Source: an uncultured Clostridia bacterium
Lineage (GTDB): Bacteria > Bacillota > Clostridia > Oscillospirales > CAG-382
DNA length: 64,000 nucleotides
Reading direction: 5' to 3'
NCBI GenBank assembly: GCA_947630765.1
Contig: CANRIX010000002.1
Span: 103,387-167,386, forward strand
In this document: positions 1 to 64,000 of the stretch, one piece after another
How positions within the stretch are numbered: the first letter of the stretch is position 1
Layout: each line of letters begins with the position of its first letter
The notes under the pieces: generated by a model
Databases searched by the model: none
What the model saw: the letters and a program-made list of their open reading frames with translations, nothing else
What the model was told of the DNA's origin: nothing
Program-made: the position numbers and the translations under genes

Positions 1-434
1 ACCAATTCGTCGAGAATGACCGGCAGGACGCTCTTCGCGCAGAACAGGTACGCCACGTTGTCCCGCAGCGCGATGTCGCCCAGCTTTTCGCGGGCGATCG
101 AGAGGTTCATCAGCGCACCCAGCAGGTCCCGGTGAGAGAGGGCGTCGGCGAACTTCTGCTGCACCGGCTCCGCCCGGACGCAGACGATGGGGAAGTCCCC
201 GTCGGCGTGCGGGCAGACCTCCTCGCACCCGAAACGCGCCATGACTCGCTCGCAGCCCTCCGCCCCGCCGAACAGCGTCAGCCCGGCGTAGGAAAACGCC
301 GAACGGTTCTGCAGGAGCAGACTGCGTTCCGCAAGCCCCAGAAAATCCGTAAACGCGTACCGTCCGCTCGCATACGCCCGTTCCGCCAGTTCGCCGAACC
401 GACGAAGCAGAACCTGTTCTTCCGAGTCCGGCAT
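1..434 (-). CDS. ylmH: YlmH-like S4/RNA-binding protein, N-terminal part (gene runs off the left edge)
   Basis: Own translation of the minus strand from ATG (434-432) gives MPDSEEQVLLRRFGELAERAYASGRYAFTDFLGLAERSLL...SHRDLLGALMNLSIAREKLGDIAL, which resembles the YlmH N-terminal region. It is absent from the ORF track because it has no stop inside the window. Confidence 0.55.
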   Translation of the reverse strand, partial: MPDSEEQVLLRRFGELAERAYASGRYAFTDFLGLAERSLLLQNRSAFSYAGLTLFGGAEGCERVMARFGCEEVCPHADGDFPIVCVRAEPVQQKFADALSHRDLLGALMNLSIAREKLGDIALRDNVAYLFCAKSVLPVILDEL

Positions 435-436
435 CG

Positions 437-1033
437 TCAGCCCTGCCCGTTTTCCGGCATCGGAAATCTTGCGGCACGCCGCATGACGAACCGGAGCAGG
501 AGCGCGTTCGCGAAGCTGACCACCCCGTCGCAGAGCAGGACGATATAGGTAAACGTATCCCGCACGGACGTGTTCCCGTCGTCCTTGGTAAACGGGTCGA
601 TCGTGATGAGCACCGTGCAGACGAGGAACGCGAGCGACACGCAAAGCACCGGGATCCACCAGACGGAATGCTGGAATTTGAGCTGAATGGCGTTTTGCAG
701 CTTGACGATGGCGGTGAGCATGATGCAGATATTGAGCAGGACGGACAGGCTGTTCGCGACGTCCTCGCTCTTGATGAGGATGCACACGCCGAGGACGATC
801 GCCAGGGCCCCGATGGAAAAACCGTAGGCGGCGGTATCCAGGTAGGCGTGGGTGAGGAAGTACTGAATGATCATCGCGGCGCCGAGGATGATCGCAAGTC
901 CGCCGAGCAGCTTCGCGAAGATGGCGGTGTCGATCCCCGTGAACAGCAGCAGGACCGCGATGACGATGTAGATGATGGGCAGCAGCAGGGTGAAAACCGT
1001 GCCGAGCTGACTGCCGAATAAGCCTTTCCGCAT
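437..1033 (-). CDS. HdeD/DUF308-like polytopic membrane protein
   Basis: 198-aa ORF with about 6 hydrophobic helices in the paired pattern typical of DUF308. It ends 2 nt before the ylmH start. A TTGCAT-17-TATACT promoter lies on the minus strand at about 1072-1100. Confidence 0.55.
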   Translation of the reverse strand: MRKGLFGSQLGTVFTLLLPIIYIVIAVLLLFTGIDTAIFAKLLGGLAIILGAAMIIQYFLTHAYLDTAAYGFSIGALAIVLGVCILIKSEDVANSLSVLLNICIMLTAIVKLQNAIQLKFQHSVWWIPVLCVSLAFLVCTVLITIDPFTKDDGNTSVRDTFTYIVLLCDGVVSFANALLLRFVMRRAARFPMPENGQG

Positions 1034-1160
1034 GCGTAAACCGACCTCTTTCCGTCGTGGGACGTCCTTTTTTCACAGTATAACCGATTTGCGGGGAAAA
1101 TGCAAGCGTTATCGCACAGGAAAAACGCCTTCCGCCGAAAAAAACCAACGAAAATAAAAA

Positions 1161-1349
1161 TACAATAAAATTTGTTCCGGAGGCGGACATGTGCCGCCGG
1201 AGGAACTCCTTAAGAGAAAAACGGCGAAGGCGGCGTCAGAATTGGCGCAAGCCGAGCCATTTTTCGACGAAAGGGGAGTATTTGGGGGGAAAACGCAGAG
1301 CAAGGCGACGCATAGCGGCGACGCCGCGATTGCGTTTGCCCCCCGAAAG
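1161..1349. repeat. Structured intergenic repeat, copy 1 of 3 (co-oriented with copies at 28891-29092 and 55994-56193)
   Basis: Near-identical core CCTTAAGAGAAAAACGGCGAAGGCGGCGTCAGAATTGGCGCAAGCCGAGCCATTTTTCGACGAAAGG. Left hairpin 1175-1205 (TTCC GGA GGCGG ACATGTG CCGCC GGA GGAA). Right long hairpin 1284-1344 (GGGGGGAAAACGC...GCGTTTGCCCCCC). Ends 4 nt from the TAA stop of the HAD gene. Confidence 0.85.
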
Positions 1350-1353
1350 AAAG

Positions 1354-2007
1354 TTATAAAATCTCCCTGCAGAACGCATTCAGCGACGGGTAGACCGCGG
1401 CATAGGCGCGGATCTCGTCGGTCGGCGGGAACAGGTCGGGGATCATGACCACCCGCGTCCCCGCCCGACGGGCGGATTCCAACCCCGCATAGCTGTCCTC
1501 GACCGCGTAGGCGTCCGCAGGCGATACGTCCAGCAGGCGGCAGGCGGTCAGGTAGATCTCCGGGTCCGGCTTGCCGTGCAGGAACATATCCCCGGTCGTC
1601 AGGACGTTGAAGTAGGCGCGGATGTTCGCCTGTTCGAGGTTCGCGATCGCGCCCTCCCGCCGGGTCGAGGTCGCCAGGGCGATGCGGAAACCGTTTTCGT
1701 GCAGGGCGGAAAGCGTTTCGTGCAGTCCGGGCTTGAGCGGCAGACCGCGTTCGTCGATCAGGCGGCGGAAGCAGGCGGTCTTGCGGGGACCGAAATCCGC
1801 ATAGGCGACTTTTCCGCCGAACCACGCGTCGAAGATCTTTTCCGTGTCCGCTCCGTTATGACCGGCACAGCGGTCGCGAATCTCCCGAATGTCGATGCCC
1901 ATCTCCTCGCCGACGATGTCCCACGCCTCGTAGTAGACGCGTTCCGTGTCGAACAGCACGCCGTCCATGTCGAATACGACGGCTCTCGGCTTTCTTGCTC
2001 CGTTCAT
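1354..2007 (-). CDS. HAD-IA family hydrolase (beta-phosphoglucomutase-like phosphatase)
   Basis: Start trimmed to MNGARKPRAVVFDMDGVLFDT. HAD motifs present: DMDG, GKPDPEIY, EDSYAGLESARRAG. ATGA overlap with the scfB stop (2004-2007). Confidence 0.8.
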   Translation of the reverse strand: MNGARKPRAVVFDMDGVLFDTERVYYEAWDIVGEEMGIDIREIRDRCAGHNGADTEKIFDAWFGGKVAYADFGPRKTACFRRLIDERGLPLKPGLHETLSALHENGFRIALATSTRREGAIANLEQANIRAYFNVLTTGDMFLHGKPDPEIYLTACRLLDVSPADAYAVEDSYAGLESARRAGTRVVMIPDLFPPTDEIRAYAAVYPSLNAFCREIL

Positions 2008-3419
2008 ACTGGCTCCTTGACCTCTTCTTCCCGCGGCTGCCGCAGCGCGACCTGCAGCATCAATGCGCATTCGATGCGCTTGCGGAACAGCCTGCACCCG
2101 TACTCGTACACGCCCCGGATGCTCCCGGACGCGTGTATGGCGTTCGCCGCACATCCGCCGGAACAGTACAGCTTCGCCCAGCAGTCCTTGCATTCCTCCC
2201 GTGCGTACACGCTGCACCCCTTGAACTCGTCCCGCAGGGCCGTATTCGTCACGCCCTGCCAGACGTCCCCCATTCGGTAGGCCGGCTCGCCGACGAACTG
2301 GTGGCAGGGGTAAAGCTCGCCGGTCGGCGTGACCGCGAGGTATTCCGTTCCGCTTCCGCACCCGGCGAGCCGCTTATACAGGCAGGGCCCGCCGGTCAGG
2401 TCGAGGTTGTAATGGTAGAAATGGAACCCCTTTCCGGCGCGTTCCCGGCGCAGCATCTCGGCGGCGAGAAGCTCGTACTGCTCGCAGACGATCGGGAAGT
2501 CCTCCTCCGTCAGGGCGGCGGGATCCCCGGGCGCACAGACGACCGGCTCCATGGACAGCTCGGTAAAGCCGAGGTCCGCCATATGCAGCAGGTCCGGCAG
2601 GAACGCCGCGTTGCGGTGGGTGAACGTGCCGCGGACGTAGTAGTTCCGCCCGCCCCGCTTTTCGACGAAACGCTGGAACTTCGGGACGATGACGTCGTAA
2701 CTGCCCTCCCCGGACGGGGTCTTGCGCAGCGCGTCGTGCGTTTCCTTCCGCCCGTCGAGGCTGAGTACGACGTTGTGCATCTCGCGGTTGGCGAATTCCG
2801 TCACCTCGTCGTCGAGCAGGACCCCGTTGGTGGTCAGCGTGAAGCGGAAGCGCTTGCCGGTCTCCTCCTCGCGGGAACGGGCATAGGCGACCAGGCGCTT
2901 GCAGACGTCCCAGTTCAGCAGCGGCTCCCCGCCGAAGAAATCCACTTCGAGGTTCCGCCGCTTGCCGGAATGTGCGATGAGGAAATCCAGCGCCTGCTTC
3001 CCGGTTTCGTAGGACATCAGCGCACGCGGACCGTGGTACCGCCCTTGCGACGCGAAGCAGTAGGAACAGTTGAGGTTGCAGGTGTGGGCGACGTGCAGGC
3101 AGAGCGCCTTGACTTCGGTCTTGCGGGCCTTCCAATCGACGGCGACGTTTTCGTAGGTGTCCTCGGTGAACAGCTTCTTCTGCGCACGCAGGGATTCGAC
3201 GTCCGCGTACAGCTCTTCGAGCGACGAAACCGTCACTCCCGGGTCGTCCCGGTATTTTTCGAGCATGCGGCGGGTCAGTTCCGCCCGGTCGGTGGTTTCG
3301 AAAAGGGAAATGACGTCGTAGGCGAGGTCATCGACGAGGTGGACCGAGCCGGAAAAGACGTCCAGCACGACGGAATAGCCGTGCAGCTTAAATTGATGGA
3401 TCAAAAAATCACACTCCAA
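2004..3419 (-). CDS. scfB: Radical SAM/SPASM thioether-forming SCIFF peptide maturase
   Basis: 471 aa with the CNLNCSYC radical-SAM motif and a C-terminal Cys-rich SPASM region (CKDCWAKLYCSGGC). Lies immediately downstream of the SCIFF precursor. Confidence 0.9.
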   Translation of the reverse strand: MECDFLIHQFKLHGYSVVLDVFSGSVHLVDDLAYDVISLFETTDRAELTRRMLEKYRDDPGVTVSSLEELYADVESLRAQKKLFTEDTYENVAVDWKARKTEVKALCLHVAHTCNLNCSYCFASQGRYHGPRALMSYETGKQALDFLIAHSGKRRNLEVDFFGGEPLLNWDVCKRLVAYARSREEETGKRFRFTLTTNGVLLDDEVTEFANREMHNVVLSLDGRKETHDALRKTPSGEGSYDVIVPKFQRFVEKRGGRNYYVRGTFTHRNAAFLPDLLHMADLGFTELSMEPVVCAPGDPAALTEEDFPIVCEQYELLAAEMLRRERAGKGFHFYHYNLDLTGGPCLYKRLAGCGSGTEYLAVTPTGELYPCHQFVGEPAYRMGDVWQGVTNTALRDEFKGCSVYAREECKDCWAKLYCSGGCAANAIHASGSIRGVYEYGCRLFRKRIECALMLQVALRQPREEEVKEPV

Positions 3420-3511
3420 TGCAGAGAACTACCCGCTGCGGAGCAGCGGGTAGAGCGCAGGCAAAAATCGCTTGGAACGGGGCAAACGCCCCACGGACCC
3501 CGCCGGGGACG

Positions 3512-3667
3512 TCAGTCCTTCTGCTCGTTCGCGTGTTCGCAGGGCTGGTTGGCGACGCCGCAGGAGGTCTTGCAGGCGGACTGGCAGGAGGTCTGGCATT
3601 CGCCGCAGCCGCCGTCCTTCAGGCTCTGCTGCAGGTCACGCGTCTCGATGGTCTGAATACGTTTCAT
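3512..3667 (-). CDS. scfA: SCIFF (six-cysteines-in-forty-five) ranthipeptide precursor
   Basis: 51-aa MKRIQTIETRDLQQSLKDGGCGECQTSCQSACKTSCGVANQPCEHANEQKD contains the hallmark GGCGECQTSCQSACKTSC core. The track hides it inside a 133-aa ORF. ATG at 3667-3665. Confidence 0.9.
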   Translation of the reverse strand: MKRIQTIETRDLQQSLKDGGCGECQTSCQSACKTSCGVANQPCEHANEQKD

Positions 3668-3701
3668 TGGTATGTTCGCTCCTTTTCGCTTTTTTCGTCC
3701 C

Positions 3702-3730
3702 ATTATACCGCATTCTGCGCCGTTTGTCAA
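3702..3730 (-). promoter_or_regulatory. Sigma-A-type promoter for scfA (TTGACA-17-TATAAT)
   Basis: Minus strand reads TTGACAaacggcgcagaatgcggTATAAT about 35 nt upstream of the scfA start. Confidence 0.5.
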
Positions 3731-3952
3731 GCGTTTCCGCAAGGTTTTTTCGGGAACGCGCAGCCGGATTTGCCGAAGCAGGCAGAACGCCTGTTTTGTA
3801 AAAACCTGATAAACATTTCCCGGGAAAACCAGGAGAATCGACGACAAAACGGCATTTTCGGCAGGAAAACCGTTATTTCGCAAGGAGAAAATTTGTTCGA
3901 CAGGAATGCACACGGTTCGGCAGGACCCGAAAAGAAATTTTTGTTATCGCTC

Positions 3953-3981
3953 TTGACAGGGTGCGGGGAATGCAGTATAAT
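3953..3981 (+). promoter_or_regulatory. dcw/mraZ promoter (TTGACA-17-TATAAT)
   Basis: TTGACAgggtgcggggaatgcagTATAAT, 116 nt upstream of mraZ. Confidence 0.55.
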
Positions 3982-4011
3982 AAAATTAACTTATATTCTT
4001 TTGCCTTCTTG

Positions 4012-4036
4012 GTGGGAAAAAGTGGTAGAAAAAGGC
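4012..4036 (+). promoter_or_regulatory. Candidate MraZ operator (GTGG-type direct repeats with 10-bp period)
   Basis: GTGGGaaaaaGTGGTagaaaaaGGCAA lies between the promoter and mraZ. Two clear repeats at 4012 and 4022, plus a weak third. Confidence 0.3.
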
Positions 4037-4096
4037 AAATTTTTCCAGGAAAACCCATGATTTGGGGGAATTTTGGCGGAAAGGAGGATGCTTCCG

Positions 4097-4513
4097 ATGT
4101 TTACAGGGACCTATCGACATTCGCTCGACGCGAAGGGACGGCTGATGATCCCGACGAAGCTGCGCGAGGAGCTCGGCGAGTCGTTCATGCTGACGCGCGG
4201 GCTGCAGAACTGCCTGCGCCTGTACCCGATGCGGGAATGGGAAGTATTCGCCGCCAAGATCGCCGCCCTGCCGGAATCCAAGGCGCGGGACATCCGCCAT
4301 TACTTCTACGCGAACACCTTTGAAACCTCCCCGGACGCGCAGGGGCGCATCACGCTGCCCGCCGACTGCCGGCGGTTCGCGGGGCTGACCAAGAACGTCG
4401 TGCTCGTCGGGGACAACACCCGTTTGGAGATCTGGGACGAGGACAGCTGGGATCGCCTCGACCGCTCCAACTACGACGACGTCCTGCCGATGCTCGAGGA
4501 GCTGGGCTTCTGA
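4097..4513 (+). CDS. mraZ: Transcriptional regulator MraZ
   Basis: MFTGTYRHSLDAKGRLMIPTKLRE... has the two SpoVT/AbrB-like repeats. Start moved to ATG 4097, which sits 9 nt after AAGGAGG. Confidence 0.9.
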   Translation: MFTGTYRHSLDAKGRLMIPTKLREELGESFMLTRGLQNCLRLYPMREWEVFAAKIAALPESKARDIRHYFYANTFETSPDAQGRITLPADCRRFAGLTKNVVLVGDNTRLEIWDEDSWDRLDRSNYDDVLPMLEELGF

Positions 4514-5439
4514 TGGCGTACCGACATACGACCGTGCTGCTGCACGAACTGGTGGACGCGGTGTTCACCGACCCGGACGGGGTCTACATCGACTGCACGC
4601 TCGGCGGCGGCGGACACACGTCGCTGCTACTCTCCCGCCTTTCCGAACGGGGGCGGGTCGTCGGGGTGGACCGCGACGGCGACGCCCTGCAGCATGTGCG
4701 TGAAACCGTTCGCGACGACCGCTTGCTGCTCTGCAAGCGCAACTACGCGCAAATCGCGGAGATCGCGCGGGAATTCGCGCCGGACGGCGTGACCGGGATC
4801 CTCGCGGACCTCGGGGTTTCGGGGCAGCAGCTTGACGACGCCGAACGCGGCTTCTCCTACGGCGCGGACGCGTTCTTGGATATGCGCATGGACCGTTCCC
4901 AACCGCTGACCGCCTGCGACGTGGTCAACACCTACCCGAAGGAGGAACTGGTCCGCATCCTGCGCGATTACGGCGAGGAGCGCTTCGCCGGACGGGTCGC
5001 CGACCGCATCGTCCGCGCCCGCGAACAAGCCCCGCTCCGCACGACGAAGGAGCTTGCGGCCGTCGTTTCCGCGGCCCTGCCGAAGCAGAACAAGTCCGAA
5101 GGGCACCCCTGCAAGCGGACCTTCCAAGCGATCCGCATCGAGGTCAACGGGGAGCTGTCCGGGGTGGAGAGCCTGCTTTCGGACGGGGTGCCGTGCCTGA
5201 AGAGCGGCGGACGGATGGGGGTCATCAGCTTCCATTCGCTGGAGGACAGGCTGGTCAAAACCGCCTTCGCCCGCTGGGAGAACCCCTGCACCTGCCCGAA
5301 GGACTTCCCGGTCTGCGTCTGCGGGAAGAAGCCGGTCGTCCGGGTGCTGACCCGCAAGCCGATCCTGCCGGGCGAAGCGGAACTGCAGGCCAATCACCGT
5401 GCGCACAGCGCCAAACTGCGGTGCTGCGAAAAACTTTGA
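4513..5439 (+). CDS. rsmH: 16S rRNA (cytosine1402-N4)-methyltransferase
   Basis: 308 aa. Motifs HTTVLL..E..D...D.TLGGGGHT and ISFHSLEDR. Start overlaps the mraZ stop by 1 nt. Confidence 0.9.
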   Translation: MAYRHTTVLLHELVDAVFTDPDGVYIDCTLGGGGHTSLLLSRLSERGRVVGVDRDGDALQHVRETVRDDRLLLCKRNYAQIAEIAREFAPDGVTGILADLGVSGQQLDDAERGFSYGADAFLDMRMDRSQPLTACDVVNTYPKEELVRILRDYGEERFAGRVADRIVRAREQAPLRTTKELAAVVSAALPKQNKSEGHPCKRTFQAIRIEVNGELSGVESLLSDGVPCLKSGGRMGVISFHSLEDRLVKTAFARWENPCTCPKDFPVCVCGKKPVVRVLTRKPILPGEAELQANHRAHSAKLRCCEKL

Positions 5440-5478
5440 AAATTTTCTGTTTACTATAAAAAAAGGAAGTGGAACATC

Positions 5479-6063
5479 ATGGCAACGCCCGTGAAAAATC
5501 CCCCGCAGGGGACGACCGTTCGGCAAAACGCTTCGTCCGGCGCACGGAGGGCTGCTCCCGCCGGACGCGGAAACGGCAAAACACCCCCCGCCGTCCGTAA
5601 GGGTCAGAAGGGTTCGCGTCGTCGCGCCGTCCGTTGGGTGTCGTTCAAAACGTTGCGCAAGCGCCGGGAGGACCGCAAGCCGTTCCCGCTCGGGATGATT
5701 TGTATCCTCGGGCTTATCACGGTCCTGCTTCTTTTTATGATGATGAACTACGCGGAGATCGATCGGTACAACGGCGAGATCCGCGACCTCAACAACCAGC
5801 TCGCGGAACTGAAAACCGAACAGACCAAGCTCAACAACCGGCTGGACGGGCGGGACAACTTTGACGCGTACCGCGCGTTCGCCGAAGAGAATCTCGGCAT
5901 GATCAAGGATACGAACGAGCCGGACCAGATCATCCTCCCCGATTTCGAGGATCGGACCGAGATCGCCGAGCAGACCGGGTCCGTCGAGGAGGAAGGCGGG
6001 GTCGGCTACCTGCTTTCCGGGATCGCGGAGGTCCTGCGGGGATTCCTGCCGCAAGGGAAATGA
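5479..6063 (+). CDS. ftsL: FtsL-like cell-division protein (basic N-tail, single TM, coiled coil)
   Basis: Position between rsmH and the PBP gene. TM FPLGMICILGLITVLLLFMMM followed by leucine-zipper-like IRDLNNQLAELKTEQTKLNNRL. Confidence 0.6.
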   Translation: MATPVKNPPQGTTVRQNASSGARRAAPAGRGNGKTPPAVRKGQKGSRRRAVRWVSFKTLRKRREDRKPFPLGMICILGLITVLLLFMMMNYAEIDRYNGEIRDLNNQLAELKTEQTKLNNRLDGRDNFDAYRAFAEENLGMIKDTNEPDQIILPDFEDRTEIAEQTGSVEEEGGVGYLLSGIAEVLRGFLPQGK

Positions 6064-6150
6064 TCGCGTCATGATTGCGCCGTCCGGCGCATATAGTAAG
6101 GAACGGAAACGCACAGACGCGTCTTGCGAAAAACACGAAAGGAAACCGAC

Positions 6151-8514
6151 ATGGAGCAGGGAAAGAACACGTCCCAACCGAATCTGCCTGCAGAACCGTC
6201 GAAGCCCGGGCGCTCCGACCGTCGCGGAAAGCGCGGGAAGCGCCGCTCCCTGACGCACCGTATCATCGTCCGCCGCGGCAAGGCGGCGCTGGTGGTGATG
6301 CTGGTCCTGCTCGTCGCGCTTTGCGGGCGGCTCGCGTTCCTGCAACTGCTCGACCCGTACCACTACGCCGAAAAGGCGGTGGAGCAGTATACGTTCGAAA
6401 CCAAACTCGAAGCCAAGCGGGGAACCATCTTCGCGTCCGACGGGACCACGAAACTCGCCGTCAGCGCGACGACGCAAACCGTGTTCATCTCGCCCGCCGA
6501 CGTCCTGAAGGCAGGCACCGAAGTCACGGCGGAACAGGAGGCGTCCGGGATTACCCCGCCGGGCGAAGAAGCGCATATCCGCATGATTGCGCAAGGGCTT
6601 GCCGCCTGCCTCGACGATTACGACGCGCAAACGCTCATCGACAAATACAACAACCTCGGCGAGCGCAAAACGAAGGTCAAATACCTCATCGTCAAGAAGG
6701 ACATCGGCGAAGAGGAGGAGGCGAAGGTCCGCAAGTTCATTTCCGACAACGGTCTTGAACTGCAAATCGCGCTGGAGGAAGGCACCAAGCGCTACTACCC
6801 GTACAGCACCCTCGCGTCCCAGCTTCTCGGCTTTGTCGGCTCGGACAACGACGGGCTGACCGGGCTGGAATACACCTACAACGAGGAACTCGGCGGCGTC
6901 GACGGCCGCGCCGTGCAGGCGCAGGACGCCAGGGGCAACCAGCTCGCGTACAACTACGAAAGCTACATCGCCGCACAGGACGGGCTGAATCTCGTCACGA
7001 CCATCGACTGGACGGTCCAATCGACCGTTGAAAAGTATCTCCGGGAAACCTATTACCAGCACGAGCCGGAGGGACGGGTGTCCTGCATCGTCATGGACGT
7101 CGATACCGGCGAGATCCTCGCTTTGGCGATCTATCCATCGTTCGACCTGAACAACTACGCGACCCTTTCGACCGAATACCAAAACAAGCTCGACGCCTAC
7201 GAGGGCGAGGATAAGGACGCGTATCTCGCGACCCTGCGCAACGAGATGTGGAACAACACCATCGCCTCCCAGACCTACGAGCCCGGCTCGACCTTCAAGG
7301 TCATCACGGCCGCCATGGCGCTGGAAACCGGGTCGATCACGACGACGCAGGGGTTCGACTGCGGGCTGGTGCTCAACATTTCCGGCTACCCGATCCACTG
7401 CTGGTCCCGCGTCAACCACGGTACGCAGACCATCGCCAAAGCGCTCGTCAATTCCTGCAACCCGGCGCTCGCGAAGGTTGGCTTGGCCGTCGGACAGGAG
7501 AATTTCGCCAAATACTTCGAGGAATTCGGCTACACCGCACCGACTGGGGCGGATCTGGTCGGCGAAGCGTCCTCGATCTACTACGAGACCACCGGCACCC
7601 AGTTCGGCGACCTCGAGCTCGCGGTCTACTCCTTCGGGCAGACCTTCAAGATCACCATGCTCCAGCACATCGCTGCGCTTTCCGCTGTCGCGAACGGGGG
7701 GCATCTCGTCACCCCGCACGTCGGCAAGTACCTGACCGACCAGAACGGCAAGGTCGTCAAGACCTTCCCGAACGGCAGCGTCCGGCAGGTGGTTTCCGAG
7801 TCGGTGTGCAAGGAGATCATGTCCTACCTCGTCGATTCCACGGCGAACGCCAATGTTACCGGTTACCACGTCGTTTCCAAGACCGGGACGTCCGAAAAGC
7901 GGGATACCGTCCGCGAGGACGACTATATTTCCTCCTGCGTGACCTTCGCCCCGGCGGAGGACCCCCGCGTCGCCGTCCTCGTTACGGTCGACACGCCGAA
8001 CAACGCCTACGGCTACTACGGTTCGCAGGTGGCGGCGCCCGCCGTCAGCAGTATCCTCAAGGATATCCTCAAGCACCTCGGCATCTCTCCGAGCGAAACG
8101 GAAGGCGCCGTCGAGATGCGTACGGTTTCGGATTACCGCGGGACGCCGGTGGACGAGGCGAAGCACGCCATCGAAGCGCTCGGGCTGGAATGCGTCGTGC
8201 GCGGAGAGGGTGAAACGGTCAACAGCCAGATGCCGCGGAACGACGTCAGCGTCGCCGTGGGCGGACGCGTCATCCTGTATACCGGCGACGCGACGCCGGA
8301 AGCGACGGTCACGGTGCCGGATGTGCACGGTCAGTCGCCGGAAACGGCGCTGCGGGTCCTGCAGCAGCGCGGACTGAACGTCCGGCTGGACGGCATCTAC
8401 AACGAGAACACCGAAAACTGTTACGCGGACCGGCAATCCATCGAAGCGGGCGAAACGGTCGAGCCGGGGACGGTCATCACCGTCACCTGCCGCTACCAGT
8501 CGCTCAACGACTAA
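6151..8514 (+). CDS. Class B penicillin-binding protein (FtsI/PBP2B/SpoVD type) with two C-terminal PASTA domains
   Basis: Transpeptidase motifs STFK, SCN and KTGT. Two PASTA-like repeats at the C-terminus. Start taken at ATG 6151 (MEQGKN) after GAAAGGAAA. Confidence 0.85.
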   Translation: MEQGKNTSQPNLPAEPSKPGRSDRRGKRGKRRSLTHRIIVRRGKAALVVMLVLLVALCGRLAFLQLLDPYHYAEKAVEQYTFETKLEAKRGTIFASDGTTKLAVSATTQTVFISPADVLKAGTEVTAEQEASGITPPGEEAHIRMIAQGLAACLDDYDAQTLIDKYNNLGERKTKVKYLIVKKDIGEEEEAKVRKFISDNGLELQIALEEGTKRYYPYSTLASQLLGFVGSDNDGLTGLEYTYNEELGGVDGRAVQAQDARGNQLAYNYESYIAAQDGLNLVTTIDWTVQSTVEKYLRETYYQHEPEGRVSCIVMDVDTGEILALAIYPSFDLNNYATLSTEYQNKLDAYEGEDKDAYLATLRNEMWNNTIASQTYEPGSTFKVITAAMALETGSITTTQGFDCGLVLNISGYPIHCWSRVNHGTQTIAKALVNSCNPALAKVGLAVGQENFAKYFEEFGYTAPTGADLVGEASSIYYETTGTQFGDLELAVYSFGQTFKITMLQHIAALSAVANGGHLVTPHVGKYLTDQNGKVVKTFPNGSVRQVVSESVCKEIMSYLVDSTANANVTGYHVVSKTGTSEKRDTVREDDYISSCVTFAPAEDPRVAVLVTVDTPNNAYGYYGSQVAAPAVSSILKDILKHLGISPSETEGAVEMRTVSDYRGTPVDEAKHAIEALGLECVVRGEGETVNSQMPRNDVSVAVGGRVILYTGDATPEATVTVPDVHGQSPETALRVLQQRGLNVRLDGIYNENTENCYADRQSIEAGETVEPGTVITVTCRYQSLND

Positions 8515-8543
8515 AAAACCTGTTGTAAGGAAGAAAGAGCAAA

Positions 8544-9530
8544 GTGGAGTATCTGCAGACAATCGTCCTGCCGATGGCGGGGTCGTTCCTCCTCAGCGCA
8601 CTGCTGCTGAAGCTGTTCATTCCGGTCCTGCGGAAGGTGAAACTCGGGCAGAAGATCCTCGAGATCGGCCCTTCGTGGCACCGCTGCAAGGAGGGGACGC
8701 CGGTCCTCGGCGGGCTGTTCTTCCTGCTTTCGACGCTCGTCGCGTTCGGCGTCTGGGCGCTGCTTTCCGGGCGTATGCCGGACGTGCGGCTGCTCCCCAT
8801 CGCCGTGCTCGCCCTGCTTTCCGGGCTTGTCGGGTTCATCGACGATTATATCAAGCTCTTCAAGAAGCGCAACAAGGGTCTGACCGCCAACCAGAAGCTG
8901 CTTCTGCAATTCTTCATTGCGGCGGTCTTTCTCGCCGTCCGCGCCTATTTCTGCGGCGGGGAGACCTCGGTACGCCTGTTCGGGCTGTTCGGGCAGGAGC
9001 GGGTGGAACTGCATTGGTTCTACTACCTGCTGATGCTCTTCGTCATCGTCTACGTCATCAACTGCGCCAACCTGACCGACGGCATCGACGGTCTGGCGGG
9101 CAGCGTGGCGACCATCCAGTGCGTGTTCTTCCTCTGCGTCGGGGTGCTCCTCGGCGATACGGAGCTCAATGCGCTCTGCGCCTCTCTCGCGGGCGGTCTG
9201 CTCGGTTTCCTTGTGTTCAATTTCCACCCGGCGAAGATCTTCATGGGGGACACGGGCTCGCTGTTCCTCGGCGGGTTCGTGACCGCCGTGGTGTTCGCGC
9301 TGGACGCGGAGCTGCTGCTGCTGCCGATCTGCTTCGTCTGGTTCTGCGAGGGCATTTCGGACGTCCTGCAGGTGTTCTGGTTCCGCGTGACCGGGAAGCG
9401 CCTGTTCAAAATGGCGCCGATCCATCACCATTTTGAGCTTTGCGGCTGGAGCGAGGTGCGAGTGGTGTTCGTCTTTTCGTTCATCAGCGCACTGTTCTGT
9501 GCGCTTTCCTACTGGATCATGGTTCGATAG
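8544..9530 (+). CDS. mraY: Phospho-N-acetylmuramoyl-pentapeptide transferase
   Basis: 328 aa, polytopic. Motifs NLTDGIDGLA and MGDTGSL. GTG start. Confidence 0.9.
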   Translation: MEYLQTIVLPMAGSFLLSALLLKLFIPVLRKVKLGQKILEIGPSWHRCKEGTPVLGGLFFLLSTLVAFGVWALLSGRMPDVRLLPIAVLALLSGLVGFIDDYIKLFKKRNKGLTANQKLLLQFFIAAVFLAVRAYFCGGETSVRLFGLFGQERVELHWFYYLLMLFVIVYVINCANLTDGIDGLAGSVATIQCVFFLCVGVLLGDTELNALCASLAGGLLGFLVFNFHPAKIFMGDTGSLFLGGFVTAVVFALDAELLLLPICFVWFCEGISDVLQVFWFRVTGKRLFKMAPIHHHFELCGWSEVRVVFVFSFISALFCALSYWIMVR

Positions 9531-9561
9531 TGCCGACTGCACGAAAAAGGGGGGGAGAAAC

Positions 9562-10776
9562 GTGGCTGCGTCCAAAGCGGCGGGAGAAGCCCGCGCAAAG
9601 CCGAAACCGAGGGTACAACCGAATACCATCACCCGCTTCCTCGGCGAGGTGGACCGCCCGTTCCTGCTCATCGTCGTGCTGCTGGTCTGCATCGGCTCGA
9701 TCGCCGTCTTTTCCTCGTCCTATGCGCACGCGGCGACCCGCTACGGCGACCCCTACGCACTCGCCCGTCCGCAGCTGCTCTACGTATTGCTCGGCATGGC
9801 GGCGATGGGCGCGATCGCGGTGTTCGGTCCGCTGGTGCTCGGCGTGCTCAACCAGGGCGCCCCGATCATCTATATCATCGCGCTCGGCATGAACGCCCTG
9901 ACGCCGATCATCGGGGATAACTACAACGGTGCGACCCGCTGGTTCTCCATCCTCGGCATCCAGTTCCAGCCGTCGGAATTCCTCAAATTCGCCCTCGTGC
10001 TGATCTGCGTGCGGCATATCGTGCGCAACCGCGACCGCCTGCATACGTTCCGCCACGGCTTTCTGCCGTTCGCGATTTACGGACTGCTCGCCGTCGCGAC
10101 GACGCTTCTGCAGAAGCACCTGTCCGCGTCGATCATCAACTGTCTGATCGTCTACGTCATGATGTGGTTCGGCGGGATCGGTGCGAAGCTGCTCGGCGTC
10201 ATCGGCGGATTAATCGCCGCCCTCGCGGCGTTCGTCATGACCGTCGGGAAGCAGCTCATCGAAGCCGTCGTCCCGCATGCGCTCGACCGGCTCAAGGTCT
10301 GGGACGACCCGTTTTCCTTCATGTCCGCCGACACCGGCGGCAAGGGCTGGCAGCCGGCGCAGTCGCTCTACGCCATCAGCTCCGGCGGATTCTGGGGACT
10401 TGGGCTCGGTCGGAGCAACCAGAAGCACGGATACCTGCCGGAACCGTATAACGATTACATTTTCGCCATCATCTGCGAGGAAACGGGCTTTTTCGGCGCC
10501 GTCCTCGTCATCGGGCTGTTCATTGCGCTCGCGTGGCGCGGATTCCACATCGCGAATCGGTCGCAGGACCAGTTTTCGTCGCTGCTGGTGATGGGCATCG
10601 TCGCCCACGTCATCATTCAGGTCGTGCTGAACATCGCCGTCGTGACGAACACCATCCCAAGCACCGGCATCAGCCTGCCGTTCTTCAGCTACGGCGGCAC
10701 GTCGCTGATCATTCTGCTGTGCGAGATGGGTCTGATCCTCGCGGTTTCGCGGTATTCGTATACGGAGAAGGGGTAA
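9562..10776 (+). CDS. ftsW: SEDS-family peptidoglycan polymerase FtsW/SpoVE
   Basis: SEDS pattern (QPSEF.K, SLPFFSYGGTS). Start trimmed to GTG 9562 after the G-rich SD. The track ORF overlaps the mraY 3-prime end. Confidence 0.85.
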   Translation: MAASKAAGEARAKPKPRVQPNTITRFLGEVDRPFLLIVVLLVCIGSIAVFSSSYAHAATRYGDPYALARPQLLYVLLGMAAMGAIAVFGPLVLGVLNQGAPIIYIIALGMNALTPIIGDNYNGATRWFSILGIQFQPSEFLKFALVLICVRHIVRNRDRLHTFRHGFLPFAIYGLLAVATTLLQKHLSASIINCLIVYVMMWFGGIGAKLLGVIGGLIAALAAFVMTVGKQLIEAVVPHALDRLKVWDDPFSFMSADTGGKGWQPAQSLYAISSGGFWGLGLGRSNQKHGYLPEPYNDYIFAIICEETGFFGAVLVIGLFIALAWRGFHIANRSQDQFSSLLVMGIVAHVIIQVVLNIAVVTNTIPSTGISLPFFSYGGTSLIILLCEMGLILAVSRYSYTEKG

Positions 10777-10784
10777 CATACGGC

Positions 10785-11918
10785 ATGAGAATCGTTTTCA
10801 CCGGCGGCGGCACGGGCGGTCACGTCAACCCCGCCTTGAATATCGCGTCGGCGGTTCGGGAGATCCGCCCGGACGCGGAGATCTCCTTTATCGGCACCAA
10901 GCGGGGCATCGAAAGCACGCTGGTCCCGAAAGCGGGGTACGCGATCGACTTCGTCGAGGTGCAGGGCTTTCGCCGCAGCTTCAGCTTCAAGGCGATCCGG
11001 CAGAACTGCCGTGCGGCGTACTACGCGGTCGAATCGGTCCACGCGGCAAAGAAGATCCTGCGGGAACGGAAGCCGGACGCGGTCGTAGGGACCGGCGGAT
11101 ACGTCAGCTGGCCGACCGTCCGTGCGGCGGCAAAGCTTGGCATTCCCTGCCTGATCCACGAGCAGAACACCTATCCCGGCGTGACCACCCGCCGGCTTGC
11201 GAAGGAAGCGTCGGTCATCTGCACCAGCTTCGAGGGGAGCGAGACCTATTTTACCCCTGCCGAACAGCGCAAGCTGATCCTGACCGGCAACCCGATCCAC
11301 GTCGACCGCATCACGCGTGAGGAGGCCCGCCGGAGGCTCGGACTGAGCGAGGAGGAGCCGTATCTGCTCTCCTTCGGCGGCAGTATGGGCGCGAAGCGGG
11401 TCAACGAGCTGTGCTTCGACCTGATGGAGCGCTTCAGCGTTCCGCGCGGGATCCGGCACGACCACGCGATCGGTCGGGTGGAGTTTTCGGCGTTTTCCGC
11501 CCTTGCGCGGCAGAACGGGTTGGATAAAAAGGCGAATCTCCAGCTTGCGGAGTATTTCTACGATATGCCCTACCGCCAGGCGGCGGCGGACGTGATCATC
11601 TGCCGCGCCGGCGCGATGACGCTCGCGGAACTGTCCGTGCGGGGCAAAGCGGCGATCTTTATCCCCAGCCCGCACGTCGCCGAGGACCACCAGTACAAGA
11701 ACGCCCGCCTGCTCGCGGACGCGGGGGCGGGAATGGTCTTCCGGGAGGAGGAACTGACCCCCGAACTTCTGTGCGACACGGTCGAGGAGCTTTTGCTCAA
11801 CCCGAACAAGCGCAGACGCATCGAGGAAAGCATCAAGAAATTCGCCATGCCGGATTCCGCCGATCGGATCGCCGCAGAGGTGGTCCAGTTGGCCGAACAG
11901 GGGACGGCGGCGCCGTAA
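10785..11918 (+). CDS. murG: UDP-GlcNAc:lipid I N-acetylglucosaminyltransferase
   Basis: MRIVFTGGGTGGHVNPAL N-terminus and HEQN motif. Start trimmed to ATG 10785. Confidence 0.9.
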   Translation: MRIVFTGGGTGGHVNPALNIASAVREIRPDAEISFIGTKRGIESTLVPKAGYAIDFVEVQGFRRSFSFKAIRQNCRAAYYAVESVHAAKKILRERKPDAVVGTGGYVSWPTVRAAAKLGIPCLIHEQNTYPGVTTRRLAKEASVICTSFEGSETYFTPAEQRKLILTGNPIHVDRITREEARRRLGLSEEEPYLLSFGGSMGAKRVNELCFDLMERFSVPRGIRHDHAIGRVEFSAFSALARQNGLDKKANLQLAEYFYDMPYRQAAADVIICRAGAMTLAELSVRGKAAIFIPSPHVAEDHQYKNARLLADAGAGMVFREEELTPELLCDTVEELLLNPNKRRRIEESIKKFAMPDSADRIAAEVVQLAEQGTAAP

Positions 11919-11953
11919 AGGCGCAAAAGGAAGTCGAAAAGGAGGGGTCGCCG

Positions 11954-12811
11954 ATGGCGGACCGCAGGCGGACGGACGGGCAAACGGAGGACGCATCCCG
12001 CGTGTCGCAGCGCTTTACCCGTGTGCGAAGCAACGTGTCCATGGAGGAGCTGCGGAGCAGACAGGACCAGAAGCGGCACCGCCGCGTCGTGTTTTACGTC
12101 CTGCTGCTGCTCGGGGCGACGGTCGTGTTCCTTTCGGTGTGCTTCTTCCTGTTCTTCCGCGTTTCGGAGATCCAACTGGTCGGGAACGAGATCTATTCCG
12201 AGGAGCAGATCCTCGCCGAACTGCCGTTTTCCGTCGGGGACAACCTGTTTTCCTTCCGCGCCGAAACCGTCGAGGGGGATCTGCGCAAGGCGCTTCCGTT
12301 TATTGGCGAAGTGAAGATCGAGCGCTCCCTGCCGTCGACGGTCGTCGTCGAGGTCAGCGAACGGCACATGGAGCTTTCCCTGACGGTCGGGGACGAGGCG
12401 TACCTGCTTTCGCGCGACCTGCAGGTGCTCGGACGGATCGGCGGGGGGGACATCACGGACGGCGTGTCGCGCCTGCAGACCGGCGCGGTCGAGCGGTGCA
12501 TCGTCGGCGAAAAGGTCAGCTTTCAGGATCAGCGGACCGCTGCGGACCTCGAGGAGCTTTGCCGCTGTCTGACCGAATGCGGGCTGTTCGACCGGGTCGA
12601 CGCCATCGATATGTCCAGCCGGTTCGACATCACGGTCGAATACGACGGGCGCTTCTCGGTGTACCTCGCGGACATCGAAAACATGGATATCAAGATCCGT
12701 TTCCTCGGACGCATTTTGGAACGGCTCTCGCCGACCGACCGGGGCAAAATCGAGCTGACCGGCTACCGCAGGGCAGCCGTTCGGCTGGAAAATACGCCCT
12801 CTGCCGGGTAA
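11954..12811 (+). CDS. ftsQ: FtsQ/DivIB-type cell-division protein (TM + POTRA)
   Basis: AGGAGGGG SD then ATG 11954. TM VVFYVLLLLGATVVFLSVCFFLFF followed by POTRA-like IQLVGNEIYSEEQILAEL. Confidence 0.7.
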   Translation: MADRRRTDGQTEDASRVSQRFTRVRSNVSMEELRSRQDQKRHRRVVFYVLLLLGATVVFLSVCFFLFFRVSEIQLVGNEIYSEEQILAELPFSVGDNLFSFRAETVEGDLRKALPFIGEVKIERSLPSTVVVEVSERHMELSLTVGDEAYLLSRDLQVLGRIGGGDITDGVSRLQTGAVERCIVGEKVSFQDQRTAADLEELCRCLTECGLFDRVDAIDMSSRFDITVEYDGRFSVYLADIENMDIKIRFLGRILERLSPTDRGKIELTGYRRAAVRLENTPSAG

Positions 12812-12857
12812 AATGTGAAAAAAAGAGGACTTTTTGCAAGAAAAATCAAAAAAACTC

Positions 12858-12886
12858 TTGCATTCTTGAAAAAAACAAGGTATTAT
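12858..12886 (+). promoter_or_regulatory. ftsZ-proximal promoter (TTGCAT-17-TATTAT)
   Basis: TTGCATtcttgaaaaaaacaaggTATTAT, 45 nt upstream of the ftsZ ATG. Confidence 0.45.
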
Positions 12887-12930
12887 AGTAAGTGGAAAAA
12901 AAGACACGAAAGTGTGCGGAGGGTCAAATT

Positions 12931-14025
12931 ATGTCCAGTACGAATCCAATCCCCAATGCCGTTGTGATCAAAGTCGTCGGCGTGGGCGGCGGCGGCGGAA
13001 ACGCCGTCAACCGAATGATCGCCTCTTTTGATTCTTCGGATGTTGAATTCATCAACATCAATACGGACGCGCAGGTGCTTCTGAAGTCCAGCGCTCCGAC
13101 GAAGATCGAGATCGGCGAAAAAATTACCAAAGGAAAAGGCGCCGGCAGCAATCCCGAAGTCGGCGAAAAGGCGGCGGAGGAATCCAGCGACCAGATCAAG
13201 GACTCGCTGAAGGGCGCGGATATGGTGTTCATCACCGCCGGTATGGGCGGCGGCACGGGCACCGGCGCGGCGCCGATCGTCGCGCGGCTCGCGAAGGAAA
13301 TGGGGATCCTCACCGTTGCGGTCGTCACCAAGCCCTTCCTGTTCGAGGGCGCGAAGCGCATGTCGCAGGCGGAGAGCGGGATCGCCAAGCTCACCGACAT
13401 CGTCGACAGCCTTATCGTGATCCCGAACGAGCGGCTCAAACTGCTTACGGATAAAAAGATCACCTTCCTCAACGCGTTTGCGGAAGCCGACGATATCCTG
13501 CTCAAGGGCGTTCGGAGCATCGTCGAGCTGATCACCGTCGACGGGTTCATCAACCTCGACTTTGCGGACATCTGCACGGTCATGGCGAACGCCGGACTTG
13601 CGCATATGGGCGTCGGCAACGCGAAGGGCAAGGACAAGGCCGAAATGGCGGCGAAGATGGCGATGTCCTCTCCGCTGCTGGAAACCAACATCAGCGGCGC
13701 GAAGGGCATCGTGATCAACATCACGGCGTCCCCGGATATCGGTCTGGACGAGATCAACGACGCCGTCGCGATGATCACCAGCGAAGCCCAGCCGGATGCG
13801 AACATCATCTTCGGTGCCGCGTTCGATACGACGCTGGAGGACGAAATGAAGATCACGCTGGTCGCGACCGGCTTTGAAGCGGACAAGAAGTCTGCCGACC
13901 GCCGCCGCACGATGGCCGCTGCGGAAAGCGCGAAAGCGCCGTCCGGCTCGGCACCGGAGGAATCCGCCGAGGACGCGGACATCAAGGACATCATCGATAT
14001 GCTCAATCGCGGTCGCCGTTCGTGA
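12931..14025 (+). CDS. ftsZ: Cell-division GTPase FtsZ
   Basis: [18 protein letters not shown] and [10 protein letters not shown] tubulin signature. ATG 12931 preferred over the upstream GTG. Confidence 0.95.
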
Positions 14026-14043
14026 CGCGAACGCAAAAACACA

Positions 14044-14080
14044 AAAACCGCACGGGGTTCCCGTGCGGTTTTGCATCTTT
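14044..14080 (+). terminator. Intrinsic terminator after ftsZ
   Basis: AAAACCGCACGGG-gtt-CCCGTGCGGTTTT followed by a T-rich tail. Confidence 0.7.
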
Positions 14081-14236
14081 CCGTCGATCGGACGCGCGTC
14101 GCCGCAAAAGTGCCCTCGCTCAAAATATGACCGTAGGCGGTTTTCGTCGAGGAATGAGAGGAATACCGTGCTCCAAAGGTCAGAAGTGGGTGCACCTTGA
14201 AATTGAATGTGTGCAATTGTAAAGGGGTGAATCGGC

Positions 14237-14983
14237 GTGAAACCCATTTCGCAGGAACAGGCACGTGAAATCTTCCTGCAAAGCGACGCTAAATATATCT
14301 CGCAGGAGCAGTCGTATATTTTTTACGACCTTTTTTCCGGGTGTTTTGAATTGGATACCTACCTCTGCGACGAATGTCTGGTCGTGAAAAAAGAGTCGGA
14401 ATGGTTTATACACGCCCTATCCGAGAAGTCCGACCTCGTTTCCGCCGCGGGGCATGTGCAGGCGGTGCGAACCGATACGGATCGGGTGTTCGCGTTCTCT
14501 TACGGTGCGCCGCCCGGAGAATTGAACGGTCGGATCGGCTCCCATAAGTTTTTTCGCAAGGGCTTTTCGTATTTCGACCCGGATATTCGCAAGCTGACGC
14601 CAGCGGACAGGGAGCAGGTGGCATTCTGCTGCGCCGACGACCCCGCCGACAATCGCATCGGGCGGGAGATGGCGTCGGATTTTCTCCGCAGGTTTACCGA
14701 TAGTGCGGAGAACATGCTTGCTTTGGGTCTGTTTGACGGAGGAAAACTTGTCGGGTATGTACAGGGGGAGTTCTATACGGAATTGGAGATGACGACCTGC
14801 GACCTCTATGTCAACCGGCTGTACCGTCGAAAGGGGTATGCAAAGCGATTGCTTTCGGCGTTTTGCGCAACGCGGACGGAGGGCGTTTTCTGCTATAGCT
14901 GCGTCGCTTCAAATGCGGCGTCCGCCGCGACGGCGAAAGCTGTTGGGTTTCGTTATGCGGGTTCCTACCTCTGGATTGCGTAG
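14237..14983 (+). CDS. GNAT-family N-acetyltransferase
   Basis: C-terminal acetyl-CoA binding pattern LYVNRLYRRKGYAKRLL. GTG start. Confidence 0.65.
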   Translation: MKPISQEQAREIFLQSDAKYISQEQSYIFYDLFSGCFELDTYLCDECLVVKKESEWFIHALSEKSDLVSAAGHVQAVRTDTDRVFAFSYGAPPGELNGRIGSHKFFRKGFSYFDPDIRKLTPADREQVAFCCADDPADNRIGREMASDFLRRFTDSAENMLALGLFDGGKLVGYVQGEFYTELEMTTCDLYVNRLYRRKGYAKRLLSAFCATRTEGVFCYSCVASNAASAATAKAVGFRYAGSYLWIA

Positions 14984-15110
14984 TAGCATACGGAAGAATT
15001 TACGCCCTTTTTGCCCAAAACGGAAATTGTTTCGGGGCATTCAAGGGGCGTTTTTCAAAGGAATTGTGAAAGGTTTGGCGTGTCGCCGGGGACAGCATTT
15101 CTTTCGCCCG

Positions 15111-15551
15111 TTACGCGTTCTTTTCGCGCAGGGAGCCGGTTTTCTTGTCCCACACGCGCACGTCCGGCGGGATCGGGTAGGCGTCCCGACCGTCGAATAC
15201 GCTGCCCTCGAGCCGGACGGTCAGCAGGTCGTCCGTTTCTTCCGCGACCTTCCATTGCAGCACCGCGCCGCAGGGCGGCGTGCCGTTCGGGTTTGCCTTG
15301 GACTTGTCGAGCAGTTTCCCCCGGGCGAACGCGGCGAATCCGGCGGCTGCCCGCTCGTAGAACGGGTCGAGCGTCTCCTGTAACGGGACGCTCTTTTTGC
15401 GTTTGCCGGAAAGCAGGCGGGGGCGGGACGGTTTCTGCTCCGCGCAGGCGGGGTAGGCGATGTTCAGGACGACCAGCGCCCGTCCGTCGTCGCTTTTGAG
15501 CGTTTCGCGAATGGTTTTGCCGGTCAGCAGTTCGGTTTGTTCTGTAAGCAT
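15111..15551 (-). CDS. Hypothetical soluble protein (146 aa), last gene of the gerA-family operon
   Basis: ORF with normal codon and amino-acid composition, 57 nt downstream of the membrane gene. No family recognised. Confidence 0.45.
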   Translation of the reverse strand: MLTEQTELLTGKTIRETLKSDDGRALVVLNIAYPACAEQKPSRPRLLSGKRKKSVPLQETLDPFYERAAAGFAAFARGKLLDKSKANPNGTPPCGAVLQWKVAEETDDLLTVRLEGSVFDGRDAYPIPPDVRVWDKKTGSLREKNA

Positions 15552-15608
15552 GGAGGCACCCTTCCTTTCCGAAGCTATTCCTATGCGGGACAGGAAGGGA
15601 TTTATGCG

Positions 15609-16295
15609 TCAGACATGCTTCCCGAACAGGGCGCGCGCTTCCGCCGCGGCGCAGAGCGGACACGCGAACAGCAGAGCACCGCCCGCCCAGAACCGCCCGT
15701 CGAACAGCAGTACCGGCAGGGCGCAGACCGCCGCCGCGACGACGGCGAACAGCAGGGTGCGCAGGCGCGGGGGTTCGACCGTCCCGTCCTTTCCGGGCAT
15801 TCCGACCGACGGAAACAGCAGAGCGCCCGAAAGCGGGCAGAGAAGCGCCGCGCAGAGCGGAAAGAGCCGTCCCGCAAGCGTCCGCGACGGCGAAAGCACC
15901 GGCGCGAACGTCCCGAACAGGCAGAGCGCCCCGCACCCGACCGCGAGGAACGCGAGCGGCAGGGAAGCGCGGGGGAGCAGCTGATTCTTCCCGAGCGACA
16001 GGCAGACCAGCACGGCGACGAGAAGTCCGAAAAATCCGGGCGTGCGGTAGGGTCCGAGTTCCGGCAGCAGGGTCTGCAGGAGCGGAGAAAGCCGGAGGAC
16101 CAGCGAGAGCGCAGGCAGGAAGCCGAGCCAGCGGGGGAGGGTTTTCGGGTACAGCGGGACCGGGAAGCACAGGAACAGGCACAGCAGGGCGCAGCAGGCG
16201 TAGGCGTACACCCCGCCGAACGAGGCGCATAGCAGGGAGGAGTAGGTCAGCAGGAAGGCGCTGACGCCGGACATATTTTTCTGCGTCACACTCAA
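15609..16295 (-). CDS. Polytopic Leu/Ala/Cys-rich membrane protein, 4-nt overlap with the GerA-family gene
   Basis: 228 aa with about 6 hydrophobic segments. Start overlaps the gerA-family stop (16292-16295). Much shorter than a canonical GerAB permease. Confidence 0.45.
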   Translation of the reverse strand: MSVTQKNMSGVSAFLLTYSSLLCASFGGVYAYACCALLCLFLCFPVPLYPKTLPRWLGFLPALSLVLRLSPLLQTLLPELGPYRTPGFFGLLVAVLVCLSLGKNQLLPRASLPLAFLAVGCGALCLFGTFAPVLSPSRTLAGRLFPLCAALLCPLSGALLFPSVGMPGKDGTVEPPRLRTLLFAVVAAAVCALPVLLFDGRFWAGGALLFACPLCAAAEARALFGKHV

Positions 16296-17698
16296 AGCTC
16301 CTCCCTCCTTCCGAGCGTCTTTTTCGGGATCGCGAGCAGGAAATCCTCCAGCCCCCGCGGGTGGAGCGGCGAAAGCGGGGAGAGGTAGGGGGCGCCGAAG
16401 CTGTCCATCTGCGCGGTCAGGGCAATCAGCAGCACCAGCCCGAGCGCGATGCCCGGGAACCCGAACAGTTCGGCGGCGAACAGGAACAGGAACCGCAGCA
16501 GCACGGTCGCATACATATAGACCGGCACGATGAAGGCGCAGACGGCGGACAGCGCGACGGTCATGATGACCAGCGAGGACGCGAGCCCCGCCCCGACGGC
16601 GGCGTCGCCGAGGATGATGGACGCGACGATACCCACCGCGTCGCCGACCGTGCGCGGCATGCGCACGCCGACCTCCCGCACCAGTTCAAACACGGCGAGA
16701 CACGCCACGCACTCCCAGAACAGGTTCAGCGGCAGGTCCTTCCGCCCTTCGAGCAGCTGTTCCCGCAGTCCGCCGGGCATCAGGTCCGGGTGGAATTCCC
16801 CGACGGCGACGACGACGGCGGGCAGCAGCAGGGACAGCAGCATGGAAAAGAAGCGCAGAAAGCGCACGGCGGTGGCGTAGTACGGGGTCCGCAGGTAGTC
16901 CTCCGCCGATTGGATGCTTTCGGCGAACACATACGGGGCGGTCAGCACGAACGGCGAACCGTCCACGATGACGCCGACCCGTCCGGCGAGCAGTTTGGAG
17001 GCGGCTTTGTCCACCTTTTCGGTGCTTCCCATCTTCGGGAAGAGCGGCGAATGCCGCCCCTGCAGGAGCATTTCGAGGTTGCCGGAATCCATGACCGCCT
17101 CCGCACGCAGGGAAGCGATGCGGCGGGAGAGGGCGTCGACGAGCGCCGGGTCCGCCCGCCCTTCGAGGTAGGCGAGCGTGACGCGGGTGCGGGAGAGCTT
17201 GCCGACGGTCAGCGAAACGAATTTCAGCTTCCCGGTCCGCAGGAATTGCCGCAGCAGGGTCATGTTCTTTTCCATGTCCTCCAGAAATCCCAGCCGGGGG
17301 CCGCGCACGGTCACGTCGCTGTCCGGCTCCTCAACGCTCCGCGAAAGCCCCGCCTGTACGTTCGCGAGGCAGTAGGACGCGCCCTGCCCGCCGTCTGCCG
17401 CGAGGAACACGTCCCCTCGAAGCATCGCGTCATAGACCTCCGTCAGGCTTTGCGGCGTCCGAATCGCCCCGCACCGCAGGACCTCCCCGTAGTTGCCGCC
17501 GAAATCCCCCTGCCGCAGCACGGTCAGCAGCGGTCGCAGCACCAGCTCGCCCAGCGCCCCCCGCTCGCTCATGCCCTTGAAGCAGGCGATGGTCAGGCGG
17601 AACGACCCGACCTGCATTTGCCGCAGGGTCAGGTCGGCGCAGTCGGCGAATTCCGCCTGCAGGGCGGATACCGTTTCGTCGTACCCGGTCGTCAGCAT
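16292..17698 (-). CDS. Spore germination protein, GerA/GerKA (A-subunit) family
   Basis: 469 aa from ATG 17698, with an AGGAGGA SD upstream. Soluble N-domain plus a C-terminal multi-TM region typical of A subunits. The 563-aa track version runs over the divergent promoter. Confidence 0.8.
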   Translation of the reverse strand: MLTTGYDETVSALQAEFADCADLTLRQMQVGSFRLTIACFKGMSERGALGELVLRPLLTVLRQGDFGGNYGEVLRCGAIRTPQSLTEVYDAMLRGDVFLAADGGQGASYCLANVQAGLSRSVEEPDSDVTVRGPRLGFLEDMEKNMTLLRQFLRTGKLKFVSLTVGKLSRTRVTLAYLEGRADPALVDALSRRIASLRAEAVMDSGNLEMLLQGRHSPLFPKMGSTEKVDKAASKLLAGRVGVIVDGSPFVLTAPYVFAESIQSAEDYLRTPYYATAVRFLRFFSMLLSLLLPAVVVAVGEFHPDLMPGGLREQLLEGRKDLPLNLFWECVACLAVFELVREVGVRMPRTVGDAVGIVASIILGDAAVGAGLASSLVIMTVALSAVCAFIVPVYMYATVLLRFLFLFAAELFGFPGIALGLVLLIALTAQMDSFGAPYLSPLSPLHPRGLEDFLLAIPKKTLGRREEL

Positions 17699-17791
17699 CT
17701 TCGCTCCTCCTTTTTGCGTTTCCTTCCGTTTCGAGTATCGCCCGTCCGTCGGCGGTTCAACCGAAAAAAACGGCCAAACGCAAAAAAAGGC

Positions 17792-17820
17792 TTGACGGGG
17801 GACGGAAAATCGAATATAAT
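17792..17820 (+). promoter_or_regulatory. Promoter of the M23 peptidase operon (TTGACG-17-TATAAT)
   Basis: TTGACGggggacggaaaatcgaaTATAAT, 36 nt upstream of ATG 17856. Confidence 0.5.
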
Positions 17821-17855
17821 AGAAGGGGTACGGACGGAAGGGGAGGACGTTACAT

Positions 17856-19478
17856 ATGTTTGAACTTGGAAAACACAGAAGGATCACGGTCGCCGTCGCC
17901 GTTTTACTGCTTTTGCCGCTGGTGTTCATCGCGTGGTACGTCGCGCAGATCCTGACCGGCGCGTCCGCTTTCAAGGGGATCACGGAAGTTTGCGCGACCC
18001 TGCCGGACGGGACGGAGAAGCGCTGGACGGAGGAAGCGGACGTGGCATTCTATACCTCCCTGCTGGAGCACGCGTCGGTCGTCGACCAGCCGGTGCGGGA
18101 CGTCGAGGGGGAGACCCCGGTCACGCTGTCCCTCGACGGGACGGCGTACCGCCTCTATCCGTCGCTGAGTCCGTCCGGCTGCATGGCGCAGTTTGCGGAC
18201 GACCGTTTCCGCCTGCTCGCGCCGGAGGACGCTACGGCGCTTCTGGTCCGCCCGGAGATGGAGTACGTCTACGCGTCCTATCTGCTTCCGACGCTGACGG
18301 TCTGCTCCGGCGAGCGGCAGTATCCCGTTTCGCCGGATTCCTACACCTGGAACTACCGCAAGGCGGACGGGGCGTACTACCAGGACGGTCTGACGCAGAC
18401 CTCCGACGAAACCGTCACCTGCAACCTGTTCGCGGACTTCAGCAACGACCTGTCCTTTTCGACCAAGCCCAGCAATTACGGGCTGACCGTCTACGGCATT
18501 TCCGACGGCGGCACGCGCTACGAGCTCGACAACATCACCTCCTTCGCCGGACTGCAGTTCTCGCAGGATACCCTGCTTGAAGTGGAGGTCAACGCCAGCT
18601 GGAGCCAGGCGAGCAACGCCGAGCGCTACGGCGACGCAAAATATAGCTTCCGGGTGCTCTACGACGTCCCGGCACAGGTCGAAGCGGTCGGCGCGTCGGA
18701 GAACGGCGAAAAATCGGTCGTCGCGGGCGGATACGTGCTGCTGAAAGCGCTCTACACGAACCAAAACGAGGACCTTACGATGACGACGGACCTGCCCGTC
18801 GAGCCCGCCGTATTCCATTACGACAGCACGGCGCGAAGCAGCTACGCGGCCCTGCCGATCCCGGCGGATACCGAACCGGGCGCCTACACGATCACCGTGA
18901 CCTCCGGCGAGACCCACCGCACCGTCGACGTCCGCGTGACGGACGCCCCCGAACCGCAGACCCTTACCTATACGATTTCCGACGCGGACTACACCGCCTA
19001 CCTCGCCCCGGCGGAGCTTGAAACGCTTGCCGGGACCCTCCGGCAGCTCCGGCTCGCGTCGGACGGCACGCCGCATTTGAGCGCCGACCTCGCGTTCGGT
19101 TCGCCGGTCAGCGGGGAAGTCGACCTCGCGTTCGGCAGCACGGTCATCCTCGGCAACAGTGCGGTCGAAGGAACCGGCATGAAGACCCTCGAGGGCACCC
19201 TGTATAAATCCCCGGCCGGGGCGGACGTCCACGCCGTGCAGAGCGGTGTGTGCGTGTTTTCGGGTGCGCTCGGCGCGTTCGGCAACGCCGTCGTGATCGA
19301 TCACGGCTGCGGGATCTTCAGCTATTACTACCACCTCGAAGCCAGCAACGTCACGGTCGGCACGGAGGTGACCCGTTCGGCGACCGTCGGCACGGTCGGC
19401 AAGAGCGGCTACACCGGGACCGGGAACGCCTGCCTGCACTTCGCGCTCTCCGTGGGGGACACCTATGTCAGCCCGTAA
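17856..19478 (+). CDS. Membrane-anchored M23/LytM-family metallopeptidase
   Basis: N-terminal TM. C-terminal LytM motifs VIDHGCGIFSYYYHL and GNACLHFALS. Confidence 0.75.
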   Translation: MFELGKHRRITVAVAVLLLLPLVFIAWYVAQILTGASAFKGITEVCATLPDGTEKRWTEEADVAFYTSLLEHASVVDQPVRDVEGETPVTLSLDGTAYRLYPSLSPSGCMAQFADDRFRLLAPEDATALLVRPEMEYVYASYLLPTLTVCSGERQYPVSPDSYTWNYRKADGAYYQDGLTQTSDETVTCNLFADFSNDLSFSTKPSNYGLTVYGISDGGTRYELDNITSFAGLQFSQDTLLEVEVNASWSQASNAERYGDAKYSFRVLYDVPAQVEAVGASENGEKSVVAGGYVLLKALYTNQNEDLTMTTDLPVEPAVFHYDSTARSSYAALPIPADTEPGAYTITVTSGETHRTVDVRVTDAPEPQTLTYTISDADYTAYLAPAELETLAGTLRQLRLASDGTPHLSADLAFGSPVSGEVDLAFGSTVILGNSAVEGTGMKTLEGTLYKSPAGADVHAVQSGVCVFSGALGAFGNAVVIDHGCGIFSYYYHLEASNVTVGTEVTRSATVGTVGKSGYTGTGNACLHFALSVGDTYVSP

Positions 19479-20199
19479 AGCATCCGGCGAATTCGCCGGG
19501 AAGGTCGCGGTCGTGACCGGCGGGGCACGTGGGATCGGGAAGTGCATCTGCGAGCAGTTCGCGTCGCAGGGCGCGTCGGTCTGCGTCATCGACCTGCTGG
19601 AAAACCCGTACTTTCAGGGCGATCTTTCCGACCGCGAAACGCTCGAACGGTTCGCCCGCCGGGTGGTCGACGACTACGGAAAGGTGGACTTTCTCGTCAA
19701 CAACGCCGCCCCGCGAAGCCGCGGTCTGCCGGACGGCGGATATGACGATTTCGCGAATTCGCTCGCCGTCGGCGTGACCGCGCCGTACTACCTGACGAAG
19801 CTGTTCCTCCCGTATTTCGCGTCTGGCGCGTGCGTCGTCAACATTTCCTCCAGCCGCGACCGCATGAGTCAGCCCGGCACGGAGAGCTACACGGCGGCGA
19901 AGGGCGGCATCAGCGCCCTGACCCACGCCATGGCGGTCAGCCTTGCCGGGAAGGTCCGCGTGAATTCGATTTCCCCCGGCTGGATCGACACGACCGGCGG
20001 GACGTTCGTCGGCGCGGACGCGGTTCAGCACCCGGCGGGCCGCGTGGGGAAGCCGTCGGACGTCGCGAACCTCGTGCTTTACCTTTGCTCGGAGAAAGCG
20101 TCGTTCCTCACCGGGGAAAATATCTGCGTCGACGGCGGCATGACGAAACTGATGATCTATCACAACGATTTCGGCTGGAAGCTGGAAAGCGAATCATAA
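19465..20199 (+). CDS. SDR-family oxidoreductase
   Basis: TGGARGIG Rossmann motif and the YTAAK catalytic motif. 14-nt overlap with the M23 gene. Confidence 0.8.
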   Translation: MSARKASGEFAGKVAVVTGGARGIGKCICEQFASQGASVCVIDLLENPYFQGDLSDRETLERFARRVVDDYGKVDFLVNNAAPRSRGLPDGGYDDFANSLAVGVTAPYYLTKLFLPYFASGACVVNISSSRDRMSQPGTESYTAAKGGISALTHAMAVSLAGKVRVNSISPGWIDTTGGTFVGADAVQHPAGRVGKPSDVANLVLYLCSEKASFLTGENICVDGGMTKLMIYHNDFGWKLESES

Positions 20200-20217
20200 C
20201 CGTTCGGAGGGATTTGT

Positions 20218-20835
20218 ATGTACATTCTTTTGGTCAACGGAAGTCCGCGTGCCAACGGCAATACGGCGCTGGCGCTGCGGGAAATGGAAACCGTCCTGCG
20301 TGCGGAGGGGATCGAAACGGAACTGACGCAGGTCGGACATCTGCCGATCCGCGGGTGCATCGGCTGCGGCGGATGCGGGAAAACCGGCAAGTGCGTGTTC
20401 GACGACGCCGTCAACGAATTTGCGCCGAAGTTCGCCGCCTGCGACGGGCTGATCGTCGGCAGCCCGGTGTACTACGCGTCCGCGAATTCGACGCTGACGG
20501 CTTTCCTGGACCGCCTGTTCTACAGCTGCCACGCGGATAAGACCATGAAGGTCGGCGCGTGCGTGGTCGCCGCCCGTCGGGGCGGGCTTTCCGCGACGTT
20601 CGACCAGCTCAACAAGTATTTCACCATCAGCGGCATGCCCGTCGCGTCCGGGCAGTACTGGAACAGCGTCCACGGGCAGAAACCCGGCGAAGCGGCGCAG
20701 GACGCGGAAGGACTGCAGTCGGTCCGCACGCTCGCGCGGAATTTCGCGTTCCTCGTCAAGAGCATCGCCCTCGGCAAACAAGCCTACGGACTGCCGGAAA
20801 AGGAAGTCCGGCAAAGCACGAATTTTATCCGATAA
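20218..20835 (+). CDS. Iron-sulfur flavoprotein-like NADPH-dependent FMN reductase
   Basis: Flavodoxin-like N-terminus LLVNGSPRANGNT plus a compact Cys motif CIGCGGCGKTGKC. Confidence 0.7.
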   Translation: MYILLVNGSPRANGNTALALREMETVLRAEGIETELTQVGHLPIRGCIGCGGCGKTGKCVFDDAVNEFAPKFAACDGLIVGSPVYYASANSTLTAFLDRLFYSCHADKTMKVGACVVAARRGGLSATFDQLNKYFTISGMPVASGQYWNSVHGQKPGEAAQDAEGLQSVRTLARNFAFLVKSIALGKQAYGLPEKEVRQSTNFIR

Positions 20836-20856
20836 AAGAAAGGAATGTGTCAACCT

Positions 20857-21420
20857 ATGCGTAAGAATTTCGGTCCGAAACCCTACACCTACCCCCAGCC
20901 GGTATTCATCGTCGCGACCTACGGCGAAAACGGCGAGCCGGACGCGATGAACGCCGCGTGGGGCGGCATCAGCGACGATACGCAGATCTCCCTTTGCCTG
21001 AGCGCCGGGCATAAGACCGTGCGCAACCTTCGCGAGCGCGGAGCGTTCACGGTCAGCATGGCGGACGCGAAGCACGTCGTCGAATGCGACTATCTCGGCG
21101 TCGTTTCGGCGAACGACGAGCCGAAAAAACTGGAGATCGCGGGGTTCCACGCGGTCAAGAGCGATTTCGTGGACGCGCCGTTGCTGGAGGAATTGCCGAT
21201 GGCGCTGGAGTGCCGCGTCGTCAGCTATGACCCGGCGACCTGCCGTCTGGTCGGCGAGATCGTCAATGTGTCCGCCGACAGCTCGATCCTCGACGAAGCG
21301 GGCAAAATCGACCCGGAAAAGCTGGACCCGATCACGTTCGACCCGGTGCATAACACCTATCGCCGTTTGGGCGACGTCGTCGGCAACGCCTTCCGCGACG
21401 GGCTTTCGCTGAAAAAATAA
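20857..21420 (+). CDS. Flavin reductase-like (FMN-binding split-barrel) protein
   Basis: PQPVFIVATYGENGEPDAMNAAWGG pattern. ATG 20857 preferred because of SD spacing. Confidence 0.7.
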   Translation: MRKNFGPKPYTYPQPVFIVATYGENGEPDAMNAAWGGISDDTQISLCLSAGHKTVRNLRERGAFTVSMADAKHVVECDYLGVVSANDEPKKLEIAGFHAVKSDFVDAPLLEELPMALECRVVSYDPATCRLVGEIVNVSADSSILDEAGKIDPEKLDPITFDPVHNTYRRLGDVVGNAFRDGLSLKK

Positions 21421-21487
21421 AGGGAGTGCCGCCGCGAACGGTACGGCGTTAAAAAATTCGGAATTGACAAGCAAGGGAGAACCTGAC

Positions 21488-22252
21488 ATGATTTCCATTG
21501 ACCTTACGGGAAAAACCGCGCTCGTGACCGGCGCGTCCGGCGAACTCGGGCGCGTGATGGCGCGTACCCTCGCGCAGGCGGGGGCGAATCTGCTCCTGCA
21601 TTCCTACCGCAACCCCGACAGGGCGGCGTCCCTCGCCGAGGAGCTGCGCGGACGCGGCACGCGCTGCATGACGGTCAGCGCCGACGTCGGCGACCTGCAA
21701 AGCGTCCTGCGTATGCGCGACGGGATCCGGGCGAGCGGTTTCCCGATGCCGGATATCCTCGTCGATAACGCCGTGGTGCAGTACGACTGGAAGTCCGTGC
21801 TCGAACAGCCGGTCGAGGATTACGAGAGTCAGTTCCGCAGCTGCGTCCTGCAAAACGTGCATATGGCGAAGGCGTTCCTGCCGGATATGATCGAAAAGGG
21901 CTGGGGACGGGTCATCGGCACGAACACCGAGTGCGCCATGCAGTGCTTTGCAACGCAGTCCGCCTACGCGGCGGGCAAGCGGGGCATGGACGGCGTGATG
22001 CGGGTGCTGGCGCGGGAAGTGGGTCCCTACGGCATTACGGTCAATCAGGTCGCCCCGGGCTACACGATCTCCGACCGCGACCGCGCCAACCACACCGAGG
22101 TCCAGCCGACCGACGTGCGCATCCCGCTGCGCCGCCGTGGGACGGACCAGGAGGTCGCGAACGCCGTGCTGTTCCTCGCGTCCGACCTCGCGTCCTACAT
22201 CACCGGGGCGTACCTGCCGGTCTGCGGCGGAAACGTTATGCCGACGATATGA
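21488..22252 (+). CDS. SDR-family oxidoreductase
   Basis: TGASGELG and YAAGK motifs. ATG 21488 after GGGAGA. Its stop overlaps the trpC start (ATGA). Confidence 0.8.
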   Translation: MISIDLTGKTALVTGASGELGRVMARTLAQAGANLLLHSYRNPDRAASLAEELRGRGTRCMTVSADVGDLQSVLRMRDGIRASGFPMPDILVDNAVVQYDWKSVLEQPVEDYESQFRSCVLQNVHMAKAFLPDMIEKGWGRVIGTNTECAMQCFATQSAYAAGKRGMDGVMRVLAREVGPYGITVNQVAPGYTISDRDRANHTEVQPTDVRIPLRRRGTDQEVANAVLFLASDLASYITGAYLPVCGGNVMPTI

Positions 22253-23031
22253 CGATCCTCGACACGATCGCCGCCCACGCCCGGGAGCGCGTGGTGGAAA
22301 AACGGCGGAACCGCCCGACCGAAGCGCTCCGCGCGTCCGCAGAATCCCTTCCGCGGGGGGATTTCGCGTTTGAAAAGGCGCTTGCGCGAGAGGAACTTTC
22401 GTTCATCTGCGAATGCAAAAAGGCGTCCCCGTCGAAGGGGCTGATCTCGCCGGACTACCCGTACCTGTCGATCGCGAAGGACTACGCTTCGGCGGGCGCG
22501 TCGGCGATCTCCGTCCTGACCGAGCCGAACTGGTTCCTCGGGGCGGACGAGCACTTGCGGGAGATCGCTTCCGCCGTTTCGCTGCCCTGCCTGCGGAAGG
22601 ACTTCACGGTGGACGTCTATATGGTCTACGAGGCGAAGCTGCTCGGCGCGTCGGCGGTGCTGCTGATCTGCTCGCTGCTCGGGCGAGAGGAACTGCGTGA
22701 GCTGCTCGCGGTCTGCGACGGATTGGGGCTTTCCGCGCTGGTCGAAGCGCACGACGAAGCGGAGGTTTGCCTCGCGCTGGACGCCGGTGCGCGGGTGGTC
22801 GGCGTGAACAACCGCAATCTGAAGGATTTTTCCGTCGACCCCGAAAACAGCCGCCGCCTGCGGAAACTGCTTCCGCCGGACGTGCTGTTCGTCTCCGAAA
22901 GCGGGGTGCGGACGGCGGAGGACGTGCGGATGCTGCGGGAAATCGGCGCGGACGCGGCGCTGGTCGGCGAAACGCTGATGCGTGCGCCGGACCGAAAAGC
23001 CAAGCTCGCCGAACTGCGGGGGGACGTATGA
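22249..23031 (+). CDS. trpC: Indole-3-glycerol-phosphate synthase
   Basis: FICECKKASPSKG, SVLTEP and NNRNL motifs. Start trimmed to ATG 22249. Confidence 0.9.
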   Translation: MTILDTIAAHARERVVEKRRNRPTEALRASAESLPRGDFAFEKALAREELSFICECKKASPSKGLISPDYPYLSIAKDYASAGASAISVLTEPNWFLGADEHLREIASAVSLPCLRKDFTVDVYMVYEAKLLGASAVLLICSLLGREELRELLAVCDGLGLSALVEAHDEAEVCLALDAGARVVGVNNRNLKDFSVDPENSRRLRKLLPPDVLFVSESGVRTAEDVRMLREIGADAALVGETLMRAPDRKAKLAELRGDV

Positions 23032-23654
23032 CGCCGAAGATCAAGCTGTGCGGGCTGACGCGGGAGGAGGACGTCCTGACCGCCAACCGGCTGAAGCCGG
23101 AATACGTCGGGTTCGTGTTCGTGCCGGGCAGCCGCCGGTTCGTGACGGTCGAGCGTGCGCGGGAATTGCGCCGTCTGCTTGCGCCGGGGATTGCCGCCGT
23201 CGGGGTGTTCCTGCGCGAACCGCCCGAAAATGTCGCGTCGCTTCTGTGGGAAGGCGTCATCGACCTGCCCCAGCTTCACGGCGGGGAGGACGAAGGGTAC
23301 CTTTCCCGCCTGCGTTCGCTGACCGACCGTCCCATCCTGCAGGCGTTCCGCGCGGATACCGAGCGTCGCTTGCGGGATGCCGCAAACAGCACGGCGGATA
23401 TGGTCCTGCTGGATTCCGGCGCGGGCGGAAGCGGGGTGCCGCTGGACTGGAGCACCCTGCGCGACTTCCCGCGTCCGTTTTTCCTCGCCGGCGGTTTAGA
23501 CCCGGACAACGTCGCCGAAGCGGTCGCGTCCCTGCACCCGTACGCGGTCGACGTCAGCTCCGGCGTTGAAACGGACGGCCGGAAGGACCCGGAAAAAATG
23601 ACCGCCTTCGTCGCCGCCGTGCGCGGCGCAAAGCGTCGCGAAACAGCCGAATAA
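23028..23654 (+). CDS. trpF: Phosphoribosylanthranilate isomerase
   Basis: KLCGLT...AGGL.P.NV...PYAVDVSSGVE pattern. ATGA overlap with trpC. Confidence 0.9.
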   Translation: MTPKIKLCGLTREEDVLTANRLKPEYVGFVFVPGSRRFVTVERARELRRLLAPGIAAVGVFLREPPENVASLLWEGVIDLPQLHGGEDEGYLSRLRSLTDRPILQAFRADTERRLRDAANSTADMVLLDSGAGGSGVPLDWSTLRDFPRPFFLAGGLDPDNVAEAVASLHPYAVDVSSGVETDGRKDPEKMTAFVAAVRGAKRRETAE

Positions 23655-23700
23655 AAGGGCCGCCGTACCAGCTTTTTTGCTCGTGCGGCAGCCCTTTCGT
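23653..23700 (-). terminator. Putative terminator in the convergent trpF / anti-sigma gap
   Basis: AAAGGGCCGCCG...CGGCAGCCCTTT stem with one mismatch and a large loop. A T-run follows on the minus strand. Confidence 0.4.
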
Positions 23701-23722
23701 CTGTCAAGATCGCTTTTTTACG

Positions 23723-24343
23723 TCATTCGAGCGTCAGGTAGAATTCGTTCTGCTCCGGCTCGCCGATGCGGGTGAATTCCGCGAGCGTCCGCTTGAGCGA
23801 ATCCAGCAGCAGCCCGCCGTCCGGCTCGGTGTAGTAGTCCCGCAAATTTTCGGAAACCGCGACGCGCGTCACGAAGTGATCCCCGACCGTATACGTCGCG
23901 AGCCCGTTGGACACCGTCGTTTCCCCGTTGTCGGTTCGCTCGGTGCGCAGCAGTTTGACCTCTTCGCCGACGCCGTTTTGCGTTTTCCACGCGTCGAACA
24001 CGCTTTCCGCGGAACCGGGCAGCTCCATGTCGGTAAACGTGATTTTGCCGCCGTTCACGGCGTAGATGCGGACTTCGACGTTCTCAACTGCATACCCGAT
24101 GTCCCATCTTTCGCCGATCTCGTTCACCCGGTCCTCCTGCGAATTGACGCCGTTCGCCGGAAGCGGACTGCTTTTCCGACCGCTGCCGAGAAGTGCGACC
24201 GGCAGCGCGACCGCAAGCGCCGCGCACGCGGCGATCACGCCGCCGAGCCACGGGCGTTTTTTTCGTTTCCGCCTCGAACCGTCAGAAAGCAGTTCCTCGT
24301 CCACGTCGCCGATCGCGTCCAGCAATTGTTCCGCTTTTTTCAT
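23723..24343 (-). CDS. Putative anti-sigma factor (short cytoplasmic N-domain, one TM, extracytoplasmic domain)
   Basis: 206 aa from ATG 24343. 4-nt overlap with the ECF sigma gene. TM WLGGVIAACAALAVALPVALL. Confidence 0.55.
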   Translation of the reverse strand: MKKAEQLLDAIGDVDEELLSDGSRRKRKKRPWLGGVIAACAALAVALPVALLGSGRKSSPLPANGVNSQEDRVNEIGERWDIGYAVENVEVRIYAVNGGKITFTDMELPGSAESVFDAWKTQNGVGEEVKLLRTERTDNGETTVSNGLATYTVGDHFVTRVAVSENLRDYYTEPDGGLLLDSLKRTLAEFTRIGEPEQNEFYLTLE

Positions 24344-24897
24344 AGAAATCCCTCTTTCGTCAGTTGTTTTTTGAGTTTTTCCCGCGAACGGTAGAGCATG
24401 GATTTGACCTTGCTTTGCGAATACCCGAACCGCTCCCCGATGTCGCTGACCGACAGCAGTTCCCAGTAGCGGCACAGGAATACCTGCCGTTCGGCTTGGG
24501 GGAGGGAACGGACAAACCCGTTGATCAGGCGTTTCAGCTCCTCCTGCTCCCACGCCGATTCGGCGGAATCCCCGCCCGGAACGCATTCTGCGAGCTCGTC
24601 GAGCGCACAGGGCAGTTCGCCGCCTCCCCGTTTCGCCGCGTTTCGTTCGCGCCACTTGTCGACGGCGGCCCGCCGCGTCAGTTTGCCGAGGAAGGCGGAA
24701 AGGACGGTCGGGCGGTGCGGCGGGATGCTGTTCCACGCGCCGAGGTAGGCGTCGTTGACGGCTTCCTCCGCGTCCTCGCGGTTCTGCAGGACGCCGTAGG
24801 CGATGGCATGGCAGTATGCGCCGTACTTCCGCGCGGTCTCTTCGACGGCGGACTCGTCCCGCGACCAGTATAGTTCGACGATCTGTTCGTCTTGCAA
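24340..24897 (-). CDS. ECF-type RNA polymerase sigma-70 family factor
   Basis: 185 aa with region 2 (DAEEAVNDAYLGAW) and region 4 (LSVSDIGERFGYSQSKVKSMLYRSREKL). TTG start after GGAGGGG. Confidence 0.85.
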   Translation of the reverse strand: MQDEQIVELYWSRDESAVEETARKYGAYCHAIAYGVLQNREDAEEAVNDAYLGAWNSIPPHRPTVLSAFLGKLTRRAAVDKWRERNAAKRGGGELPCALDELAECVPGGDSAESAWEQEELKRLINGFVRSLPQAERQVFLCRYWELLSVSDIGERFGYSQSKVKSMLYRSREKLKKQLTKEGFL

Positions 24898-24991
24898 AGG
24901 AAATCCCCTCCGTTCTGCGGTAGTTTGGAAAGAGCTCTTTCAGGTATCTACTCGTAAAAAGACGCTTTCGGTTGCGGTTTTCTCTGTATTT

Positions 24992-25025
24992 TTTCAAAAA
25001 AAGCGGTCGCCCTTTGCGGCGACCG
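24992..25025 (-). terminator. Intrinsic terminator after htrA
   Basis: Minus strand reads ACGGTCGCC-GCAAAG-GGCGACCGC followed by TTTTTTT. Confidence 0.7.
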
Positions 25026-25042
25026 TATAAAAAACGGACGAA

Positions 25043-26383
25043 TCAGGTTTGTACCGGCTTGTATTCGGCGAGCGTCAGCGAAAAGGTAAGCGTCTGCCCG
25101 GAACGGGTCACGGTGAACGAGAGCGTGTCGCCGATGGAATGGGATTGCAGGACGCTGTCGTAATCCGCCTCCGTCGCAATCTCGGTCCCGTCGATCGAAC
25201 GGATCAGGTCGCCGGAGCGGAAGCCCGCCCTCGCCGCGTTCGACCCATCCTCCACGCTGTAGACGTAAAGTCCGAGCGTGTTGACGCGGTAGTACATGGC
25301 GGTCTGGTAGTCGGCGATCTCGAGGACCTGGATGCCGGTGTCCACCCGCCCCGTCACGTAGCCGTATTCGATCAGATCGGAAATGACGGGCTCTGCGAGG
25401 TTGATCGGGATCGCAAAGCCCAGCCCCTCGACGTCGTCGCCGGAGGATTTCGCGTTGACGATACCGATGAGTTCGCCGTTTCGGTTGAAAAGTCCGCCGC
25501 CGGAGTTGCCCGGGTTGATGGCCGCGTCGGTCTGCAAAAGGGTCATGATGTTGCCGTCGATCGTGATCTGGCGGTCCAGCGCACTGATGTAGCCGACGGT
25601 CACCGTGCCGCCGAGCTGTCCGAGCGGGTTGCCGATCGCGATGACCGAATCGCCGACCTTGCAGTTCGTGAAGTCGCCCAGCACGGCGGGCTGCAGGCCG
25701 GACGCGTCAATCTTGATGACCGCGAGGTCCGCCCGGTCGTCCGAACCGATGAGTTCGGCCGGATAGGTCTGCCCGTTCGTCGTGCGGACGGAGATCGAGG
25801 TCGCGCCGTCGACGACGTGGTGGTTCGTGACGATGTACCCGTCCTCGGTCAGGATCACGCCGCTTCCGGCTCCCTCCGAAACGTACTGCATCATGAAGCT
25901 GCCGGTCGTGACCGCTTCCGTCGTGATCTCCACGACGCTGTCCCGCGTCGCTTCCGCCGCTTCGCCGACCGTCATCGTGCGGTCTACCGCGTCGCCGTTC
26001 TGATCCTGCAGGGCGACCGAGCGGTACAGCACCGCCGTGTCGTGTGCAGGTTGTCCGTTTTCGGCATTTTCGCCGTTCGACGCGCTTCGTCCGACGAGGT
26101 ATCCGCCGAGCAATCCGCCGCCCAGACCGAGCAGCAGCGAAAGCGCCATGCAGACGGCGAGGATCGTCGTCGGGCGGACGCCCTTGCGCTTCTTCTGCGG
26201 AGGCGGGGGAGGGGTCGGCTGCTCCTGCGGCGGCTGAACGTCAGACCATTCGGTCGTTTGTTCCGCGAACGGTTCGGTTTCCGTCGCTTGCTCCTCGAAA
26301 AGTTCGTTGGTTTCTTCGGTGAAATCCTCTGTTTCCTCCGTCGGCTGTTCCGACGGGATACGGAAATCCTCTTGCATCTGCAA
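25043..26383 (-). CDS. htrA: HtrA/DegP-family serine protease with PDZ domain
   Basis: TNHHVV, D and GNSGGGLF triad context. C-terminal PDZ. N-terminal acidic/Pro-rich tail plus TM. Confidence 0.85.
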   Translation of the reverse strand: MQMQEDFRIPSEQPTEETEDFTEETNELFEEQATETEPFAEQTTEWSDVQPPQEQPTPPPPPQKKRKGVRPTTILAVCMALSLLLGLGGGLLGGYLVGRSASNGENAENGQPAHDTAVLYRSVALQDQNGDAVDRTMTVGEAAEATRDSVVEITTEAVTTGSFMMQYVSEGAGSGVILTEDGYIVTNHHVVDGATSISVRTTNGQTYPAELIGSDDRADLAVIKIDASGLQPAVLGDFTNCKVGDSVIAIGNPLGQLGGTVTVGYISALDRQITIDGNIMTLLQTDAAINPGNSGGGLFNRNGELIGIVNAKSSGDDVEGLGFAIPINLAEPVISDLIEYGYVTGRVDTGIQVLEIADYQTAMYYRVNTLGLYVYSVEDGSNAARAGFRSGDLIRSIDGTEIATEADYDSVLQSHSIGDTLSFTVTRSGQTLTFSLTLAEYKPVQT

Positions 26384-26507
26384 TCCCTCCTTGCTTTTTC
26401 TTCATTTTACCCGGGGGAAATGTAAAAATCAAGGAAATGGTGTTGTCGATGTGTGAATTTTTATGCAGTTTTCACAGGTCGGACCCGAAATCGGCGTGTT
26501 GGGGCGT

Positions 26508-27173
26508 TTATAAGCCGTACTTCGTCTTGACGCGTTCCAGCATTTCCCCGACCGGGCGGGCGAGGACGAGCAGGAACACGACGTTCGACACCGCGTACAC
26601 CGCCGTGACCGGCAGAGCGGAAAGCAGTGCCGCGACGTAGGAGATCCCGGTCCACAGGGCGGTCCAGACGTCGACGAGCAGGGAAAACAGCACGCCGGAG
26701 AGCGCCCCGAACCCGTACAGCAGCAACCGGCTCTTCTTCAGCCCCTTCGCGAACACCCCAGCGAGCAGCCCGATGATCCCCCACGCGAGCATTTGAAACG
26801 GGGTCCACGGACCCTGCCCGAAATAGAAATTGGAAAGCACGGCGGACAGCGACCCGGTCAGGAATCCCGCCTCCCCGCCGAACGCGACGCCGGCGATGAT
26901 GACGAACGCCGTCACCGGCTTGAAGAACGGCAGCATGCCGAACAGCACCCGTCCCGCGACGGACAGGGCGGTCAGGGCGGCGAGCAGGAGCAGCGTCCGG
27001 GTGCTTTTCTCCTTCCGCTCGAACGTCAGGAAGAACGGCAGGACGGACAGCACCGCGGCGCACAGCGTGACCCACACCGCTGCCTGCTCCCGGAACAGCA
27101 GCGTCCCGCCGACGACGCAGGCGGGCAGGACGGCGCAAAGCAGGACGCGGGAGAGGACTTTTCGCCGGTTCAT
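26508..27173 (-). CDS. ECF-transporter S (substrate-capture) component-like membrane protein
   Basis: 221 aa from ATG 27173 with 6 TM. Motif FKPVTAFVIIAGVAFGGEAGFLTGSLSAVLSNFYFGQGPWTPFQM. 4-nt overlap with the ATPase gene. Confidence 0.65.
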   Translation of the reverse strand: MNRRKVLSRVLLCAVLPACVVGGTLLFREQAAVWVTLCAAVLSVLPFFLTFERKEKSTRTLLLLAALTALSVAGRVLFGMLPFFKPVTAFVIIAGVAFGGEAGFLTGSLSAVLSNFYFGQGPWTPFQMLAWGIIGLLAGVFAKGLKKSRLLLYGFGALSGVLFSLLVDVWTALWTGISYVAALLSALPVTAVYAVSNVVFLLVLARPVGEMLERVKTKYGL

Positions 27174-28846
27174 GGCTTTCCCCCCGCACGGCGGCAGACG
27201 TTCACGACCTCCTCGCAGGTGATCGCGTTCGGGAAAAGCCCCCGTGCGATGCGGCTTGCGGCGGTCGTGTAGAAGCTGTTTCCGGCAAAAAAGTCGTGCG
27301 GGTCGCCCGCGGAAAGCACCTCGCCGTCGAACAGCAGGGCGCAGCGGTCGGCGTATTCCGCCGCGAATTCCACGTCGTGCGTCGCGAGCAGGACCGTCGT
27401 CCCGCCGTCCCGCAGTTCCCGCAGGAACCGCCCGAGGAAGCGCTTGTAGACCGCGTCGAGCCCTTTGGTCGGCTCGTCGAGCAGCAGCAGACGGGGCTTC
27501 GACAGCAGCAGCTTCGCGAGCGCACACTTCTGCTGCTCCCCGCCGCTCAGGTCGAACGGGTGCCGGTCGAGCAGGGACGTCACCCCCAGCCGTTCGGCTG
27601 CGGATACGGCGAGCGCTTCCCGTTCGCCGCGCGGGACGCCGAGCGCCTGCAGCAGGTCGAGGAAGTCCGCACGGACCGTGTTTTGCAGGAACACCGTCTG
27701 CGGGTTCTGCGGCAGGAGGGAAAGCCCGTTCCGATAGAGCGAACCGCCCCGGTAGGAGCCGACCGGTTTGCCGAGGACGCTGACCTTCCCGCGATAGGGC
27801 TTTTCCAGTCCGGCGATGACCTGCAGCGCCGTGGTCTTGCCCGCGCCGTTGCCGCCGAGCAGAAAGAAGCATTCCCCCGCTTCCACCCGCAGGGAGGTCC
27901 CGCGCAGGACGTCCGGGCTTTGCTTCGCGTAGCGGAAGTAGACCTCCCGCAGTTCGACCGCAGGTTCGCCCGTGCGTGCGGGGGATTCGAACGGCGTTTC
28001 GGACGGTTCGGACGGCGCATAGTGCGCTTCCAGGACCTCCCGCCCTTCCCGGACGGTCAGCGGGCAGTCCCCGGAAAGCCCGAGCGACCGAAAAATACGC
28101 ACTGCGCTCGGCAGTCCCGCCGAAAGCACGCACCCTTCCGGCAGCTTAGACGGGTCGCCGACCTCGCGGGGCGGACCGAACAGCACCGATTTTCCCGCTT
28201 CGAGCAGCAGCACCCTGTCCGCCAGCGGGAACGCTTCCTCCAGCCGGTGCTCCGCGAGCAGGACCGTGATGCCGAGCTCCCGGTTGAGCTTCCGAAGCGT
28301 CGAAAGGAATTCCGAAGCGGCGATCGGGTCGAGCTGACCGGTCGGTTCGTCGAGCAGTAACAACTTCGGCTGTAGGACCGTCGCGGACGCGAGGTTGACC
28401 AACTGCTTCTGCCCGCCCGAAAGCGTGTCCGTCGCCTGCCGGAACTGCGCTTCCAGCCCGAAATAGCTTGCCGTTTCCGCGACCCGACGGCGGATCACGT
28501 CGTTCGGCAGACCGAGGCTTTCCGCGCCGAACGCCAATTCGTGCCAGACCTTGTCCGTCACGATCTGCCCGTCCGGGTTCTGCCCGACAAAGCCGATGTC
28601 GGACGCGCTTTCACGCGCGTCGAGCGCTTCCTGCGGTCGACCGCCGAAAAGGATCCGTCCGTTTTTTTTGCCGTGCGGGGAAATTTCTCGCTTCAGCAGG
28701 CGCAGGAGCGTGGATTTCCCGCAGCCGGACGCCCCGCAGAGCAGCACGAATTCCCCCGCTTCCATGGAGAACGACAGGTCCGACAGGGCGTCCGCCTGTG
28801 CGTTCGGATAGCGGAAGGACAGATTTTCGACTTGCAGGAACGGCAT
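27170..28846 (-). CDS. Duplicated (A-A fused) ABC/ECF-transporter ATPase
   Basis: 558 aa from ATG 28846 (MPFLQVENLSFRY). Two Walker A motifs (GASGCGKST, GGNGAGKTT) and two LSGGQ-type signatures. Confidence 0.85.
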   Translation of the reverse strand: MPFLQVENLSFRYPNAQADALSDLSFSMEAGEFVLLCGASGCGKSTLLRLLKREISPHGKKNGRILFGGRPQEALDARESASDIGFVGQNPDGQIVTDKVWHELAFGAESLGLPNDVIRRRVAETASYFGLEAQFRQATDTLSGGQKQLVNLASATVLQPKLLLLDEPTGQLDPIAASEFLSTLRKLNRELGITVLLAEHRLEEAFPLADRVLLLEAGKSVLFGPPREVGDPSKLPEGCVLSAGLPSAVRIFRSLGLSGDCPLTVREGREVLEAHYAPSEPSETPFESPARTGEPAVELREVYFRYAKQSPDVLRGTSLRVEAGECFFLLGGNGAGKTTALQVIAGLEKPYRGKVSVLGKPVGSYRGGSLYRNGLSLLPQNPQTVFLQNTVRADFLDLLQALGVPRGEREALAVSAAERLGVTSLLDRHPFDLSGGEQQKCALAKLLLSKPRLLLLDEPTKGLDAVYKRFLGRFLRELRDGGTTVLLATHDVEFAAEYADRCALLFDGEVLSAGDPHDFFAGNSFYTTAASRIARGLFPNAITCEEVVNVCRRAGGKP

Positions 28847-28890
28847 GAACGGGCTCCTTTCGGGGAATATGACTTCACATAAAGATAAAA

Positions 28891-29092
28891 TACGATAAAA
28901 TATTGTTTCGGAGACGGACATGTGCCGGCTCCGAAACACCTTAAGAGAAAAATGGCGATGGCGGCGTCAGAAGTGGCGCAAGCCGAGCCATTTTTCGATG
29001 AAAAGGGGGGGCTTTGGGGGAAAAACGCAGAGCAAGACGGTGCGGCGACGAAGTCGCTGCCGGCACCGCGATTGCGTTTGTCCCCCAAAAAA
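28891..29092. repeat. Structured intergenic repeat, copy 2 of 3
   Basis: Same core as copy 1 with a few substitutions. Left hairpin 28906-28936 (TTTCGGAG A CGG ACATGTG CCG G CTCCGAAA). Right hairpin 29016-29086. Ends 2 nt from the TAA stop of the 71-aa gene. Confidence 0.85.
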
Positions 29093-29094
29093 CT

Positions 29095-29310
29095 TTACGT
29101 CTTCGGGTCTTGCTTTCTTGCCGGGAACAAGGTGCAGCCGTAGGACCGCCATTCCTCGATCTTCCCGCGCAGCAGCGCTTCCGACACGCCAAACCGCTTC
29201 GCGAGGCAGGGGACACACCGATACGCCGTCGACGCGCGGTTGATGAGCTTGCGGGTCGCGCCGATATCGTCCGGGGTCAGCGCCCGTCCGCAGTCAAGGC
29301 ATTCAGGCAT
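29095..29310 (-). CDS. Small CxxC...CxxC zinc-ribbon-like protein (71 aa)
   Basis: MPECLDCGRALTPDDIGATRKLINRASTAYRCVPCLAKRFGVSEALLRGKIEEWRSYGCTLF. 8-nt overlap with the GH27 gene end. Confidence 0.55.
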   Translation of the reverse strand: MPECLDCGRALTPDDIGATRKLINRASTAYRCVPCLAKRFGVSEALLRGKIEEWRSYGCTLFPARKQDPKT

Positions 29311-30436
29311 CTACGACGGAGCAGCGGAGCATGACGCAGCAGTGCGGCTCCATGTGGACCGACAGGTGGTCCTTGTGGACGCCCAGATCCTTGTCCGCCC
29401 AAATGTCGCGGACGCGGAGCGCCTTGCCGGAAACGCGGCCCAGCCCGATCTCCGTCAGGGCGAGCGTCGGGTAGAGCGGGCTGTCGCCGAAATTGAAGAA
29501 GCCGATGGCGATGTCGCCGCCTTCGAGGTAGCGCACCCACGCCTTCCACGCGAACCAGTCCTCCTGGATCATCGGCACGGCGAACGGCTGCCGGCAGGCG
29601 GGGTCCTGGTTGATGGCGAGGATCTCCTTATTCATCAGGATATCCTTGATATCCTGGGACAGATTGCGGATATCGCACCCGATCATCAGCGGCGAACCGA
29701 ACAACGCCCAGACCGAGAAATGCGTGCGGTACTCCTCGAGCGTGCAGCCGCCCATACCGACGTTGCCCTTGCCGCCCATGCCGACGACGAGCATATCCAT
29801 GTCGTTGAAGCAGCCCTGCCCGTTGGTCGGGAGCAGCCGGACCTGCTTTTCGGCGATGTCCTTGATGGAAGCCCAGCTGTCGTTGATGTCGCCGGTCGAG
29901 CGCCACATGTGCGCACCGGTCTCCTTGATCCAGTTCTGGCTTTCCTCCGCGCCCCAGTTGCAGGCGGAGAAGAGGATGTCGCGTCCGCAGTTCGCCAGCG
30001 CAAGCCCCATGCGCTTGTAGAGCAGGCGGCCGGAATAGCTGAGCGGGCGGTTGCAGTTGTCGTATTTCAGGAAGTCGACGCCCCACTCGGCGAAGGTCTT
30101 CGCGTCGATGAATTCATGATCGAAGGAGCTCGGGTATCCCGCACAGGTCAGCGTCCCGTTGCAGGAATACATGCCGAACTTCAGCCCCTTGCTGTGGACG
30201 TAATCGGCGACGGCCTTCATGCCGCTCGGGAACTTTTCCGGGTCGGCGACCAGCTCGTCCTTTTCGTTGCGCTCCCGCAGGGACCAGCAGTCGTCGATGA
30301 CCAGATATTCGTATCCGGCGTCCCGCAGGCCGGTTTCGACCATCGCGTCCGCCATTTCGCGAATGAGTTGTTCGTTGATGTTGGAGCCGAAGGTGTTCCA
30401 GGAATTCCAGCCCAACGGGGGTGTCTTGACGATCAT
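29303..30436 (-). CDS. Glycoside hydrolase family 27 alpha-galactosidase-like enzyme
   Basis: PPLGWNSWN, YEYLVIDDCW and FLKYDNC motifs. Start trimmed to ATG 30436 (MIVKTPPLGWNSW), because the track start lies inside the promoter -35 box. Confidence 0.85.
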   Translation of the reverse strand: MIVKTPPLGWNSWNTFGSNINEQLIREMADAMVETGLRDAGYEYLVIDDCWSLRERNEKDELVADPEKFPSGMKAVADYVHSKGLKFGMYSCNGTLTCAGYPSSFDHEFIDAKTFAEWGVDFLKYDNCNRPLSYSGRLLYKRMGLALANCGRDILFSACNWGAEESQNWIKETGAHMWRSTGDINDSWASIKDIAEKQVRLLPTNGQGCFNDMDMLVVGMGGKGNVGMGGCTLEEYRTHFSVWALFGSPLMIGCDIRNLSQDIKDILMNKEILAINQDPACRQPFAVPMIQEDWFAWKAWVRYLEGGDIAIGFFNFGDSPLYPTLALTEIGLGRVSGKALRVRDIWADKDLGVHKDHLSVHMEPHCCVMLRCSVVDA

Positions 30437-30488
30437 GGGGGGTACCATCCTTTTTTTACAGTTTTTGACATCTTGCGTTGCCGGAAAC

Positions 30489-30517
30489 ATTGTAGCATAC
30501 TTTTTTCCCGATTGCAA
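30489..30517 (-). promoter_or_regulatory. GH27 promoter (TTGCAA-17-TACAAT)
   Basis: Minus strand reads TTGCAAtcgggaaaaaagtatgcTACAAT. Confidence 0.45.
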
Positions 30518-30671
30518 GACAAAAACTTGATTTTTTCCATTTTTTTGCGCCGGACGACCCGAAAAAAATTCCGCGCATAAAGCGCATACGGCGCGTGGAT
30601 ACTATCGGTGCAGGCATTTCGCGCTTTTGGCGGAATGCCGGATTCGATTGAAACAAAAGGAGTCAGGATTC

Positions 30672-31004
30672 ATGAAGAGCAGACGGATCTTGCTGTTGCT
30701 GGCGATCCTGACCGCACTGGTGTGCTTTGCCGGTTGCGGCGACGACAGCGACGGGAATACTTCCGGCAGTGCCGAAAGCAACGGCGTGATCTCCGACGAA
30801 AGCGCGAGCCGTGGGGACAGCATGGTTTCGACGGACAGCGATATGGGTTCGTCGGACGAAAGCGGCGCGGACTCCGACGGTTCGGGCGGCGTGCTGTCCG
30901 ACGTCATGTCCGACGCGGGCGACGTGGTTTCCGACGTGGTATCCGGCGTCGAGGACGGCGCGTCCGACCTGTTCGGGGACAGCACTTCCGAAACGCAGGG
31001 CTGA
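30672..31004 (+). CDS. Acidic Ser/Asp-rich lipoprotein
   Basis: AAAGGAG SD then ATG 30672. Signal peptide with lipobox LVCFAGC. The rest is a low-complexity D/S/G-rich sequence. Confidence 0.6.
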   Translation: MKSRRILLLLAILTALVCFAGCGDDSDGNTSGSAESNGVISDESASRGDSMVSTDSDMGSSDESGADSDGSGGVLSDVMSDAGDVVSDVVSGVEDGASDLFGDSTSETQG

Positions 31005-31018
31005 CGGAAAAAGGAAGG

Positions 31019-31056
31019 AAAGGCGTGTTCCGCGTCGGCGGCGCACGCCTTTTTCG
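31019..31056 (+). terminator. Intrinsic terminator after the lipoprotein gene
   Basis: AAAGGCGTG...CACGCCTTT followed by TTTTCG. Confidence 0.55.
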
Positions 31057-31098
31057 TCGTTCGGAAAGGATTTCATCCGAAAAAATCGCGTTTTCCTA

Positions 31099-31127
31099 TT
31101 GACGCAGGCTGAAAAAAAGTGTATAAT
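31099..31127 (+). promoter_or_regulatory. Promoter of the dockerin-protein gene (TTGACG-17-TATAAT)
   Basis: TTGACGcaggctgaaaaaaagtgTATAAT, 37 nt upstream of ATG 31164. Confidence 0.5.
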
Positions 31128-31163
31128 CAAATCGAAAGAAAATGAAGAAGGAGCGGATTTTTC

Positions 31164-33194
31164 ATGCGTATGAAAAGAACCCTATGCCTCGTGCTGTTTG
31201 CGGTGCTGGCGGTCGCTTCGCTTTTGCAGGCGCTCCCGGCGCTTCCCGCTTCCGCAGAGGAGCCGCTTGTAAATATCGCGCGCGGCTGTTCCTACACGTC
31301 CTCCGATCCGTATATACTGGATTTGGACAAGAATCCCGGTACATACCGCGATAAGAAGTACAACGAACTGACCGACGGCGTCAAGGGGCATTCCCTTTAC
31401 GGGCCGGAATGGTATGCCTATAACGGTGCGAACGCCTACACGGTCACGATCGACCTCGGCTCGGTCCGCTCCGGCATCACCCGGCTTGCCGCCGAATTCT
31501 GCGACAACAACGGCGCCGCCGTTTATCTGCCCGTGAATCCGAAGTTTGCCGGGTCGACGGACGGCAAAACCTTCACGGACATCGGAAAACCGTGGGACGC
31601 GATGGCGGTGAAGGGTGCGGAAAAGACCGCGTACCATACCTATTATCTCGACCTCGACCAATCGGTTTCCTACCGCTATATCCGGCTGACCTTCGATAAG
31701 GGCGGGTTCTTCGTGTTCCTATCCGAAGTCGAGGTGTTCACCGGCTACGTTTCCGATTTGATCTTCCGTGAAGGCGACGCCTACCGTGACACGTCGGACA
31801 ATACGGTCTGCGGGCTGCGTGCCGGGACGACGGTCGGGGAGTTCCTTTCGCAGCTCAACACCCGTTCCGGCGTCACCTTGCTGGACGCGAAAGGAAACGC
31901 CAAGACGACCGGCCTTGTCGCGACCGGCGACGTGCTGGAAAAGAAGCAGGCGAGCGGAAGCGCGACGCGATTGCCCGTCGTCATTCTCGGCGACGTCAAC
32001 GGAGACGGGAAAGTGAATGCTACGGACTATATGCTGCTCAAGCGGCACGTCCTGCGGACATATTCGATCCCGGAAAAGAACCGCAAGGCGGCGAATATTT
32101 CCGCATCAGACGGAATCAACGCCACGGACTATATGCTGCTCAAGCGGCATGTGCTGGGCACATACAATATCTATGGCAATTCGCAGGGCGCAACGGATGA
32201 AGGCGGTCGCGGGGACGTGACGAGCGAATACCGCAATATGGATACGTCCGACAACATCGAAACCCTCACGAGCCATGCCATGACCTTCAGTCGCACGGCG
32301 GAAACCACCTACAGCGTGACCTGCCAGACCTACGGCGGGACGCTGCTGCTGACCTTCTACCGCACCGGCTGGGGCACCTATAACCTCGGCAAGTGGCAAT
32401 TGACCGACGGCGACGGTTCGCATACGTTCATCGCCGGGGCGACCGACTGGGAGTACGTTTACCGTGTCGCGCCGTCGGCGAGCGCCGGCTGGGTCTGGTC
32501 CGGCGGCAACCACGCCAACGAGAAACTGCGTTCCCTGCATTTCTATGACGGCAAGACGAACAAGGAACTTTCGCTCTCCGTCGGGCAGTCGGTTTCGGTA
32601 GACAACCTGAAGATCGTCGAGGAGACCACGCTGTATTGGGATCCGGCCGGTTCGGACGGGAAATACAATTACAGCGAGAGCAACCGCTACTGCGACGCGG
32701 TCCGCACCTATGCGATCGTCGGTCCGCAGATCCGTCTTGCCGTGGATTACGATTACTGCTACGGCAAGGACGCCTACTACGATACCTCCTATACCTGCAT
32801 GTTCCCGATCGAAAAGCTCTACGGCCTTTACTGCGCCTTCCTTGACGGCAAGGAGAACCTCCTTTCCGTCGTCGAAACGCTCAAGAAGGGCGACCCGACC
32901 TACAACGGGAAGCAGTATGACGGCAACGCGGCGGAACGCTGCGTCGTCTGGGGCTACGACGGACGGGAAAAGTACAAGTTCGACGTGCGCGTCCTGACGC
33001 CGGATACCAGCTGCAACAACTTCGACAACAAGATGAAGGTCTCCTTCTGGGACATGAATACGACGACCAATAAGATCTACTTCTCCAAGTTCCCGAAAGG
33101 AAACTACGCTGCCGGGAGCGCGGGAAGCGCGAAGCAAAAGATTTCCGCCGGAAGCCAGATCCACACGGAATGCCAGTGGACGTTCTACGAGTAA
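31164..33194 (+). CDS. Secreted multidomain protein: signal peptide, F5/8-type-C (CBM32-like) domain, internal type-I dockerin, about 330-aa C-terminal domain of unknown function
   Basis: Signal peptide ...LPALPASA. Discoidin-like region ending YRYIRLTF. Dockerin duplicated segments GDVNGDGKVNATDYMLLKRHVL and SDGINATDYMLLKRHVL. Confidence 0.75.
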   Translation: MRMKRTLCLVLFAVLAVASLLQALPALPASAEEPLVNIARGCSYTSSDPYILDLDKNPGTYRDKKYNELTDGVKGHSLYGPEWYAYNGANAYTVTIDLGSVRSGITRLAAEFCDNNGAAVYLPVNPKFAGSTDGKTFTDIGKPWDAMAVKGAEKTAYHTYYLDLDQSVSYRYIRLTFDKGGFFVFLSEVEVFTGYVSDLIFREGDAYRDTSDNTVCGLRAGTTVGEFLSQLNTRSGVTLLDAKGNAKTTGLVATGDVLEKKQASGSATRLPVVILGDVNGDGKVNATDYMLLKRHVLRTYSIPEKNRKAANISASDGINATDYMLLKRHVLGTYNIYGNSQGATDEGGRGDVTSEYRNMDTSDNIETLTSHAMTFSRTAETTYSVTCQTYGGTLLLTFYRTGWGTYNLGKWQLTDGDGSHTFIAGATDWEYVYRVAPSASAGWVWSGGNHANEKLRSLHFYDGKTNKELSLSVGQSVSVDNLKIVEETTLYWDPAGSDGKYNYSESNRYCDAVRTYAIVGPQIRLAVDYDYCYGKDAYYDTSYTCMFPIEKLYGLYCAFLDGKENLLSVVETLKKGDPTYNGKQYDGNAAERCVVWGYDGREKYKFDVRVLTPDTSCNNFDNKMKVSFWDMNTTTNKIYFSKFPKGNYAAGSAGSAKQKISAGSQIHTECQWTFYE

Positions 33195-33225
33195 ACGCGG
33201 AACCGTTCCACGGAAAGGATTTCCC

Positions 33226-33507
33226 TTGCGAAAGAAGTTTTTTCAACCGCTCCCGCTTGCGGCCGGGATCCTGCTTGCGGTGACGGGGGTGCTCAACTGC
33301 GTCGGTGGTTTCCTGCTCCCGCCGCAGTTCTCGAGCGGAACGTCCCGCGTGCCGACGCTCTCGTTCCTCGTGGGCGGCATCCTGCTCGTCGGCGTGAGCG
33401 GCATCATGGCGGTATTCGGTCCGAAGCCGAAGAAATGGATGATTTTGGAGTCCGTTCTCGCTTTCGCGGACGCCGCGATGCTGGTCTATAACCTTTTCCT
33501 GCTTTGA
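33226..33507 (+). CDS. Small membrane protein (93 aa, 3 TM), TTG start
   Basis: GAAAGGA SD 6 nt upstream of TTG 33226, and three hydrophobic helices. No family recognised. Confidence 0.4.
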   Translation: MRKKFFQPLPLAAGILLAVTGVLNCVGGFLLPPQFSSGTSRVPTLSFLVGGILLVGVSGIMAVFGPKPKKWMILESVLAFADAAMLVYNLFLL

Positions 33508-33555
33508 AAAAAATATAAAATAAACAGAACAAAGTTTTTTGGGAGGATCTGCTTA

Positions 33556-34386
33556 ATGAAAAAGATTTTAACTGTCACCCTCGCGTTCGTGCTGGCGTTT
33601 TCGGCGTTCAGCCTGTTGGCCGTCTCTGCGGAGACGAGGGAACCGCTCTGCGTTTTCAACGTCAAGGGCGTCAACGGTATGATCGGCGGCGAGGACTGCG
33701 TGCTCTTTACGACGCAGGACGCTTACAACAGCGGCAACCCCAACTGGGCGATCACGATCCTGCTTGAGGTCAAGGACGACGGCACGCTGGTCGTCAAGGA
33801 GAAGGCGATCGCAGGGCAAGGTGCGGTCCCTGCCGGCGTGAAGGTCGGCGACGGCGTGGTCGCGCTGGTCGTGCATTCCGCCGCCTCCAAGGTGGAGGAT
33901 AAGGATACCTATCCCAACGTCGAAGCGAAGCTCGCCGCGCAGGAAGCGGACGTCGGCATGACCGTCGTGCTCGACGGCATCGACCTCGAAAACGCGTCCG
34001 GCGAAGGCACGGCGACGCTCTATCCGGCGGCGTCCGGCGGTACGGACGGCTCGTCCTCCGCCGCGTCGTCTGCGGCTTCGTCGGAAGCCTCGTCCGAAGC
34101 ATCGTCTGAAGCTTCGTCTGCCGCTTCCTCGGAGACCTCGTCTGCCGCGTCGTCTGAAACTTCTTCCGCGGCGTCCTCGGCGGTTTCGTCCGAAGCGTCG
34201 TCCGCCGCGTCGTCTGCGGCTTCCTCCGCGGTGACTTCCGCGCCGCAGTCGTCGAGTGCAGCGTCGTCGGAAACCTCCACGTCTGACGGCGGTCTTTCGG
34301 GCGGTGTGATCGCGGTCATCGTGATCGCGGCCGTGGTCATCGTCGCCGCAGTCATCGCGATCGTGGTCGTGAAGCGCAAGAAGTAA
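33556..34386 (+). CDS. Cell-surface protein: signal peptide, about 140-aa globular domain, Ser/Ala-rich repeat linker, C-terminal TM anchor + KRKK
   Basis: MKKILTVTLAFVLAFSAFSLLAVSA signal. SSAASS/SEASS repeats. C-terminal VIAVIVIAAVVIVAAVIAIVVVKRKK. Confidence 0.6.
   Translation: MKKILTVTLAFVLAFSAFSLLAVSAETREPLCVFNVKGVNGMIGGEDCVLFTTQDAYNSGNPNWAITILLEVKDDGTLVVKEKAIAGQGAVPAGVKVGDGVVALVVHSAASKVEDKDTYPNVEAKLAAQEADVGMTVVLDGIDLENASGEGTATLYPAASGGTDGSSSAASSAASSEASSEASSEASSAASSETSSAASSETSSAASSAVSSEASSAASSAASSAVTSAPQSSSAASSETSTSDGGLSGGVIAVIVIAAVVIVAAVIAIVVVKRKK
34050..34290 (+). repeat. Imperfect 15-nt tandem repeats encoding SS(A/E)(A/T)S units (inside the CDS)
   Basis: Reiterated tcgtc(c/t)gc(c/g)gc(g/t)/gaagc(c/t/a) units give the run SSAASSAASSEASSEASSEASSAASSETSSAASSETSSAASSAVSSEASSAASSAASS. 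Confidence 0.65.
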
Positions 34387-34393
34387 ATCGAAT

Positions 34394-34485
34394 ATACGCC
34401 GGGGAGCTTGCAGACAGGCTGAGAGGAAGGTGCGCCCTTCGACCCGTGACCTGATTTGGATAATGCCAACGTAGGGAACTTTCAG
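34394..34485 (+). promoter_or_regulatory. TPP (THI-box) riboswitch aptamer
   Basis: Conserved elements GGGGAGC...CTGAGA...ACCC...ACCTGATTTGGATAATGCCAACGTAGGGAA, directly upstream of thiS. Confidence 0.85.
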
Positions 34486-34499
34486 CGATTGCTTGCATC

Positions 34500-34538
34500 A
34501 GCGGGAAGCTGCCGGAAACGGGCGGCTTCCCGCCTTTT
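34500..34538 (+). terminator. Riboswitch expression-platform terminator
   Basis: GCGGGAAGC-tgccggaaacgggcg-GCTTCCCGC followed by CTTTTG. Confidence 0.6.
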
Positions 34539-34557
34539 GAAAGGACGTGATTTTTCA

Positions 34558-34752
34558 TTGGTAGTCGTCAACGGAAATGCCGAACAGGCGGCGGGGAAAA
34601 CGGTCGCGGACTATCTGCGCGAGACCGGGACCGACCCGCAGCGGGTCGCCGTCGAACGGAACGGAGAGATCCTGCCGCGTGCGCAGTACGCCGAGACCCG
34701 TTTGGAGGACGGCGATGTCGTGGAGATCGTCCGCTTCGTCGGCGGGGGCTGA
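34558..34752 (+). CDS. thiS: Sulfur-carrier protein ThiS
   Basis: 64 aa ending [10 protein letters not shown] (C-terminal GG). TTG 34558 chosen because the upstream part of the track ORF lies inside the riboswitch. Confidence 0.75.
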
Positions 34753-34778
34753 AAAAAGCCGGAAAGGATAGGAATGCT

Positions 34779-35546
34779 ATGCAAGATACATGGACATTGG
34801 GCGGACGGACCTTCACGTCCCGCTTCATACTCGGTTCGGGGAAGTATTCGCTCAAGCTGATCGAAGCGGCGGTGCGGGACGCGGGGGCGGAGATGATCAC
34901 CCTCGCCGTTCGCCGGACCAACACGAAGGAAAGCGAGAATATCCTCGACTATATCCCGCAAAACGTCACGCTTCTGCCGAACACGTCCGGCGCAAGGACC
35001 GCCGAGGAAGCGATTCGCATCGCGCGGCTCGCGCGGGAGCTCGGCTGCGGGGATTTCGTCAAGGTGGAGATCATACGGGACAGCAAGTACCTTCTGCCGG
35101 ACAACGCGGAAACGGTCAAGGCGACGTCGATGCTCGCGGACGAGGGGTTCGTCGTTCTGCCGTATATGTACCCCGACCTGTACGCGGCCCGCGACCTCGT
35201 CAAGGCGGGTGCGGCGGCGGTCATGCCGCTCGCGTCGCCGATCGGCTCGAACCGGGGGCTTGCCGCGAAGGATTTCCTGCAGATCCTGCTGGACGAGATC
35301 GAACTGCCGATCATCGTCGACGCCGGGATCGGCCGCCCCTCGCAGGCGTGCGAGGCGATGGAGATGGGCGCTTCCGCCGTCATGGTGAATACGGCGCTCG
35401 CGACGGCGGGAGACCTGCCGCTGATGGCGAACGCGTTCCGGCAGGCGGTGGAGGCGGGGCGGAACGCTTACCGTTCCGGGCTCGGGCGGGTGCTGACGCG
35501 CGGTGCGTCCGCGTCCGACCCGCTGACCGGGTTCCTGCGGGATTGA
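34779..35546 (+). CDS. thiG: Thiazole synthase
   Basis: 255 aa. [16 protein letters not shown] and the PIIVDAGIG motif. Confidence 0.9.
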
Positions 35547-35561
35547 ACGGAGGCGAGGAGT

Positions 35562-36818
35562 TTGGAAGAGAACCGTTTCTTTGTGGACGCCGACACGCTC
35601 TCCCCGGAGGCGCTTGCGCGGAAGCACAAGCTGGAAAACGATCCGACCTGCCGGACTGACCCGACGCAGTACCTGCCGGGCATGGAAGTCCTGCAGTCGG
35701 ACATCCGCGAACGGGTGCTTTCGCAGGTCGCGTCGTACGACCCCGCCCGCTACACCGCGTCCGACGTCCGCGCGGCGCTCGAACGGCGCACCTGCACGGT
35801 CGAGGACCTCAAAGCCCTGCTTTCCCCGGCCGCCGAGCCGTTTCTGGAGAAGCTGGCGTGCCGCGCAAAGGCGGAGACCGAAAAGCACTTCGGCAACACG
35901 GTCTACCTGTTCACCCCGCTGTACCTGTCGAATTACTGCGAAAACTACTGCGTCTACTGCGGATTCAACTGCTATAACCGCATCCGCCGGGGCAAGCTGA
36001 CTGCCGAACAGACCGAGCACGAGATGCAGGTCATCGCGTCGTCCGGCATGGAGGAGATCCTGCTTTTGACCGGCGAAAGCCGCAGCCAAAGCGACCTGAC
36101 CTATATCGGCGACGCCTGCAGGCTCGCCCGGAAGTATTTCCGCACGGTCGGGCTCGAGGTCTACCCGGTCAACACGGACGAGTACCGCTATCTGCACGAA
36201 TGCGGGGCGGATTTCGTGACGGTCTTTCAGGAGACGTACGACCTGTGCGCGTACGAAAAACTGCACCTGCTCGGGCATAAGCGGGTGTTCCCGTATCGGT
36301 TCGACGCGCAGGAACGCGCTCTGCGCGGCGGAATGCGCGGCGTAGCGTTTTCGGCGCTGCTCGGGCTTGCGGACTTCCGAAAGGACGCGCTCGCGACGGC
36401 GCTGCACGCCTACTATCTGCAGCGCAAGTACCCGCAGGCGGAAATTTCGCTGTCCTGCCCGCGTCTGCGCCCGATTTTGAATAACGAAACCATTCGCCCT
36501 ATGGACGTCGGGGAAAAGCAGCTCTGCCAGATCCTCTGCGCCTATCGGCTGTTCCTGCCGTTCGCGGGCATCACGGTTTCCTCCCGCGAAAGCGCCCGTT
36601 TCCGGGACGGCATCGTCCGCATCGCGGCGACGAAGGTATCCGCCGGGGTATCGACCGGCATCGGCGACCACGAAAGCAAGTACGCGGGCGAATCGGCGGA
36701 GGATCGAACCGGGGACGAGCAGTTCGAGATCGACGACGCCAGAAGCCTGAACCGCATGTACCGGGACCTGTCGGACGGCGGACTGCAGCCGGTCCTGAAC
36801 GATTCGCTGTATGTCTGA
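35562..36818 (+). CDS. thiH: 2-iminoacetate synthase (radical SAM tyrosine lyase)
   Basis: CENYCVYCGF radical-SAM motif, and thiG-thiH adjacency. Confidence 0.9.
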   Translation: MEENRFFVDADTLSPEALARKHKLENDPTCRTDPTQYLPGMEVLQSDIRERVLSQVASYDPARYTASDVRAALERRTCTVEDLKALLSPAAEPFLEKLACRAKAETEKHFGNTVYLFTPLYLSNYCENYCVYCGFNCYNRIRRGKLTAEQTEHEMQVIASSGMEEILLLTGESRSQSDLTYIGDACRLARKYFRTVGLEVYPVNTDEYRYLHECGADFVTVFQETYDLCAYEKLHLLGHKRVFPYRFDAQERALRGGMRGVAFSALLGLADFRKDALATALHAYYLQRKYPQAEISLSCPRLRPILNNETIRPMDVGEKQLCQILCAYRLFLPFAGITVSSRESARFRDGIVRIAATKVSAGVSTGIGDHESKYAGESAEDRTGDEQFEIDDARSLNRMYRDLSDGGLQPVLNDSLYV

Positions 36819-37416
36819 GCTGCTTTGCGTCACAAACCGTTCGCTCTGCGCCGACCGATTCGACGAACGGGTGCGGAAAATTGCCGAAGCGGGGGTGAAG
36901 GCGGTCATTCTGCGGGAGAAAGACCTGCCCGAAGCCGCCTATGCGGCGCTTGCGCGGGAGATCCTCGCCGTCTGCGCCGAAAGCGGGACAATGTGCGTCC
37001 TGCATACGCATTCCCGTGTTTCGGCGGCGCTCGGCTGCGGGGCGGTGCATCTGCCGCTGCCGGTCCTGCGGCGAATGACCGAAACGGAGCGCTCGTCGTT
37101 CGACATTCTCGGCGCTTCCTGCCATTCGGCGGAGGACGCGCGGGAAGCGGAGTCACTCGGCTGTACCTACCTCGTCGCGGGGCATATCTTCGCGACCGAC
37201 TGCAAGCGCGGGATCCCGCCGCGTGGAACGGACTTCCTGCGGGTGGTGTGCGGCGCGGTGTCCTTGCCGGTCTACGCGATCGGCGGGGTGACGCCGGAAA
37301 CGTTCCCGTCCGTCCTCGCCTGCGGCGCGGCGGGCGCGTGTGTCATGAGCGGGTTGATGCGCTGCGGGGATCCGCGTGCGTATGTCCGCGCCTTTACGGG
37401 GGAGGGGAAACCTTGA
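36811..37416 (+). CDS. tenI: TenI-like ThiE-family protein (probable thiazole tautomerase)
   Basis: ThiE fold with GHIFATDCKRGIPPRG, which closely resembles the TenI signature region. 8-nt overlap with thiH. Confidence 0.65.
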   Translation: MSELLCVTNRSLCADRFDERVRKIAEAGVKAVILREKDLPEAAYAALAREILAVCAESGTMCVLHTHSRVSAALGCGAVHLPLPVLRRMTETERSSFDILGASCHSAEDAREAESLGCTYLVAGHIFATDCKRGIPPRGTDFLRVVCGAVSLPVYAIGGVTPETFPSVLACGAAGACVMSGLMRCGDPRAYVRAFTGEGKP

Positions 37417-38051
37417 AGGAACAAACCTATCTGCTGTACGCCGTGACCGATTTTTCGGGAACGGACGCGTGCGGGCGGACGCTGTACGAGCGTGTGGAGA
37501 AAGCGCTGGAAGGCGGCGTGACCTGTGTGCAGCTCCGCGAAAAGCAGCGGGGATTTTCGGACCTGCTGCGGGACGCGCGGGAACTGCGGGCGCTCTGCCA
37601 TCGGTTCGGCGTTCCGCTGCTTATCGACGACGACGTGGAGGTCGCCCTGCAAAGCGGCGCGGACGGCGTACACGTCGGTGCGGAGGATACGCCGGTCGCG
37701 GAGGCGCGGAAACGGTGCGGGCCGTCCTTCTGCGTCGGCGCGACTGCCAAGACCGTCGAACAGGCCCGCCGTGCCGAAGCGGACGGGGCGGATTACCTCG
37801 GCGTGGGCGCTCTGTTCCCTTCGCCGACCAAACCGAATGCGATCCCCGTTTCGCGGGAACGACTGCGGGAAATCTGCCACGCGGTCCGTATCCCGTGCGT
37901 CGCCATCGGCGGGATCACGGCGGAGCGGGTCCCGTCGCTCGCGGGGACCGGGATCAGCGGGATCGCGGTGGTTTCGGCGCTCTTCAGCGCGGCGGACGTG
38001 CGAAAAGCGGCAGAAAAACTGCTTGACGCCGCCCGCGCGGTCGTGAAATGA
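37413..38051 (+). CDS. thiE: Thiamine-phosphate synthase
   Basis: LYAVTD...VQLREK...GADGVHVG...ADYLGVGALFPSPTK...VAIGGI. TTG 37413 overlaps the tenI stop (TTGA). Confidence 0.85.
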   Translation: MKEQTYLLYAVTDFSGTDACGRTLYERVEKALEGGVTCVQLREKQRGFSDLLRDARELRALCHRFGVPLLIDDDVEVALQSGADGVHVGAEDTPVAEARKRCGPSFCVGATAKTVEQARRAEADGADYLGVGALFPSPTKPNAIPVSRERLREICHAVRIPCVAIGGITAERVPSLAGTGISGIAVVSALFSAADVRKAAEKLLDAARAVVK

Positions 38052-38677
38052 TGCGCGGCGCGCTCTTCGACGCGGACGGAACGCTCCTCGATTCGCTCGC
38101 TCTCTGGGAGGACCTCGGCGCACGGTACCTCGCACGGCACGGCGTCCCCGCGCCGCCGTCGCTGGACGAAATCCTTTCCCCGCTGACGCTCGCGGAAAGC
38201 AGCGTTTACCTGTGCGAGCGGTTTTCCCTGCCGGATGCGCCGAAAGACGTCGAACGGGCACTTCGCGAGATGCTGTCCGACGGCTATCGCCGGACGGTTC
38301 CGCTGCGTCCCGGCGTCCGCGCGTTCTTAGACAGGCTGTCGGCGCGGGGCGTCCCCATGGCGGTCGTGTCGGCGGGGGACGGGGAACTGCTGGAAGCGGC
38401 GTTCGGGCGGCTGGACGTGCGGCGGTATTTCCGCGCCGTCCTGACCTGCGACGGCGTCGGCGCGGGAAAACGCGTTCCGTCGGTCTACTTCGCGGCGGCG
38501 GCTCTGCTCGGCGCGGAGGCGCGGGAGGTATACGTTTTTGAGGACGATCCGAACGCGTTGCAATGCGCGATGACGGCGGGATTTCGCGGGGTGTCGGTCG
38601 GCGAACCGACGCGCGGTGCGCTTTGGTTTCCGGATTTTCGCGACGCGGAAGCGTTCTTTCGCCGGATTGGAGGTTGA
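38048..38677 (+). CDS. HAD-family hydrolase embedded in the thi operon (candidate thiamine-monophosphate phosphatase)
   Basis: ALFDADGTLLDS motif I and FEDDPNALQ motif. ATGA overlap with thiE. Confidence 0.7.
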   Translation: MMRGALFDADGTLLDSLALWEDLGARYLARHGVPAPPSLDEILSPLTLAESSVYLCERFSLPDAPKDVERALREMLSDGYRRTVPLRPGVRAFLDRLSARGVPMAVVSAGDGELLEAAFGRLDVRRYFRAVLTCDGVGAGKRVPSVYFAAAALLGAEAREVYVFEDDPNALQCAMTAGFRGVSVGEPTRGALWFPDFRDAEAFFRRIGG

Positions 38678-38685
38678 TTCCCGAA

Positions 38686-39510
38686 ATGAAAACCGTTTTG
38701 ACCGTCGCCGGCAGTGACCCGAGCGGCGGAGCCGGCATCCAGGCGGACCTGAAGACCATGACCGCCCACGGCGTATACGGCATGAGTGTCCTAACCGCCC
38801 TGACCGCCCAGAACACCTGCGGCGTGACCGGCATCCACGAGGTCCCGCCCGATTTTCTGGCGCTGCAGCTGGACGCGGTGTTCTCCGATATCCGCCCCGA
38901 CGCGATAAAACTCGGAATGCTCGCCTCGGCGCCGCTGATTCGCGTGCTTGCGGCGAAATTGCGGGAGGAATCGGGCATTCCAATCGTGCTCGACCCGGTC
39001 ATGGTGTCCACGAGCGGCAGCCGCCTGCTCGACCCGGACGCGGTCGACGCTCTGCAGACCGAGCTGTTCCCGCTCGCGACGCTGCTGACCCCGAATCTGC
39101 CCGAAACGGAAGCGCTGACCGGGCGAACCATCCGCAGCGTCGACGAACTTTGCGAAGCGGCGAGGGAACTGCACGCCCGCTTCGGCTGCGCGGTGCTCTG
39201 CAAGGGCGGGCACCTCGCCGGGACCGCCGACGACCTGCTCTGCGCCGACGGAAGGGTCCGCCGCTACACTGCCGAACGCGTCGAAACCAAGAACACCCAT
39301 GGGACCGGCTGCACGCTGTCGAGCGCCATCGCCTGTTCCCTCGCGCAGGGGTACCCGCTCGCGGAAGCGGTTTCCCGCGCCAAATCCTACCTGACCGGCG
39401 CACTCGCGGACGGGCTGTCGCTCGGTCACGGGAACGGACCCGTCAATCACGCCTACTGCCTGCGCGGCACGCCGTTCGCGGGCGAATACACCGAGGAAAA
39501 GAGAGGATAA
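38686..39510 (+). CDS. thiD: Hydroxymethylpyrimidine/phosphomethylpyrimidine kinase
   Basis: MKTVLTVAGSDPSGGAGIQADLKT N-terminus and HGTGCTLSSAI motif. Start trimmed to ATG 38686. Confidence 0.9.
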   Translation: MKTVLTVAGSDPSGGAGIQADLKTMTAHGVYGMSVLTALTAQNTCGVTGIHEVPPDFLALQLDAVFSDIRPDAIKLGMLASAPLIRVLAAKLREESGIPIVLDPVMVSTSGSRLLDPDAVDALQTELFPLATLLTPNLPETEALTGRTIRSVDELCEAARELHARFGCAVLCKGGHLAGTADDLLCADGRVRRYTAERVETKNTHGTGCTLSSAIACSLAQGYPLAEAVSRAKSYLTGALADGLSLGHGNGPVNHAYCLRGTPFAGEYTEEKRG

Positions 39511-39516
39511 ACGCAT

Positions 39517-40830
39517 ATGCAAACCTACTACACGCAGATGGAAGCCGCGAAGAAGGGCGTCGTCACGCCGGAAATGAAGCTGGTCGCCGAAAAGGAGCAC
39601 CTGTCGGTCGAGGCCCTGCGCGAGCGGGTCGCCCGCGGTACGGTCGCGATCCCGTGCAACCGCCTGCACAAATCCATCTCCGCCGAGGGGATCGGCGAAG
39701 GGTTACGCACCAAGATCAACGTCAATTTGGGCATTTCCGGCGACTGCAAGGACTATACGCTGGAAATGCAGAAGGTGGATATGGCGCTCCGCTTCGGCGC
39801 GGAAGCGATCATGGACTTAAGCAACTACGGGAAAACCAATACGTTTCGACAGGCGCTGGTCGAAAAGTCCCCGGCGATGATCGGGACGGTCCCGATGTAC
39901 GACGCGATCGGCTACCTCGAAAAGGATCTGCGGGACATCACCGCTTCCGACTTCCTGCGGGTCGTGCGGGCGCACGCCGAAGAGGGCGTGGACTTCATGA
40001 CCATTCACGCCGGGATCAACCGCCGTGCGGTCGAAGCGCTCAAGCGGGACAAACGGCGCATGAACATCGTTTCCCGCGGTGGGTCGCTGCTGTTCGCCTG
40101 GATGGAAATGACCGGCAACGAGAACCCGTTCTACGAGCATTACGACGAATTGCTCGACCTTTTGCGGGAATATGACGTCACGATCAGCCTCGGCGACGCC
40201 CTGCGTCCCGGCTGTCTCGATGACAGCACCGACGGCGGACAGATCGCCGAACTGGTCGAACTCGGCGCTTTGACCGAACGCGCGTGGGCGAAGGACGTGC
40301 AGGTGCTGGTCGAGGGTCCGGGACATATGGCGATGAACGAGATCCAAGCGAACATGAAGCTGCAAAAGCGGCTTTGCCACAACGCACCGTTCTATGTGCT
40401 CGGTCCGATCGTGACGGACATCGCTCCGGGGTACGATCACATCACCTCCGCCATTGGCGGGGCGATCGCCGCCGCGAGCGGTGCGGACTTCCTGTGCTAC
40501 GTCACGCCGGCGGAGCATCTGCGCCTGCCGGACCTCAGCGACGTCAAGGAGGGCGTGATCGCCAGTCGGATCGCCGCCCACGCGGCGGACATCGCGAAGG
40601 GGATCCCGCACGCGACCGACGTCGACAATGCGATGGCGGACGCTCGGCGGAAGCTGGATTGGGAGGCAATGTTCGCCTGTGCGCTGGACCCGGAGAAGGC
40701 CCGCGCCTATTACGAGAGCGTCCCGCCGACGGAAAAGCACACCTGCTCGATGTGCGGCAAGATGTGCGCCGTCCGCACGACCAACCGCATCCTCAACGGC
40801 GAATGCGTGGAATTTGAACCGAAAACGTGA
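39517..40830 (+). CDS. thiC: Phosphomethylpyrimidine synthase (radical SAM)
   Basis: 437 aa with a C-terminal CSMCG..C cluster motif. Highly conserved ThiC core. Confidence 0.95.
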
Positions 40831-40865
40831 AAAACCGTTCGGTTTTCCCCGCTTGCATTGAAAAA

Positions 40866-40917
40866 ACGGGAAGGCGCTGTCCTTAGAGACCGCGTCTTCC
40901 CGTTGTATTTTTTTTTG
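40866..40917. terminator. Bidirectional terminator between thiC and the ParB-like gene
   Basis: AAAAAACGGGAAGGCGC...GCGTCTTCCCGT followed by TGTATTTTTTTTT. Confidence 0.65.
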
Positions 40918-40921
40918 AACC

Positions 40922-41848
40922 CTAAGTTCTCTGCACCTGTTTGGGGACGAACAGGCGGATCTCAAACCCGTTTTCGGTCTCCTGCTTCTGCTGGACGGTC
41001 TGGAAGCCCGCTTCGTCCAGCAGCGAGAGCGCCCGGTCGAGCGTGTTGAAGAAGAACCGCACGTCCCGGATCAGTGCGACGCGGGTGCGCCGTTTCCCGT
41101 TCGCGTCCTTTTCGGTCTGCTCCATGGGTTCGGACGACTCCGTCTGCACGTCGGGCTGCCCATGGTTGAACTGGTCGGCGAGCAGCTCCGTCTCGGCGGC
41201 GGAAAGCCCTTCGTTGATGACCTGCAGGATCGCTTTCCTGCGCATAGATTCGTCCGTGATCTTCAGGAACGCACGCGCGTGCCGCTCGCCCAGCCCGTTT
41301 TCGGCGATCAACTGCCGCTCCTCCTGCGTCAGGCGAAGCAGCCGCAGCTTGTTGGAAAGCGCCGACGGACTGATGGACAGCCGGGACGCCAGTTCCGCCT
41401 GCGGCAGGGAAGTCATCAGCAGCAGGGTGCGGATCGCTTCCGCTTCCTCGAAGAAGCCGAGGTCCCGCCGCTGGAGGTTCTCCACCAGCGCAAGCTCCGC
41501 CGATTCCCTGCGGTCGACGCTGCGAATGACGCAGGGGATCCGCTCCAGCCCCGCCATGCGGGCCGCCCGCCAGCGTCTCTCCCCGGCGACGATCTCGAAG
41601 CTCGCGCCCCGGATGTTCTCCGGGAACGGCTTCGACTCCGCTTCGCGCACCGTGACAGGTTGAAGCATCCCGTGCAGGCGGATGCTCTCCGCGAGCGCCT
41701 CCAATGCCGCCTCGTCGAAAGCACGCCTCGGCTGCATCGGATTCGGTTCAAGCTCGTCGGTCGGTAAAAACACCACCTTCCCGAATCTGGCTTTTGCATT
41801 CTTGGCGTGTGCGCCGGCACTTTCCGGCTTTCTCAACAGCGGCAGCAT
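40922..41848 (-). CDS. ParB/Spo0J/Noc-family protein (orphan; no parA nearby)
   Basis: ParB N-terminal box with GERRWRAA, an HTH (QAELASRLSISPSALSNKLRLL) and a divergent C-terminal third. Confidence 0.75.
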   Translation of the reverse strand: MLPLLRKPESAGAHAKNAKARFGKVVFLPTDELEPNPMQPRRAFDEAALEALAESIRLHGMLQPVTVREAESKPFPENIRGASFEIVAGERRWRAARMAGLERIPCVIRSVDRRESAELALVENLQRRDLGFFEEAEAIRTLLLMTSLPQAELASRLSISPSALSNKLRLLRLTQEERQLIAENGLGERHARAFLKITDESMRRKAILQVINEGLSAAETELLADQFNHGQPDVQTESSEPMEQTEKDANGKRRTRVALIRDVRFFFNTLDRALSLLDEAGFQTVQQKQETENGFEIRLFVPKQVQRT

Positions 41849-41890
41849 TTTTTGACAGTCCTTTCCTTTGCCTTGTTTTTCGTGAAATGG

Positions 41891-41934
41891 AAATACGATA
41901 TGGTTTCCTGTCTGCAGTATACCATATCGTATTT
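41891..41934. promoter_or_regulatory. Perfect 14-bp inverted repeat (AAATACGATATGGT-N16-ACCATATCGTATTT) upstream of the ParB-like gene and downstream of truB
   Basis: Arms read directly at 41891-41904 and 41921-41934. Candidate operator or weak terminator. Confidence 0.4.
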
Positions 41935-41960
41935 GTCATATTCTGCCACATTATGGGACA

Positions 41961-42857
41961 TCAGAAGAATATTTTTGCGCTAATATAGAGATTTTCGTCC
42001 ATTTTTGCGACTTGCCCGACGAGAAACCGTCCGTCCGGCGCGTGCGTCCGAAACAGCGAACCTTCGGTCAGACCCGTCGGCAGGGAGGAGCGAACCTTTC
42101 CGCACAGGATGGTTTCGCCGTTGCCGAAAAGGCGGGCGAAGAACGGCGGAAGCGCGACTTCCGGCAGGTCGACGAACAGCTCCTCCGGCGAAAGCAGCGC
42201 CTGTTCGACCCGTTCGGGGGAAGCGCTTCGCAGTTCGTCCAGCGGGATGCTTTGCGCGAGCGTGAACCGCCCGACAGACGTCCGCCGCAGCGACTGCATG
42301 CACGCCCCGCACCCGAGCGATGCGCCGATGTCGGCGCACAGCGTGCGGATATACGTCCCGCGCGAACAGCGCACGTCCAGCCGAAGTTCGCCGTCCTGCT
42401 CGTAGGCGCGCAGGGAATGGACGGTCACCTTTCGCGGCGCACGCTCGACGGTCACGCCCTGCCGCGCAAGGTCGACCAGCTTCTGTCCGTTGCGCTTGAG
42501 CGCGGAATACATCGGCGGGACCTGTTCGATCTCCCCGCAAAAGGTTTCCGCGACCTCGCGGAAGCGTTCAAACGGGGGCAGAGCGCCGTCGAAACGGGTC
42601 AATACCTGCCCGGTCACGTCCTCGGTGTCCGTCGTCACGCCCAGTCGGACGGAGGCGGTGTAGGTCTTTTCGTGGTCCATCAGCAGCTCGCACGCCTTGG
42701 TCGCTTTGCCGACCATGATGGGCAGGACACCGCTCGCAAGCGGGTCGAGCGTGCCACAATGACCGACCCGACGTTCCCCCGTGACCTTGCGGACCGCGTT
42801 GATGACCACCTGCGACGTGATCCCGGTCGGCTTATCGACCACCAGCACCCCGTTCAA
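41961..42857 (-). CDS. truB: tRNA pseudouridine(55) synthase
   Basis: VLVVDKPTGITS and GHCGTLDPLASGVLP motifs. TTG start 42857 overlaps the upstream stop (TTGA) after GGAAGGAG. Confidence 0.9.
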   Translation of the reverse strand: MNGVLVVDKPTGITSQVVINAVRKVTGERRVGHCGTLDPLASGVLPIMVGKATKACELLMDHEKTYTASVRLGVTTDTEDVTGQVLTRFDGALPPFERFREVAETFCGEIEQVPPMYSALKRNGQKLVDLARQGVTVERAPRKVTVHSLRAYEQDGELRLDVRCSRGTYIRTLCADIGASLGCGACMQSLRRTSVGRFTLAQSIPLDELRSASPERVEQALLSPEELFVDLPEVALPPFFARLFGNGETILCGKVRSSLPTGLTEGSLFRTHAPDGRFLVGQVAKMDENLYISAKIFF

Positions 42858-43819
42858 AGCAGGACTCCTTCCACCTGCTCCAGCAGCGTCCGCCGCACGT
42901 CCGCGACCGTCCCGCCGCGGACCGAGAAGCCCGCCGCGTGGAAATGTCCGCCTCCGCCGAACGTAGCGGCGAGGGACGCGACGTCGACGTCCTCGTTCGA
43001 CCGCAGGGAGACCTTGATCTCCCCGTCCTTCGGGCGAATGACCGCAGACGCCTGCACTCCGGCGATTTGACGGGGGATCTGGTTGAGCCCTTCGCAGTCC
43101 TGCGCCGTCGCGCCGGCTTTTTCGAGGTCCTCCTGCGTCACGGCGAGCAGGGCGAACCGACCGCCGAAAAGCAGTTCCAGCCGCTCGTAGCCCAATTTCT
43201 CGATCGCGACCTCGACCGGGGTCTTGCATTCAAACAGCAGGCGGTTGATCCGGGCGAAATCGATGCCCGCTTCCATCAGCGAAGCCGCACACCGCATCGT
43301 GTCCGGGCGGGTGGACGCGTAGCGGAAGCCCCCGCTGTCCGAGCTGATGGCGGCGTACAGCGCTTCCGCAATGTCCGGCTCGCGCTCGAACGCAACCCCC
43401 AGTTCTTTCAGCAGCAGGAACACCAGTTCCCCGGCGGCGGGGAAGTCGTCGCGCAGGCACAGCCGTTCGCATTGCATGCTGTTGACCATGTGGTGGTCGA
43501 TGGAAAGCGCAAACACGAACGCCGATTCCGGCTCGGAAAGCAAACGCGGGGACGCGACGTCCACGCTGACGAGCGTGCGCCCTTCGAGTGGCGGCAGTTC
43601 CGGCAGAAAGACCTCCTCCGGGCGCAGGAAGGATAGCCGAGCGGGGACCCCCTCCCGGTTGAACGCATCCGCCTGCTTGCCGAGCTTCCGCAGGGCGAGG
43701 ACCAGCGCACGGGCGGAACCGACCGTGTCCGCGTCAGCAGAATTGTGGGTAAAAATCAGAAATCGGTCGCGTTCCCGGAAGAACGCGGCCGCTTCCGACT
43801 CAGAGATCCGAATGCTCAT
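42854..43819 (-). CDS. nrnA: DHH/DHHA1 phosphoesterase (NrnA-like oligoribonuclease/pAp phosphatase)
   Basis: FTHNSADADTVGS, DHH and GGGGHFHAAGF motifs. Confidence 0.8.
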   Translation of the reverse strand: MSIRISESEAAAFFRERDRFLIFTHNSADADTVGSARALVLALRKLGKQADAFNREGVPARLSFLRPEEVFLPELPPLEGRTLVSVDVASPRLLSEPESAFVFALSIDHHMVNSMQCERLCLRDDFPAAGELVFLLLKELGVAFEREPDIAEALYAAISSDSGGFRYASTRPDTMRCAASLMEAGIDFARINRLLFECKTPVEVAIEKLGYERLELLFGGRFALLAVTQEDLEKAGATAQDCEGLNQIPRQIAGVQASAVIRPKDGEIKVSLRSNEDVDVASLAATFGGGGHFHAAGFSVRGGTVADVRRTLLEQVEGVLL

Positions 43820-44150
43820 CGTGATACTCCTTGAGGATTTTTGCGATGTCCATCGCCTTTTCCGCGCCGTGCTCGCGGCGGAAGAGCAGTTTCGGGGTGA
43901 CGCGCAGGTTGAGCCGTCGCGCGAGTTCCCCCCGCAGGAAGCCGGAAGCGGACTGGATACCCGCCTCCACCTCCGTATCCGGCCCGAGCACGCTGTAGTA
44001 TACCACGGCCTGCGAGAGGTCGCGGGAAACCTGCGCCCCGGTGATGCTGATGAATGCGCGGCTGACGCGAGGATCCTTGACGGCGCGAAGGATCGCGGTC
44101 AGTTCGGTTGCGACCGCCTCATTGATGCGGTCCTGTCGGTAAGCGCCCAT
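43800..44150 (-). CDS. rbfA: Ribosome-binding factor A
   Basis: 116 aa from ATG 44150 (ATGA overlap with infB). Sequence RINEAVATELTAIL...ITGAQVSRDLSQAVVYYS. Confidence 0.85.
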   Translation of the reverse strand: MGAYRQDRINEAVATELTAILRAVKDPRVSRAFISITGAQVSRDLSQAVVYYSVLGPDTEVEAGIQSASGFLRGELARRLNLRVTPKLLFRREHGAEKAMDIAKILKEYHDEHSDL

Positions 44151-46621
44151 CAGCGTTCCACTTCCTCCATGATATACGCTTCGAGCACGTCGCCTTCCTT
44201 GATGTCGCCGAATTTCTCCAGCCCGATGCCGCATTCGTATCCGTCCGCGACCTCGCGCACGTCGTCCTTGAAGCGGCGGAGCGAGGAAATTTTATCCTCG
44301 AACACCACGACGCTGTCCCGCAGGACGCGAATGAGCGAATTGCGGGTGATCTTGCCGTCCGTGACGTACGAACCGGCGATCGTGCCGACGTTCGGGACGT
44401 GAATGGTCTGCCGCACCTCGGCGTGCCCGAGGACGTTTTCGCGGAACGTCGGGGCGAGCATGCCCTTCATGGCCGCCTTGATCTCCTCGATGCAGTCGTA
44501 GATGATGCGGTAGGTGCGGATATCGACCTTGTCGCGGGCCGCCGCGTCCGTCGCCGTGCGGTCCGGGCGGACGTTGAAGCCGACGATGATCGCGTTCGAC
44601 GCGGAAGCGAGCATGACGTCGCTCTCCGTGATGCCGCCGACCGCCGCGTGCAGGACGCGAACCTTGACTTCCTCGTTCGAGAGCTTTTCAAGGCTCTGCT
44701 TGACCGCTTCCGCCGAACCCTGCACGTCCGCTTTGACGATGACGTTCAGGTCCTTCACGCCGTTGCCGATCTGGTTGAACAGGTCGTCCAGATTGACCTT
44801 CACGGCGTCCGTTCCGGCCTTCTTTTCCTCCTGCTTGCGTTCCTCGGCGAGGTCGCGGGCCATCTTTTCGTCCTTGACGGCGAAGAAGCGGTCGCCCGCG
44901 TTCGGCACCTCGGAAAGGCCGGTGATCTCGACCGGGATGGACGGACCGGCTTCCTTGACCGTGCGTCCCTTGTCGTTCGTCATGACGCGCACGCGCCCGA
45001 CTGCGGTTCCGGCGATGATGATGTCCCCGGTATGCAGGGTCCCGCGCTGCACGAGGAAGGTCGCGATCGGACCTTTGCCCTTGTCCAGACGGGCTTCGAC
45101 GACCACGCCTTCCGCATTGCGGTTCGGGTTCGCCTTCAGTTCGAGCATTTCCGCCGTCAGCAGGATCATATCGAGCAGTTCGTCGATGCCCTGCCGCTTG
45201 AGCGCGGAAACCGGCACGCAGATCGTGTCGCCGCCCCACGCTTCGGGGACCAGCTCGTAGTTGGTCAGGTCGGACATGACCTTATCCGGGTTCGCGCCCG
45301 GGCGGTCCATCTTGTTGATGGCGACGATGATCGCGACGCCGGCCGCCTTCGCGTGGTTGATCGCTTCGACGGTCTGCGGCATGATGCCGTCGTCGGCGGC
45401 GACGACCAGTACGGCGATGTCCGTCATCGTCGCGCCACGCGCACGCATCGCCGTGAACGCTTCGTGCCCCGGCGTGTCGAGGAAGGTGATGTCCCGGTCG
45501 TGCACATGGACGCTGTACGCGCCGATATGCTGGGTGATCCCGCCCGCTTCGCCTTCCGTGACGTGCGCGTCGCGGATCGCGTCGAGCAGGGAAGTCTTGC
45601 CGTGGTCGACGTGCCCCATGACGACGACGACCGGCGCACGGGTGACGAGCGTTTCCGGCGCGTCCTCGCTCGAATCGATCAGCCGATCCTCCAGCGAGAG
45701 CACGATCTCCTTATCCACCTTGATATGGAATTCGTCCGCGACCAGATACGCGGTGTCGTAATCCACTACGTCGTTGATGCCCGCCATCACGCCCATGCTC
45801 ATAAGCTTCTTGATGACGTTCGCGGCCGTCTGCTTCATGCGGGAGGCGAGCTCGCCGACCGTGATCTCCTCCGGCACGACGATGGAAAGCTGCACGGGCT
45901 TCGGCTTGTTCTGCGGCTTTTGGGCGGCGCGTCCGCCGTTCCGACCGTTCTGCTTGCTGTTCCGCTGCTCCTGCGGGGCGAATTTGTTCTTCTTTTTGAT
46001 CTTTTGCTTGCCCGTGTGGGCGGTATCCGGCACGCTCGAATCGTATTTGAGCAGCTTTTCGTCGTAGCGACCGAGGTCGACGTTGTCCGTGCCGCGGGTG
46101 TCCACGACGCGCACCTCGGTTTTCGAGCGCTGCTTCTGCGGCTGCTGGGGCTTCGGCTGCGCCGGCTTCTTCTTGGGCACGGGCGGCGGCGTCATTTGGG
46201 CGACGGGCGGCTTCTGCGCACCGGCGTCCTTTCCGGCCGGTTTCGGCGCAGCGGCCTTCGCTGCGGCACGAGCGGCTTCGCGTGCGGCCTCCTTGGCGGC
46301 TTCCCGTTCCGCTTCCTTTGCGGCCTTCGCCTGCTGTTCGGCTTCGCGCTGCGCGGCGATCCGCGCTTCCTCCGCCTTTTTCCGTTCCTCCTGCTTCGCC
46401 TTTTTCTTTTCGTCGTAGGATTGGAAGAACGACGTGATATCCACCTGATTCTGCTGGGTGACGACCTCTAAAAACAGACTGATCTCCTCGTCCTCCAGCG
46501 CGGTCGTATGCGTTTTACCGGCGCTGCCGTGCGCCGCGAACAGGTCGATAACGTCCTTGTTTCGCATACCGAAATCCTTCGCCAGCTCGCCGACCTTGTA
46601 TTTTTTACTCGTTTCTGCCAT
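44150..46621 (-). CDS. infB: Translation initiation factor IF-2
   Basis: G-domain [17 protein letters not shown] and NKMD. Lys/Ala/Glu-rich N-terminus. ATG 46621 preferred (GAGGA SD). Confidence 0.95.
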
Positions 46622-46997
46622 CTGTATCCTCATTCCTTTCCGGGTTTGAAAGCGTGTTTGTCAATGCCTCGGACGGGCAGTCCCGCACCGCTTTGCGGTA
46701 GGAAAGCACGAACCCTTCCTGCGTGAACGCGACGGCGGACGCGTATTCCCGCCCGACCAAACGGCCGAGCGAGCGCATCTCCAGCGGGATTCGTTCCCAC
46801 GGGACGCGCCGGTAGTCCGCCTTGTCCGTCAGCCGTTTCGCGGTGTTTTCGGAAACGTCCGACGCGATCAGCACCAGCTTCGCCCTGCCCTTGCGCACCT
46901 CGGCGACGACCTGCTCCGTGCCGATGCATAGCGCTCCCGCACGCTTCGCAAGTCCGATGACACCTTCCGCGTTCTTACGGTTTCTTTCCGTCCACAT
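46605..46997 (-). CDS. ylxQ: L7Ae-family RNA-binding protein YlxQ
   Basis: [38 protein letters not shown], in the conserved nusA-ylxR-ylxQ-infB position. Confidence 0.7.
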
Positions 46998-47007
46998 CCC
47001 GTGCGCC

Positions 47008-47289
47008 TCACTTTCCGGCGTTCTCGATCTCCGCGATCCGTTCGCGCAGCGTTTCGTATACGCCGTCCGGGATCCGCTCGGAGAACGCTCGCTCGAACCG
47101 GCGGCTCTTTCGCGCCGTATCGAAGCAGGCCGTACACCCGCAGACGTAAGCCCCCCGTCCCGCCGCTTTCCCGACGGGATCGACGAAGGTTTCGCCTTCC
47201 TTGTTGTGCACGACGCGCAGGAGCAGCCGTTTGTCCTTCATCTCTCCGCAGCCGAGACATTTGCGGAGCGGCACTCTGCGTTCTGCCAT
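47008..47289 (-). CDS. ylxR: YlxR/RnpM (DUF448) protein
   Basis: PLRKCLGCGEMKDKRLLLRVV...GRGAYVC motif. Confidence 0.8.
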   Translation of the reverse strand: MAERRVPLRKCLGCGEMKDKRLLLRVVHNKEGETFVDPVGKAAGRGAYVCGCTACFDTARKSRRFERAFSERIPDGVYETLRERIAEIENAGK

Positions 47290-47295
47290 GGTTCC

Positions 47296-48396
47296 TTACG
47301 CCACCGGCCCTTCGAGCAGCTTGCGGCTCTTGATATCGATCTTGCAGCCGGTCAGCTTGGCGGCGAGGCGGGCGTTCTGCCCTTCCTTGCCGATCGCGAG
47401 CGAAAGCTGGTCGTCCGCGACGATGGCGCGGTAGGACCGATCGGAATCCGGCAGCTTGATGACCTCGTCGACCGCCGCCGGCGCGAGGGACGCGCTGATG
47501 AAGGTCTCGACGTCCTCGCTGTAGGGAATGATGTCGATCTTCTCCCCGCGAAGCTCCTCGGTGACGAGGTTCTTTCTCGCGCCCTTCTGCCCGATGCAGG
47601 CGCCGATCGGATCTACCTTATCGTCGTTTGAACGCACGGCGATCTTGGTCCGGCTGCCCGGTTCGCGGGCGACGGAAACGATCTCGACCGTGCCGTCCTT
47701 CAGTTCCGGCACCTCCAGCTCGAACAGCCTGCGCACCATACCCGGATGCACACGGGACAGCACGACCGACGGGCCTCGGCTCTCCTTCTTGATCTCCGTC
47801 ACGAACACCTTGATCCGGTCGCCGACCTGCAGCGTTTCGTTCGGGATCTGCTCGTGGCGGAAAAGCACCATTTCGTTCTTGCCGATCTCCAGCGTGGCGT
47901 TGCCGGTCGTCGGATCGACGCGCACGACGACGGCGCTGACGATCTCTTCCTTCTTGTCCTCGTATTCGCGGATAATCATGCCCCGCTCCGCTTCGCGGAT
48001 GCCCTGTACGATGACCTGCTTGGCCGCCTGCGCGGCGCTTCTGCCGAACGTGCGGGTCTTGATCTCGACCTCGACTGTGTCGCCGATCTGGCACTTTTCG
48101 TCGTACTTGCGGGCGTCCGCGAGGGTCATTTCGGTTTCCGGGTTGAGCACGGTCTCGACGACGGTGTAGACCTTGAAGATCTTCGCATCCTGCTTGAGCG
48201 GGTCGATCTTGACGACGGCGTTGTCGTTGCCGTGGTACTCCTTGCGGAACGCGGAAAGCAGAGCCGCTTCCAGACGTTCGATCATATATTCCTGCGAAAT
48301 GCCCCGCTCCCTGTCCAAAGCGGCGAGCGCTTCAAACAGTTCCTTGTTGACGATGCTTTCCTCAACGGGCGCTTTCACAGCGCTTTTCCTTTTCAT
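47296..48396 (-). CDS. nusA: Transcription termination/antitermination factor NusA
   Basis: N-terminal domain, S1 and two KH domains. Start trimmed to ATG 48396 (MKRKSAV...). Confidence 0.95.
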   Translation of the reverse strand: MKRKSAVKAPVEESIVNKELFEALAALDRERGISQEYMIERLEAALLSAFRKEYHGNDNAVVKIDPLKQDAKIFKVYTVVETVLNPETEMTLADARKYDEKCQIGDTVEVEIKTRTFGRSAAQAAKQVIVQGIREAERGMIIREYEDKKEEIVSAVVVRVDPTTGNATLEIGKNEMVLFRHEQIPNETLQVGDRIKVFVTEIKKESRGPSVVLSRVHPGMVRRLFELEVPELKDGTVEIVSVAREPGSRTKIAVRSNDDKVDPIGACIGQKGARKNLVTEELRGEKIDIIPYSEDVETFISASLAPAAVDEVIKLPDSDRSYRAIVADDQLSLAIGKEGQNARLAAKLTGCKIDIKSRKLLEGPVA

Positions 48397-48908
48397 GACT
48401 GTTCCATCCTTTCCGTATCCTGTTCGATTCCGTCGCACAAGGCGACCGTCTTGGCGATTTGCTTATAGGAAAACCGTTTTTCCGCTCCGTCGGTCAGGAG
48501 CGTGACTCCTTCGCCGTCGTATCCGGCGAGCGTCCCTTCAAATTGGCGAGCCCCGTCCACGGCGACGAACGTCCGTAGCACGACCGGGAGCTTTCGCTCC
48601 AGCGCGTACGCGAAATGCCGTTCCTCCCGCAGTTCCCGTTCCAGCCCGGCGCTGGAAACCGTCAGGCAGTAACTGCCTTCGATTGGGTCCATTTCGTCGA
48701 GCAACGGGTCGACCAGTTTCGTGACGACCGCGCAGTCCTCGGTCCCGATGCCGCCTTCGCGGTCGATCGTGATCTCGAGCACCCATTCCGCGGCTTCCTT
48801 GCCGAACGTGACGTCCCAAAGCGTGTAGCCCGCCTGTTCGACGAGCGGAGTGACCGCTTCGCGCACCCGACCGGCGATATTCTGCTTTGCCGTCGGCTTG
48901 CCTGCCAA
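48393..48908 (-). CDS. rimP: Ribosome maturation factor RimP
   Basis: VTPLVEQAGYTLWDVTF...LTVSSAGLEREL. TTG 48908 favoured by GGGAGG SD spacing, with GTG 48917 as the alternative. Confidence 0.8.
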   Translation of the reverse strand: MAGKPTAKQNIAGRVREAVTPLVEQAGYTLWDVTFGKEAAEWVLEITIDREGGIGTEDCAVVTKLVDPLLDEMDPIEGSYCLTVSSAGLERELREERHFAYALERKLPVVLRTFVAVDGARQFEGTLAGYDGEGVTLLTDGAEKRFSYKQIAKTVALCDGIEQDTERMEQS

Positions 48909-48987
48909 CCGAAACACCTCCCAATAACAGAGCGGAGACTGGGCGTCAACCCAGTCTCACAGCATCCAATCCTTTTCTTTCCTATCC

Positions 48988-49015
48988 ATTATAGCACAAA
49001 AATCAGGAATTGCAA
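48988..49015 (-). promoter_or_regulatory. rimP-nusA operon promoter (TTGCAA-16-TATAAT with TG extension)
   Basis: Minus strand reads TTGCAAttcctgatttttgtgcTATAAT. Confidence 0.45.
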
Positions 49016-49045
49016 GGGGTTTTTGCGAAAAAACCCGGAAATATT

Positions 49046-49074
49046 TTGACTTTTTCCGCTTTTTATGCTATACT
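49046..49074 (+). promoter_or_regulatory. Promoter (TTGACT-17-TATACT)
   Basis: TTGACTttttccgctttttatgcTATACT, 37 nt upstream of ATG 49111. Confidence 0.45.
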
Positions 49075-49110
49075 GGGTGCCGACGGGGACGAAAAAAGGA
49101 GGTGCGGTCC

Positions 49111-49878
49111 ATGGAATTTGACGCGGAACGGTTCCTGCACGCTTGGGAAGCGGAACGGGAAATCCCTGCCGCCGGCATCGGCACGCTCGCGGAAAAGCGC
49201 CTGCACGCGTCGCTCAAGCGAACCTACGCCCCCGACCCGGCGCACCGGGAAGTCAAAATCGGGCGGTACATCGCCGACGGGTTCGACGGGGAACGGGTCC
49301 TTGAAATCCAGACCGCACAGTTCTCCTACCTGCGGCCGAAACTGCAATGCTTCCTCGCGTCCTACCCGGTCACGCTGGTCTATCCGCTCGCCCGCAGGCG
49401 GTACCTGATCTGGATCGACCCGGAGACCGGCGAATCCGCTCCGCCGCACGTCGGACGCCGGAAGGAAAGCGCCCTCTCCGCCCTGCACGAGCTTCGCGCG
49501 ATCCTGCCGTTCCTGCGGGACGAACGGCTGACGGTCGAACTGCTGCTGTTCGACATGGACGAGCGCCGCCTGCTCGACGGCTGGGACAAACGGCGCAAGC
49601 GCGGCGCGACGCTGCTGGAACGCTGCCCGCGGGGATTGCCCGAACGGGTCGTCCTGCGCACGGCGGACGACTATCGCGCCCTGCTCCCGGACGGTCTGCC
49701 CGACTGCTTCAAGGTGGCGGCTCTGCAAAAGCTGACCGGCCTGCGGAGCCGGCAGGCGTACAGCGCCGTCCATGTGTTTGAATCGTTCGGGTTCCTCGCG
49801 CGGGACGGCACGGACAGTCGCGCGGCGGTCTACCGGGTCGTCGGACCTTCCTTGAGCAGCGGGGAAAACAGGTCGTAG
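49111..49878 (+). CDS. Hypothetical protein with a PD-(D/E)XK-like motif
   Basis: AGGAGG SD then ATG 49111. Candidate nuclease core IADGFDGERVLEIQT (D...E-x-Q). No confident family assignment. Confidence 0.45.
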   Translation: MEFDAERFLHAWEAEREIPAAGIGTLAEKRLHASLKRTYAPDPAHREVKIGRYIADGFDGERVLEIQTAQFSYLRPKLQCFLASYPVTLVYPLARRRYLIWIDPETGESAPPHVGRRKESALSALHELRAILPFLRDERLTVELLLFDMDERRLLDGWDKRRKRGATLLERCPRGLPERVVLRTADDYRALLPDGLPDCFKVAALQKLTGLRSRQAYSAVHVFESFGFLARDGTDSRAAVYRVVGPSLSSGENRS

Positions 49879-51293
49879 GCTTCCCGGATCTCCTCCGTCA
49901 CGTCGCCGGTGAAGCGGTCGTACAGGAAGGCGTAGGAAAAGAAGCAGTACCCGCTCACCCGCTCTTCGCCGTAAAGCGTTTTTAGACTGCGCGAAAGCAC
50001 GTCCTTCCGGCGGATCCATTCGGTTTTCCCTTCGTCCGTTCCGGCGAACGCGTCCAGCTCGCCCTGCGTGCCGAGGTAGGCTTTCGCGGCGTCCAGCCCG
50101 ACCCAGAGCCGGACGTTCGGGCTGCTCACCGCGTCCTCCCAATCCGCAAGGATGGTTTCAAACGGGCAATAGGCGTTCTCGAACCCGAAATACAGCTGCG
50201 GCAGCAGGTAATCGACATACCTGTCCTCCGCGCCCCATTTCCGCGCGTCCGCGTAGCACCCGTCCGCGAGCGAATACAGATTCCCCGCCGGTGCAACGCC
50301 GAACAGCTTGTCCGCGCCGAAGGTATGTACGGTTCGGTACAGCAGGGAGATCGTTTGGTTCACGTTGTCCCGCCGGAAGTCGCCGAGGTCGTCGTACCCG
50401 CTTTTCCGGAATTCCGTGCGGTCGAATGTTTCGTCCGTCGTCGGGTAGAAGTAGTCGTCGAGGTGGATGCCGTCGAGGTCGTACTTCCGCAGGATCTCCG
50501 CCGCACCCTCGGCGATCAGCTCCCGCGCTTCCGGGTAGGACGGGTCGAGGTACAGCCTGCCCTCCCATTCCTTGACCTGCCCGCTTTTCGCGTCGTACCA
50601 GTCCCGCACGGCGTACCCCGTCGGGATCTTCTCCATCTCCTCCGGCGTGACCAGCCGGAACGGGTTGATCCACCCGTGGACCGAAAGTCCCTGCGCACGC
50701 GCAGCGTCCACGACGTCGCGCACCGCGTCGTAATCGACCTCCCCGCCGTACATCCCCGCGACGTACTTCGAGAGGGGATAGACCTCGCTTTCATACAGGC
50801 TGTCGCCGTTCGGACGAAGCTGCAGGAACACCGTGTTGAACCCGTCCCGCACGAGCGTCCGGCAGAGCTGTTCGACGAGCGAGCGGAATTCCGCCTCGTC
50901 CCGCTGCTTGCCGCCGTCCCGCAGGAGCGGGTGCAGGTCGAACTGCGAAAGCCAGACCGCACGGACGTAGCCGTCCGCGTCCGGCGCGTCGTCCGCTACT
51001 TCCGCCGTCGCAATGCGTTCGTAGGTCAGCGGGGGCGCCCCGGCTTCCTGGGGCGGGAAGAATCCGCCGAGCAGCAGGGCGAGAAGAAAGCTGAAGAACC
51101 GTTCCGTTTTTTTTCGTATCCTTTCTTTGGGGGTGCCTGTCCGTTTTGTTGCATCTGTATGCGTGTCCGCGGGGCGGTATGCCGGGGCGGAACGTGTTTT
51201 TTTGAAAAAACTGCAAGTTTTTTTCGTTTTCCTCTTGACAAGACGCTTTTTTTCTGGTAGAATAGCAAAGCTGTCCGATGAACAGCGAATCAT
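49830..51293 (-). CDS. GHL10 (YngK-like, glycoside-hydrolase-like family 10) secreted/anchored protein; start codon uncertain
   Basis: TIM-barrel-like region YVRAVWLSQFD...FNTVFLQLRPNGDSLYESEVYP...GLSVHGWINPF. The N-terminal 65 codons overlap the tRNA promoter (see finding). Confidence 0.65.
   Translation of the reverse strand: MIRCSSDSFAILPEKKRLVKRKTKKTCSFFKKTRSAPAYRPADTHTDATKRTGTPKERIRKKTERFFSFLLALLLGGFFPPQEAGAPPLTYERIATAEVADDAPDADGYVRAVWLSQFDLHPLLRDGGKQRDEAEFRSLVEQLCRTLVRDGFNTVFLQLRPNGDSLYESEVYPLSKYVAGMYGGEVDYDAVRDVVDAARAQGLSVHGWINPFRLVTPEEMEKIPTGYAVRDWYDAKSGQVKEWEGRLYLDPSYPEARELIAEGAAEILRKYDLDGIHLDDYFYPTTDETFDRTEFRKSGYDDLGDFRRDNVNQTISLLYRTVHTFGADKLFGVAPAGNLYSLADGCYADARKWGAEDRYVDYLLPQLYFGFENAYCPFETILADWEDAVSSPNVRLWVGLDAAKAYLGTQGELDAFAGTDEGKTEWIRRKDVLSRSLKTLYGEERVSGYCFFSYAFLYDRFTGDVTEEIREAYDLFSPLLKEGPTTR
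51235..51263 (+). promoter_or_regulatory. tRNA operon promoter (TTGACA-17-TAGAAT)
   Basis: TTGACAagacgctttttttctggTAGAAT, 30 nt upstream of the tRNA-Met 5-prime end. Confidence 0.6.
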
Positions 51294-51370
51294 GGCGGAA
51301 TAGCTCAGTTGGCTAGAGCAATCGGTTCATACCCGGTCGGTCGTCGGTTCGAGTCCAACTTCCGCTACCA
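51294..51370 (+). tRNA. tRNA-Met (anticodon CAT), elongator type
   Basis: Hand-folded cloverleaf: acceptor GGCGGAA/TTCCGCT, D arm GCTC/GAGC, anticodon loop TTCATAC, T loop TTCGAGT, encoded CCA. Confidence 0.85.
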
Positions 51371-51372
51371 AA

Positions 51373-51447
51373 GGCCCGTTGGTCAAGGGGTTAAGACACC
51401 GCCCTTTCACGGCGGTAACAGCAGTTCAAATCTGCTACGGGTCACCA
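51373..51447 (+). tRNA. tRNA-Glu (anticodon TTC)
   Basis: Acceptor GGCCCGT/ACGGGTC, anticodon stem CCGCC/GGCGG with loop CTTTCAC, T loop TTCAAAT, encoded CCA. Confidence 0.9.
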
Positions 51448-51480
51448 AAAATCGGCAAGGCGAAAGCCTTGCCGATTTTT
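51448..51480 (+). terminator. Intrinsic terminator after the tRNA genes
   Basis: AAAATCGGCAAGGC-GAAA-GCCTTGCCGATTTTT. Confidence 0.75.
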
Positions 51481-51518
51481 ACGCCCCCGAAGGGGGATTT
51501 TCACGCTTCACTAATTTT

Positions 51519-51552
51519 CAAAAAGTCCAGCGTATAAACGCCGGACTTTTTT
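51519..51552. terminator. Bidirectional terminator (serves the sigma-fusion gene on the minus strand)
   Basis: AAAAAGTCCAGCG-tataaa-CGCCGGACTTTTTT, 12 nt from the stop at 51564. Confidence 0.6.
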
Positions 51553-51563
51553 CATGGTTTTCT

Positions 51564-53195
51564 TTACTTGTCCGTGACGATCATCAGGATCCCCTCGGCG
51601 CCGAGGTTGTTTTCGGGGATGGTCAGGATCCCTTCGTCGATCAGCGTTTCCGTCAGCAGATCGAACACTGGTTGGGTCGCGAGGGAAACTGCGAATTCGT
51701 ACTCCCCGAGCAGGTGTGCGGGCAGGTAGGCGCGCAGCAGCGGGGCAAACGCCTCGGCGAGCGCGTCCGCCGCGTCCGTCATTTCCTCGCCGAACCGCAT
51801 GGCGACGGCGCGAAGCTGCTGTCTTGTCTGTTTGTCGCAGACGAGGAATTTGGTGTAGAGCGTATCCCCTTCGCGGTAGAGGTACCCGACCTCGATCGCT
51901 TTCGCGGCGTGCTCCTTTTCCGCTTCCGAAAGCGTATGGACGTCGATCCCGTTGACGGCGCGGACGGCGAGCAGAAGGTCCGGGTCGAGCGAGATGTTGT
52001 GCCCGCATTCGAAGTGGGCGGAAAGCTGCTTGCAGTAGTTGTTGTCGATATCGACTTGCGCGTAGCCGCAGAGATCGGCAGCAGAGATGCCGTCGACGCC
52101 GCAGCCCCGCGGGACGTTCCCGTCCGCCGGAATGCGGTATCCGTACGACGTGTACGGGCGGTCCGGGTGCGTCACGTCCGTAAAGAACCGTTTGGACAGC
52201 CGATCGACGACCGTCCATTCAAAGTGACCGGATAGCCATTTGACCTCCTCCCAAAGGATAAGCGGCAGGTCCGTCCTGCGGTTGCGGAACGGGATAGCGA
52301 GGTATTCCTCGCGGTGGGCTTCGACGAACCGCAGCAGCCCTTCCCGCAGTTCGGGCAATTTGCTGCGGCAGGCATCCCAGAGGGATTGGATTTGCGCTTC
52401 GTCGAACAGTGCGATGTTGACGGCATACCGCCCGTTTTCCGTTTTGCGAAGCGGACCGTAGTGTCCGTTTTTCCCTTTGACGAGCAGTTCCAGTTCTTCC
52501 TCGACGTACAGCGTCGGCACGGAGAGCGCTTCGGCAAGTTCCTTTGCCGTGCGGGGCTTTTCCCGGCAGAGCCAGATGAGCTGCTTCGAGAAGGTGCGGT
52601 CAAAGCAGTTGCTCGGATCGTTTCCGACCGGGTCGCCTGTACCCCAAATGCACAGGTCGATGGTTTGCAGCGAGATCGGTTTTTGCATCGGTTCCATGTT
52701 CGTTACCTCTTTTCTGATTTGTTGCCTTGCCGAAAACAGACGTTGCCGGATGGTGTTCTCGCTCGTGTTCTGCCGCACGGCGATCTCCGCGGCGGACAGC
52801 CCGTCTAAGTAGTAGTCGATCATCACCTCGCGGTAAGCGCACGTCAGGAACGCGATGGAACGGAAGATGCGTCCGAGCGCTTCTTCGTCGGTTTCGCCGT
52901 CGTTCGCGTCCTCCGGCTCGTCCGCGACGCTGTCGAGCGTTTCATAGCGGACGGTTTCGCCGTTCCTTCGCCGTTTTTCGGCGAAATCCGCGTAGACGTT
53001 CCGTGCGATGCGCCAGAGAAAGGCGTAGAGGTTTTCCACCTCGCCCTCCTTTTGCGCCGCTTCCACGAGCGCGAGCGTGATGTCCGAGCAGAGCTCCTGC
53101 GCTTCGTAACTGTCGCGGGTGCGCACATAGCAGAACCCGAACAGCTTGTCGAGCAATTCCTGGTCGATGGCTTTCAGCAAGTCCTGTTTTTTCAT
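51564..53195 (-). CDS. ECF-like sigma-70 factor fused to a C-terminal soluble domain of about 365 aa
   Basis: 543 aa from ATG 53195 (MKKQDLLK). Sigma region 2 (LFGFCYVRTRDSYEAQELCSDI) and region 4 (LSAAEIAVRQNTSENTIRQRLFSARQQIRKE), then a long extension without TM segments. Confidence 0.75.
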   Translation of the reverse strand: MKKQDLLKAIDQELLDKLFGFCYVRTRDSYEAQELCSDITLALVEAAQKEGEVENLYAFLWRIARNVYADFAEKRRRNGETVRYETLDSVADEPEDANDGETDEEALGRIFRSIAFLTCAYREVMIDYYLDGLSAAEIAVRQNTSENTIRQRLFSARQQIRKEVTNMEPMQKPISLQTIDLCIWGTGDPVGNDPSNCFDRTFSKQLIWLCREKPRTAKELAEALSVPTLYVEEELELLVKGKNGHYGPLRKTENGRYAVNIALFDEAQIQSLWDACRSKLPELREGLLRFVEAHREEYLAIPFRNRRTDLPLILWEEVKWLSGHFEWTVVDRLSKRFFTDVTHPDRPYTSYGYRIPADGNVPRGCGVDGISAADLCGYAQVDIDNNYCKQLSAHFECGHNISLDPDLLLAVRAVNGIDVHTLSEAEKEHAAKAIEVGYLYREGDTLYTKFLVCDKQTRQQLRAVAMRFGEEMTDAADALAEAFAPLLRAYLPAHLLGEYEFAVSLATQPVFDLLTETLIDEGILTIPENNLGAEGILMIVTDK

Positions 53196-53285
53196 GACGG
53201 TTTCCTTTCGGAAGCGGTTGATCAACGCTTTCACCCGTATAGTCCCGCGAAAGCGGGATGTGTTAGGCGAAAAAAAGAAAAAATT

Positions 53286-53341
53286 TGCAAAAACCGAGTA
53301 AACTGATAAAAAAAGGTGCAAAAACCGAGTAAACTGATAAA
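53286..53341. repeat. Two perfect 25-bp direct repeats (TGCAAAAACCGAGTAAACTGATAAA) with 31-bp periodicity
   Basis: Units at 53286-53310 and 53317-53341, in the divergent region between the sigma-fusion gene and the Rrf2 gene. Confidence 0.85.
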
Positions 53342-53357
53342 GTTTCGGAAAAATCCC

Positions 53358-53386
53358 TTGACAAAGCGGGAAAAAGCGAATAAAAT
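53358..53386 (+). promoter_or_regulatory. Rrf2 gene promoter (TTGACA-17-TAAAAT)
   Basis: TTGACAaagcgggaaaaagcgaaTAAAAT. Confidence 0.5.
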
Positions 53387-53421
53387 GGAGGAAAGAACAC
53401 AGGGGAAAGGGGCGAAGCATC

Positions 53422-53859
53422 CTGAAAATTTCCACCAAAGGGCGCTATGCGCTGCGCATGTTGGCGGACCTCGCCGAGCACGGCGGAAGCGGGTACGTCG
53501 CGCTCAAGGACATCGCCGAACGGCAGCAAATCTCCAAAAAGTACCTCGAACAGATCGTCCCGCTGCTCAGCCGGAGCGGGATCCTTCGGACCAATCGGGG
53601 CTTTCAGGGGGGCTATCAGCTCGCCAGAACGCCGGACAGATGCACGGTCGGGGAGGTCCTGCGGCTGACCGAGGGCAGTCTTGCCCCGGTCGATTGCCTG
53701 CTGCGCGACCCCGTCGGTTGCGAGCGGAGCGCCGACTGCGCGACCCTGCCGGTCTGGCAGGGGCTTTATAAGGTCGTCAACGAATACCTCGACGGGATCA
53801 CCTTGCAGGATATCATCGACCAGAAGAACCGTCGCGGCGTCAACGACTACGTGATCTGA
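53422..53859 (+). CDS. Rrf2-family transcriptional regulator with three-Cys cluster motif; probable non-ATG (CTG) start
   Basis: The in-frame upstream extension (L)KISTKGRYALRMLADLA restores the conserved Rrf2 N-terminus. SD AGGGGAAAGGGG at 53401-53412. Cys motif CLLRDPVGCERSADC. Confidence 0.75.
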   Translation: MKISTKGRYALRMLADLAEHGGSGYVALKDIAERQQISKKYLEQIVPLLSRSGILRTNRGFQGGYQLARTPDRCTVGEVLRLTEGSLAPVDCLLRDPVGCERSADCATLPVWQGLYKVVNEYLDGITLQDIIDQKNRRGVNDYVI

Positions 53860-55012
53860 CGCGGACGAGCAGGGCGAACAGCACCGCGAGCAGCGCGAGG
53901 AAAACCAGCAGGTACGCCGGGAACAACCGCACCCCGATTTGCTCGGCAAGGATCCCGAACAGCGGGGGCATCGCGCAGATCCCTACGCTGCAGCTCGCCA
54001 TCTGCACGCCGATGACCGCCTGCGCGTCCTCTTCGCCGAACAGTTCCGGCACGGCGTGAACCATGCAGGGGTAGATCGGCGCACACCCGAGCCCGAGCAG
54101 CACCAGCCCGCCGAGGGTGCAGGCCGTTCCGAGCGGCAGCAGCACGGCGAGCAGTCCGCAAGCGGCGAGGGACAGCCCCAGCCGGACCATCTGCCTGTCG
54201 TCAAGCCGAAAGGTCAGAAACCCGCTCGCGAACCGTCCGACGGTAATGCCGAGGAAGAACAGCCCGGCGCACTTCGCCGCCGTATCCGCGGACATCCCGT
54301 CCTGCAGGACGAGGTAGCTGCTTCCCCAAAGCCCGGCCGTCTGCTCCAGCGCGCCGTAGCAGAGGAACGCGAGAAAGGCGTATTTCGCGCCCGGAATGCG
54401 GACGGTCTGCCGCAGGGTGTGCGTGCGGGGCTTTTCGGGTTTTCCGACCGCCGGGGCGGTCGGGTGCGCCTTTTTCCAGAGCGGCAGACTGCAAAGCAGA
54501 ACGGCGGTCAGCGCCATCTGGAAAAAGGAAATGTAGCGGTACCCCTGCGTCCACGAACCGCCGGCGGTCAGGACGAAGCCCATCACGGTCGGTCCCGCGA
54601 CCGCGCCGACGCCCCACAGCCCGTGCAGCCAGCTCATGTGGCGGCTCTTGTAGTGCAGCGCGACGTAATGGTTGAGCGCCGCGTCCACGCTGCCCGCGCC
54701 CAGCCCGTAGGGGATCGCCCAGAGGCAGAGCTGCCAATAGGCGCGGCTGACCGAAAAGCCGAAGAGCGCCGTCGCGGTCATGCCGACGCTGAGGGTGGTG
54801 AGCGGTCCGGTCCCCAGCCGGCGGGTGAGCCGTTCGCTGAGCAGGCTCGAACAGACGGTCCCGGCGGAGATGATGAGGGAAATCCCGCCCGCGTAGGAAA
54901 TCGGCACGCCGAAAGACGGGTAGATGCTCGGCCACGCCGAACCCAGTACGGAATCCGGCAGACCGAGGCTGACGAAGGAAAGATAGATGAAAACCAGTAA
55001 GAGGGAAGCCAT
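53840..55012 (-). CDS. MFS transporter
   Basis: 390 aa from ATG 55012 (MASLLLVFIYLSF) with about 12 TM. 20-nt convergent overlap with the Rrf2 gene. Confidence 0.8.
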   Translation of the reverse strand: MASLLLVFIYLSFVSLGLPDSVLGSAWPSIYPSFGVPISYAGGISLIISAGTVCSSLLSERLTRRLGTGPLTTLSVGMTATALFGFSVSRAYWQLCLWAIPYGLGAGSVDAALNHYVALHYKSRHMSWLHGLWGVGAVAGPTVMGFVLTAGGSWTQGYRYISFFQMALTAVLLCSLPLWKKAHPTAPAVGKPEKPRTHTLRQTVRIPGAKYAFLAFLCYGALEQTAGLWGSSYLVLQDGMSADTAAKCAGLFFLGITVGRFASGFLTFRLDDRQMVRLGLSLAACGLLAVLLPLGTACTLGGLVLLGLGCAPIYPCMVHAVPELFGEEDAQAVIGVQMASCSVGICAMPPLFGILAEQIGVRLFPAYLLVFLALLAVLFALLVRVRSRSR

Positions 55013-55054
55013 AGGTGCGCTCCTGTCGCGGTTTTTTAGAAAGGTTATAAAAAG

Positions 55055-55936
55055 ATGTCCGTTTGTATGCTCTGTCCGCGCCGATGCGGGGCGAACCGCG
55101 AAGTCCGTCCCGGGTACTGCGGCGCAGATGGAATTGTGCGGGTCGCCCGCGCCGCCCCGCACGCCTGGGAGGAACCGTTCCTTTCCGGCACGCGTGGGTC
55201 GGGAGCGGTTTTCTTTTCCGGGTGCCAGCTGAAGTGCGTCTACTGCCAGAATCGGGAAATTTCGCACGGCGGGGCGGGAAAACCGCTGACCGTGCGGCAG
55301 CTTGCCGACGTGTTCCTGTCCCTGCAGGCGAAGCGGGTGCATAACATCAACCTCGTCACGCCCGACCCGTACTTCCCGCAGGTCGCCGAAGCGCTGCGGA
55401 CGGCGAAAGCGGACGGGCTTCGTCTGCCGGTCGTCTGCAATTGCAGCGGCTACGAGACCGTGGAAATGCTGCGGTCAGTCGAGGGGTTGGTGGATATTTA
55501 CCTGCCCGATTTCAAGTATCTGTCCCCGCTGACGGCGAAAAAATATTCCGCCGCACCCGATTATCCCGCCGTCGCGAAGGCGGCGATCGCCGAAATGGTG
55601 CGACAGCAGCCGACCCTCCGCCGGAACCGGCAGGGGATTCTGCAAACCGGGGTTGTCGTGCGGCACCTGCTGCTGCCCGGACAGGTCTCGGACGCGAAAC
55701 GGGTGATTGCGTACCTGCATACGACCTACGGCGACCAAATCTGGCTGAGCATCATGCGCCAGTATACCCCGTTCCGCCCGGTCGCGTACCCCGAACTGGA
55801 CCGCACCGTGACGGAGGAGGAATACGACGAGCTCGTCGGGTTCGCGGTCAAGCTCGGCGTGCGGCACGCGTTCGTGCAGGAGGGATCCGCCGCGTCCGAG
55901 AGCTTCCTCCCGCCGTTCGACGGGGAAGGGGTTTGA
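55055..55936 (+). CDS. Radical SAM protein, PflA-like activating-enzyme family
   Basis: N-terminal CPRRCGANR...YCG motif and the radical-SAM CQLKCVYCQN motif. Confidence 0.8.
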   Translation: MSVCMLCPRRCGANREVRPGYCGADGIVRVARAAPHAWEEPFLSGTRGSGAVFFSGCQLKCVYCQNREISHGGAGKPLTVRQLADVFLSLQAKRVHNINLVTPDPYFPQVAEALRTAKADGLRLPVVCNCSGYETVEMLRSVEGLVDIYLPDFKYLSPLTAKKYSAAPDYPAVAKAAIAEMVRQQPTLRRNRQGILQTGVVVRHLLLPGQVSDAKRVIAYLHTTYGDQIWLSIMRQYTPFRPVAYPELDRTVTEEEYDELVGFAVKLGVRHAFVQEGSAASESFLPPFDGEGV

Positions 55937-55993
55937 CGAAAGGCAGAAGAAGCCGTTTGGCGGGCTTCAAAATTTTGAAAAAATATTTAGAAA

Positions 55994-56193
55994 TATAATC
56001 AAAATGTCGTCCCGTAGGCGGACATGTGCCGCCGGAGGGACTCCTTAAGAGAAAACGGCGAAGGCGGCGTCAGAAGTGGCGCAAGCCGAGCCGTTTTTCG
56101 ATGAAAAGGGGGAATGTTCGGGGGGAAAACACAGAGCAAGGCGGAGCGCACGAAGTGCGCGAAGTCGCCGCGATTGCGTTTGCCCCCCGAAAG
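55994..56193. repeat. Structured intergenic repeat, copy 3 of 3
   Basis: Same core. Left hairpin 56009-56041 (GTCCC GTA GGCGG ACATGTG CCGCC GGA GGGAC). Right hairpin 56120-56188. Ends 3 nt from the TAA stop of pepF. Confidence 0.85.
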
Positions 56194-56196
56194 TTC

Positions 56197-58002
56197 TTAC
56201 GGGTGCAGTTTTTCGTAAAGTGCACGGAACTGCTCGACGGTCGCCGCAAAATCAGCGATGGCGTCCTCGATGACTTCGGGCTTGGTCAGGTCGATGTCGG
56301 CGACGAGCAGGCTGTCGAGCGGACTGCGGGAACCGCCGCACTTGAGGAAGTCGAGGTACTTCTGCACATACGCGTCCCCTTGCGTTTCAATCTTCTTGAC
56401 GATGCTCGACGCGGCGGAGATGCAGGTCGCGTACTTGTACACATAGAAATTATAGTAGAAATGCGGGATCCGCATCCATTCGTAGGCGATCTGCTTGTCG
56501 CAGACGACGTCCTTGCCGAAGTAACGCTTGACGAGTTCGTAGTACCGTTTACTTAACAGGTCCTTCGTGAGCGTCTCACCGGCTTCGCACAGGGCGTGCA
56601 TTTCCTTCTCGAAGGAAGCGAACATGGTCTGCCGGTAGAGCGTTCCCTTGTAGGTCTCCATAAGCTGGTTGAGGATATACAGCTTTTCCTCGTCGCTGTC
56701 CGATTCGCGCAGCAGCTTGTGGAACAGGATCAGCTCGTTGACGGTCGAAGCGACCTCGGCGACGAAGATCGTGTACCGGGATTCCTGCGGCGTGTTCGCC
56801 TTGGCGGAATACCAGCTGTGCATCGAATGTCCCGCCTCGTGCGCGAGGGTGGAAACGTCGTCGAGCGTGTTGGTGTAGTTGAGCAGGATATACGGCTGCG
56901 TGTCGTAGGAGCCGGCGCTGTAGGCACCGCCGCGTTTGCCCTTGTTCGGGTAGACGTCCGCCCAGCCCTTGCTCTTCAGTCCGTCCGCGAGCGTGTCGCG
57001 GTACTCGCTTCCGTAGACCTTGACGGCGTCGAGCACGATCTCCACGGCTTCCTCATAACCGTATTTGCGGTCGCAGGAGGTGATCAGCGGGGTGTAGATG
57101 TCGTACAGGTGCAGGGCGGGCAGTCCGAGCGCACGCTTCTTGAGCGCGTAGTAGTCGAACAGCGGACGGAGGTTGCGCTCGACCGTGTCGATCAGGTTGT
57201 TGTAGATGACCGGCGTAACCTCGTCGTGGAAAACGGACGCTTCGAGGCTGTTGGAGAATTTGCGCACGCGGGCGACCGTCACGCGCTCCTTGACGAACCC
57301 GTTGAGCAGGGCGGCGAACGTGTTGCCGTAGCGATCGTACGTTTCGTAGAGCTTGGTGAACGCCGCACGGCGGACCCGGCGGTCGGTGCTCATCAGCAGC
57401 GGGACGTAGGTCGTGTCCGTCAGGCGAAGCTCCTTGCCGTCCTCGCCCTTGATCTTGCCGAACAGCAGGTCCGCGTTCGCAAAGACGCTGCGGATGTCGT
57501 CGTGCGAATTGAGCGCCCCCTGCAGGTTCGCCAGCAGCTTCTCGCATTCGTCGGAAAGCGTATGCGGGCGGTACCGGCGGGCGAGCGTGATGGCACGGCG
57601 GAATTCCTTGAGCTTCGGGTAGGATTCGTACCATTCGGTCAGCGTTTTCTCCTTCAGCTTCATCAGGCAGGGGTCGACGAAGAAGGCGGCGGCCGCGAGG
57701 TCCTCGTCCAGCCGCAGCACCTTTCCGCGCAGGGCGAGATAGGTATTATCCGACGTGTCCACGTCGGAATGCAGGCTCGCGTACTCGTACAGCTTGGAGA
57801 TCAGACGGCTGAGCCGCTCGGAATCGCAGAACATGTCGTACAGTCCCTCCGGGCTTTGGCACATGGTCTTTTGGTGCTTGGGGAAATCGGCAATCAGCTC
57901 CTTGGTACGGGCGAAGTCGGCGTCGAACGCCGCCATGTCCGCGTAGATCGCGGAAAGGTCCCATTTGTATTTTGCGGGAATATCCGCACGGTTATCGGTC
58001 AT
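56197..58002 (-). CDS. pepF: Oligoendopeptidase F (M3B family)
   Basis: 601 aa with the zinc motif HEAGHSMH. Confidence 0.9.
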   Translation of the reverse strand: MTDNRADIPAKYKWDLSAIYADMAAFDADFARTKELIADFPKHQKTMCQSPEGLYDMFCDSERLSRLISKLYEYASLHSDVDTSDNTYLALRGKVLRLDEDLAAAAFFVDPCLMKLKEKTLTEWYESYPKLKEFRRAITLARRYRPHTLSDECEKLLANLQGALNSHDDIRSVFANADLLFGKIKGEDGKELRLTDTTYVPLLMSTDRRVRRAAFTKLYETYDRYGNTFAALLNGFVKERVTVARVRKFSNSLEASVFHDEVTPVIYNNLIDTVERNLRPLFDYYALKKRALGLPALHLYDIYTPLITSCDRKYGYEEAVEIVLDAVKVYGSEYRDTLADGLKSKGWADVYPNKGKRGGAYSAGSYDTQPYILLNYTNTLDDVSTLAHEAGHSMHSWYSAKANTPQESRYTIFVAEVASTVNELILFHKLLRESDSDEEKLYILNQLMETYKGTLYRQTMFASFEKEMHALCEAGETLTKDLLSKRYYELVKRYFGKDVVCDKQIAYEWMRIPHFYYNFYVYKYATCISAASSIVKKIETQGDAYVQKYLDFLKCGGSRSPLDSLLVADIDLTKPEVIEDAIADFAATVEQFRALYEKLHP

Positions 58003-58023
58003 TTTCTATAAACTCCTTTCTTT

Positions 58024-58212
58024 TTACGCTTCGTCTTTGAACGGCAGCAGGAATGCTGCCGCGAAATAGGCAATCAGCCCGATCCCGCCGCAGAACGACG
58101 CGACCACGGTCGCGATCCGAACGATGTTGACGTCCACCCGCAGGTACTCCGCTACGCCGGCGCAGACGCCGCAAAGCATTTTCTTGTCCTCGCACTTGTA
58201 CAGCTTTTTCAT
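58024..58212 (-). CDS. PspC-domain membrane protein
   Basis: MKKLYKCEDKKMLCGVCAGVAEYLRVDVNIVRI... matches the PspC domain. ATG 58212 after GAAGGAGAA. Confidence 0.65.
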   Translation of the reverse strand: MKKLYKCEDKKMLCGVCAGVAEYLRVDVNIVRIATVVASFCGGIGLIAYFAAAFLLPFKDEA

Positions 58213-58276
58213 GCCAAACAGTTCTCCTTCTTTTATCTTCATTTGTTTTTTTACCATATGACGGGCGCCTCCGCCC

Positions 58277-60667
58277 CTATGCTTTCATTTCGAGGATCGT
58301 CACCCCGGTTTCGCCTTCGCCATACCGCCCCATACGGAAGGACGCGATGCGGCTGTCCCGGCGGAAGAACTGCCAAAGGGCGTTCCGCAGGGCGCCGGTG
58401 CCCTTGCCGTGGATCACGGTGACGGCGGTGTAGCCGGTCATGCGGACCTCGTCCAGCCAGCGGTCGATGACGAACCACGCGTCGTCGCCGGTCAGCCCCC
58501 GCACGTCGATCTCGTTCTTGACCGCCTCCGCCCGCTGGGTGTAGACGGCCCTTCCCGCCGGTTTCCCGCCGGATTTCCTGCCGTCCGGCTGTTCGGCGAG
58601 CAGGCGGACGTTCGCGAGCGGGGTCCTGGTCTCCGTCCGCCCGACGATGCAGGTGACGGTTTCGCCGGATACCCCCCTCACGGTCGCTTCGACGCCGATG
58701 TCCGCGAGCCGGATGCGGTCGCCCGCCTGTAACGGACGCGGCAGAACGTAATCCTCGTCCTCGTCCCGCCGTTCCTCGAGCTCGCCGACCTGCTCGCCCG
58801 CGTTCTTGAGCATACCGCGGACGGACTGCCGCGCCTGTTCGATGCGCTCGCTTTCGAGCTTCTTCGCTTCCTGCTTCTTCAGCGTTTCCAGCTCGGAAAA
58901 GACCTGCCGGCTGGCGTTTTTCGCCGCTTCGAGGATGCGGTTCGCCTGCTGCCGCGCACGGTCCAGCTCCGCGTCCGCCCGTTCGAGCAGTTCCTTGCTC
59001 TTTCGTTCGGTCTCCGCTTCGGCGTTTTCCGCCCGCTTCTTGGCTTCCGCGGCGGCGGTGCGCTCCTTTTCAAGGGTCTGTTCGCTTTCCTCCAGACGGG
59101 AAATGACCTCCTCAAAGCGGATATTGTCGTCCGCGAGCAGGGCGCGTGCCTGCCCGATGACGCTTTCCGGCAGCCCCAGCCGCGAGGAGATCGCGAACGC
59201 GTTCGACCGCCCGGGCAGACCGATAATGAGCCGGTACGTCGGACGCAGGGTGTCCACGTCGAATTCGCAGGAGGCGTTGAGCACCCCCGGCGTATCCAAC
59301 GCGTACAGCTTCAGCTCGGAATAATGCGTCGTCGCCGCCGTCATCGCGCCGAGCGAGCGCACGCGCTCCAGGATCGCGACGGCGAGCGCCGCCCCTTCGG
59401 TCGGGTCGGTCCCCGCGCCGAGTTCGTCGAACAGCACGAGGCAGTCCCGGTCGCACTGCTCGAGAATGGAAACGATGTTGACCATGTGCGCCGAGAAGGT
59501 CGAAAGCGACTGTTCGATGCTCTGCTCGTCCCCGATGTCGGCGAGCACCCCGGAAAAGACCGGCAGGGAAGTCCCGTCGTCGGCGGGGAGCAAGAACCCC
59601 GCTTGCGCCATGCAGGCAAACAGACCGAGCGTCTTGAGCGTGACGGTTTTCCCGCCGGTGTTCGGCCCGGTGACGATGAGCGTCTTTTCGGTCTCGCCGA
59701 AGGAAACCGAGATCGGCACGACGCGGTCCTGCGCGAGCAGCGGATGCCGTCCGCGGCGGATGGTCAGTCCGCCGGTGTCACACATCTTCGGCCGAATGCA
59801 CCGCAGGGTCGACGCGTAGGACGCGCGGGCGAAGATGACGTCGAGGTTGACGACGGTCTTGTAGTCCACGGTCAATTGGACGGACGCCTGCGCCACTTCC
59901 TCGGAGAGGGAACGCAGGATCTTTTCGATTTCGTCGTTTTCCTGCCCGTGCAGGTCGCGCAGGCGGTTGTTCGCCTCGACCACGCCCGCCGGTTCGATGA
60001 ACAGCGTCGCCCCGGAGGCGGAGGAATCGTGGACGATGCCCTTGACGGCGTTCTTGTCGGACGCCTTGACCGGCACGACGAACCGCCCGGACCGCTGGGT
60101 GACGATCGGCTCCTGCAGATGCTTCTGCAGGGGGCCGGACAGGATGCGGTTGAGCACCTCCCGCACGTCGTTTTCCGCTTTGCGAATGGAACGGCGGATG
60201 CGGTAGAGCTCGTCGGACGCGTCGTCGGCGACCTGGTCCTCGGCGGGGAGCGCCCGCTCCACCCGTTCGGCGAACGGACGGTTCTCCAGCAGGGCGGTGA
60301 AGTAGACGCGGACGGCGGGTCCCGCCTTTTCCCCGGCGTACTGCCGCAGGGCGCTTACCGTGCGGAACAGAGACGCGGCGGAGAGCAGCTCGGGGATGGT
60401 CAGGACGGCGCCCTTGCAGCTCCGTTCGACCGCGTTCGGAATGCAGGAGGAGACGGAAAGCGGCGGCGCACCCTTATAGGTCAGCAAGTCGAGCGCCTGC
60501 TCGGTTTCGTCCAGCAATCGCCCGACGACGACCGGGTCGGACGACGGGACGCACCGCGTCATCGCTTCCTTGCCCGCGTCGGTATAGGCGCAGGACGAAG
60601 CGGCGGCGAGGATCTTATCGAATTCGAGGACGGTTCGCCCCCGTTCAATACCTTTCAGTTCGGTCAT
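58277..60667 (-). CDS. mutS2: Endonuclease MutS2 (MutS domain + C-terminal Smr)
   Basis: Walker A GPNTGGKT and a C-terminal Smr domain (IDVRGL...VIHGKGTGALR). Confidence 0.95.
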   Translation of the reverse strand: MTELKGIERGRTVLEFDKILAAASSCAYTDAGKEAMTRCVPSSDPVVVGRLLDETEQALDLLTYKGAPPLSVSSCIPNAVERSCKGAVLTIPELLSAASLFRTVSALRQYAGEKAGPAVRVYFTALLENRPFAERVERALPAEDQVADDASDELYRIRRSIRKAENDVREVLNRILSGPLQKHLQEPIVTQRSGRFVVPVKASDKNAVKGIVHDSSASGATLFIEPAGVVEANNRLRDLHGQENDEIEKILRSLSEEVAQASVQLTVDYKTVVNLDVIFARASYASTLRCIRPKMCDTGGLTIRRGRHPLLAQDRVVPISVSFGETEKTLIVTGPNTGGKTVTLKTLGLFACMAQAGFLLPADDGTSLPVFSGVLADIGDEQSIEQSLSTFSAHMVNIVSILEQCDRDCLVLFDELGAGTDPTEGAALAVAILERVRSLGAMTAATTHYSELKLYALDTPGVLNASCEFDVDTLRPTYRLIIGLPGRSNAFAISSRLGLPESVIGQARALLADDNIRFEEVISRLEESEQTLEKERTAAAEAKKRAENAEAETERKSKELLERADAELDRARQQANRILEAAKNASRQVFSELETLKKQEAKKLESERIEQARQSVRGMLKNAGEQVGELEERRDEDEDYVLPRPLQAGDRIRLADIGVEATVRGVSGETVTCIVGRTETRTPLANVRLLAEQPDGRKSGGKPAGRAVYTQRAEAVKNEIDVRGLTGDDAWFVIDRWLDEVRMTGYTAVTVIHGKGTGALRNALWQFFRRDSRIASFRMGRYGEGETGVTILEMKA

Positions 60668-60684
60668 GGATCGACCGCCTTTCT

Positions 60685-61440
60685 TTACAGGTTTTGCTTG
60701 AGGAATTCCAGCGTGTTGAGTTTGCGCTCGGTCCGCAGGAGCAGGTACGCCTCCGTCAGGGCGGAAAGCTCCCGCAGCGCGTGGTCCTCCAGACGGAACA
60801 GGAAGATCTTGTTGACCGGGGCGGAAAGAATGTGCAGCATCGCCTGCAGGCAGGGACGCGAAACCGGCGCACGGCGGGTGTACCCCTCGGCGGGATTTTC
60901 GCAGGTCCTGCAGAAGATGTAGCCGTCGGTCAGTTCAAAGACGCTTTCCTGCATTTCCGAAAGCGGTTTCCCGCAGATCGGACAGCCGGAAAGGTCTGGC
61001 AGGTACCCGATCAGGGCGGCGAGCCGGAATTCGAAAGCGCTCTTGACGACCAGCGGGGGCGCGATGCGCTTCTCCGTCGCGTACAGCGCGTTGAGCAGCA
61101 GCCGGAGGATCTCCGCGCCCTCCTCCCCGCCGACCGACGAAACGGCGGCAAGCTCGCACAGGTAGCAGCCGAGCGCATAGGCGGTCACGTCCGAGCGCAG
61201 GTCGTAGAAATCCTCCTTCAAGGCGGATTCCTGCAGGGAATACAGGCCGTCCTTCTCGTTGAGCAGGAGGTCCGAATAGGCGAACAGCTGCGCCGAGCGC
61301 AGATTGGACGCCGACAGCTTCTTGACGCCGTAGGCGCGGACGTTCAGCACGCCCTCCTCCCCGGTCAGGATTTTCAATTGTTTATCGTTCTCGTTTCGGT
61401 CGCTCTCCGCGACGACGATGCCGGTGATCTTGTGCTTCAT
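60685..61440 (-). CDS. recO: DNA repair protein RecO
   Basis: 251 aa from ATG 61440 (ATGA overlap with era). OB-fold N-terminus and zinc motif CPICG...CRTC. Confidence 0.85.
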   Translation of the reverse strand: MKHKITGIVVAESDRNENDKQLKILTGEEGVLNVRAYGVKKLSASNLRSAQLFAYSDLLLNEKDGLYSLQESALKEDFYDLRSDVTAYALGCYLCELAAVSSVGGEEGAEILRLLLNALYATEKRIAPPLVVKSAFEFRLAALIGYLPDLSGCPICGKPLSEMQESVFELTDGYIFCRTCENPAEGYTRRAPVSRPCLQAMLHILSAPVNKIFLFRLEDHALRELSALTEAYLLLRTERKLNTLEFLKQNL

Positions 61441-62330
61441 GACCCGCCGTCCTCCCGGTAGCCGAAATCCGAAAGCAGCGCGGGGCGGTCGCGCCAGTTC
61501 TCCTTGACTTTGACCCACAGGTCGAGGTAGACCCGCACGCCGAACAGCTTTTCCGCGTCCTCGCGGGCGTAGGTGCCGATCTTGCGAAGCATTTCGCCGT
61601 TTTTGCCGATGATGATGCGCTTGTGCGCGGCACGTTCGCAATAGATTTCCGCCCGGACGCTCAGTACGCCCTTTTTCTCCTTATATTCCTCGACGGAAAC
61701 GGCGACGCCGTGCGGCACCTCCTCGTCGAGCAGGCGAAGCGCCTTTTCGCGGATGATCTCGGCGAAGATGCGCCGTTCCGGCTGGTCGGTGATCTCGTCG
61801 TCCGGGAAGAAATGCACGCTTTCTACGAGGAACGGCTCGAGCTCCTGAAAGAGCGCGTCCACGCCGTCGCCGGTCAGCGCGGAAAGCGGGATGAGCGCGT
61901 CGAACCGATACGCCTTGGAAAGCGACGCGATCTGCTCAGCGAGCTTGACCTTGTTCGCCTGGTCCACCTTGTTGAGCACCAGCAGCAGCGGCGAACCCGA
62001 AGCGGAATGCTTTTCGAGGGCGGCCTTTTCCGTCGCGGAAAGCTCGCTGCAGGCCTCGATGAGGAAGAGGATGACGTCCGAATCCGCGGAAGCGGCGCCG
62101 ACCTGCTTCATCATGTACTCCCCGAGCAGGGTGCGCGGGCGGTGCAGCCCCGGCGTGTCGATGAACACGTACTGGTCCTCGCCCTTCGTCAGGATCCCGG
62201 TGATGCGGCTTCGCGTGGTCTGCGGCTTGCGCGAAACGATGGCGACCTTCTCGCCGAGCAGGGTGTTGAGCAGGGTGGACTTGCCGACGTTCGGTCGTCC
62301 GGTAATGGTGATGAATGCGGTTCTTGTCAT
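61437..62330 (-). CDS. era: GTPase Era
   Basis: GRPNVGKSTLLN, DTPG and NKVD motifs, plus a C-terminal KH domain. ATG 62330 preferred, with TTG 62351 as the alternative. Confidence 0.9.
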   Translation of the reverse strand: MTRTAFITITGRPNVGKSTLLNTLLGEKVAIVSRKPQTTRSRITGILTKGEDQYVFIDTPGLHRPRTLLGEYMMKQVGAASADSDVILFLIEACSELSATEKAALEKHSASGSPLLLVLNKVDQANKVKLAEQIASLSKAYRFDALIPLSALTGDGVDALFQELEPFLVESVHFFPDDEITDQPERRIFAEIIREKALRLLDEEVPHGVAVSVEEYKEKKGVLSVRAEIYCERAAHKRIIIGKNGEMLRKIGTYAREDAEKLFGVRVYLDLWVKVKENWRDRPALLSDFGYREDGGS

Positions 62331-62347
62331 GGATGTACGTCCTTTTT

Positions 62348-62797
62348 TCAACGTGTGATGCCGAGCGCGTCGAGCGTTTCCCGCTGCAGGCGCTCCATTT
62401 CCTCCCGCTCCGGCTCAGTCTCGTGGTCGTATCCGAGCAGGTGCAGGGCGGCGTGCGCCGAAAGGAAGCAGAGCTCCCGCTTGAGCGAATGCCCGTATTC
62501 CTCCGCATGCCGACGGGCGGTTTCGGCGGATATGACGATGTTCCCGAGCGACACCCACACCTGCGGCATGGAAAACTCCAGCATCGGGAAGGAAAGCACG
62601 TCGGTCGCACGGTCGACGCCCCGGTATTCCCGGTTGAGCGTGCGGATCTCCGCGTCGCCGCAGACGGTCAGCTCGATCTCGAATCGGTGCGACGGATAGC
62701 GTGCCTGTACGCAGGTGCGGATGACGCGCTTCATGAGCGTCAGAACCGTTTTCGGTACCGGGTACGCGGGGTCCTGCTCGATGTAGAACTTGATCAT
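62348..62797 (-). CDS. ybeY: rRNA maturation endoribonuclease YbeY
   Basis: HAALHLLGYDH zinc motif. Confidence 0.9.
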   Translation of the reverse strand: MIKFYIEQDPAYPVPKTVLTLMKRVIRTCVQARYPSHRFEIELTVCGDAEIRTLNREYRGVDRATDVLSFPMLEFSMPQVWVSLGNIVISAETARRHAEEYGHSLKRELCFLSAHAALHLLGYDHETEPEREEMERLQRETLDALGITR

Positions 62798-63777
62798 GTG
62801 CGGGACCTCCTTGCGCCTTCCCGGTTTCCGGCGTGGGATTCGTAGGCTTCGATGATCTTCTGCACGAGCGGGTGGCGGACGATGTCCTTGCGCGTAAAGC
62901 GGAAGATCTCGATGTCCTTGATGCCCTTCAGCACGTCGATGGCTTCGACGAGCCCGCTGTGGGACGGGTGCGGCAGGTCGATCTGCGTCACGTCGCCGGT
63001 GACGACCGCCTTGCTGTTGTTTCCGAGGCGGGTCAGGAACATCTTCATCTGCTCCGGGGTCGTGTTCTGCGCCTCGTCAAGGATGATGAACGCGTCGTCG
63101 AGCGTCCGTCCGCGCATATACGCGAGCGGGCAGATCTCCAGAATGCCTTTCTCCGCCGACCGCGCCGCCCCCTCGCTGCCGAGCAGCTCGCCGAGCGCGT
63201 CGTACAGCGGACGCAGGTACGGGTCGATCTTGCTTTGCAGGTCGCCCGGCAGAAAGCCGAGCTTTTCCCCCGCTTCGACGGCAGGGCGGGTCAGGACGAT
63301 GCGGGAGACCTGCTTCTGCTTGAGCGCCGTGACCGCCATGGCGACGGCGAGGAAAGTCTTCCCGGTCCCGGCGGGACCGACGCCGAACACGAGCGTGTTG
63401 TCCCGGATCGCATCGACGTACTTTCGCTGCCCGACGGTGCGGGCCTTGACGGGTTTCCCCTTGCCGGTCAGGCAGATGCAGTCGCTGTAAAGCGCGGACA
63501 GCTCGTCCGAGCGGTCCTCGCGGATCATGGAAATGACGTACTGCAGGCTGTTCGGGTCGATGGTGCCGGAGAGGGAGGAGAGCTTTTGCAATTGCCGGAT
63601 ACAGGCGCACGCCTGCTCGACCTCCCGCTCGTCCTCGCCCTGTACCTTCACGCCGCCGTCCCGGCAGAGCACGACCACTCCGAATTCGTCCTCGAGCGCA
63701 CGCAGATTGGAATCCAGCGTGCCGAACAGCTGCGCGAGGAATTCGACGGAAAGCTCCGTCAGATTTTTTTCGATCAT
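62794..63777 (-). CDS. phoH: PhoH-family ATPase
   Basis: Walker A GPAGTGKTFLA and the LDEAQN motif. Start trimmed to ATG 63777 (MIEKNLTEL). Confidence 0.85.
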   Translation of the reverse strand: MIEKNLTELSVEFLAQLFGTLDSNLRALEDEFGVVVLCRDGGVKVQGEDEREVEQACACIRQLQKLSSLSGTIDPNSLQYVISMIREDRSDELSALYSDCICLTGKGKPVKARTVGQRKYVDAIRDNTLVFGVGPAGTGKTFLAVAMAVTALKQKQVSRIVLTRPAVEAGEKLGFLPGDLQSKIDPYLRPLYDALGELLGSEGAARSAEKGILEICPLAYMRGRTLDDAFIILDEAQNTTPEQMKMFLTRLGNNSKAVVTGDVTQIDLPHPSHSGLVEAIDVLKGIKDIEIFRFTRKDIVRHPLVQKIIEAYESHAGNREGARRSRT

Positions 63778-63878
63778 ATGGAACAGAATACCTTTTTCTT
63801 TCAGTTTTCCCGGCAAAAAGCGGGGACGTCTCCGCATCCCCTCCGCTCCGCGCGGAAGGGACGGATTCTTTCCACAAT

Positions 63879-63907
63879 AGTATAACACAGTTTTTGCGGT
63901 TTGTCAA
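63879..63907 (-). promoter_or_regulatory. phoH-ybeY-era-recO operon promoter (TTGACA-17-TATACT)
   Basis: Minus strand reads TTGACAaaccgcaaaaactgtgtTATACT. Confidence 0.45.
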
Positions 63908-64000
63908 AGGAATTTCGCTTTTTCTCTTGACGAAATCTGTCTGTGTTACAATGATGTGTGACAAAAAGCAAAAAAAGAGTGGCGAATAGGAGAAACCTGT

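Follow-up and report, generated by a model that had tools for sequence, protein, structure and literature searches.

A dispersed family of structured, non-coding repeats at gene ends in uncultured rabbit-gut Clostridia

Copies in the window and other features

The window, by which we mean the whole stretch of 64,000 nt analyzed here, harbors three copies of one element, which represents its sole long dispersed repeat family. Each copy adjoins the 3' end of a gene on the opposite strand: a HAD-family phosphatase gene, a small ORF of 71 aa without family match and the oligoendopeptidase F gene pepF (Table 1). A preliminary description had proposed three co-oriented copies, and this was borne out at 1161-1349, 28891-29091 and 55994-56193, all on the plus strand; nhmmer revealed no further copy in the window. 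The region proposed for the unit stands as well, but its 5' boundary does not, since an A-rich extension adds ~25-30 nt. The P1 hairpin of copy 2 is the fully Watson-Crick variant UUCGGAG/CUCCGAA, and its site is also occupied in Logan contig L046 (from a 97% relative), which breaks inside P1. On the minus strand all three copies carry a terminator-like end. That of copy 1 would stop the transcript of the gene ending at 1354; that of copy 3 is weaker than in most copies, and the scan flags an inner stem with the tail ACATTTTGAT there.

Table 1. Coordinates of the three copies, their parts and the adjoining features in the window
Feature	Position	Strand	Basis or remark
Copy 1, whole element	1138..1349	+	sequence alignment, consensus fold, nhmmer
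Copy 1, A-rich 5' extension	1138-1160		
Copy 1, -10-like TACAAT	1161-1166		
Copy 1, P1	1174-1206		
Copy 1, P2 (invariant core)	1216-1265		
Copy 1, G-run linker	1266-1280		
Copy 1, P3	1281-1347		
Copy 1, terminator-like end	1150..1206	-	P1 reverse complement and U-rich tail AAAUUUUAUUGUAUUUUUAUUUU; 6 U in best 8-nt window
HAD-family phosphatase gene	1354..1992	-	TAA stop 4 nt from copy 1 end
Copy 2, whole element	28866..29091	+	alignment, consensus fold, nhmmer
Copy 2, 5' extension	28866-28890		
Copy 2, TACGAT	28891-28896		
Copy 2, P1	28905-28937		
Copy 2, P2	28947-28996		
Copy 2, P3	29013-29089		
Copy 2, terminator-like end	28880..28937	-	P1 reverse complement and U-rich tail; 6 U of 8
Small 71-aa ORF	29095..29310	-	gene-like GC3 of 0.82; TAA stop 3 nt from copy 2 end
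Copy 3, whole element	55969..56193	+	alignment, consensus fold, nhmmer
Copy 3, 5' extension	55969-55993		
Copy 3, TATAAT	55994-55999		
Copy 3, P1	56009-56041		
Copy 3, P2	56051-56099		
Copy 3, G-run linker	56100-56116		
Copy 3, P3	56117-56191		
Copy 3, terminator-like end	55985..56041	-	P1 reverse complement and tail GACAUUUUGAUUAUAUUU; 4 U of 8
Oligoendopeptidase F gene (pepF)	56197..58002	-	native TAA stop 3 nt from copy 3 end
Remnant of original bidirectional intergenic terminator	55949..55968	.	filled versus empty site alignment

When the whole window was compared to Rfam 15 at the gathering threshold, only a TPP riboswitch (34390-34494, plus strand; RF00059, 64.2 bits with the gathering cutoff at 54.3) and two adjacent tRNA genes, tRNA-Met (CAT) and tRNA-Glu (TTC), at 51294-51447 (plus strand) were found. 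Just upstream of the riboswitch lies a 12-nt periodic direct repeat (34030-34245) of ~18 GCxTCGTCxGAA-like units, one strand of which probably encodes a low-complexity repeat that is acidic or rich in Ser/Ala. A 47-nt direct repeat with 87% identity and a spacing of 102 nt (32016-32062 and 32118-32164) is located inside a 676-aa ORF (31164-33194) and is probably an internal protein repeat. At 53278-53390, two tandem 31-bp repeats (AAAAAAnnTGCAAAAACCGAGTAAACTGATA) are accompanied by a third, degenerate copy that overlaps a promoter-like TTGACA-N17-TAAAAT upstream of an ORF with the N-terminus ISTKGRYALRMLADLAE. We take this ORF, by eye, to resemble Rrf2, and the repeats are candidate operator or UP repeats.

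Occurrence and consensus fold

A 25-nt pattern derived from the core matched 34 times in 33 contigs, in both orientations, within CANQTR01 and CANQVQ01, two related rabbit-gut 'uncultured Clostridia' MAGs. An nhmmer profile search added two complete copies whose cores have diverged, as well as a core-like fragment, bringing the family to at least 39 copies in ~300 kb of sequence from the window and both MAGs. Restriction of the similarity to the three loci, named initially as a finding that would speak against the family, is thereby dismissed, and the core recurs far beyond chance. Among JGI metagenomes a shorter 20-nt core pattern gave five matches only, all of them chance matches inside coding sequence; the core pattern had no match in viral contigs, nor did BLASTN in distant mode yield one in plasmid and phage collections. 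An exact look-up of the window's PepF gave no record. The source names of PepF homologs include Oscillospiraceae and Clostridia bacterium, and contigs L007 and L016 align to the window with 92-93% identity. The family is restricted to a few uncultured, Oscillospiraceae-like Clostridia from the rabbit gut, where it comprises dozens of copies. Several copies are found at contig ends (position 1 of L002, L027, L030 and L046; the end of L012). A practical effect of the element is that it breaks short-read assemblies of these genomes, and copy numbers per genome are consequently underestimates.

The element had been introduced as an unassigned structured repeat that corresponds to no known riboswitch, sRNA, REP, BOX, ERIC or IS end. 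Our searches support this view: for copy 1, Rfam 15 delivered only noise of 11-14 bits even at E<=10, nothing was found at E<=1 for the long variants in L019 and L022, and literature word searches did not find the element's description. Six-frame translation, used as protein query against 5.8 billion proteins, returned one spurious ORF cluster. It traces to three short ENA contigs (L039, L040 and L041) with a head-to-tail dimer, in which two element units stand 15 nt apart (L039 296-710; also in L040 and L041), joined by GGCGAAGCGTT. The GCGAAGCG(T) motif of this junction corresponds to a GCGAAGC mini-hairpin, which also follows the 3' end of the copies in L018 and L033 and precedes the TACAAT box in L011 and L022. 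Since it recurs at element ends, it may represent an extra 3' tail in one subfamily.

Full copies (n = 34) measure 190-255 nt, or ~215-280 bp if the A-rich 5' extension is included. According to the RNAalifold consensus they form three main hairpins, namely P1, P2 with the invariant core and a long P3, which can be complemented by up to three optional modules. Much of the anatomy first proposed for the window was recovered: the AT-rich lead (TACAAT, TACGAT or TATAAT plus AAAAT), the first hairpin and the near-invariant core of ~75 nt, both visible in the alignment of the three copies, and the terminal hairpin closed by GGGGGGAAAACGC/GCGTTTGCCCCCC. Other details had to be revised. The ACATGTG loop of the first hairpin is invariant within the window as proposed, but varies family-wide (GCGTGTA, ACATGAG and others), with its first and last bases swapping between A..G and G..A. 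GGC-GCAA-GCC and TTTTCGATGAAAA, interpreted as separate small hairpins, are both part of one long P2 in the consensus fold, and CUCCUUAAG, described as SD-like or anti-SD-like depending on orientation, sits in a variable linker (ACACCTT, ACACATC, CACAAT and others) and is no conserved SD or anti-SD.

P2 is composed of the helices GAAAAnCGGC/GCCGnUUUUC, GGC/GCC and GCGUCA/UGGCGC (GCGUCA-GAAK-UGGCGC). A purine-rich linker with a G-run lies between P2 and P3, and P3 is closed by UUYGGGGGG/CCCCCCRAA. The insertion points of the optional hairpins are fixed, and the apex of P3 can be exchanged; compensated variants exist for all of these. Covariation was assessed in the 34-sequence alignment by counting pairs that changed on both sides, with shuffles and slid partners as controls. 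The 54-pair structure of the plus strand, of which 94.3% of cells pair, contains 23 such pairs compared to 10.4±1.6 in shuffles (0 of 500 reach 23) and 4-9 in slid-partner controls, so the covariation signal is clear. Pairing of the linker CUCCUU with G-run 1, and competition of G-run 1 for the C-run, were rejected, as covariation is not consistent across copies and only L013 and, in part, L027 fit. In L022 (598-651, plus strand) an isolated, diverged P2 core (GGGAAAAACGGCGTAGGCGGCGTCGGAAGGGGTGCAAACCGTACCGTATTTCGCC) was detected alone with other hairpins around it; it represents a copy in decay or else an element related to the family. The earlier observation that 1-nt indels scramble the reading frames was confirmed, and the frames differ between copies. 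Module insertions of 20-40 nt shift them further, and no reading frame is conserved across copies. Consequently, as small indels and larger insertions shift every frame, the element is non-coding.

Insertion, gene ends and strand

The pepF site is both filled and empty among relatives. Orthologs with an empty site and the same neighbours encode PepF of 92% (L042/L043), 87% (L044) and 85% (L047) identity, and their 57-71 nt spacer contains only a bidirectional terminator. In the window and in L007 (97%) the element directly follows the same native TAA of pepF, and the C-terminus (LHP*) is the same in relatives with the empty site. From the alignment of filled (window, L007) and empty (L042, L043, L044) sites, copy 3 replaces ~24 nt, including the pepF-proximal arm and the T-tract of the old terminator. 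These sequence comparisons show that the element is an insertion at the pepF site, and presence or absence at an orthologous site together with multiple dispersed copies is what a mobile repeat in general would display. In ~75 kb of sequence from empty-site relatives no copy was found. The change at pepF is a replacement, not a duplication; target-site duplications were not detected across copies either, as the longest word shared by the 5' and 3' flanks averages 5.7 nt versus 5.8 nt in mismatched-copy controls. Copies 1 and 3, analyzed with their flanks, contain internal hairpins only and their termini are unpaired. With neither terminal inverted repeats nor target-site duplications, a MITE was rejected.

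Several copies are associated with changes in their surroundings. Copy 1 and its ortholog in L016 are identical in the flanks and the 5' half; in the 3' half, identity falls to ~70% (estimated from the alignment). L011 and L022 have the 5' flank and 5' half in common and differ in the 3' flank, which constitutes a synteny break. In L028 (2932-5361) two direct copies bracket exactly one gene, encoding a ribosomal-protection-like ABC-F ATPase (NF000355, 436 bits), whereas the sister MAG has a single copy without this gene (L001 4749-5003). This difference reflects either a cassette-like gain or a deletion by recombination between the copies. In L032 (4330-4620) the 3' end of the adjoining gene is present a second time, as a 41-nt pseudo-copy beyond the element. 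Its codons differ synonymously, yet the encoded ...GIIDKVLDE* is retained. The functional gene end of L032 shows four synonymous differences from that of L013 (5984-6309), and we presume from the C-terminus, compared by eye, that this orthologous gene encodes a ClpP-like protein. The pseudo-copy could result from co-transfer of the 3' flank or from imprecise insertion. Taken together, the mosaics, the synteny break, the bracketed ABC-F gene, the tandem dimer and the L032 pseudo-copy argue that copies recombine and mark rearrangements.

The element is placed downstream of genes, as REP/SPRITE-like 3' repeats are. Its 3' end and the stop codon of an opposite-strand gene are -11 to +12 nt apart in ~23 of 37 copies, counting genes with genuine codon bias and including L019. 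With the element in plus orientation, 27 of 34 copies have a convergent neighbour on the 3' side; roughly one copy in three has no adjoining convergent stop codon. The flanking stop is TAA at 13 of 18 unique loci. In the same sequences TAA ends 38 of 106 confident ORFs, a set that contains the genes next to the element, and without these genes its share is roughly a quarter by our estimate. No neighbouring protein family such as a transposase, nuclease or RT recurs; the clusters obtained were ORFs through the element or orthologous flanks. The orientation of the copies relative to the global gene strand is only weakly biased (64 kb on the same and 81 kb on the opposite strand). Thus the placement bias is local to the adjacent gene, and replication or the global gene strand was discarded as the cause of orientation.

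As the element starts 2-12 nt past the stop codon, transcripts of the host gene must enter it. On this gene-sense (minus) strand, the reverse complement of P1 is followed by a U-tract in 29 of 34 copies, if at least 5 U are required in an 8-nt window starting 0-2 nt after it. The gene-sense strand thus has the architecture of an intrinsic terminator, a GC hairpin with a U-tract; termination itself is predicted. The plus-strand tail after P3 is comparably U-rich in 8 of 34 copies. Nevertheless, the strand evidence for the element's RNA is split, because the better fold is found on the plus strand, as detailed below.

We tentatively favor, with a probability of roughly 0.45, a mobile structured 3'-UTR/terminator cassette of REP/SPRITE/BOX-like character, from which an antisense plus-strand RNA might possibly arise as well. 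The copies would be non-coding, non-autonomous repeats that landed between a gene's stop codon and its intergenic terminator. The transcript of the gene would traverse P3, a C-rich linker and P2 in turn, both hairpins as their reverse complements, and would then stop at the element's own GC hairpin, the reverse complement of P1, and its U-tract. Such a cassette may terminate and/or stabilise the host mRNA, and since a very stable hairpin is located 2-12 nt past the stop, it may also slow the terminating ribosome. Spread would take place at the DNA level, and recombination between copies would homogenise them. An antisense small RNA is conceivable, because the plus strand folds better and bears a conserved -10-like box. 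However, several observations stand against the cassette: the better fold is on the plus instead of the gene-sense strand; the TACAAT box is spaced from P1 like a -10 element; a plain terminator needs no near-invariant core of 75 nt; about a third of the copies are away from a convergent stop; and no mobilising enzyme was found in the sequence searched.

A second scenario, possible but in our view rather unlikely, is a multicopy small RNA gene that is independently transcribed from the plus strand, with TACAAT as a -35-less promoter behind an A-rich upstream region. Transcription would start 2-3 nt before P1 and the RNA would comprise P1, P2, a single-stranded SD-like G-run (AAAGGGGG or GGAG variants) and P3. 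As the element faces the end of the neighbouring gene, this RNA would run antisense to the 3' end or the 3'UTR of the latter, and action in trans on other copies would be possible. The plus strand indeed folds better: 94.3% of cells are canonical compared to 89.6% on the minus strand, G·U far exceeds A·C among the variable pairs (83 versus 31), two G·U pairs are conserved and the minimum free energy is ~15 kcal/mol lower in 35 of 35 copies, although the z-scores are similar (-6.1 for plus and -5.6 for minus). Its unpaired regions, loops included, are purine-rich, and the inserted hairpins display CUUG or CUCG tetraloops. The -10-like TACAAT is found at a fixed 9-10 nt before P1, exact in ~26 of 37 copies, and the scan detected a promoter-like TTCACA-16-TAAAAT at copy 2. 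However, no -35 is conserved on the plus strand, the promoter scan was empty at copies 1 and 3, and four copies without the box keep the fold. With a U-rich tail after P3 in so few copies, most of these RNAs would have no terminator and would continue into the convergent gene. Furthermore, neither the 3' end at 2-12 nt from a stop codon nor the terminator of opposite direction at the far end would be explained by such a gene.

Purely selfish DNA appears improbable. Here, the fold of plus-strand ssDNA would be recognised by an HUH/Y1 transposase or a tyrosine recombinase, following the models of REP/RAYT, IS200/IS605 miniature derivatives or integron attC; RNA effects would be by-products and the bias toward gene ends a target preference for TAA plus A/T-rich sequence. 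The lack of terminal inverted repeats and target-site duplications fits this idea, as do strand-specific folding that tolerates G·T, the GTAG or GNAG tag before the inner P1 palindrome, stable apical loops of the C-GNA-G type, the enrichment of TAA as flanking stop, the cassette-like bracketing of the ABC-F gene plus element by two direct copies and mosaics that switch just past the core. Yet neither end abuts a fixed tetra- or pentanucleotide and the spacer to the stop codon is variable. The ~24-nt deletion at pepF and the 41-nt duplication at clpP suggest imprecise events rather than clean transposition. In addition, the element consists of three independent hairpins and not of one attC-like bulged hairpin, its copies are dispersed among housekeeping genes instead of being arrayed, and old orthologous copies keep the fold. 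A Y1/RAYT search by tblastn in 414 kb, a weak check with approximate IS200 TnpA and YafM queries, gave only chance matches (E>=0.07) and no Y1 transposase; one such match near the copy of L019 lies inside an HTH membrane-protein gene.

One might go further and speculate, though we consider this very doubtful, that a mobile cassette of a new type homes to the first few nucleotides after a TAA in one orientation and equips many unrelated genes with two features at once. On the gene strand it would supply a structured 3'UTR that includes a terminator. On the other, better-folding strand it would supply an antisense RNA with a promoter, whose invariant core would bind a protein or the ribosome and whose SD-like G-run would be exposed. 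This would amount to a transposable post-transcriptional regulon, whose copies would also be recombination sites for gain and loss of gene-plus-element units such as the ABC-F ribosomal-protection gene. Finally, a cis-regulatory leader (riboswitch or attenuator) of the downstream gene or a small protein-coding gene, for which the conserved fold, two G-runs competing for one C-run and ORFs open through some copies could be quoted, is effectively refuted by the convergent downstream genes, by unrelated neighbours (HAD phosphatase, PepF, ClpP-like, ABC-F and an alpha-galactosidase region) and by the frame shifts, with just a spurious cluster from the six-frame query.

If the reading as a mobile 3'-UTR/terminator cassette is right, one cassette that replaces native terminators would have rewired dozens of genes, housekeeping and accessory, at their 3' ends in a small clade of gut Oscillospiraceae-like Clostridia. 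The family offers a natural experiment on 3'-UTR structure and terminator evolution, and with its invariant 75-nt core and good covariation it is a candidate new structured RNA. Its copies also provide a set of recombination hot spots, already apparent at synteny breaks and where the ABC-F gene was gained or lost.

Relation to known repeat systems

Among known repeats, REPs occur for the most part 3' of coding sequence, and a role as RNA has been proposed for them (PMC3733652). The element resembles REP, BIME and REPIN sequences in that both are extragenic, GC-rich and palindromic, tend to follow coding regions where the flanking genes are unidirectional or convergent, and are probably transcribed (PMC3733652). 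In 15 of 34 aligned copies the inner P1 hairpin is, by eye, preceded by GTAG. However, a REP is a single palindrome of 20-40 nt that occurs hundreds of times; its GTAG or CGTC tag is strict, and a RAYT gene often accompanies it. The element, in contrast, is ~200 nt long with three to six hairpins, its tag varies between GTAG, GGAG and GCAG, and no RAYT was seen in the 414 kb searched. A length of 190-255 nt, several hairpins and the tag that is not fixed led us to reject a REP/REPIN unit. The pneumococcal SPRITE, compared by description only, measures ~105 nt against 190-255 nt here; the element has optional modules, two further conserved hairpins and the near-invariant 75-nt core, and it is the opposite strand that folds better.

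BOX elements of pneumococcus are likewise modular with variable internal modules and a predicted stable RNA structure, intergenic and without their own transposase (PMC3184786). Their modules (boxA/B/C) are unrelated to those described here, though, and adjacency to stop codons is not reported for BOX. The bcr1 repeats of the Bacillus cereus group are similar in being lineage-specific, ~150 bp or more in size and non-conserved in genomic distribution, with compensatory base changes that maintain the RNA fold; bcr1 is transcribed (PMC3184786). In contrast to the element, which lacks target-site duplications, bcr1 has flanking 5-bp direct repeats, and the architectures differ.

With integron attC sites the element shares its start a few nt from a stop codon and strand-specific folding, and the gene-plus-element unit present or absent between two direct copies recalls a gene cassette. 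Yet an attC is a single bulged hairpin of 57-141 nt with R''/R' boxes, arrayed next to intI, whereas the element forms three independent hairpins, its window copies are ~27 kb apart among housekeeping genes and an integrase was not seen; with no recurrent neighbour family either, attC was rejected. IS200/IS605 miniatures (PATEs) and TnpB omega-RNA scaffolds are comparable in lacking terminal inverted repeats and target-site duplications, in their subterminal hairpins and in strand specificity. Unlike such miniatures, the element has no conserved target tetra- or pentanucleotide at its end, and Rfam IS605-orfB and HEARO gave no match for it. Upstream of the A-rich 5' end the copies show no sequence relation to one another, and the stop-codon spacer is variable, so an IS200/IS605 miniature was rejected too. 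Since the resemblance to MITEs, REPs, attC sites and IS200/IS605 miniatures is general and extends to none of their defining features, the element is an undescribed family of a known general kind, that of the REP/BOX/SPRITE-like repeats.

Follow-up and report, generated by a model that had tools for sequence, protein, structure and literature searches.

A dispersed intergenic repeat of one gut Clostridia lineage keeps a three-domain fold and may encode a small structured RNA

The repeat copy at the centre of this study is intergenic and lies between two genes of the minus strand, an ECF-type ABC ATPase gene on its left and a convergent 71-aa ORF on its right. Within the window, which is the whole 64-kb stretch of DNA analysed, the repeat occurs three times, always on the plus strand. 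This corresponds to roughly one copy per 20 kb (about 50 per megabase), and no other substantial dispersed repeat was found in the window. The unit is approximately 190 nt long and covers a range of 185–255 nt with its optional modules. The genes flanking the three copies are unrelated housekeeping genes (HAD hydrolase, membrane protein, ABC ATPase, the 71-aa ORF, radical SAM enzyme and PepF). In each of the three cases a convergent stop codon is located only 3–5 nt from the 3′ end of the repeat (Table 1).

Table 1. Repeat copies, structural parts of copy 2 and adjoining genes in the window
Feature	Position	Strand	Evidence and remarks
Repeat copy 1	1160–1349 (P1 1174–1206)	+	cmsearch 212.3 bits
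Convergent HAD hydrolase gene by copy 1	stop codon 1354–1356	−	ORF and Pfam
ECF-type ABC ATPase gene	27170–28846	−	Pfam ABC_tran ×2, E 7.6e-57; start 45 nt left of copy 2, on the opposite strand
Repeat copy 2	28891–29091	+	cmsearch 196.6 bits, E 1.4e-55, model positions 1–198; nhmmer E 2.8e-54; includes 28906–29086 of the earlier note
AT-rich leader of copy 2	28891–28901	+	TACGATAAAAT; family consensus AAAAATACAATAAAAT; conserved in 47 copies; resembles a promoter −10 box
P1 (hairpin 1 of the earlier note)	28905–28937	+	outer stem, internal loop or paired variant, inner stem, 7-nt loop
J1/2 linker	28938–28946	+	ACCUYAAGA, single-stranded; columns invariant or near-invariant in A2
P2, central three-part hairpin	28947–28996	+	best conserved part of the repeat
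J2/3 with first G run	28997–29012	+	GAUGAAAAGGGGGGGC; conserved
P3 (hairpin 2 of the earlier note)	29013–29089	+	long irregular hairpin, UUUGGGGG.../...CCCCCAAA; inverted repeat I1
Variable tip of P3	29037–29067	+	31-nt class in copy 2: CGGUGC/GCACCG around GCGAC-GAA-GUCGC
Convergent 71-aa ORF	29095–29310	−	stop codon 29095–29097, 3–4 nt from the 3′ end of copy 2; no Pfam match
Radical SAM gene, 5′ side of copy 3	ends 55936	+	ORF and Pfam
Repeat copy 3	55995–56193	+	cmsearch 215.4 bits
pepF, 3′ side of copy 3	stop codon 56197–56199	−	ORF and Pfam

Further copies were collected with a 21-nt core (GCGTCAGAANTGGCGCAAGCC) as the search pattern in one genome per species (185,579 species). The scan returned 48 loci. 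True copies were found at 45 of them, all in three rabbit-gut ‘uncultured Clostridia’ MAGs (Lapin-012_bin103, Lapin-032_bin93 and Lapin-026_bin80), while the remaining three were chance matches in unrelated phyla. At least 47 further copies exist beyond the window in these three MAGs. The repeat is present in dozens of copies per genome and is intergenic in every case. Several contigs terminate within repeat copies, i.e. the repeat breaks the MAG assemblies. The window is ∼92% identical to bin103 across their overlap and thus belongs to a sister species. In viral contigs, plasmids, phages and JGI metagenomes no true copies were detected; the five matches from the metagenomes were chance hits inside unrelated coding regions. 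About 60 kb of the nearest other genus (63% protein identity) contained no copy. The repeat therefore appears to be confined to one narrow lineage. Using Rfam 15 at gathering thresholds, only a TPP riboswitch and two tRNAs were found in the whole window and the repeat was not matched; at E ≤ 10 the sole match in positions 28800–29200 was a chance IRE outside the repeat.

The position seen in the window is shared by many other copies. Of 41 evaluable copies, 32 have a gene of the opposite strand on their 3′ side. Under strict criteria, at least 23 of 44 copies have their 3′ end within 15 nt of a convergent stop codon. On the 5′ side genes mostly end 22–294 nt away, and a separate terminator-like hairpin is often located in between. 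Such tight and oriented placement at convergent stop codons is explained neither by random insertion nor by known MITE mechanisms. A protein family recurring within 3 kb of the copies was not found at 47 loci, where ABC ATPase paralogues formed the largest cluster. The orientation of the copies is unrelated to the local GC skew (23/48). A riboswitch or another cis-regulatory leader was rejected because in the 32 of 41 copies mentioned the repeat and the downstream gene are on opposite strands, and because the neighbours are unrelated.

The architecture of the repeat was derived from an alignment of 29 insertion-free copies (A2), from RNAalifold and from a covariance model (R1) built from them. 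Read from 5′ to 3′ on the plus strand, the fold is divided into three domains. P1 is the first hairpin; P2, the central hairpin, is near-invariant, and P3 is a long hairpin whose tip is variable. An AT-rich leader, with the consensus AAAAATACAATAAAATATCG in the architecture alignment, precedes P1 at a distance of 3–9 nt. The helices quoted in the earlier note for P1 and P3 of the three window copies are all present; P2 was absent from its account.

In the family, P1 is built from a 5-bp outer stem, a 3 × 3 internal loop GNA/GGA, a 5-bp inner stem and a 7-nt loop. One third of the copies carry a variant in which GGAG/CUCC is fully paired and adjoins a purine–purine mismatch. Where copies 1 and 3 have an internal loop GGA/GGA, copy 2 carries a paired GGAG/CTCC. 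The inner stem GCGG/CCGC, which had been described as the same in all copies, does not apply to copy 2, where CGG/CCG is found beside an A·G mismatch. The outer stem changes its sequence yet stays complementary, as had been noticed earlier, with GTTCC/GGAAC in copy 1, GTTTCGGAG/CTCCGAAAC in copy 2 and GTCCC/GGGAC in copy 3. Across the family, compensatory changes occur in four of its five pairs, which are 97.6–100% paired. The loop ACATGTG is common to the three window copies (ACAUGUG at 28918–28924 in copy 2). Its first and last bases covary in the family, being A..G in 22 copies and G..A in seven, which suggests a non-Watson–Crick constraint. A small protein was rejected as the product of the repeat since the reading frame is not kept among copies 1, 2 and 3, owing to an A run of four or five bases. 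Moreover, many copies have ACG or GTG in place of the ATG of the P1 loop.

The apical part of P2, GCGUCA-GAAG-UGGCGC (28964–28979), is invariant and contains a U·G pair, an invariance that results partly from the collection of copies, as apical P2 served as the search pattern. The basal helix of P2 is 98.8% paired, and two of its pairs alternate between CG, AU and GC, with 20 and 6 compensatory cells. P2 is connected to P3 by a G-run linker with the family sequence CGAYGAAARGGGGGUAUU. P3 is closed by a stem of the family type UUUGGGGGG/CCCCCCGAA with conserved bulges; compensatory changes were found in 11 of its 24 pairs, and a G·U pair (columns 242–331) is near-invariant, being kept in 38 of 41 copies. 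The single G-C to A-T change reported earlier for the closing stem of P3 in copy 2 was recovered. Optional extra hairpins occur at four sites, namely on the 3′ side of P1, after P2, between the G runs and in the tip, and extend the unit up to 255 nt. A scan of all column pairs for an additional helix or pseudoknot placed only the nested helices at the top. A candidate helix closing P2, formed by CCUY of J1/2 and RRGG of J2/3, was compatible in 90.5% of the cells, but the controls gave no support for it. The first G run covaries with the C run (G-C 15, A-U 10), which may reflect an alternative pairing or mere linkage inside the 3′ half.

To quantify covariation, standard pairs and compensatory changes were counted in two alignments. 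In the 29 simple copies of A2, 91.6% of 1622 cells are standard pairs, and 22 of 56 pairs have changed on both sides (112 cells). On four of five measures, none of 500 shuffled alignments gave values as high. After sliding the 3′ partners by one to three columns, pairing fell to 37–47%. With 42 copies aligned to the covariance model, 93.7% of the cells in 53 pairs are standard, 21 of the 53 pairs are compensatory (144 cells), and 0 of 500 shuffles reached the observed values in any of the five measures; this alignment was fitted to the structure, so that its counts lean toward the structure. The shuffle control overstates significance, as the copies within a genome are related by descent and recombination and related sequences without structure are known to be able to exceed it, whereas the slid controls do not overstate. 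Single pairs switch among three Watson–Crick types (CG/AU/GC or CG/UA/AU); for one pair in P2 the counts are CG 21, AU 18 and GC 2. These data confirm the earlier claim that compensatory changes back both hairpins. Maintenance of structure while the sequence varies in both of them points to selection on a single-stranded fold.

Since the hairpins fold on both strands, wobble intermediates were used to decide between the strands. The RNAalifold pair table contains 89 G·U/U·G cells and only 8 A·C/C·A cells. The U·G pair in P2 is present in 42 of 42 copies, and like the G·U pair in P3 (38/41) it would be a C·A mismatch on the minus strand. The consensus energy computed by RNAalifold was −47.6 for the plus strand and −23.5 for the minus strand. 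Folding of both strands and a wider collection of copies had been proposed in the earlier note as a check; the minimum free energy proved to be lower on the plus strand in all 43 copies, with a mean difference of 15.3 kcal/mol. For copy 2, the values were −96.8 kcal/mol (z = −8.4) on the plus strand and −87.0 kcal/mol (z = −7.5) on the minus strand. The energy gap is partly compositional, as the plus strand is G-rich, but the direction of the wobble intermediates is not. The fold is specific to the plus strand, which adds a strand to the selection on a single-stranded fold proposed earlier. A transcription-linked C-to-T bias would produce this wobble pattern only if the plus strand were the non-template strand, and would hence imply sense transcription of the plus strand.

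The leader is maintained as a specific sequence and not as mere T-richness. It contains TACAAT 7–10 nt from the first base of P1, and if this element acts as a −10 box, the start of transcription would fall at the foot of P1. The second position of the hexamer differs among the copies (A, G or T) and no conserved −35 box was found. In a sigma-70 scan, copy 2 alone passed among the three window copies, with TTCACA-16-TAAAAT at 28874–28901 (10/12). The leader is regarded as a putative promoter. Downstream of P3, at least four T in the next 8 nt were present in only 16 of 44 copies, which argues against a consistent intrinsic terminator on the plus strand. A terminator scan of the three window copies gave no plus-strand terminator at P3, and two plus-strand matches near copy 1 fall inside the repeat. 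On the minus strand, GAUAUUUUAUUG / GAUAUUUUAUUGUAUUUUU comes after the P1 complement, an arrangement that resembles a weak terminator and that the scan flagged in copy 3 only. The first bases past the P1 complement on this strand are GAUA and not U.

Comparison of orthologous loci between the MAGs and the window gave insight into the turnover of the repeat. In five of five comparisons the site was occupied in both genomes, which indicates that the insertions are old. A strain with a 97% identical protein, the only close relative found for the flanking ABC ATPase gene, has the same junction and copy 2; its contig breaks off within the repeat. Presence/absence polymorphism was seen neither in the five comparisons nor in this strain. 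Within occupied sites, the sequences differ in blocks. In copy 1 the first 95 nt are the same as in its orthologue L022, but the remainder is ∼72% identical, i.e. the 3′ half has been swapped. The orthologous copies L029 and L040 differ in the tip class and in one whole inserted hairpin, and L017 and L045 differ in the P1 outer stem, with compensation, as well as in the tip. Copy 3 is 95% identical to its orthologue L008 and has an identical tip, the mostly coding flanks being 92% identical. These differences show that segments pass between copies by recombination, with breakpoints in the invariant P2 core. The outcome is a patchwork of P1 types, inserted hairpins and P3 tips, and the lone C·A mismatch in P2 of copy 1 is explained in the same way. 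A minus-strand riboswitch, which this mismatch had suggested, was rejected since the wobble bias is the opposite in 40+ copies and the mismatch is a recombination scar.

The tip of P3 had been described as completely different in each copy yet always folding. Folding was seen throughout, and we found 38 distinct tips among 43 copies. ‘Completely different’, however, goes too far: the tips fall into three length classes (21, 29 and 31–36 nt) and follow one design, a mini-hairpin in which a C-G pair closes a GAA, GUA, AUA or AAA triloop. The suggestion that the tip could be a specificity module was not supported. The tips are nearly all self-paired with only the triloop free, identical tips are found at unrelated, non-orthologous loci (L015/L020, L007/L024 and L037/L046), and the tips of orthologous loci often differ. 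In addition, the P1 outer stem and the four optional hairpins are as variable as the tip. Most probably, the tip is a tolerated helix extension of free length that is shuffled by recombination and not a recognition module.

The repeat was also analysed for hallmarks of mobile elements. A comparison of the first 40 nt with the reverse complement of the last 40 nt gave a mean z of 0.26, with z > 3 in 0 of 43 copies, so terminal inverted repeats are missing. Local alignment of the flanks gave z < 2 in 41 of 44 copies and hence no regular target-site duplication; the exceptions were a flank match of 12 nt at L026 (z 5.5) and target duplications of 29 nt at L021 and 39 nt at L045. Hairpin 1 and hairpin 2 (P1 and P3) are unrelated to each other (mean z = 0.03). 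The boundary of the repeat is sharp on the 3′ side and fuzzy on the 5′ side, and no conserved motif was found past the AT-rich leader. A classical MITE was rejected, as terminal inverted repeats and a regular target-site duplication are both lacking. Likewise, related subterminal hairpins at both ends, as in IS200/IS605-derived PATEs, were not found.

Several families of structured intergenic repeats are known with which the repeat can be compared. The bcr1 element of the Bacillus cereus group (about 155 bp) keeps an RNA-level structure by compensatory changes and has been reported to be transcribed (PMC3184786). Both repeats are lineage-specific, intergenic, multi-hairpin elements with tens of copies and compensatory changes. 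In contrast to bcr1, which is flanked by 5-bp direct repeats and whose distribution is not conserved between strains, the present repeat shows no target duplication and its orthologous sites are filled in the sister species; its fold has three domains, and a sequence relationship to bcr1 was not found. BOX elements of Streptococcus pneumoniae are modular with a variable number of internal units, have a predicted RNA fold and are transcribed (PMC3184786). The present repeat is like BOX in modularity and like SPRITE in positional bias. At about 105 nt, SPRITE is shorter than the present repeat, whose central domain is near-invariant and whose ends are not of the boxA/boxC type. The repeat differs from SPRITE and BOX in that the best-folding strand is antisense to the adjoining gene and a mobilising IS is not known. 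REP/BIME and ERIC-type palindromes are GC-rich extragenic hairpins often situated between convergent genes, for which an effect on mRNA 3′ ends was proposed (PMC3184786). The GC-rich, hairpin-forming and extragenic nature is shared by the present repeat, but REP is a single palindrome of 20–40 nt, whereas the repeat described here folds over 190 nt into three domains, prefers one strand and has conserved linkers that are unpaired.

Two functional systems also had to be considered. In copy number, size, covariation and the sharp boundary, the repeat resembles the scaffolds of transposon guide RNAs. These scaffolds (the omega RNA/HEARO of TnpB and IscB, the bridge RNA of IS110) are multi-copy RNAs of 150–250 nt with strong covariation and a sharp boundary beside variable DNA, and they are encoded beside or inside the gene of their protein partner. 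This candidate was rejected, as a recurrent neighbour protein was present at 0 of 47 loci and the Rfam models gave no match. With integron attC sites the repeat has in common the priority of structure over sequence, strand-specific folding, a variable centre and a site right after a stop codon. However, attC is one imperfect hairpin with R″/R′ core sites in cassette arrays beside an integrase, and the present repeat has three domains. It was rejected as an attC site because, by inspection, its 3′ side reads GTTTGCC and not GTTRRRY, and the copies occur singly between housekeeping genes. Given the missing Rfam match, the lack of inverted repeats and target duplications, the three-domain fold and a preferred strand antisense to the adjoining gene, the repeat probably represents a new family within the class of structured intergenic repeats and belongs to none of bcr1, SPRITE, BOX and REP.

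We propose, and give it an even chance, that this lineage-specific dispersed repeat is transcribed from the plus strand into a small structured non-coding RNA. Each copy would then be its own transcription unit, with the TACAAT box setting the RNA start at the foot of P1 and with P3 as the 3′ structure of the RNA. Since the unit points at the end of the adjacent gene, an antisense overlap with the 3′ UTR of that gene would result, through the RNA itself or through its transcription. The spread of the repeat may have been that of a selfish or semi-domesticated element, as with other structured intergenic repeats. Conservation of the linkers and G·U pairs is what a protein-binding or tertiary-structured RNA would be expected to show.

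On the other hand, the repeat could act on the minus strand as a mobile 3′-UTR or terminator module, in the manner of pneumococcal SPRITE or REP elements. It would place three hairpins in the mRNA of the neighbour and terminate it or protect its 3′ end by the P1 complement plus AUAUUUUAUUGUAUUUUU. Position and orientation are exactly as expected for such a module, with the stop codon at most 15 nt away in all three window copies and, overall, in 23 or more of 44, and with the bias in 32 of 41 copies. SPRITE has the same positional bias (PMC3184786). Furthermore, the reverse complement opens with a long hairpin and closes with P1 + AUAUUUUAUUGUAUUUUU, the minus strand of copy 2 folds well by itself (−87 kcal/mol, z = −7.5), the P1 complement of copy 3 is flagged by the terminator scan and the leader is T-rich on this strand. 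Nevertheless, we consider this explanation unlikely. The count of 89 G·U against 8 A·C cells runs the wrong way and the two invariant G·U pairs would be C·A in a minus-strand RNA, which is moreover less stable in 43 of 43 copies. The leader is kept as TACAAT and not as a U run, and GAUA stands directly past the P1 complement. Finally, a downstream gene on the same strand was found in 9 of 41 copies, several of these nine (L003, L010 and L044) are located just upstream of promoters, and many copies have a separate terminator hairpin just past the repeat.

Somewhat less likely again is that the fold operates as single-stranded DNA, the repeat being a non-autonomous transposon that moves via an ssDNA or RNA intermediate (PATE-like, IS91-like or SINE-like) and whose hairpins are recognised by an enzyme encoded elsewhere. 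GCGAAGC-type mini-hairpins, which are unusually stable in DNA, are present in the tips and flanks. The strand asymmetry, the sharp 3′ and fuzzy 5′ boundary, the high copy number within a one-lineage family and the lack of terminal inverted repeats and target-site duplications would all fit such an element, as would the long target duplications at L021 (29 nt) and L045 (39 nt), the latter with a shortened 5′ end. However, covariation extends over the whole length including the central domain, and linkers and G·U pairs are kept, which goes beyond the needs of end recognition. Hairpins 1 and 2 share no sequence relation, neither boundary has a conserved target motif, the orientation is independent of the local GC skew (23/48) and no transposase or reverse transcriptase recurs near the copies. 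With five of five orthologous sites filled in both species, recent movement was not seen.

A more far-reaching version of the plus-strand RNA, which we hold to be more doubtful than either of these two alternatives, is that the repeats give rise to genome-wide scaffold-plus-tail antisense RNAs. The P1–P2–P3 scaffold would be bound by one common protein, and a locus-specific tail would target the 3′ end of the neighbouring mRNA. Such a tail could arise by read-through, since no terminator follows P3 and the unit abuts a convergent stop codon. If true, this would be a repeat-borne, self-templating guide system of a kind not described in bacteria.

The least probable explanation in our view is a decaying palindromic repeat without function at the RNA level, the covariation of which results from shared descent and gene conversion of a few founder variants: the copies are indeed related by descent and swap blocks, recombination has left mismatches in some of them (the C·A in P2 of copy 1 is one), and related unstructured sequences can exceed the shuffle control, but the slid controls, which keep the relatedness, are only 37–47% paired compared with the 92–94% observed, single pairs show three Watson–Crick types, P1 and P2 covary between their 5′ and 3′ strands though recombination separates the halves of the repeat, and copy 3 and L008 are more similar (95%) than their flanks (92%), with two changes at the P1 loop ends (A..G to G..A) following the covariation of the family.

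Restriction to one lineage limits the general importance of the repeat, which is nonetheless a good test case for distinguishing selection at the RNA level from selection at the DNA level. A real plus-strand RNA would mean that an uncultured gut lineage harbours a new family of multi-copy structured RNAs, one in which covariation is unusually clear. The oriented placement at convergent stop codons could reveal either a targeting mechanism for the 3′ ends of genes or a repeat-borne control of mRNA 3′ ends.

In A2, the alignment of 29 insertion-free copies of the structured repeat, the first G run, which lies in the linker J2/3 before P3, shows a length that covaries with the C run forming the 3′ closing strand of P3 (G-C, 15; A-U, 10; A2 columns 116, 135 and 199). 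Furthermore, four copies carry the same CGAGGGGGG in both G runs, together with a matching CCCCCCUCG. This covariation may indicate an alternative pairing, or it may simply reflect linkage within the 3′ half of the element.

The copies at positions 1184, 28915 and 56019 of the window are located on the same strand at near-even intervals of 27,731 and 27,104 nt. With only three copies, both the spacing and the common strand are most likely coincidental. Contigs were found to end inside the structured repeat at L001, L018, L037, L041, L043 and L049 (L-numbers denote loci with copies outside the window; these six belong to the related MAGs and a Logan assembly). The element fragments short-read assemblies, and copy counts are therefore lower bounds.

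Two further repeats were seen in the window. A 12-nt-period repeat of 12 overlapping TCGTCNGMNGCN-like copies, approximately 150 nt upstream of a TPP riboswitch that is followed by plus-strand genes, probably represents a coding stretch of low complexity (acidic/Ser/Ala). An AT-rich 31-nt tandem repeat, AAAAAATTTGCAAAAACCGAGTAAACTGATA, comprises two near-identical units and a degenerate third, and may be situated inside a candidate minus-strand ORF. The related MAGs contain a second repeat family with the palindromic, terminator-like unit CCCCATTCAAGGGRCTTTTTGAAAAAAGYCCCTTGAAAATTCCCAAAAACTTTTCGG, which is frequently found immediately left of the structured repeat; this unit was not found in the window.

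Features in the window and at loci carrying the structured repeat
Feature	Location	Strand	Remarks
A2 columns 116, 135, 199 in copy 2	window, about 29004, 29021, 29081
12-nt-period repeat	window 34030-34245
TPP riboswitch aptamer	window 34390-34494	+	RF00059, 64.2 bits, full length
tRNA-Met (CAT) and tRNA-Glu (TTC) genes	window 51294-51447	+	side by side
Candidate ORF	window 51564-53438	-
31-nt tandem repeat	window 53278-53390
Palindromic repeat family	L002 1900-1960, 2200-2270, 2420-2470; L039 5440-5500		also L006, L007, L015, L017, L045
Additional hairpin	L007 6919-6945; L021 5512-5538		different MAGs
Diverged copy	L002 1962-2117	-
3′-end leftover	L002 2520-2545
Copies with long direct target duplications on both sides	L021 5270-5560; L045 4310-4620

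An optional additional hairpin, GTGTCGAYTTTATCGACAC, immediately follows P3 on the 3′ side in two copies. Mini-hairpins GCGAAGCG / GCGTAGCG directly adjoin some copies on the left or right (flanks of L002, L015, L025, L026, L030 and L046) and are also present in P3 tips.

Long direct target duplications were observed at no copy other than those of L021, where a 29-nt terminator hairpin is duplicated, and L045, where the duplication consists of 39 nt from the 3′ end of a gene (approximately 80% identical) and the element leader is also shortened. The strongly diverged copy in L002, which lies in the opposite orientation to its orthologue in L039, retains the 5′ half of P1, GCGAGCCGAG and the C-run end. 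At the same locus, a leftover of the 3′ end of the structured element still adjoins the gene stop.

Follow-up and report, generated by a model that had tools for sequence, protein, structure and literature searches.

An interspersed repeat of uncultured gut Clostridia that lies mostly just behind stop codons

Among known interspersed repeats, SPRITE resembles a terminator and is found preferentially at CDS 3' ends, and BOX has a modular build (PMC3049150). Citing its ref. 17, PMC12306157 states that E. coli REPs lying within 15 nt of a stop codon stall ribosomes; this source and its ref. 17 also place 260 of the 496 members of one E. coli REP set (roughly half) within that distance, name mRNA 3' end protection and ribosome stalling as roles of REPs, and describe BIMEs as mosaics of modules. 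Classical MITEs can supply terminators, promoters or RNase sites (PMC10969869, PMC3184786). The repeat described here adds a family from uncultured, GC-rich gut Clostridia to the few known 3'-end repeats (SPRITE, REP, BOX). It is a new repeat family of a known kind, the bacterial interspersed repeat, and not a new kind of system.

The window (the whole 64-kb stretch of DNA that we analysed) holds exactly three full copies, all on the minus strand, as found with a profile built from the three copies themselves (E 2e-62 to 3e-66). Mean column identity in their alignment is 85%. The view of an earlier note on this DNA that the copies form one repeat family with hairpins at both ends is supported. 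The copies and their neighbouring features are as follows.

1077..1105, minus strand: native promoter-like site TTGCAT-17-TATACT, serving the downstream DUF308 gene (437-1033)
1156..1348, minus strand: repeat copy 1, with hairpin A at 1348-1281 (short-tip variant), domain B at 1266-1216, hairpin C at 1206-1174 and tail at 1173-1156
1354..2007, minus strand: HAD-family phosphatase gene (217 aa; PF13419), its TAA 5 nt before copy 1
27170..28846, minus strand: ECF-type ABC ATPase gene (PF00005), its start 40 nt past the tail of copy 2
28886..29090, minus strand: repeat copy 2, with hairpin A at 29090-29013, domain B at 28997-28947, hairpin C at 28937-28905 and tail at 28904-28886
29095..29310, minus strand: small Cys-rich ORF (71 aa, CxxC...CxxC), its TAA 4 nt before copy 2
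55055-55936, plus strand: radical SAM ORF (Pfam PF04055)
55937..55993, no strand assigned: rest of the native pepF/radical-SAM intergenic region, as judged by comparing filled (window, L007) with empty (L036-L039) sites
55994..56192, minus strand: repeat copy 3 (nhmmer E = 3.3e-66, and folding), with hairpin A at 56192-56117, C-rich linker at 56116-56101, domain B at 56100-56051, AAGGAG spacer at 56050-56042, hairpin C at 56041-56009 and U-rich tail at 56008-55994
56197..58002, minus strand: pepF (oligoendopeptidase F, 601 aa; ORF, homologues with PF08439/PF01432), its TAA 4 nt before copy 3

At the junction of copy 1, TAA (1356-1354) is followed by CTTTC and then TTTCGGGGGG; at that of copy 2, TAA (29097-29095) is followed by AGTT and TTTTGGGGGA; and at that of copy 3, TAA (56199-56197) is followed by GAAC and again TTTCGGGGGG. 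The gap between stop and element is therefore 4-5 nt in the window copies, and the stop is always TAA. These junctions, their coordinates, the U-rich tails and the TTGCAT-17-TATACT promoter (1105-1077) are all present as the earlier note described them. Because the promoter-like site is also present in a relative with an empty site (L052), it is part of the locus and not of the repeat. Copy 3 lies between convergent genes (pepF and the radical SAM gene, which ends at 55936) rather than co-directional ones, and its inverted repeats are confined to hairpins A and B. Copy 2 is shared with strain L041, in which the ABC protein is 97% identical and an ECF S component neighbours the ABC ATPase gene; a Pfam search with the 71-aa Cys-rich ORF gave no match. 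The orthologue of copy 1 in L016 has the same domain B and hairpin C and a different hairpin A.

The element is non-coding and 190-260 bp long. It consists of a GC-rich hairpin A, which has a G-run/C-run base and a hypervariable tip; domain B, a branched hairpin of almost invariant sequence; and hairpin C, from which a 4-nt spacer separates a U-rich tail. Short perfect palindromes occur as optional modules at four positions, and copies exchange modules. Base pairing is kept in 92.8% of cells, against about 50% in slid controls, and double changes are seen in 18 of 49 pairs, with 118 compensatory cells against 43 in shuffles (a value reached by 0 of 500 shuffles). Such compensatory changes may come from palindrome-templated repair instead of selection on RNA. 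A template-switch-like change is seen in copy L029a. No terminal inverted repeats were found, the termini TTTCGGGGGG... and ...ATTGTATTTTTG being unrelated, and hairpin A (GGGGGGCAAACGC...) has no sequence in common with hairpin C (GTTCCTCCGGCGGCACATGTCC...).

Coding roles were considered and rejected. Many copies have an open antisense Arg-rich ORF with GGAGG-N5-ATG, but its frame shifts in the second half, it is cut to 26 codons in copy 3 and its start is gone in others; it is not conserved, and neither is a sense mini-ORF beginning at a loop ATG.

Tens of copies per genome have accumulated in one small clade. Two related rabbit-gut Clostridia MAGs contain 36 exact-core matches plus further and partial copies, with a copy number of at least 17-18 per MAG, and the 64-kb window contains 3. 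The repeats had no match in Rfam when the whole window was searched at gathering thresholds, and copy 3 searched at E <= 10 gave a chance 13.8-bit match alone. Nor was there a match to the repeat in plasmid and phage collections or IMG/VR, or to the core pattern in JGI metagenomes. A degenerate hairpin-C pattern gave, in the same metagenomes, five chance matches in coding DNA and one real relative: an element on an unrelated contig (L047) with the same hairpin C and no U tail. Contigs end inside the repeat in L041 (there within copy 2), L002, L012, L028 and L031. In practice the repeat breaks metagenome assemblies, and annotation pipelines would mis-score it as an sRNA or a terminator.

Relatives lacking the element at two of the window loci, some at about 87% DNA identity and others further removed, show how it came to be there. 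At pepF the site is filled in the window and in L007, and empty in L036/L037 (87% DNA identity), L038, L039 and L040; pepF ends in the same CCG-TAA in relatives that lack the element. At HAD, the window, L016 and L048-L051 carry the element, and L052/L053 and L054 have the empty site. Here the empty allele TGA-TTTTTCGCGG... matches a filled allele that reads TAA-CTTTC, then the element, then TTTTCGTTGG..., and the empty allele of L052 reads TGA-TTTTTCGCGGTTTTTTGC. These empty sites at pepF (L036-L040) and HAD (L052-L054) imply that the element arrived by insertion, as one of the two hypotheses of the earlier note had it, and we consider it very probable that the family as a whole is an insertion-derived interspersed repeat. 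The insertion point is a short T/A-rich stretch past the stop codon and ahead of the native terminator or promoter. Downstream of copy 3, the native sequence at 55937..55993 keeps a remnant of a bidirectional terminator (GAAGCC..GGCTTC, then the CTTCTGCCTTTC arm common to the empty sites), and the pepF-proximal arm of this terminator has decayed in the filled pepF loci.

Target duplication was sought in the flanks and no clear case emerged: for 36 of 37 copies, flank repeats stayed within the range of shuffled controls. A possible duplication of 4-5 nt, TTTC/TTTTC on either side of the element, would agree with the comparison of filled and empty HAD alleles and also with L032, but is inseparable from the T-rich ends. 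A long target duplication was rejected, its sole case being a 38-nt gene-end duplicate in L034 that looks like imported DNA rather than a product of insertion.

We then asked how general the placement behind stop codons is. Our census comprised 39 copies, from the window and two MAGs, and counted those whose 5' end lies no more than 15 nt from a co-oriented stop under conservative gene calling. There were 23 such copies, against 1.55 ± 1.19 expected (maximum 7 in 2000 simulations; binomial p ~1e-22); by eye, about 27 of 39 copies qualify. The chance of this placement for a random intergenic position and orientation in the same sequences is about 4%, so that three of three copies would be found there by chance with a probability of about 6e-5. 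The placement read from the three window copies as precise, behind stops of unrelated genes, is thus highly non-random (23 of 39 against 1.55), but it is no rule: because about one-third of the family is not behind a co-oriented stop, three of three reflects a strong tendency. About 10 of the 39 copies lie away from gene 3' ends or in the opposite orientation, placements that the earlier note had named as counting against its reading. About 27 copies have a co-oriented gene upstream and 9-10 a divergent one. The gene downstream shows no bias (16 co-directional, 18 convergent) at distances from 18 to more than 900 nt, and the 3' end of the element rarely abuts anything. The neighbouring genes have no common function. 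A TTTY motif was rejected as the sole cause of the placement, since fewer than 1% of intergenic sites, under conservative gene calling, fall within 15 nt after a co-oriented stop.

The spacing from stop to element ranges from 0 to 13 nt with unrelated intervening bases, and the stops used are TAA, TGA or TAG; ten copies have no stop nearby. TAA is enriched beside the copies (16 of 23, against 82 of 256, or 32%, genome-wide; p = 5e-4), which points to an A/T-rich or context preference. This enrichment would also suit the proposal, made in the earlier note, of a non-autonomous element of IS200/IS605 type (PATE), mobilised as single-stranded DNA by an HUH enzyme and inserting beside a short (R)TAA motif, as would the lack of terminal inverted repeats and of a long target duplication and the hairpins at the very ends. 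The variable gap, the unrelated bases within it, the mixed stops and the ten copies distant from any stop speak against such a target. Further, the census of flanks found no motif common to either junction, and neither end is abutted by a conserved tetra- or pentanucleotide. One TnpA dimer recognises similar hairpins at both IS200/IS605 ends, whereas hairpins A and C are unrelated. No association of orientation with GC skew was detected (22 positive and 18 negative flanks, a comparison of low power with weak skew), and neither the window nor about 240 kb of loci showed TnpA/TnpB. Together, these observations make the proposal very improbable. No transposase was found near the copies, in agreement with the earlier note, which saw none in the window; no intra-genome repeats of at least 500 nt, as a sign of multicopy IS, were found among 35 loci.

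Other targets and identities were also set aside. An IS91-like GTTC/CTTG target occurs beside only about 5 copies. An integron attC or gene cassette site was rejected on the lack of RYYYAAC...GTTRRRY cores and on the neighbours, which are housekeeping genes in synteny conserved with relatives. Readings as tRNA-like elements or riboswitches were considered and dropped.

Stop adjacency might be mechanistic, going beyond what survival of insertions would leave, and for this we envisage two versions. Integration could be guided to places where translation or transcription terminates, such as single-stranded DNA or a complex paused at the 3' end of a gene; or the repeat could be a mobile 3' UTR device in which hairpin A senses terminating ribosomes and the invariant core recruits a common factor. 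We regard the two versions jointly as quite unlikely. To our knowledge, stop-codon-proximal, transcription-oriented target choice has been described for no bacterial element. If the geometry is a matter of target choice, it hints at a novel way of finding gene ends; if it is functional, a ribosome-sensitive 3' UTR would be common to many unrelated genes, and in the device version dozens of them would belong to one translation-coupled post-transcriptional regulon.

What the element does to the transcript depends on the strand that is read. On the sense strand, hairpin C has a mean dG of -20.8 kcal/mol and is followed by 7.2 U on average in the next 12 nt; its stem contains a 3x3 internal loop, and the UUU(U) run starts past a 4-nt spacer in 31 of 37 copies. 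Judged by sequence, the polarity and the U-rich tail fit the idea of a 3' UTR or terminator cassette, which the earlier note had raised. The idea is weakened by the 4-nt spacer between stem and U tract, by the better folding of the antisense strand and by the invariant core, which a plain terminator does not need. A simple terminator (consensus) scan left hairpin C uncalled in all three window copies, and in copy 3 its one call was a shorter alternative stem with the same 3' arm and tail. A sense-strand 3' UTR or terminator role is accordingly a possibility that we lean slightly against.

The antisense strand gives the more stable fold in each of the 37 copies, with a difference of about 15 kcal/mol, some 10 above the composition-based prediction, and helix counts of 34 G-U against 57 A-C (one terminal pair excluded) do not favour the sense strand and leave the strand call ambiguous. 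These observations raise the possibility that the opposite (window plus) strand is the functional one, with -10-like hexamers in the tail (TACAAT, TAAAAT) driving a structured antisense RNA that would run across the element and reach the 3' end of the gene upstream. The A-C mismatches of the sense strand, which are G-U pairs in antisense, outnumber its G-U pairs; sense ATTGTA, or antisense TACAAT, is conserved in most copies; and at copy 2 the tail coincides in part with a plus-strand promoter-like site (10 of 12 matches). No such site was called at the tails of copies 1 and 3, however, a -35 region would fall in the non-conserved flank, and there is no terminator on the plus strand. Further, A/T-rich tails yield -10-like hexamers by chance, and the energy gap comes largely from extra G-U helices, which are perhaps not real. 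We consider antisense function decidedly unlikely.

Copies 1 and 2 lie upstream of co-directional genes, where hairpin C and the U tract could attenuate transcription, as expected if the element regulated the downstream gene in the manner of a 5' leader, attenuator or riboswitch. Such regulation is hard to reconcile with downstream genes that are convergent or co-directional in a ratio of 18:16 and begin or end anywhere from 18 to more than 900 nt away, with copy 3 facing the 3' end of a convergent gene, or with the native promoter for the gene downstream of copy 1, which sits beyond the element. There is also no Rfam match, and we hold this role to be extremely improbable.

Domain B changes little where the hairpins around it change much. 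Between orthologous pairs from species about 90% identical in DNA, 50-52 of its 52 positions are identical in four of five pairs (42 of 52 in the fifth), while hairpins A and C of the same pairs are 71-86% identical and gain or lose modules. Its unpaired bases and apical loop are invariant in 37 copies, and the CCCCCUUUU linker is single-stranded in every fold. Domain B conservation is partly an ascertainment effect, because copies were located by a pattern inside it, and there are counterexamples: in the unbiased copy at L001 1960-2125 the domain has diverged strongly, and in L029a it is rewritten. One explanation for the conservation is a 3' UTR regulatory module selected by the host, in which domain B, perhaps with the C-rich, anti-Shine-Dalgarno-like linker, recruits an RNA-binding factor and places dozens of unrelated genes in one post-transcriptional circuit, mobility being only the means of dispersal. 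The 96-100% identity of domain B in four of five orthologous pairs beside diverging hairpins, its invariant unpaired bases, the single-stranded linker and the tight, polar placement behind stops would all be expected of such a module. Set against this are the ascertainment effect and its two counterexamples, neighbours without a common function, and the one-third of copies that lie elsewhere. We judge host selection of this kind to be rather unlikely.

Taken as a whole, the observations are best explained by a lineage-specific, non-autonomous interspersed repeat of about 190-260 bp, with three fixed parts and optional palindromic modules, resembling SPRITE/BOX or stop-proximal REPs, with putative co-transcription as a 3' UTR; we consider this explanation moderately probable. 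The orientation mostly puts hairpin A 0-13 nt past a stop, and the repeat would be co-transcribed with the upstream gene as its 3' UTR. Hairpin C and the U tail may end or protect the upstream transcript, as proposed for pneumococcal SPRITE, and hairpin A would fall within the footprint of the terminating ribosome, the geometry at which E. coli REPs stall ribosomes. A trans-acting protein, which could be a mobilising enzyme or an RNA-binding factor, may recognise the invariant domain B and the conserved hairpin C loop. The family is of interest for its unusually clean positional polarity, with the 5' end 0-13 nt past a stop in about two-thirds of copies, and for an invariant core combined with real empty-site comparisons.

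Among described systems, SPRITE is likewise a small interspersed repeat of a Firmicute with a long stem followed by a U-rich tract unlike that of normal terminators, found preferentially near CDS 3' ends and between convergent genes. It has been proposed to be a mobile parasite that came to serve as a terminator, and has no demonstrated partner transposase. The present element differs in sharing no sequence similarity, in being about twice as long, and in adding hairpin A, the invariant branched core and the optional modules; its 5' end mostly lies 0-13 nt from the stop with fixed polarity, and a conserved 4-nt spacer sets its U tract apart from the stem. Streptococcal BOX (boxA-boxB(n)-boxC; PMC3049150) similarly has constant end modules and optional or variable internal modules that fold independently, and is dispersed in intergenic regions with clustered or nested insertions. 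The terminal inverted similarity of boxA and boxC and the link to ISSpn2 belong to BOX, whereas the ends of the present element are unrelated and, in place of tandem boxB units, it has optional short perfect palindromes at four positions.

Like classical MITEs (Correia, RUP, ERIC in Yersinia, Nezha; PMC10969869, PMC3184786), the repeat is short, non-coding, highly structured, multicopy and intergenic, with presence/absence polymorphism between relatives; unlike what defines MITEs, no terminal inverted repeats and no clear target-site duplication were found. With the IS200/IS605-derived PATEs it shares subterminal hairpins and the lack of inverted terminal repeats and of a long duplication, but it differs in having no conserved target motif, dissimilar end hairpins, no TnpA/TnpB seen in the loci covered and no detected replication-strand bias (22:18, with weak skew and low power). 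Unlike REP/BIME, whose 20-40-nt unit has a GTAG-type head, hundreds of copies and a tie to RAYT transposases, the present element is about 200 nt long with three different hairpins, another sequence and no RAYT found alongside, and its detected range is a narrow Clostridia clade. What it shares with stop-proximal REP/BIME is the placement of GC-rich extragenic hairpins inside the footprint of the terminating ribosome, here with 23-27 of 39 copies no more than 15 nt from the stop.

On the minus strand, the earlier note had placed three copies of a roughly 200-base repeat behind TAA stop codons, and the sequence matches that description exactly at all three junctions:

Copy 1, 1156-1348, minus strand: HAD gene TAA (1356-1354), then CTTTC, then TTTCGGGGGG
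Copy 2, 28886-29090, minus strand: TAA of a small Cys-rich ORF (29097-29095), then AGTT, then TTTTGGGGGA
Copy 3, 55994-56192, minus strand: pepF TAA (56199-56197), then GAAC, then TTTCGGGGGG

When aligned, these copies have a mean column identity of 85%, and a profile built from them finds no other full match in the 64-kb window (all three on the minus strand, E 2e-62 to 3e-66); self-comparison of the window reveals no other dispersed repeats. Genes lie on both strands of the window, so the copies' shared orientation does not simply follow from a region read on one strand. Copies 1 and 2 are flanked by co-directional genes and copy 3 by convergent ones, pepF and a radical SAM gene whose end is at 55936. 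The window also contains:

34390-34494, plus strand: TPP riboswitch (Rfam RF00059, 64.2 bits), upstream of a plus-strand gene
51294-51367 and 51373-51444, plus strand: two adjacent tRNA genes
32016-32062 and 32118-32164: 47-nt direct repeat, 87% identical, spacing 102 nt, apparently within the 31164-33194 ORF
2004-3419, minus strand: radical SAM/SPASM-type maturase gene, upstream of the HAD gene

The maturase gene is preceded, in a near-identical strain (L048 1069-2732), by one for a SCIFF (six-cysteines-in-forty-five) peptide, so that a SCIFF peptide-maturase pair lies upstream of HAD.

Read 5' to 3' on the minus (sense) strand, the repeat is composed of:

Hairpin A, minus strand: base UUUC-GGGGGG...CCCCCC-GAAA; middle CAAACGCA/UGCGUUU; tip variable in length and sequence
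Linker after hairpin A, minus strand: C-rich, single-stranded, consensus ACCCCCUUUUCGU
Domain B, minus strand: 10-bp stem GAAAACCGGC/GCCGGUUUUC around a branched, almost invariant GGCUCGGCUUGCGCCACUUCUGACGCCGCC
Spacer between domain B and hairpin C, minus strand: AAGGAG/GAGGUG
Hairpin C, minus strand: 5-bp outer stem; 3x3 internal loop or paired variant; GGCGG/CCGCC inner stem; loop around CACAUGU
Tail, minus strand: 4-nt spacer (GAUA, AUUA), then UUUU-A-UUGUAUUUUUG

No Rfam family matches the repeat. Its two ends do not form inverted repeats with each other. An antisense Arg-rich ORF of 55-60 codons, from an ATG/GTG in the hairpin C loop, runs across all family members (in the window on the plus strand across each copy, e.g. 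1189-1360), with GGAGG-N5 before the start in some copies and an open frame in about two thirds; we judged it non-coding, given a frame shift in its second half, its 26 codons in copy 3 and a start missing in several copies.

Beyond the window, 185,579 species-representative genomes were scanned for the exact core pattern and only two contained it, both MAGs of uncultured Clostridia from rabbit gut (prefixes CANQTR and CANQVQ), with 36 matches at 35 loci; a profile search of the 35 MAG loci returned 38 strong copies together with diverged and partial ones. Two of these loci (L016 and L007) share 92% DNA identity with orthologous stretches of the window and have copy 1 and copy 3, respectively, in the same positions. 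Copy 2 is also present in a near-identical strain, on a contig that breaks inside it. The repeat was not found in plasmid, phage, IMG/VR or JGI metagenome collections. A degenerate hairpin C pattern recovered one real relative, on the unrelated metagenome contig Ga0129308_1023669 (L047 1402-1550), so exact-pattern scans probably underestimate the spread of this architecture. Its parts follow the same order (G-run/C-run hairpin, C-rich linker, short middle hairpin, GAGGUG and an identical hairpin C); it is shorter, begins about 10 nt past a TAG that closes a 320-codon ORF, and in place of a U tail carries another G-run/C-run hairpin. The rabbit-gut MAGs carry further intergenic repeat families, such as a AAGGGACTTTTTGAAAAAAGTCCCTT hairpin and a GGGCGTGACGGCAACGGCGG unit (L001 1900-2520; L022 480-800; L013 6250-6310; L015 4990-5110), none of which occurs in the window. 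In the same regions there are also tail-to-head fragments, a domain-B-like module standing alone and a strongly diverged relative of the repeat. Around L001's further repeats, an inversion distinguishes L001 from L029.

For the placement of copies relative to genes we used a conservative, composition-based gene caller and counted a 5' end within 15 nt of a co-oriented ORF stop. Such a stop was present for 23 of 39 copies, against 1.55 ± 1.19 under random intergenic placement (maximum 7 in 2000 trials; binomial p ~1e-22), so the claim that every copy sits behind a stop stands as a strong excess and not for each family member. Inspection of junctions by eye raises the number to about 27. About 27 copies have a co-oriented upstream gene and 9-10 a divergent one; downstream, co-directional and convergent genes are nearly balanced (16:18), and the repeat's 3' end rarely adjoins anything. 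This census couples the repeat's 5' end to the gene's 3' end, strongly though not absolutely, and it disfavours a reading of the repeat as a leader of the downstream gene.

Among the stop-adjacent copies 16 of 23 follow TAA, compared with 82 of 256 among all called genes (Fisher p = 5e-4). The gap between stop and repeat is 0-13 nt of sequence unrelated between copies, and the stop codon is thus neither a fixed-register target nor supplied by the repeat; the pepF end, CCG-TAA, is identical in relatives with and without the repeat. The earlier note's alternative of an IS200/IS605-type element with an (R)TAA-type target fails on the target motif and on end hairpins that do not match. Nor does orientation show the strand bias expected of such elements, being unrelated to local GC skew (22:18, a weak test since skew is low).

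That the repeat was inserted, as one of the same note's two hypotheses had it, is borne out by empty orthologous sites at two loci. Homologues of pepF at 92, 87, 85 and 82% identity lie in conserved synteny without the repeat (L036-L040), only 39-71 nt from the next gene. These few nucleotides form a bidirectional terminator; where the repeat is present, the arm nearer pepF has decayed and the distal arm (CGGCTTCTTCTGCCTTTC) is kept after the repeat. The HAD locus is filled in strains with an identical HAD protein (L048-L051) and empty in relatives with 89% (an assembly of 87% DNA identity) and 81% protein identity (L052-L054):

HAD empty allele: TGA-TTTTTCGCGGTTTTTTGC...TTGCAT
HAD filled allele: TAA-CTTTC[element]TTTTCGTTGGTTTTTTTCG...TTGCAT

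Comparison of these alleles places the repeat between the stop codon and a native T-rich segment, with the native promoter intact. The HAD stop is TAA in filled alleles (window 1354-1356, L016) and TGA in an empty one (L052 10652-10654). A short TTTC/TTTTC duplication at insertion is possible from these sequences; any longer target duplication is absent from 36 of 37 copies. The 87% relative has no copy in about 42 kb, a length for which the window's density would give about two; this fits a recent expansion in the clade of the window and the rabbit-gut MAGs. At one locus (L034, minus strand) the repeat (4376-4576) is immediately followed by a duplicate (4330-4375) of the end of its clpP-like upstream gene, comprising the last 11 codons and the TAA; 7 of its 38 positions depart from the coding copy, each of them a synonymous third position. 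Its sequence suggests a foreign allele imported with the repeat by homology-facilitated illegitimate recombination, with an inferred empty site of GAATAA|AAAGTTTTG.

Support for the hairpins is strong, with 92.8% of cells paired against about 50% in slid controls; both sides have changed in 18 of 49 pairs, and compensatory cells number 118 against 43 in shuffles, none of 500 of which reaches 118. Template switching in DNA palindromes can yield compensatory changes without selection. In domain B of one copy (L029 2930-3129), CTCGGCTTG has become CTGCGTCAG, the exact reverse complement of the downstream CTGACGC, perfecting the palindrome, a multi-base change that reads as the signature of such switching. 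Orthologous copies in species ~90-92% identical are, moreover, mosaics. Copy 1 and its L016 orthologue (5931-6127) agree at 104 of 106 positions over domain B, hairpin C and tail and at 51 of 67 in hairpin A (1281-1348), where they represent different subtypes with compensating changes; in two further pairs (L030/L021, and the L029 copy with L001) one orthologue has whole optional modules that the other lacks. These patterns point to conversion or module exchange between copies and, together with the template-switch signature, mean that hairpin support alone does not prove RNA function. Domain B is 50-52/52 identical in four of five orthologous pairs whose flanking genes are ~91% identical, which suggests sequence-specific constraint; its apparent invariance across the family is partly due to how copies were found.

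Gene polarity speaks for the minus (sense) strand, and so does the U-rich tail. Three further results are either neutral or in favour of the opposite strand: that strand folds more stably in all 37 copies (-100.8 versus -85.9 kcal/mol, an advantage ~10 kcal/mol beyond composition-matched shuffles), G-U pairs in defined helices number 34 sense-only (one terminal pair excluded) and 57 antisense-only, and the tail holds antisense -10-like hexamers, so that the functional strand cannot be called from these features. Hairpin C is stable, averaging -20.8 kcal/mol, with an average of 7.2 U in the next 12 nt; 31 of 37 copies have a conserved 4-nt spacer ahead of the U run. A consensus terminator scan did not call hairpin C in window copies 1-3; its call in copy 3 is a shorter alternative stem sharing the 3' arm and tail. 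The hairpin C loop sequence is conserved across lineages, and a plain terminator needs no conserved loop.

Insertion and polarity are demonstrated by these data. As the likeliest working model we infer three steps: the repeat enters the A/T-rich gap past stop codons by some enzyme, would be co-transcribed as a 3' UTR with hairpin A within the terminating ribosome's footprint, and would end or protect the transcript through hairpin C and the tail, with domain B and the hairpin C loop as putative recognition sites for a mobilising or binding protein. A mechanistic coupling to stop codons, or a mobile 3' UTR regulon, seems to us improbable. That insertions survive in the one gap which compact 3' regions leave free accounts for proximity to stops but not for polarity, and the point of interest is what causes the 5' end to hug stop codons in one orientation.

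The family is real, statistically strong and apparently undescribed, and belongs to a kind of element already known. It fits non-autonomous interspersed repeats such as SPRITE and BOX of streptococci and REP of E. coli. SPRITE, a repeat that resembles a terminator, clusters at CDS 3' ends and is regarded as co-opted for termination, and BOX is modular (PMC3049150); about half of one E. coli REP set (260/496) lies within 15 nt of a stop codon and stalls ribosomes there, according to the passage of PMC12306157 that cites its ref. 17.
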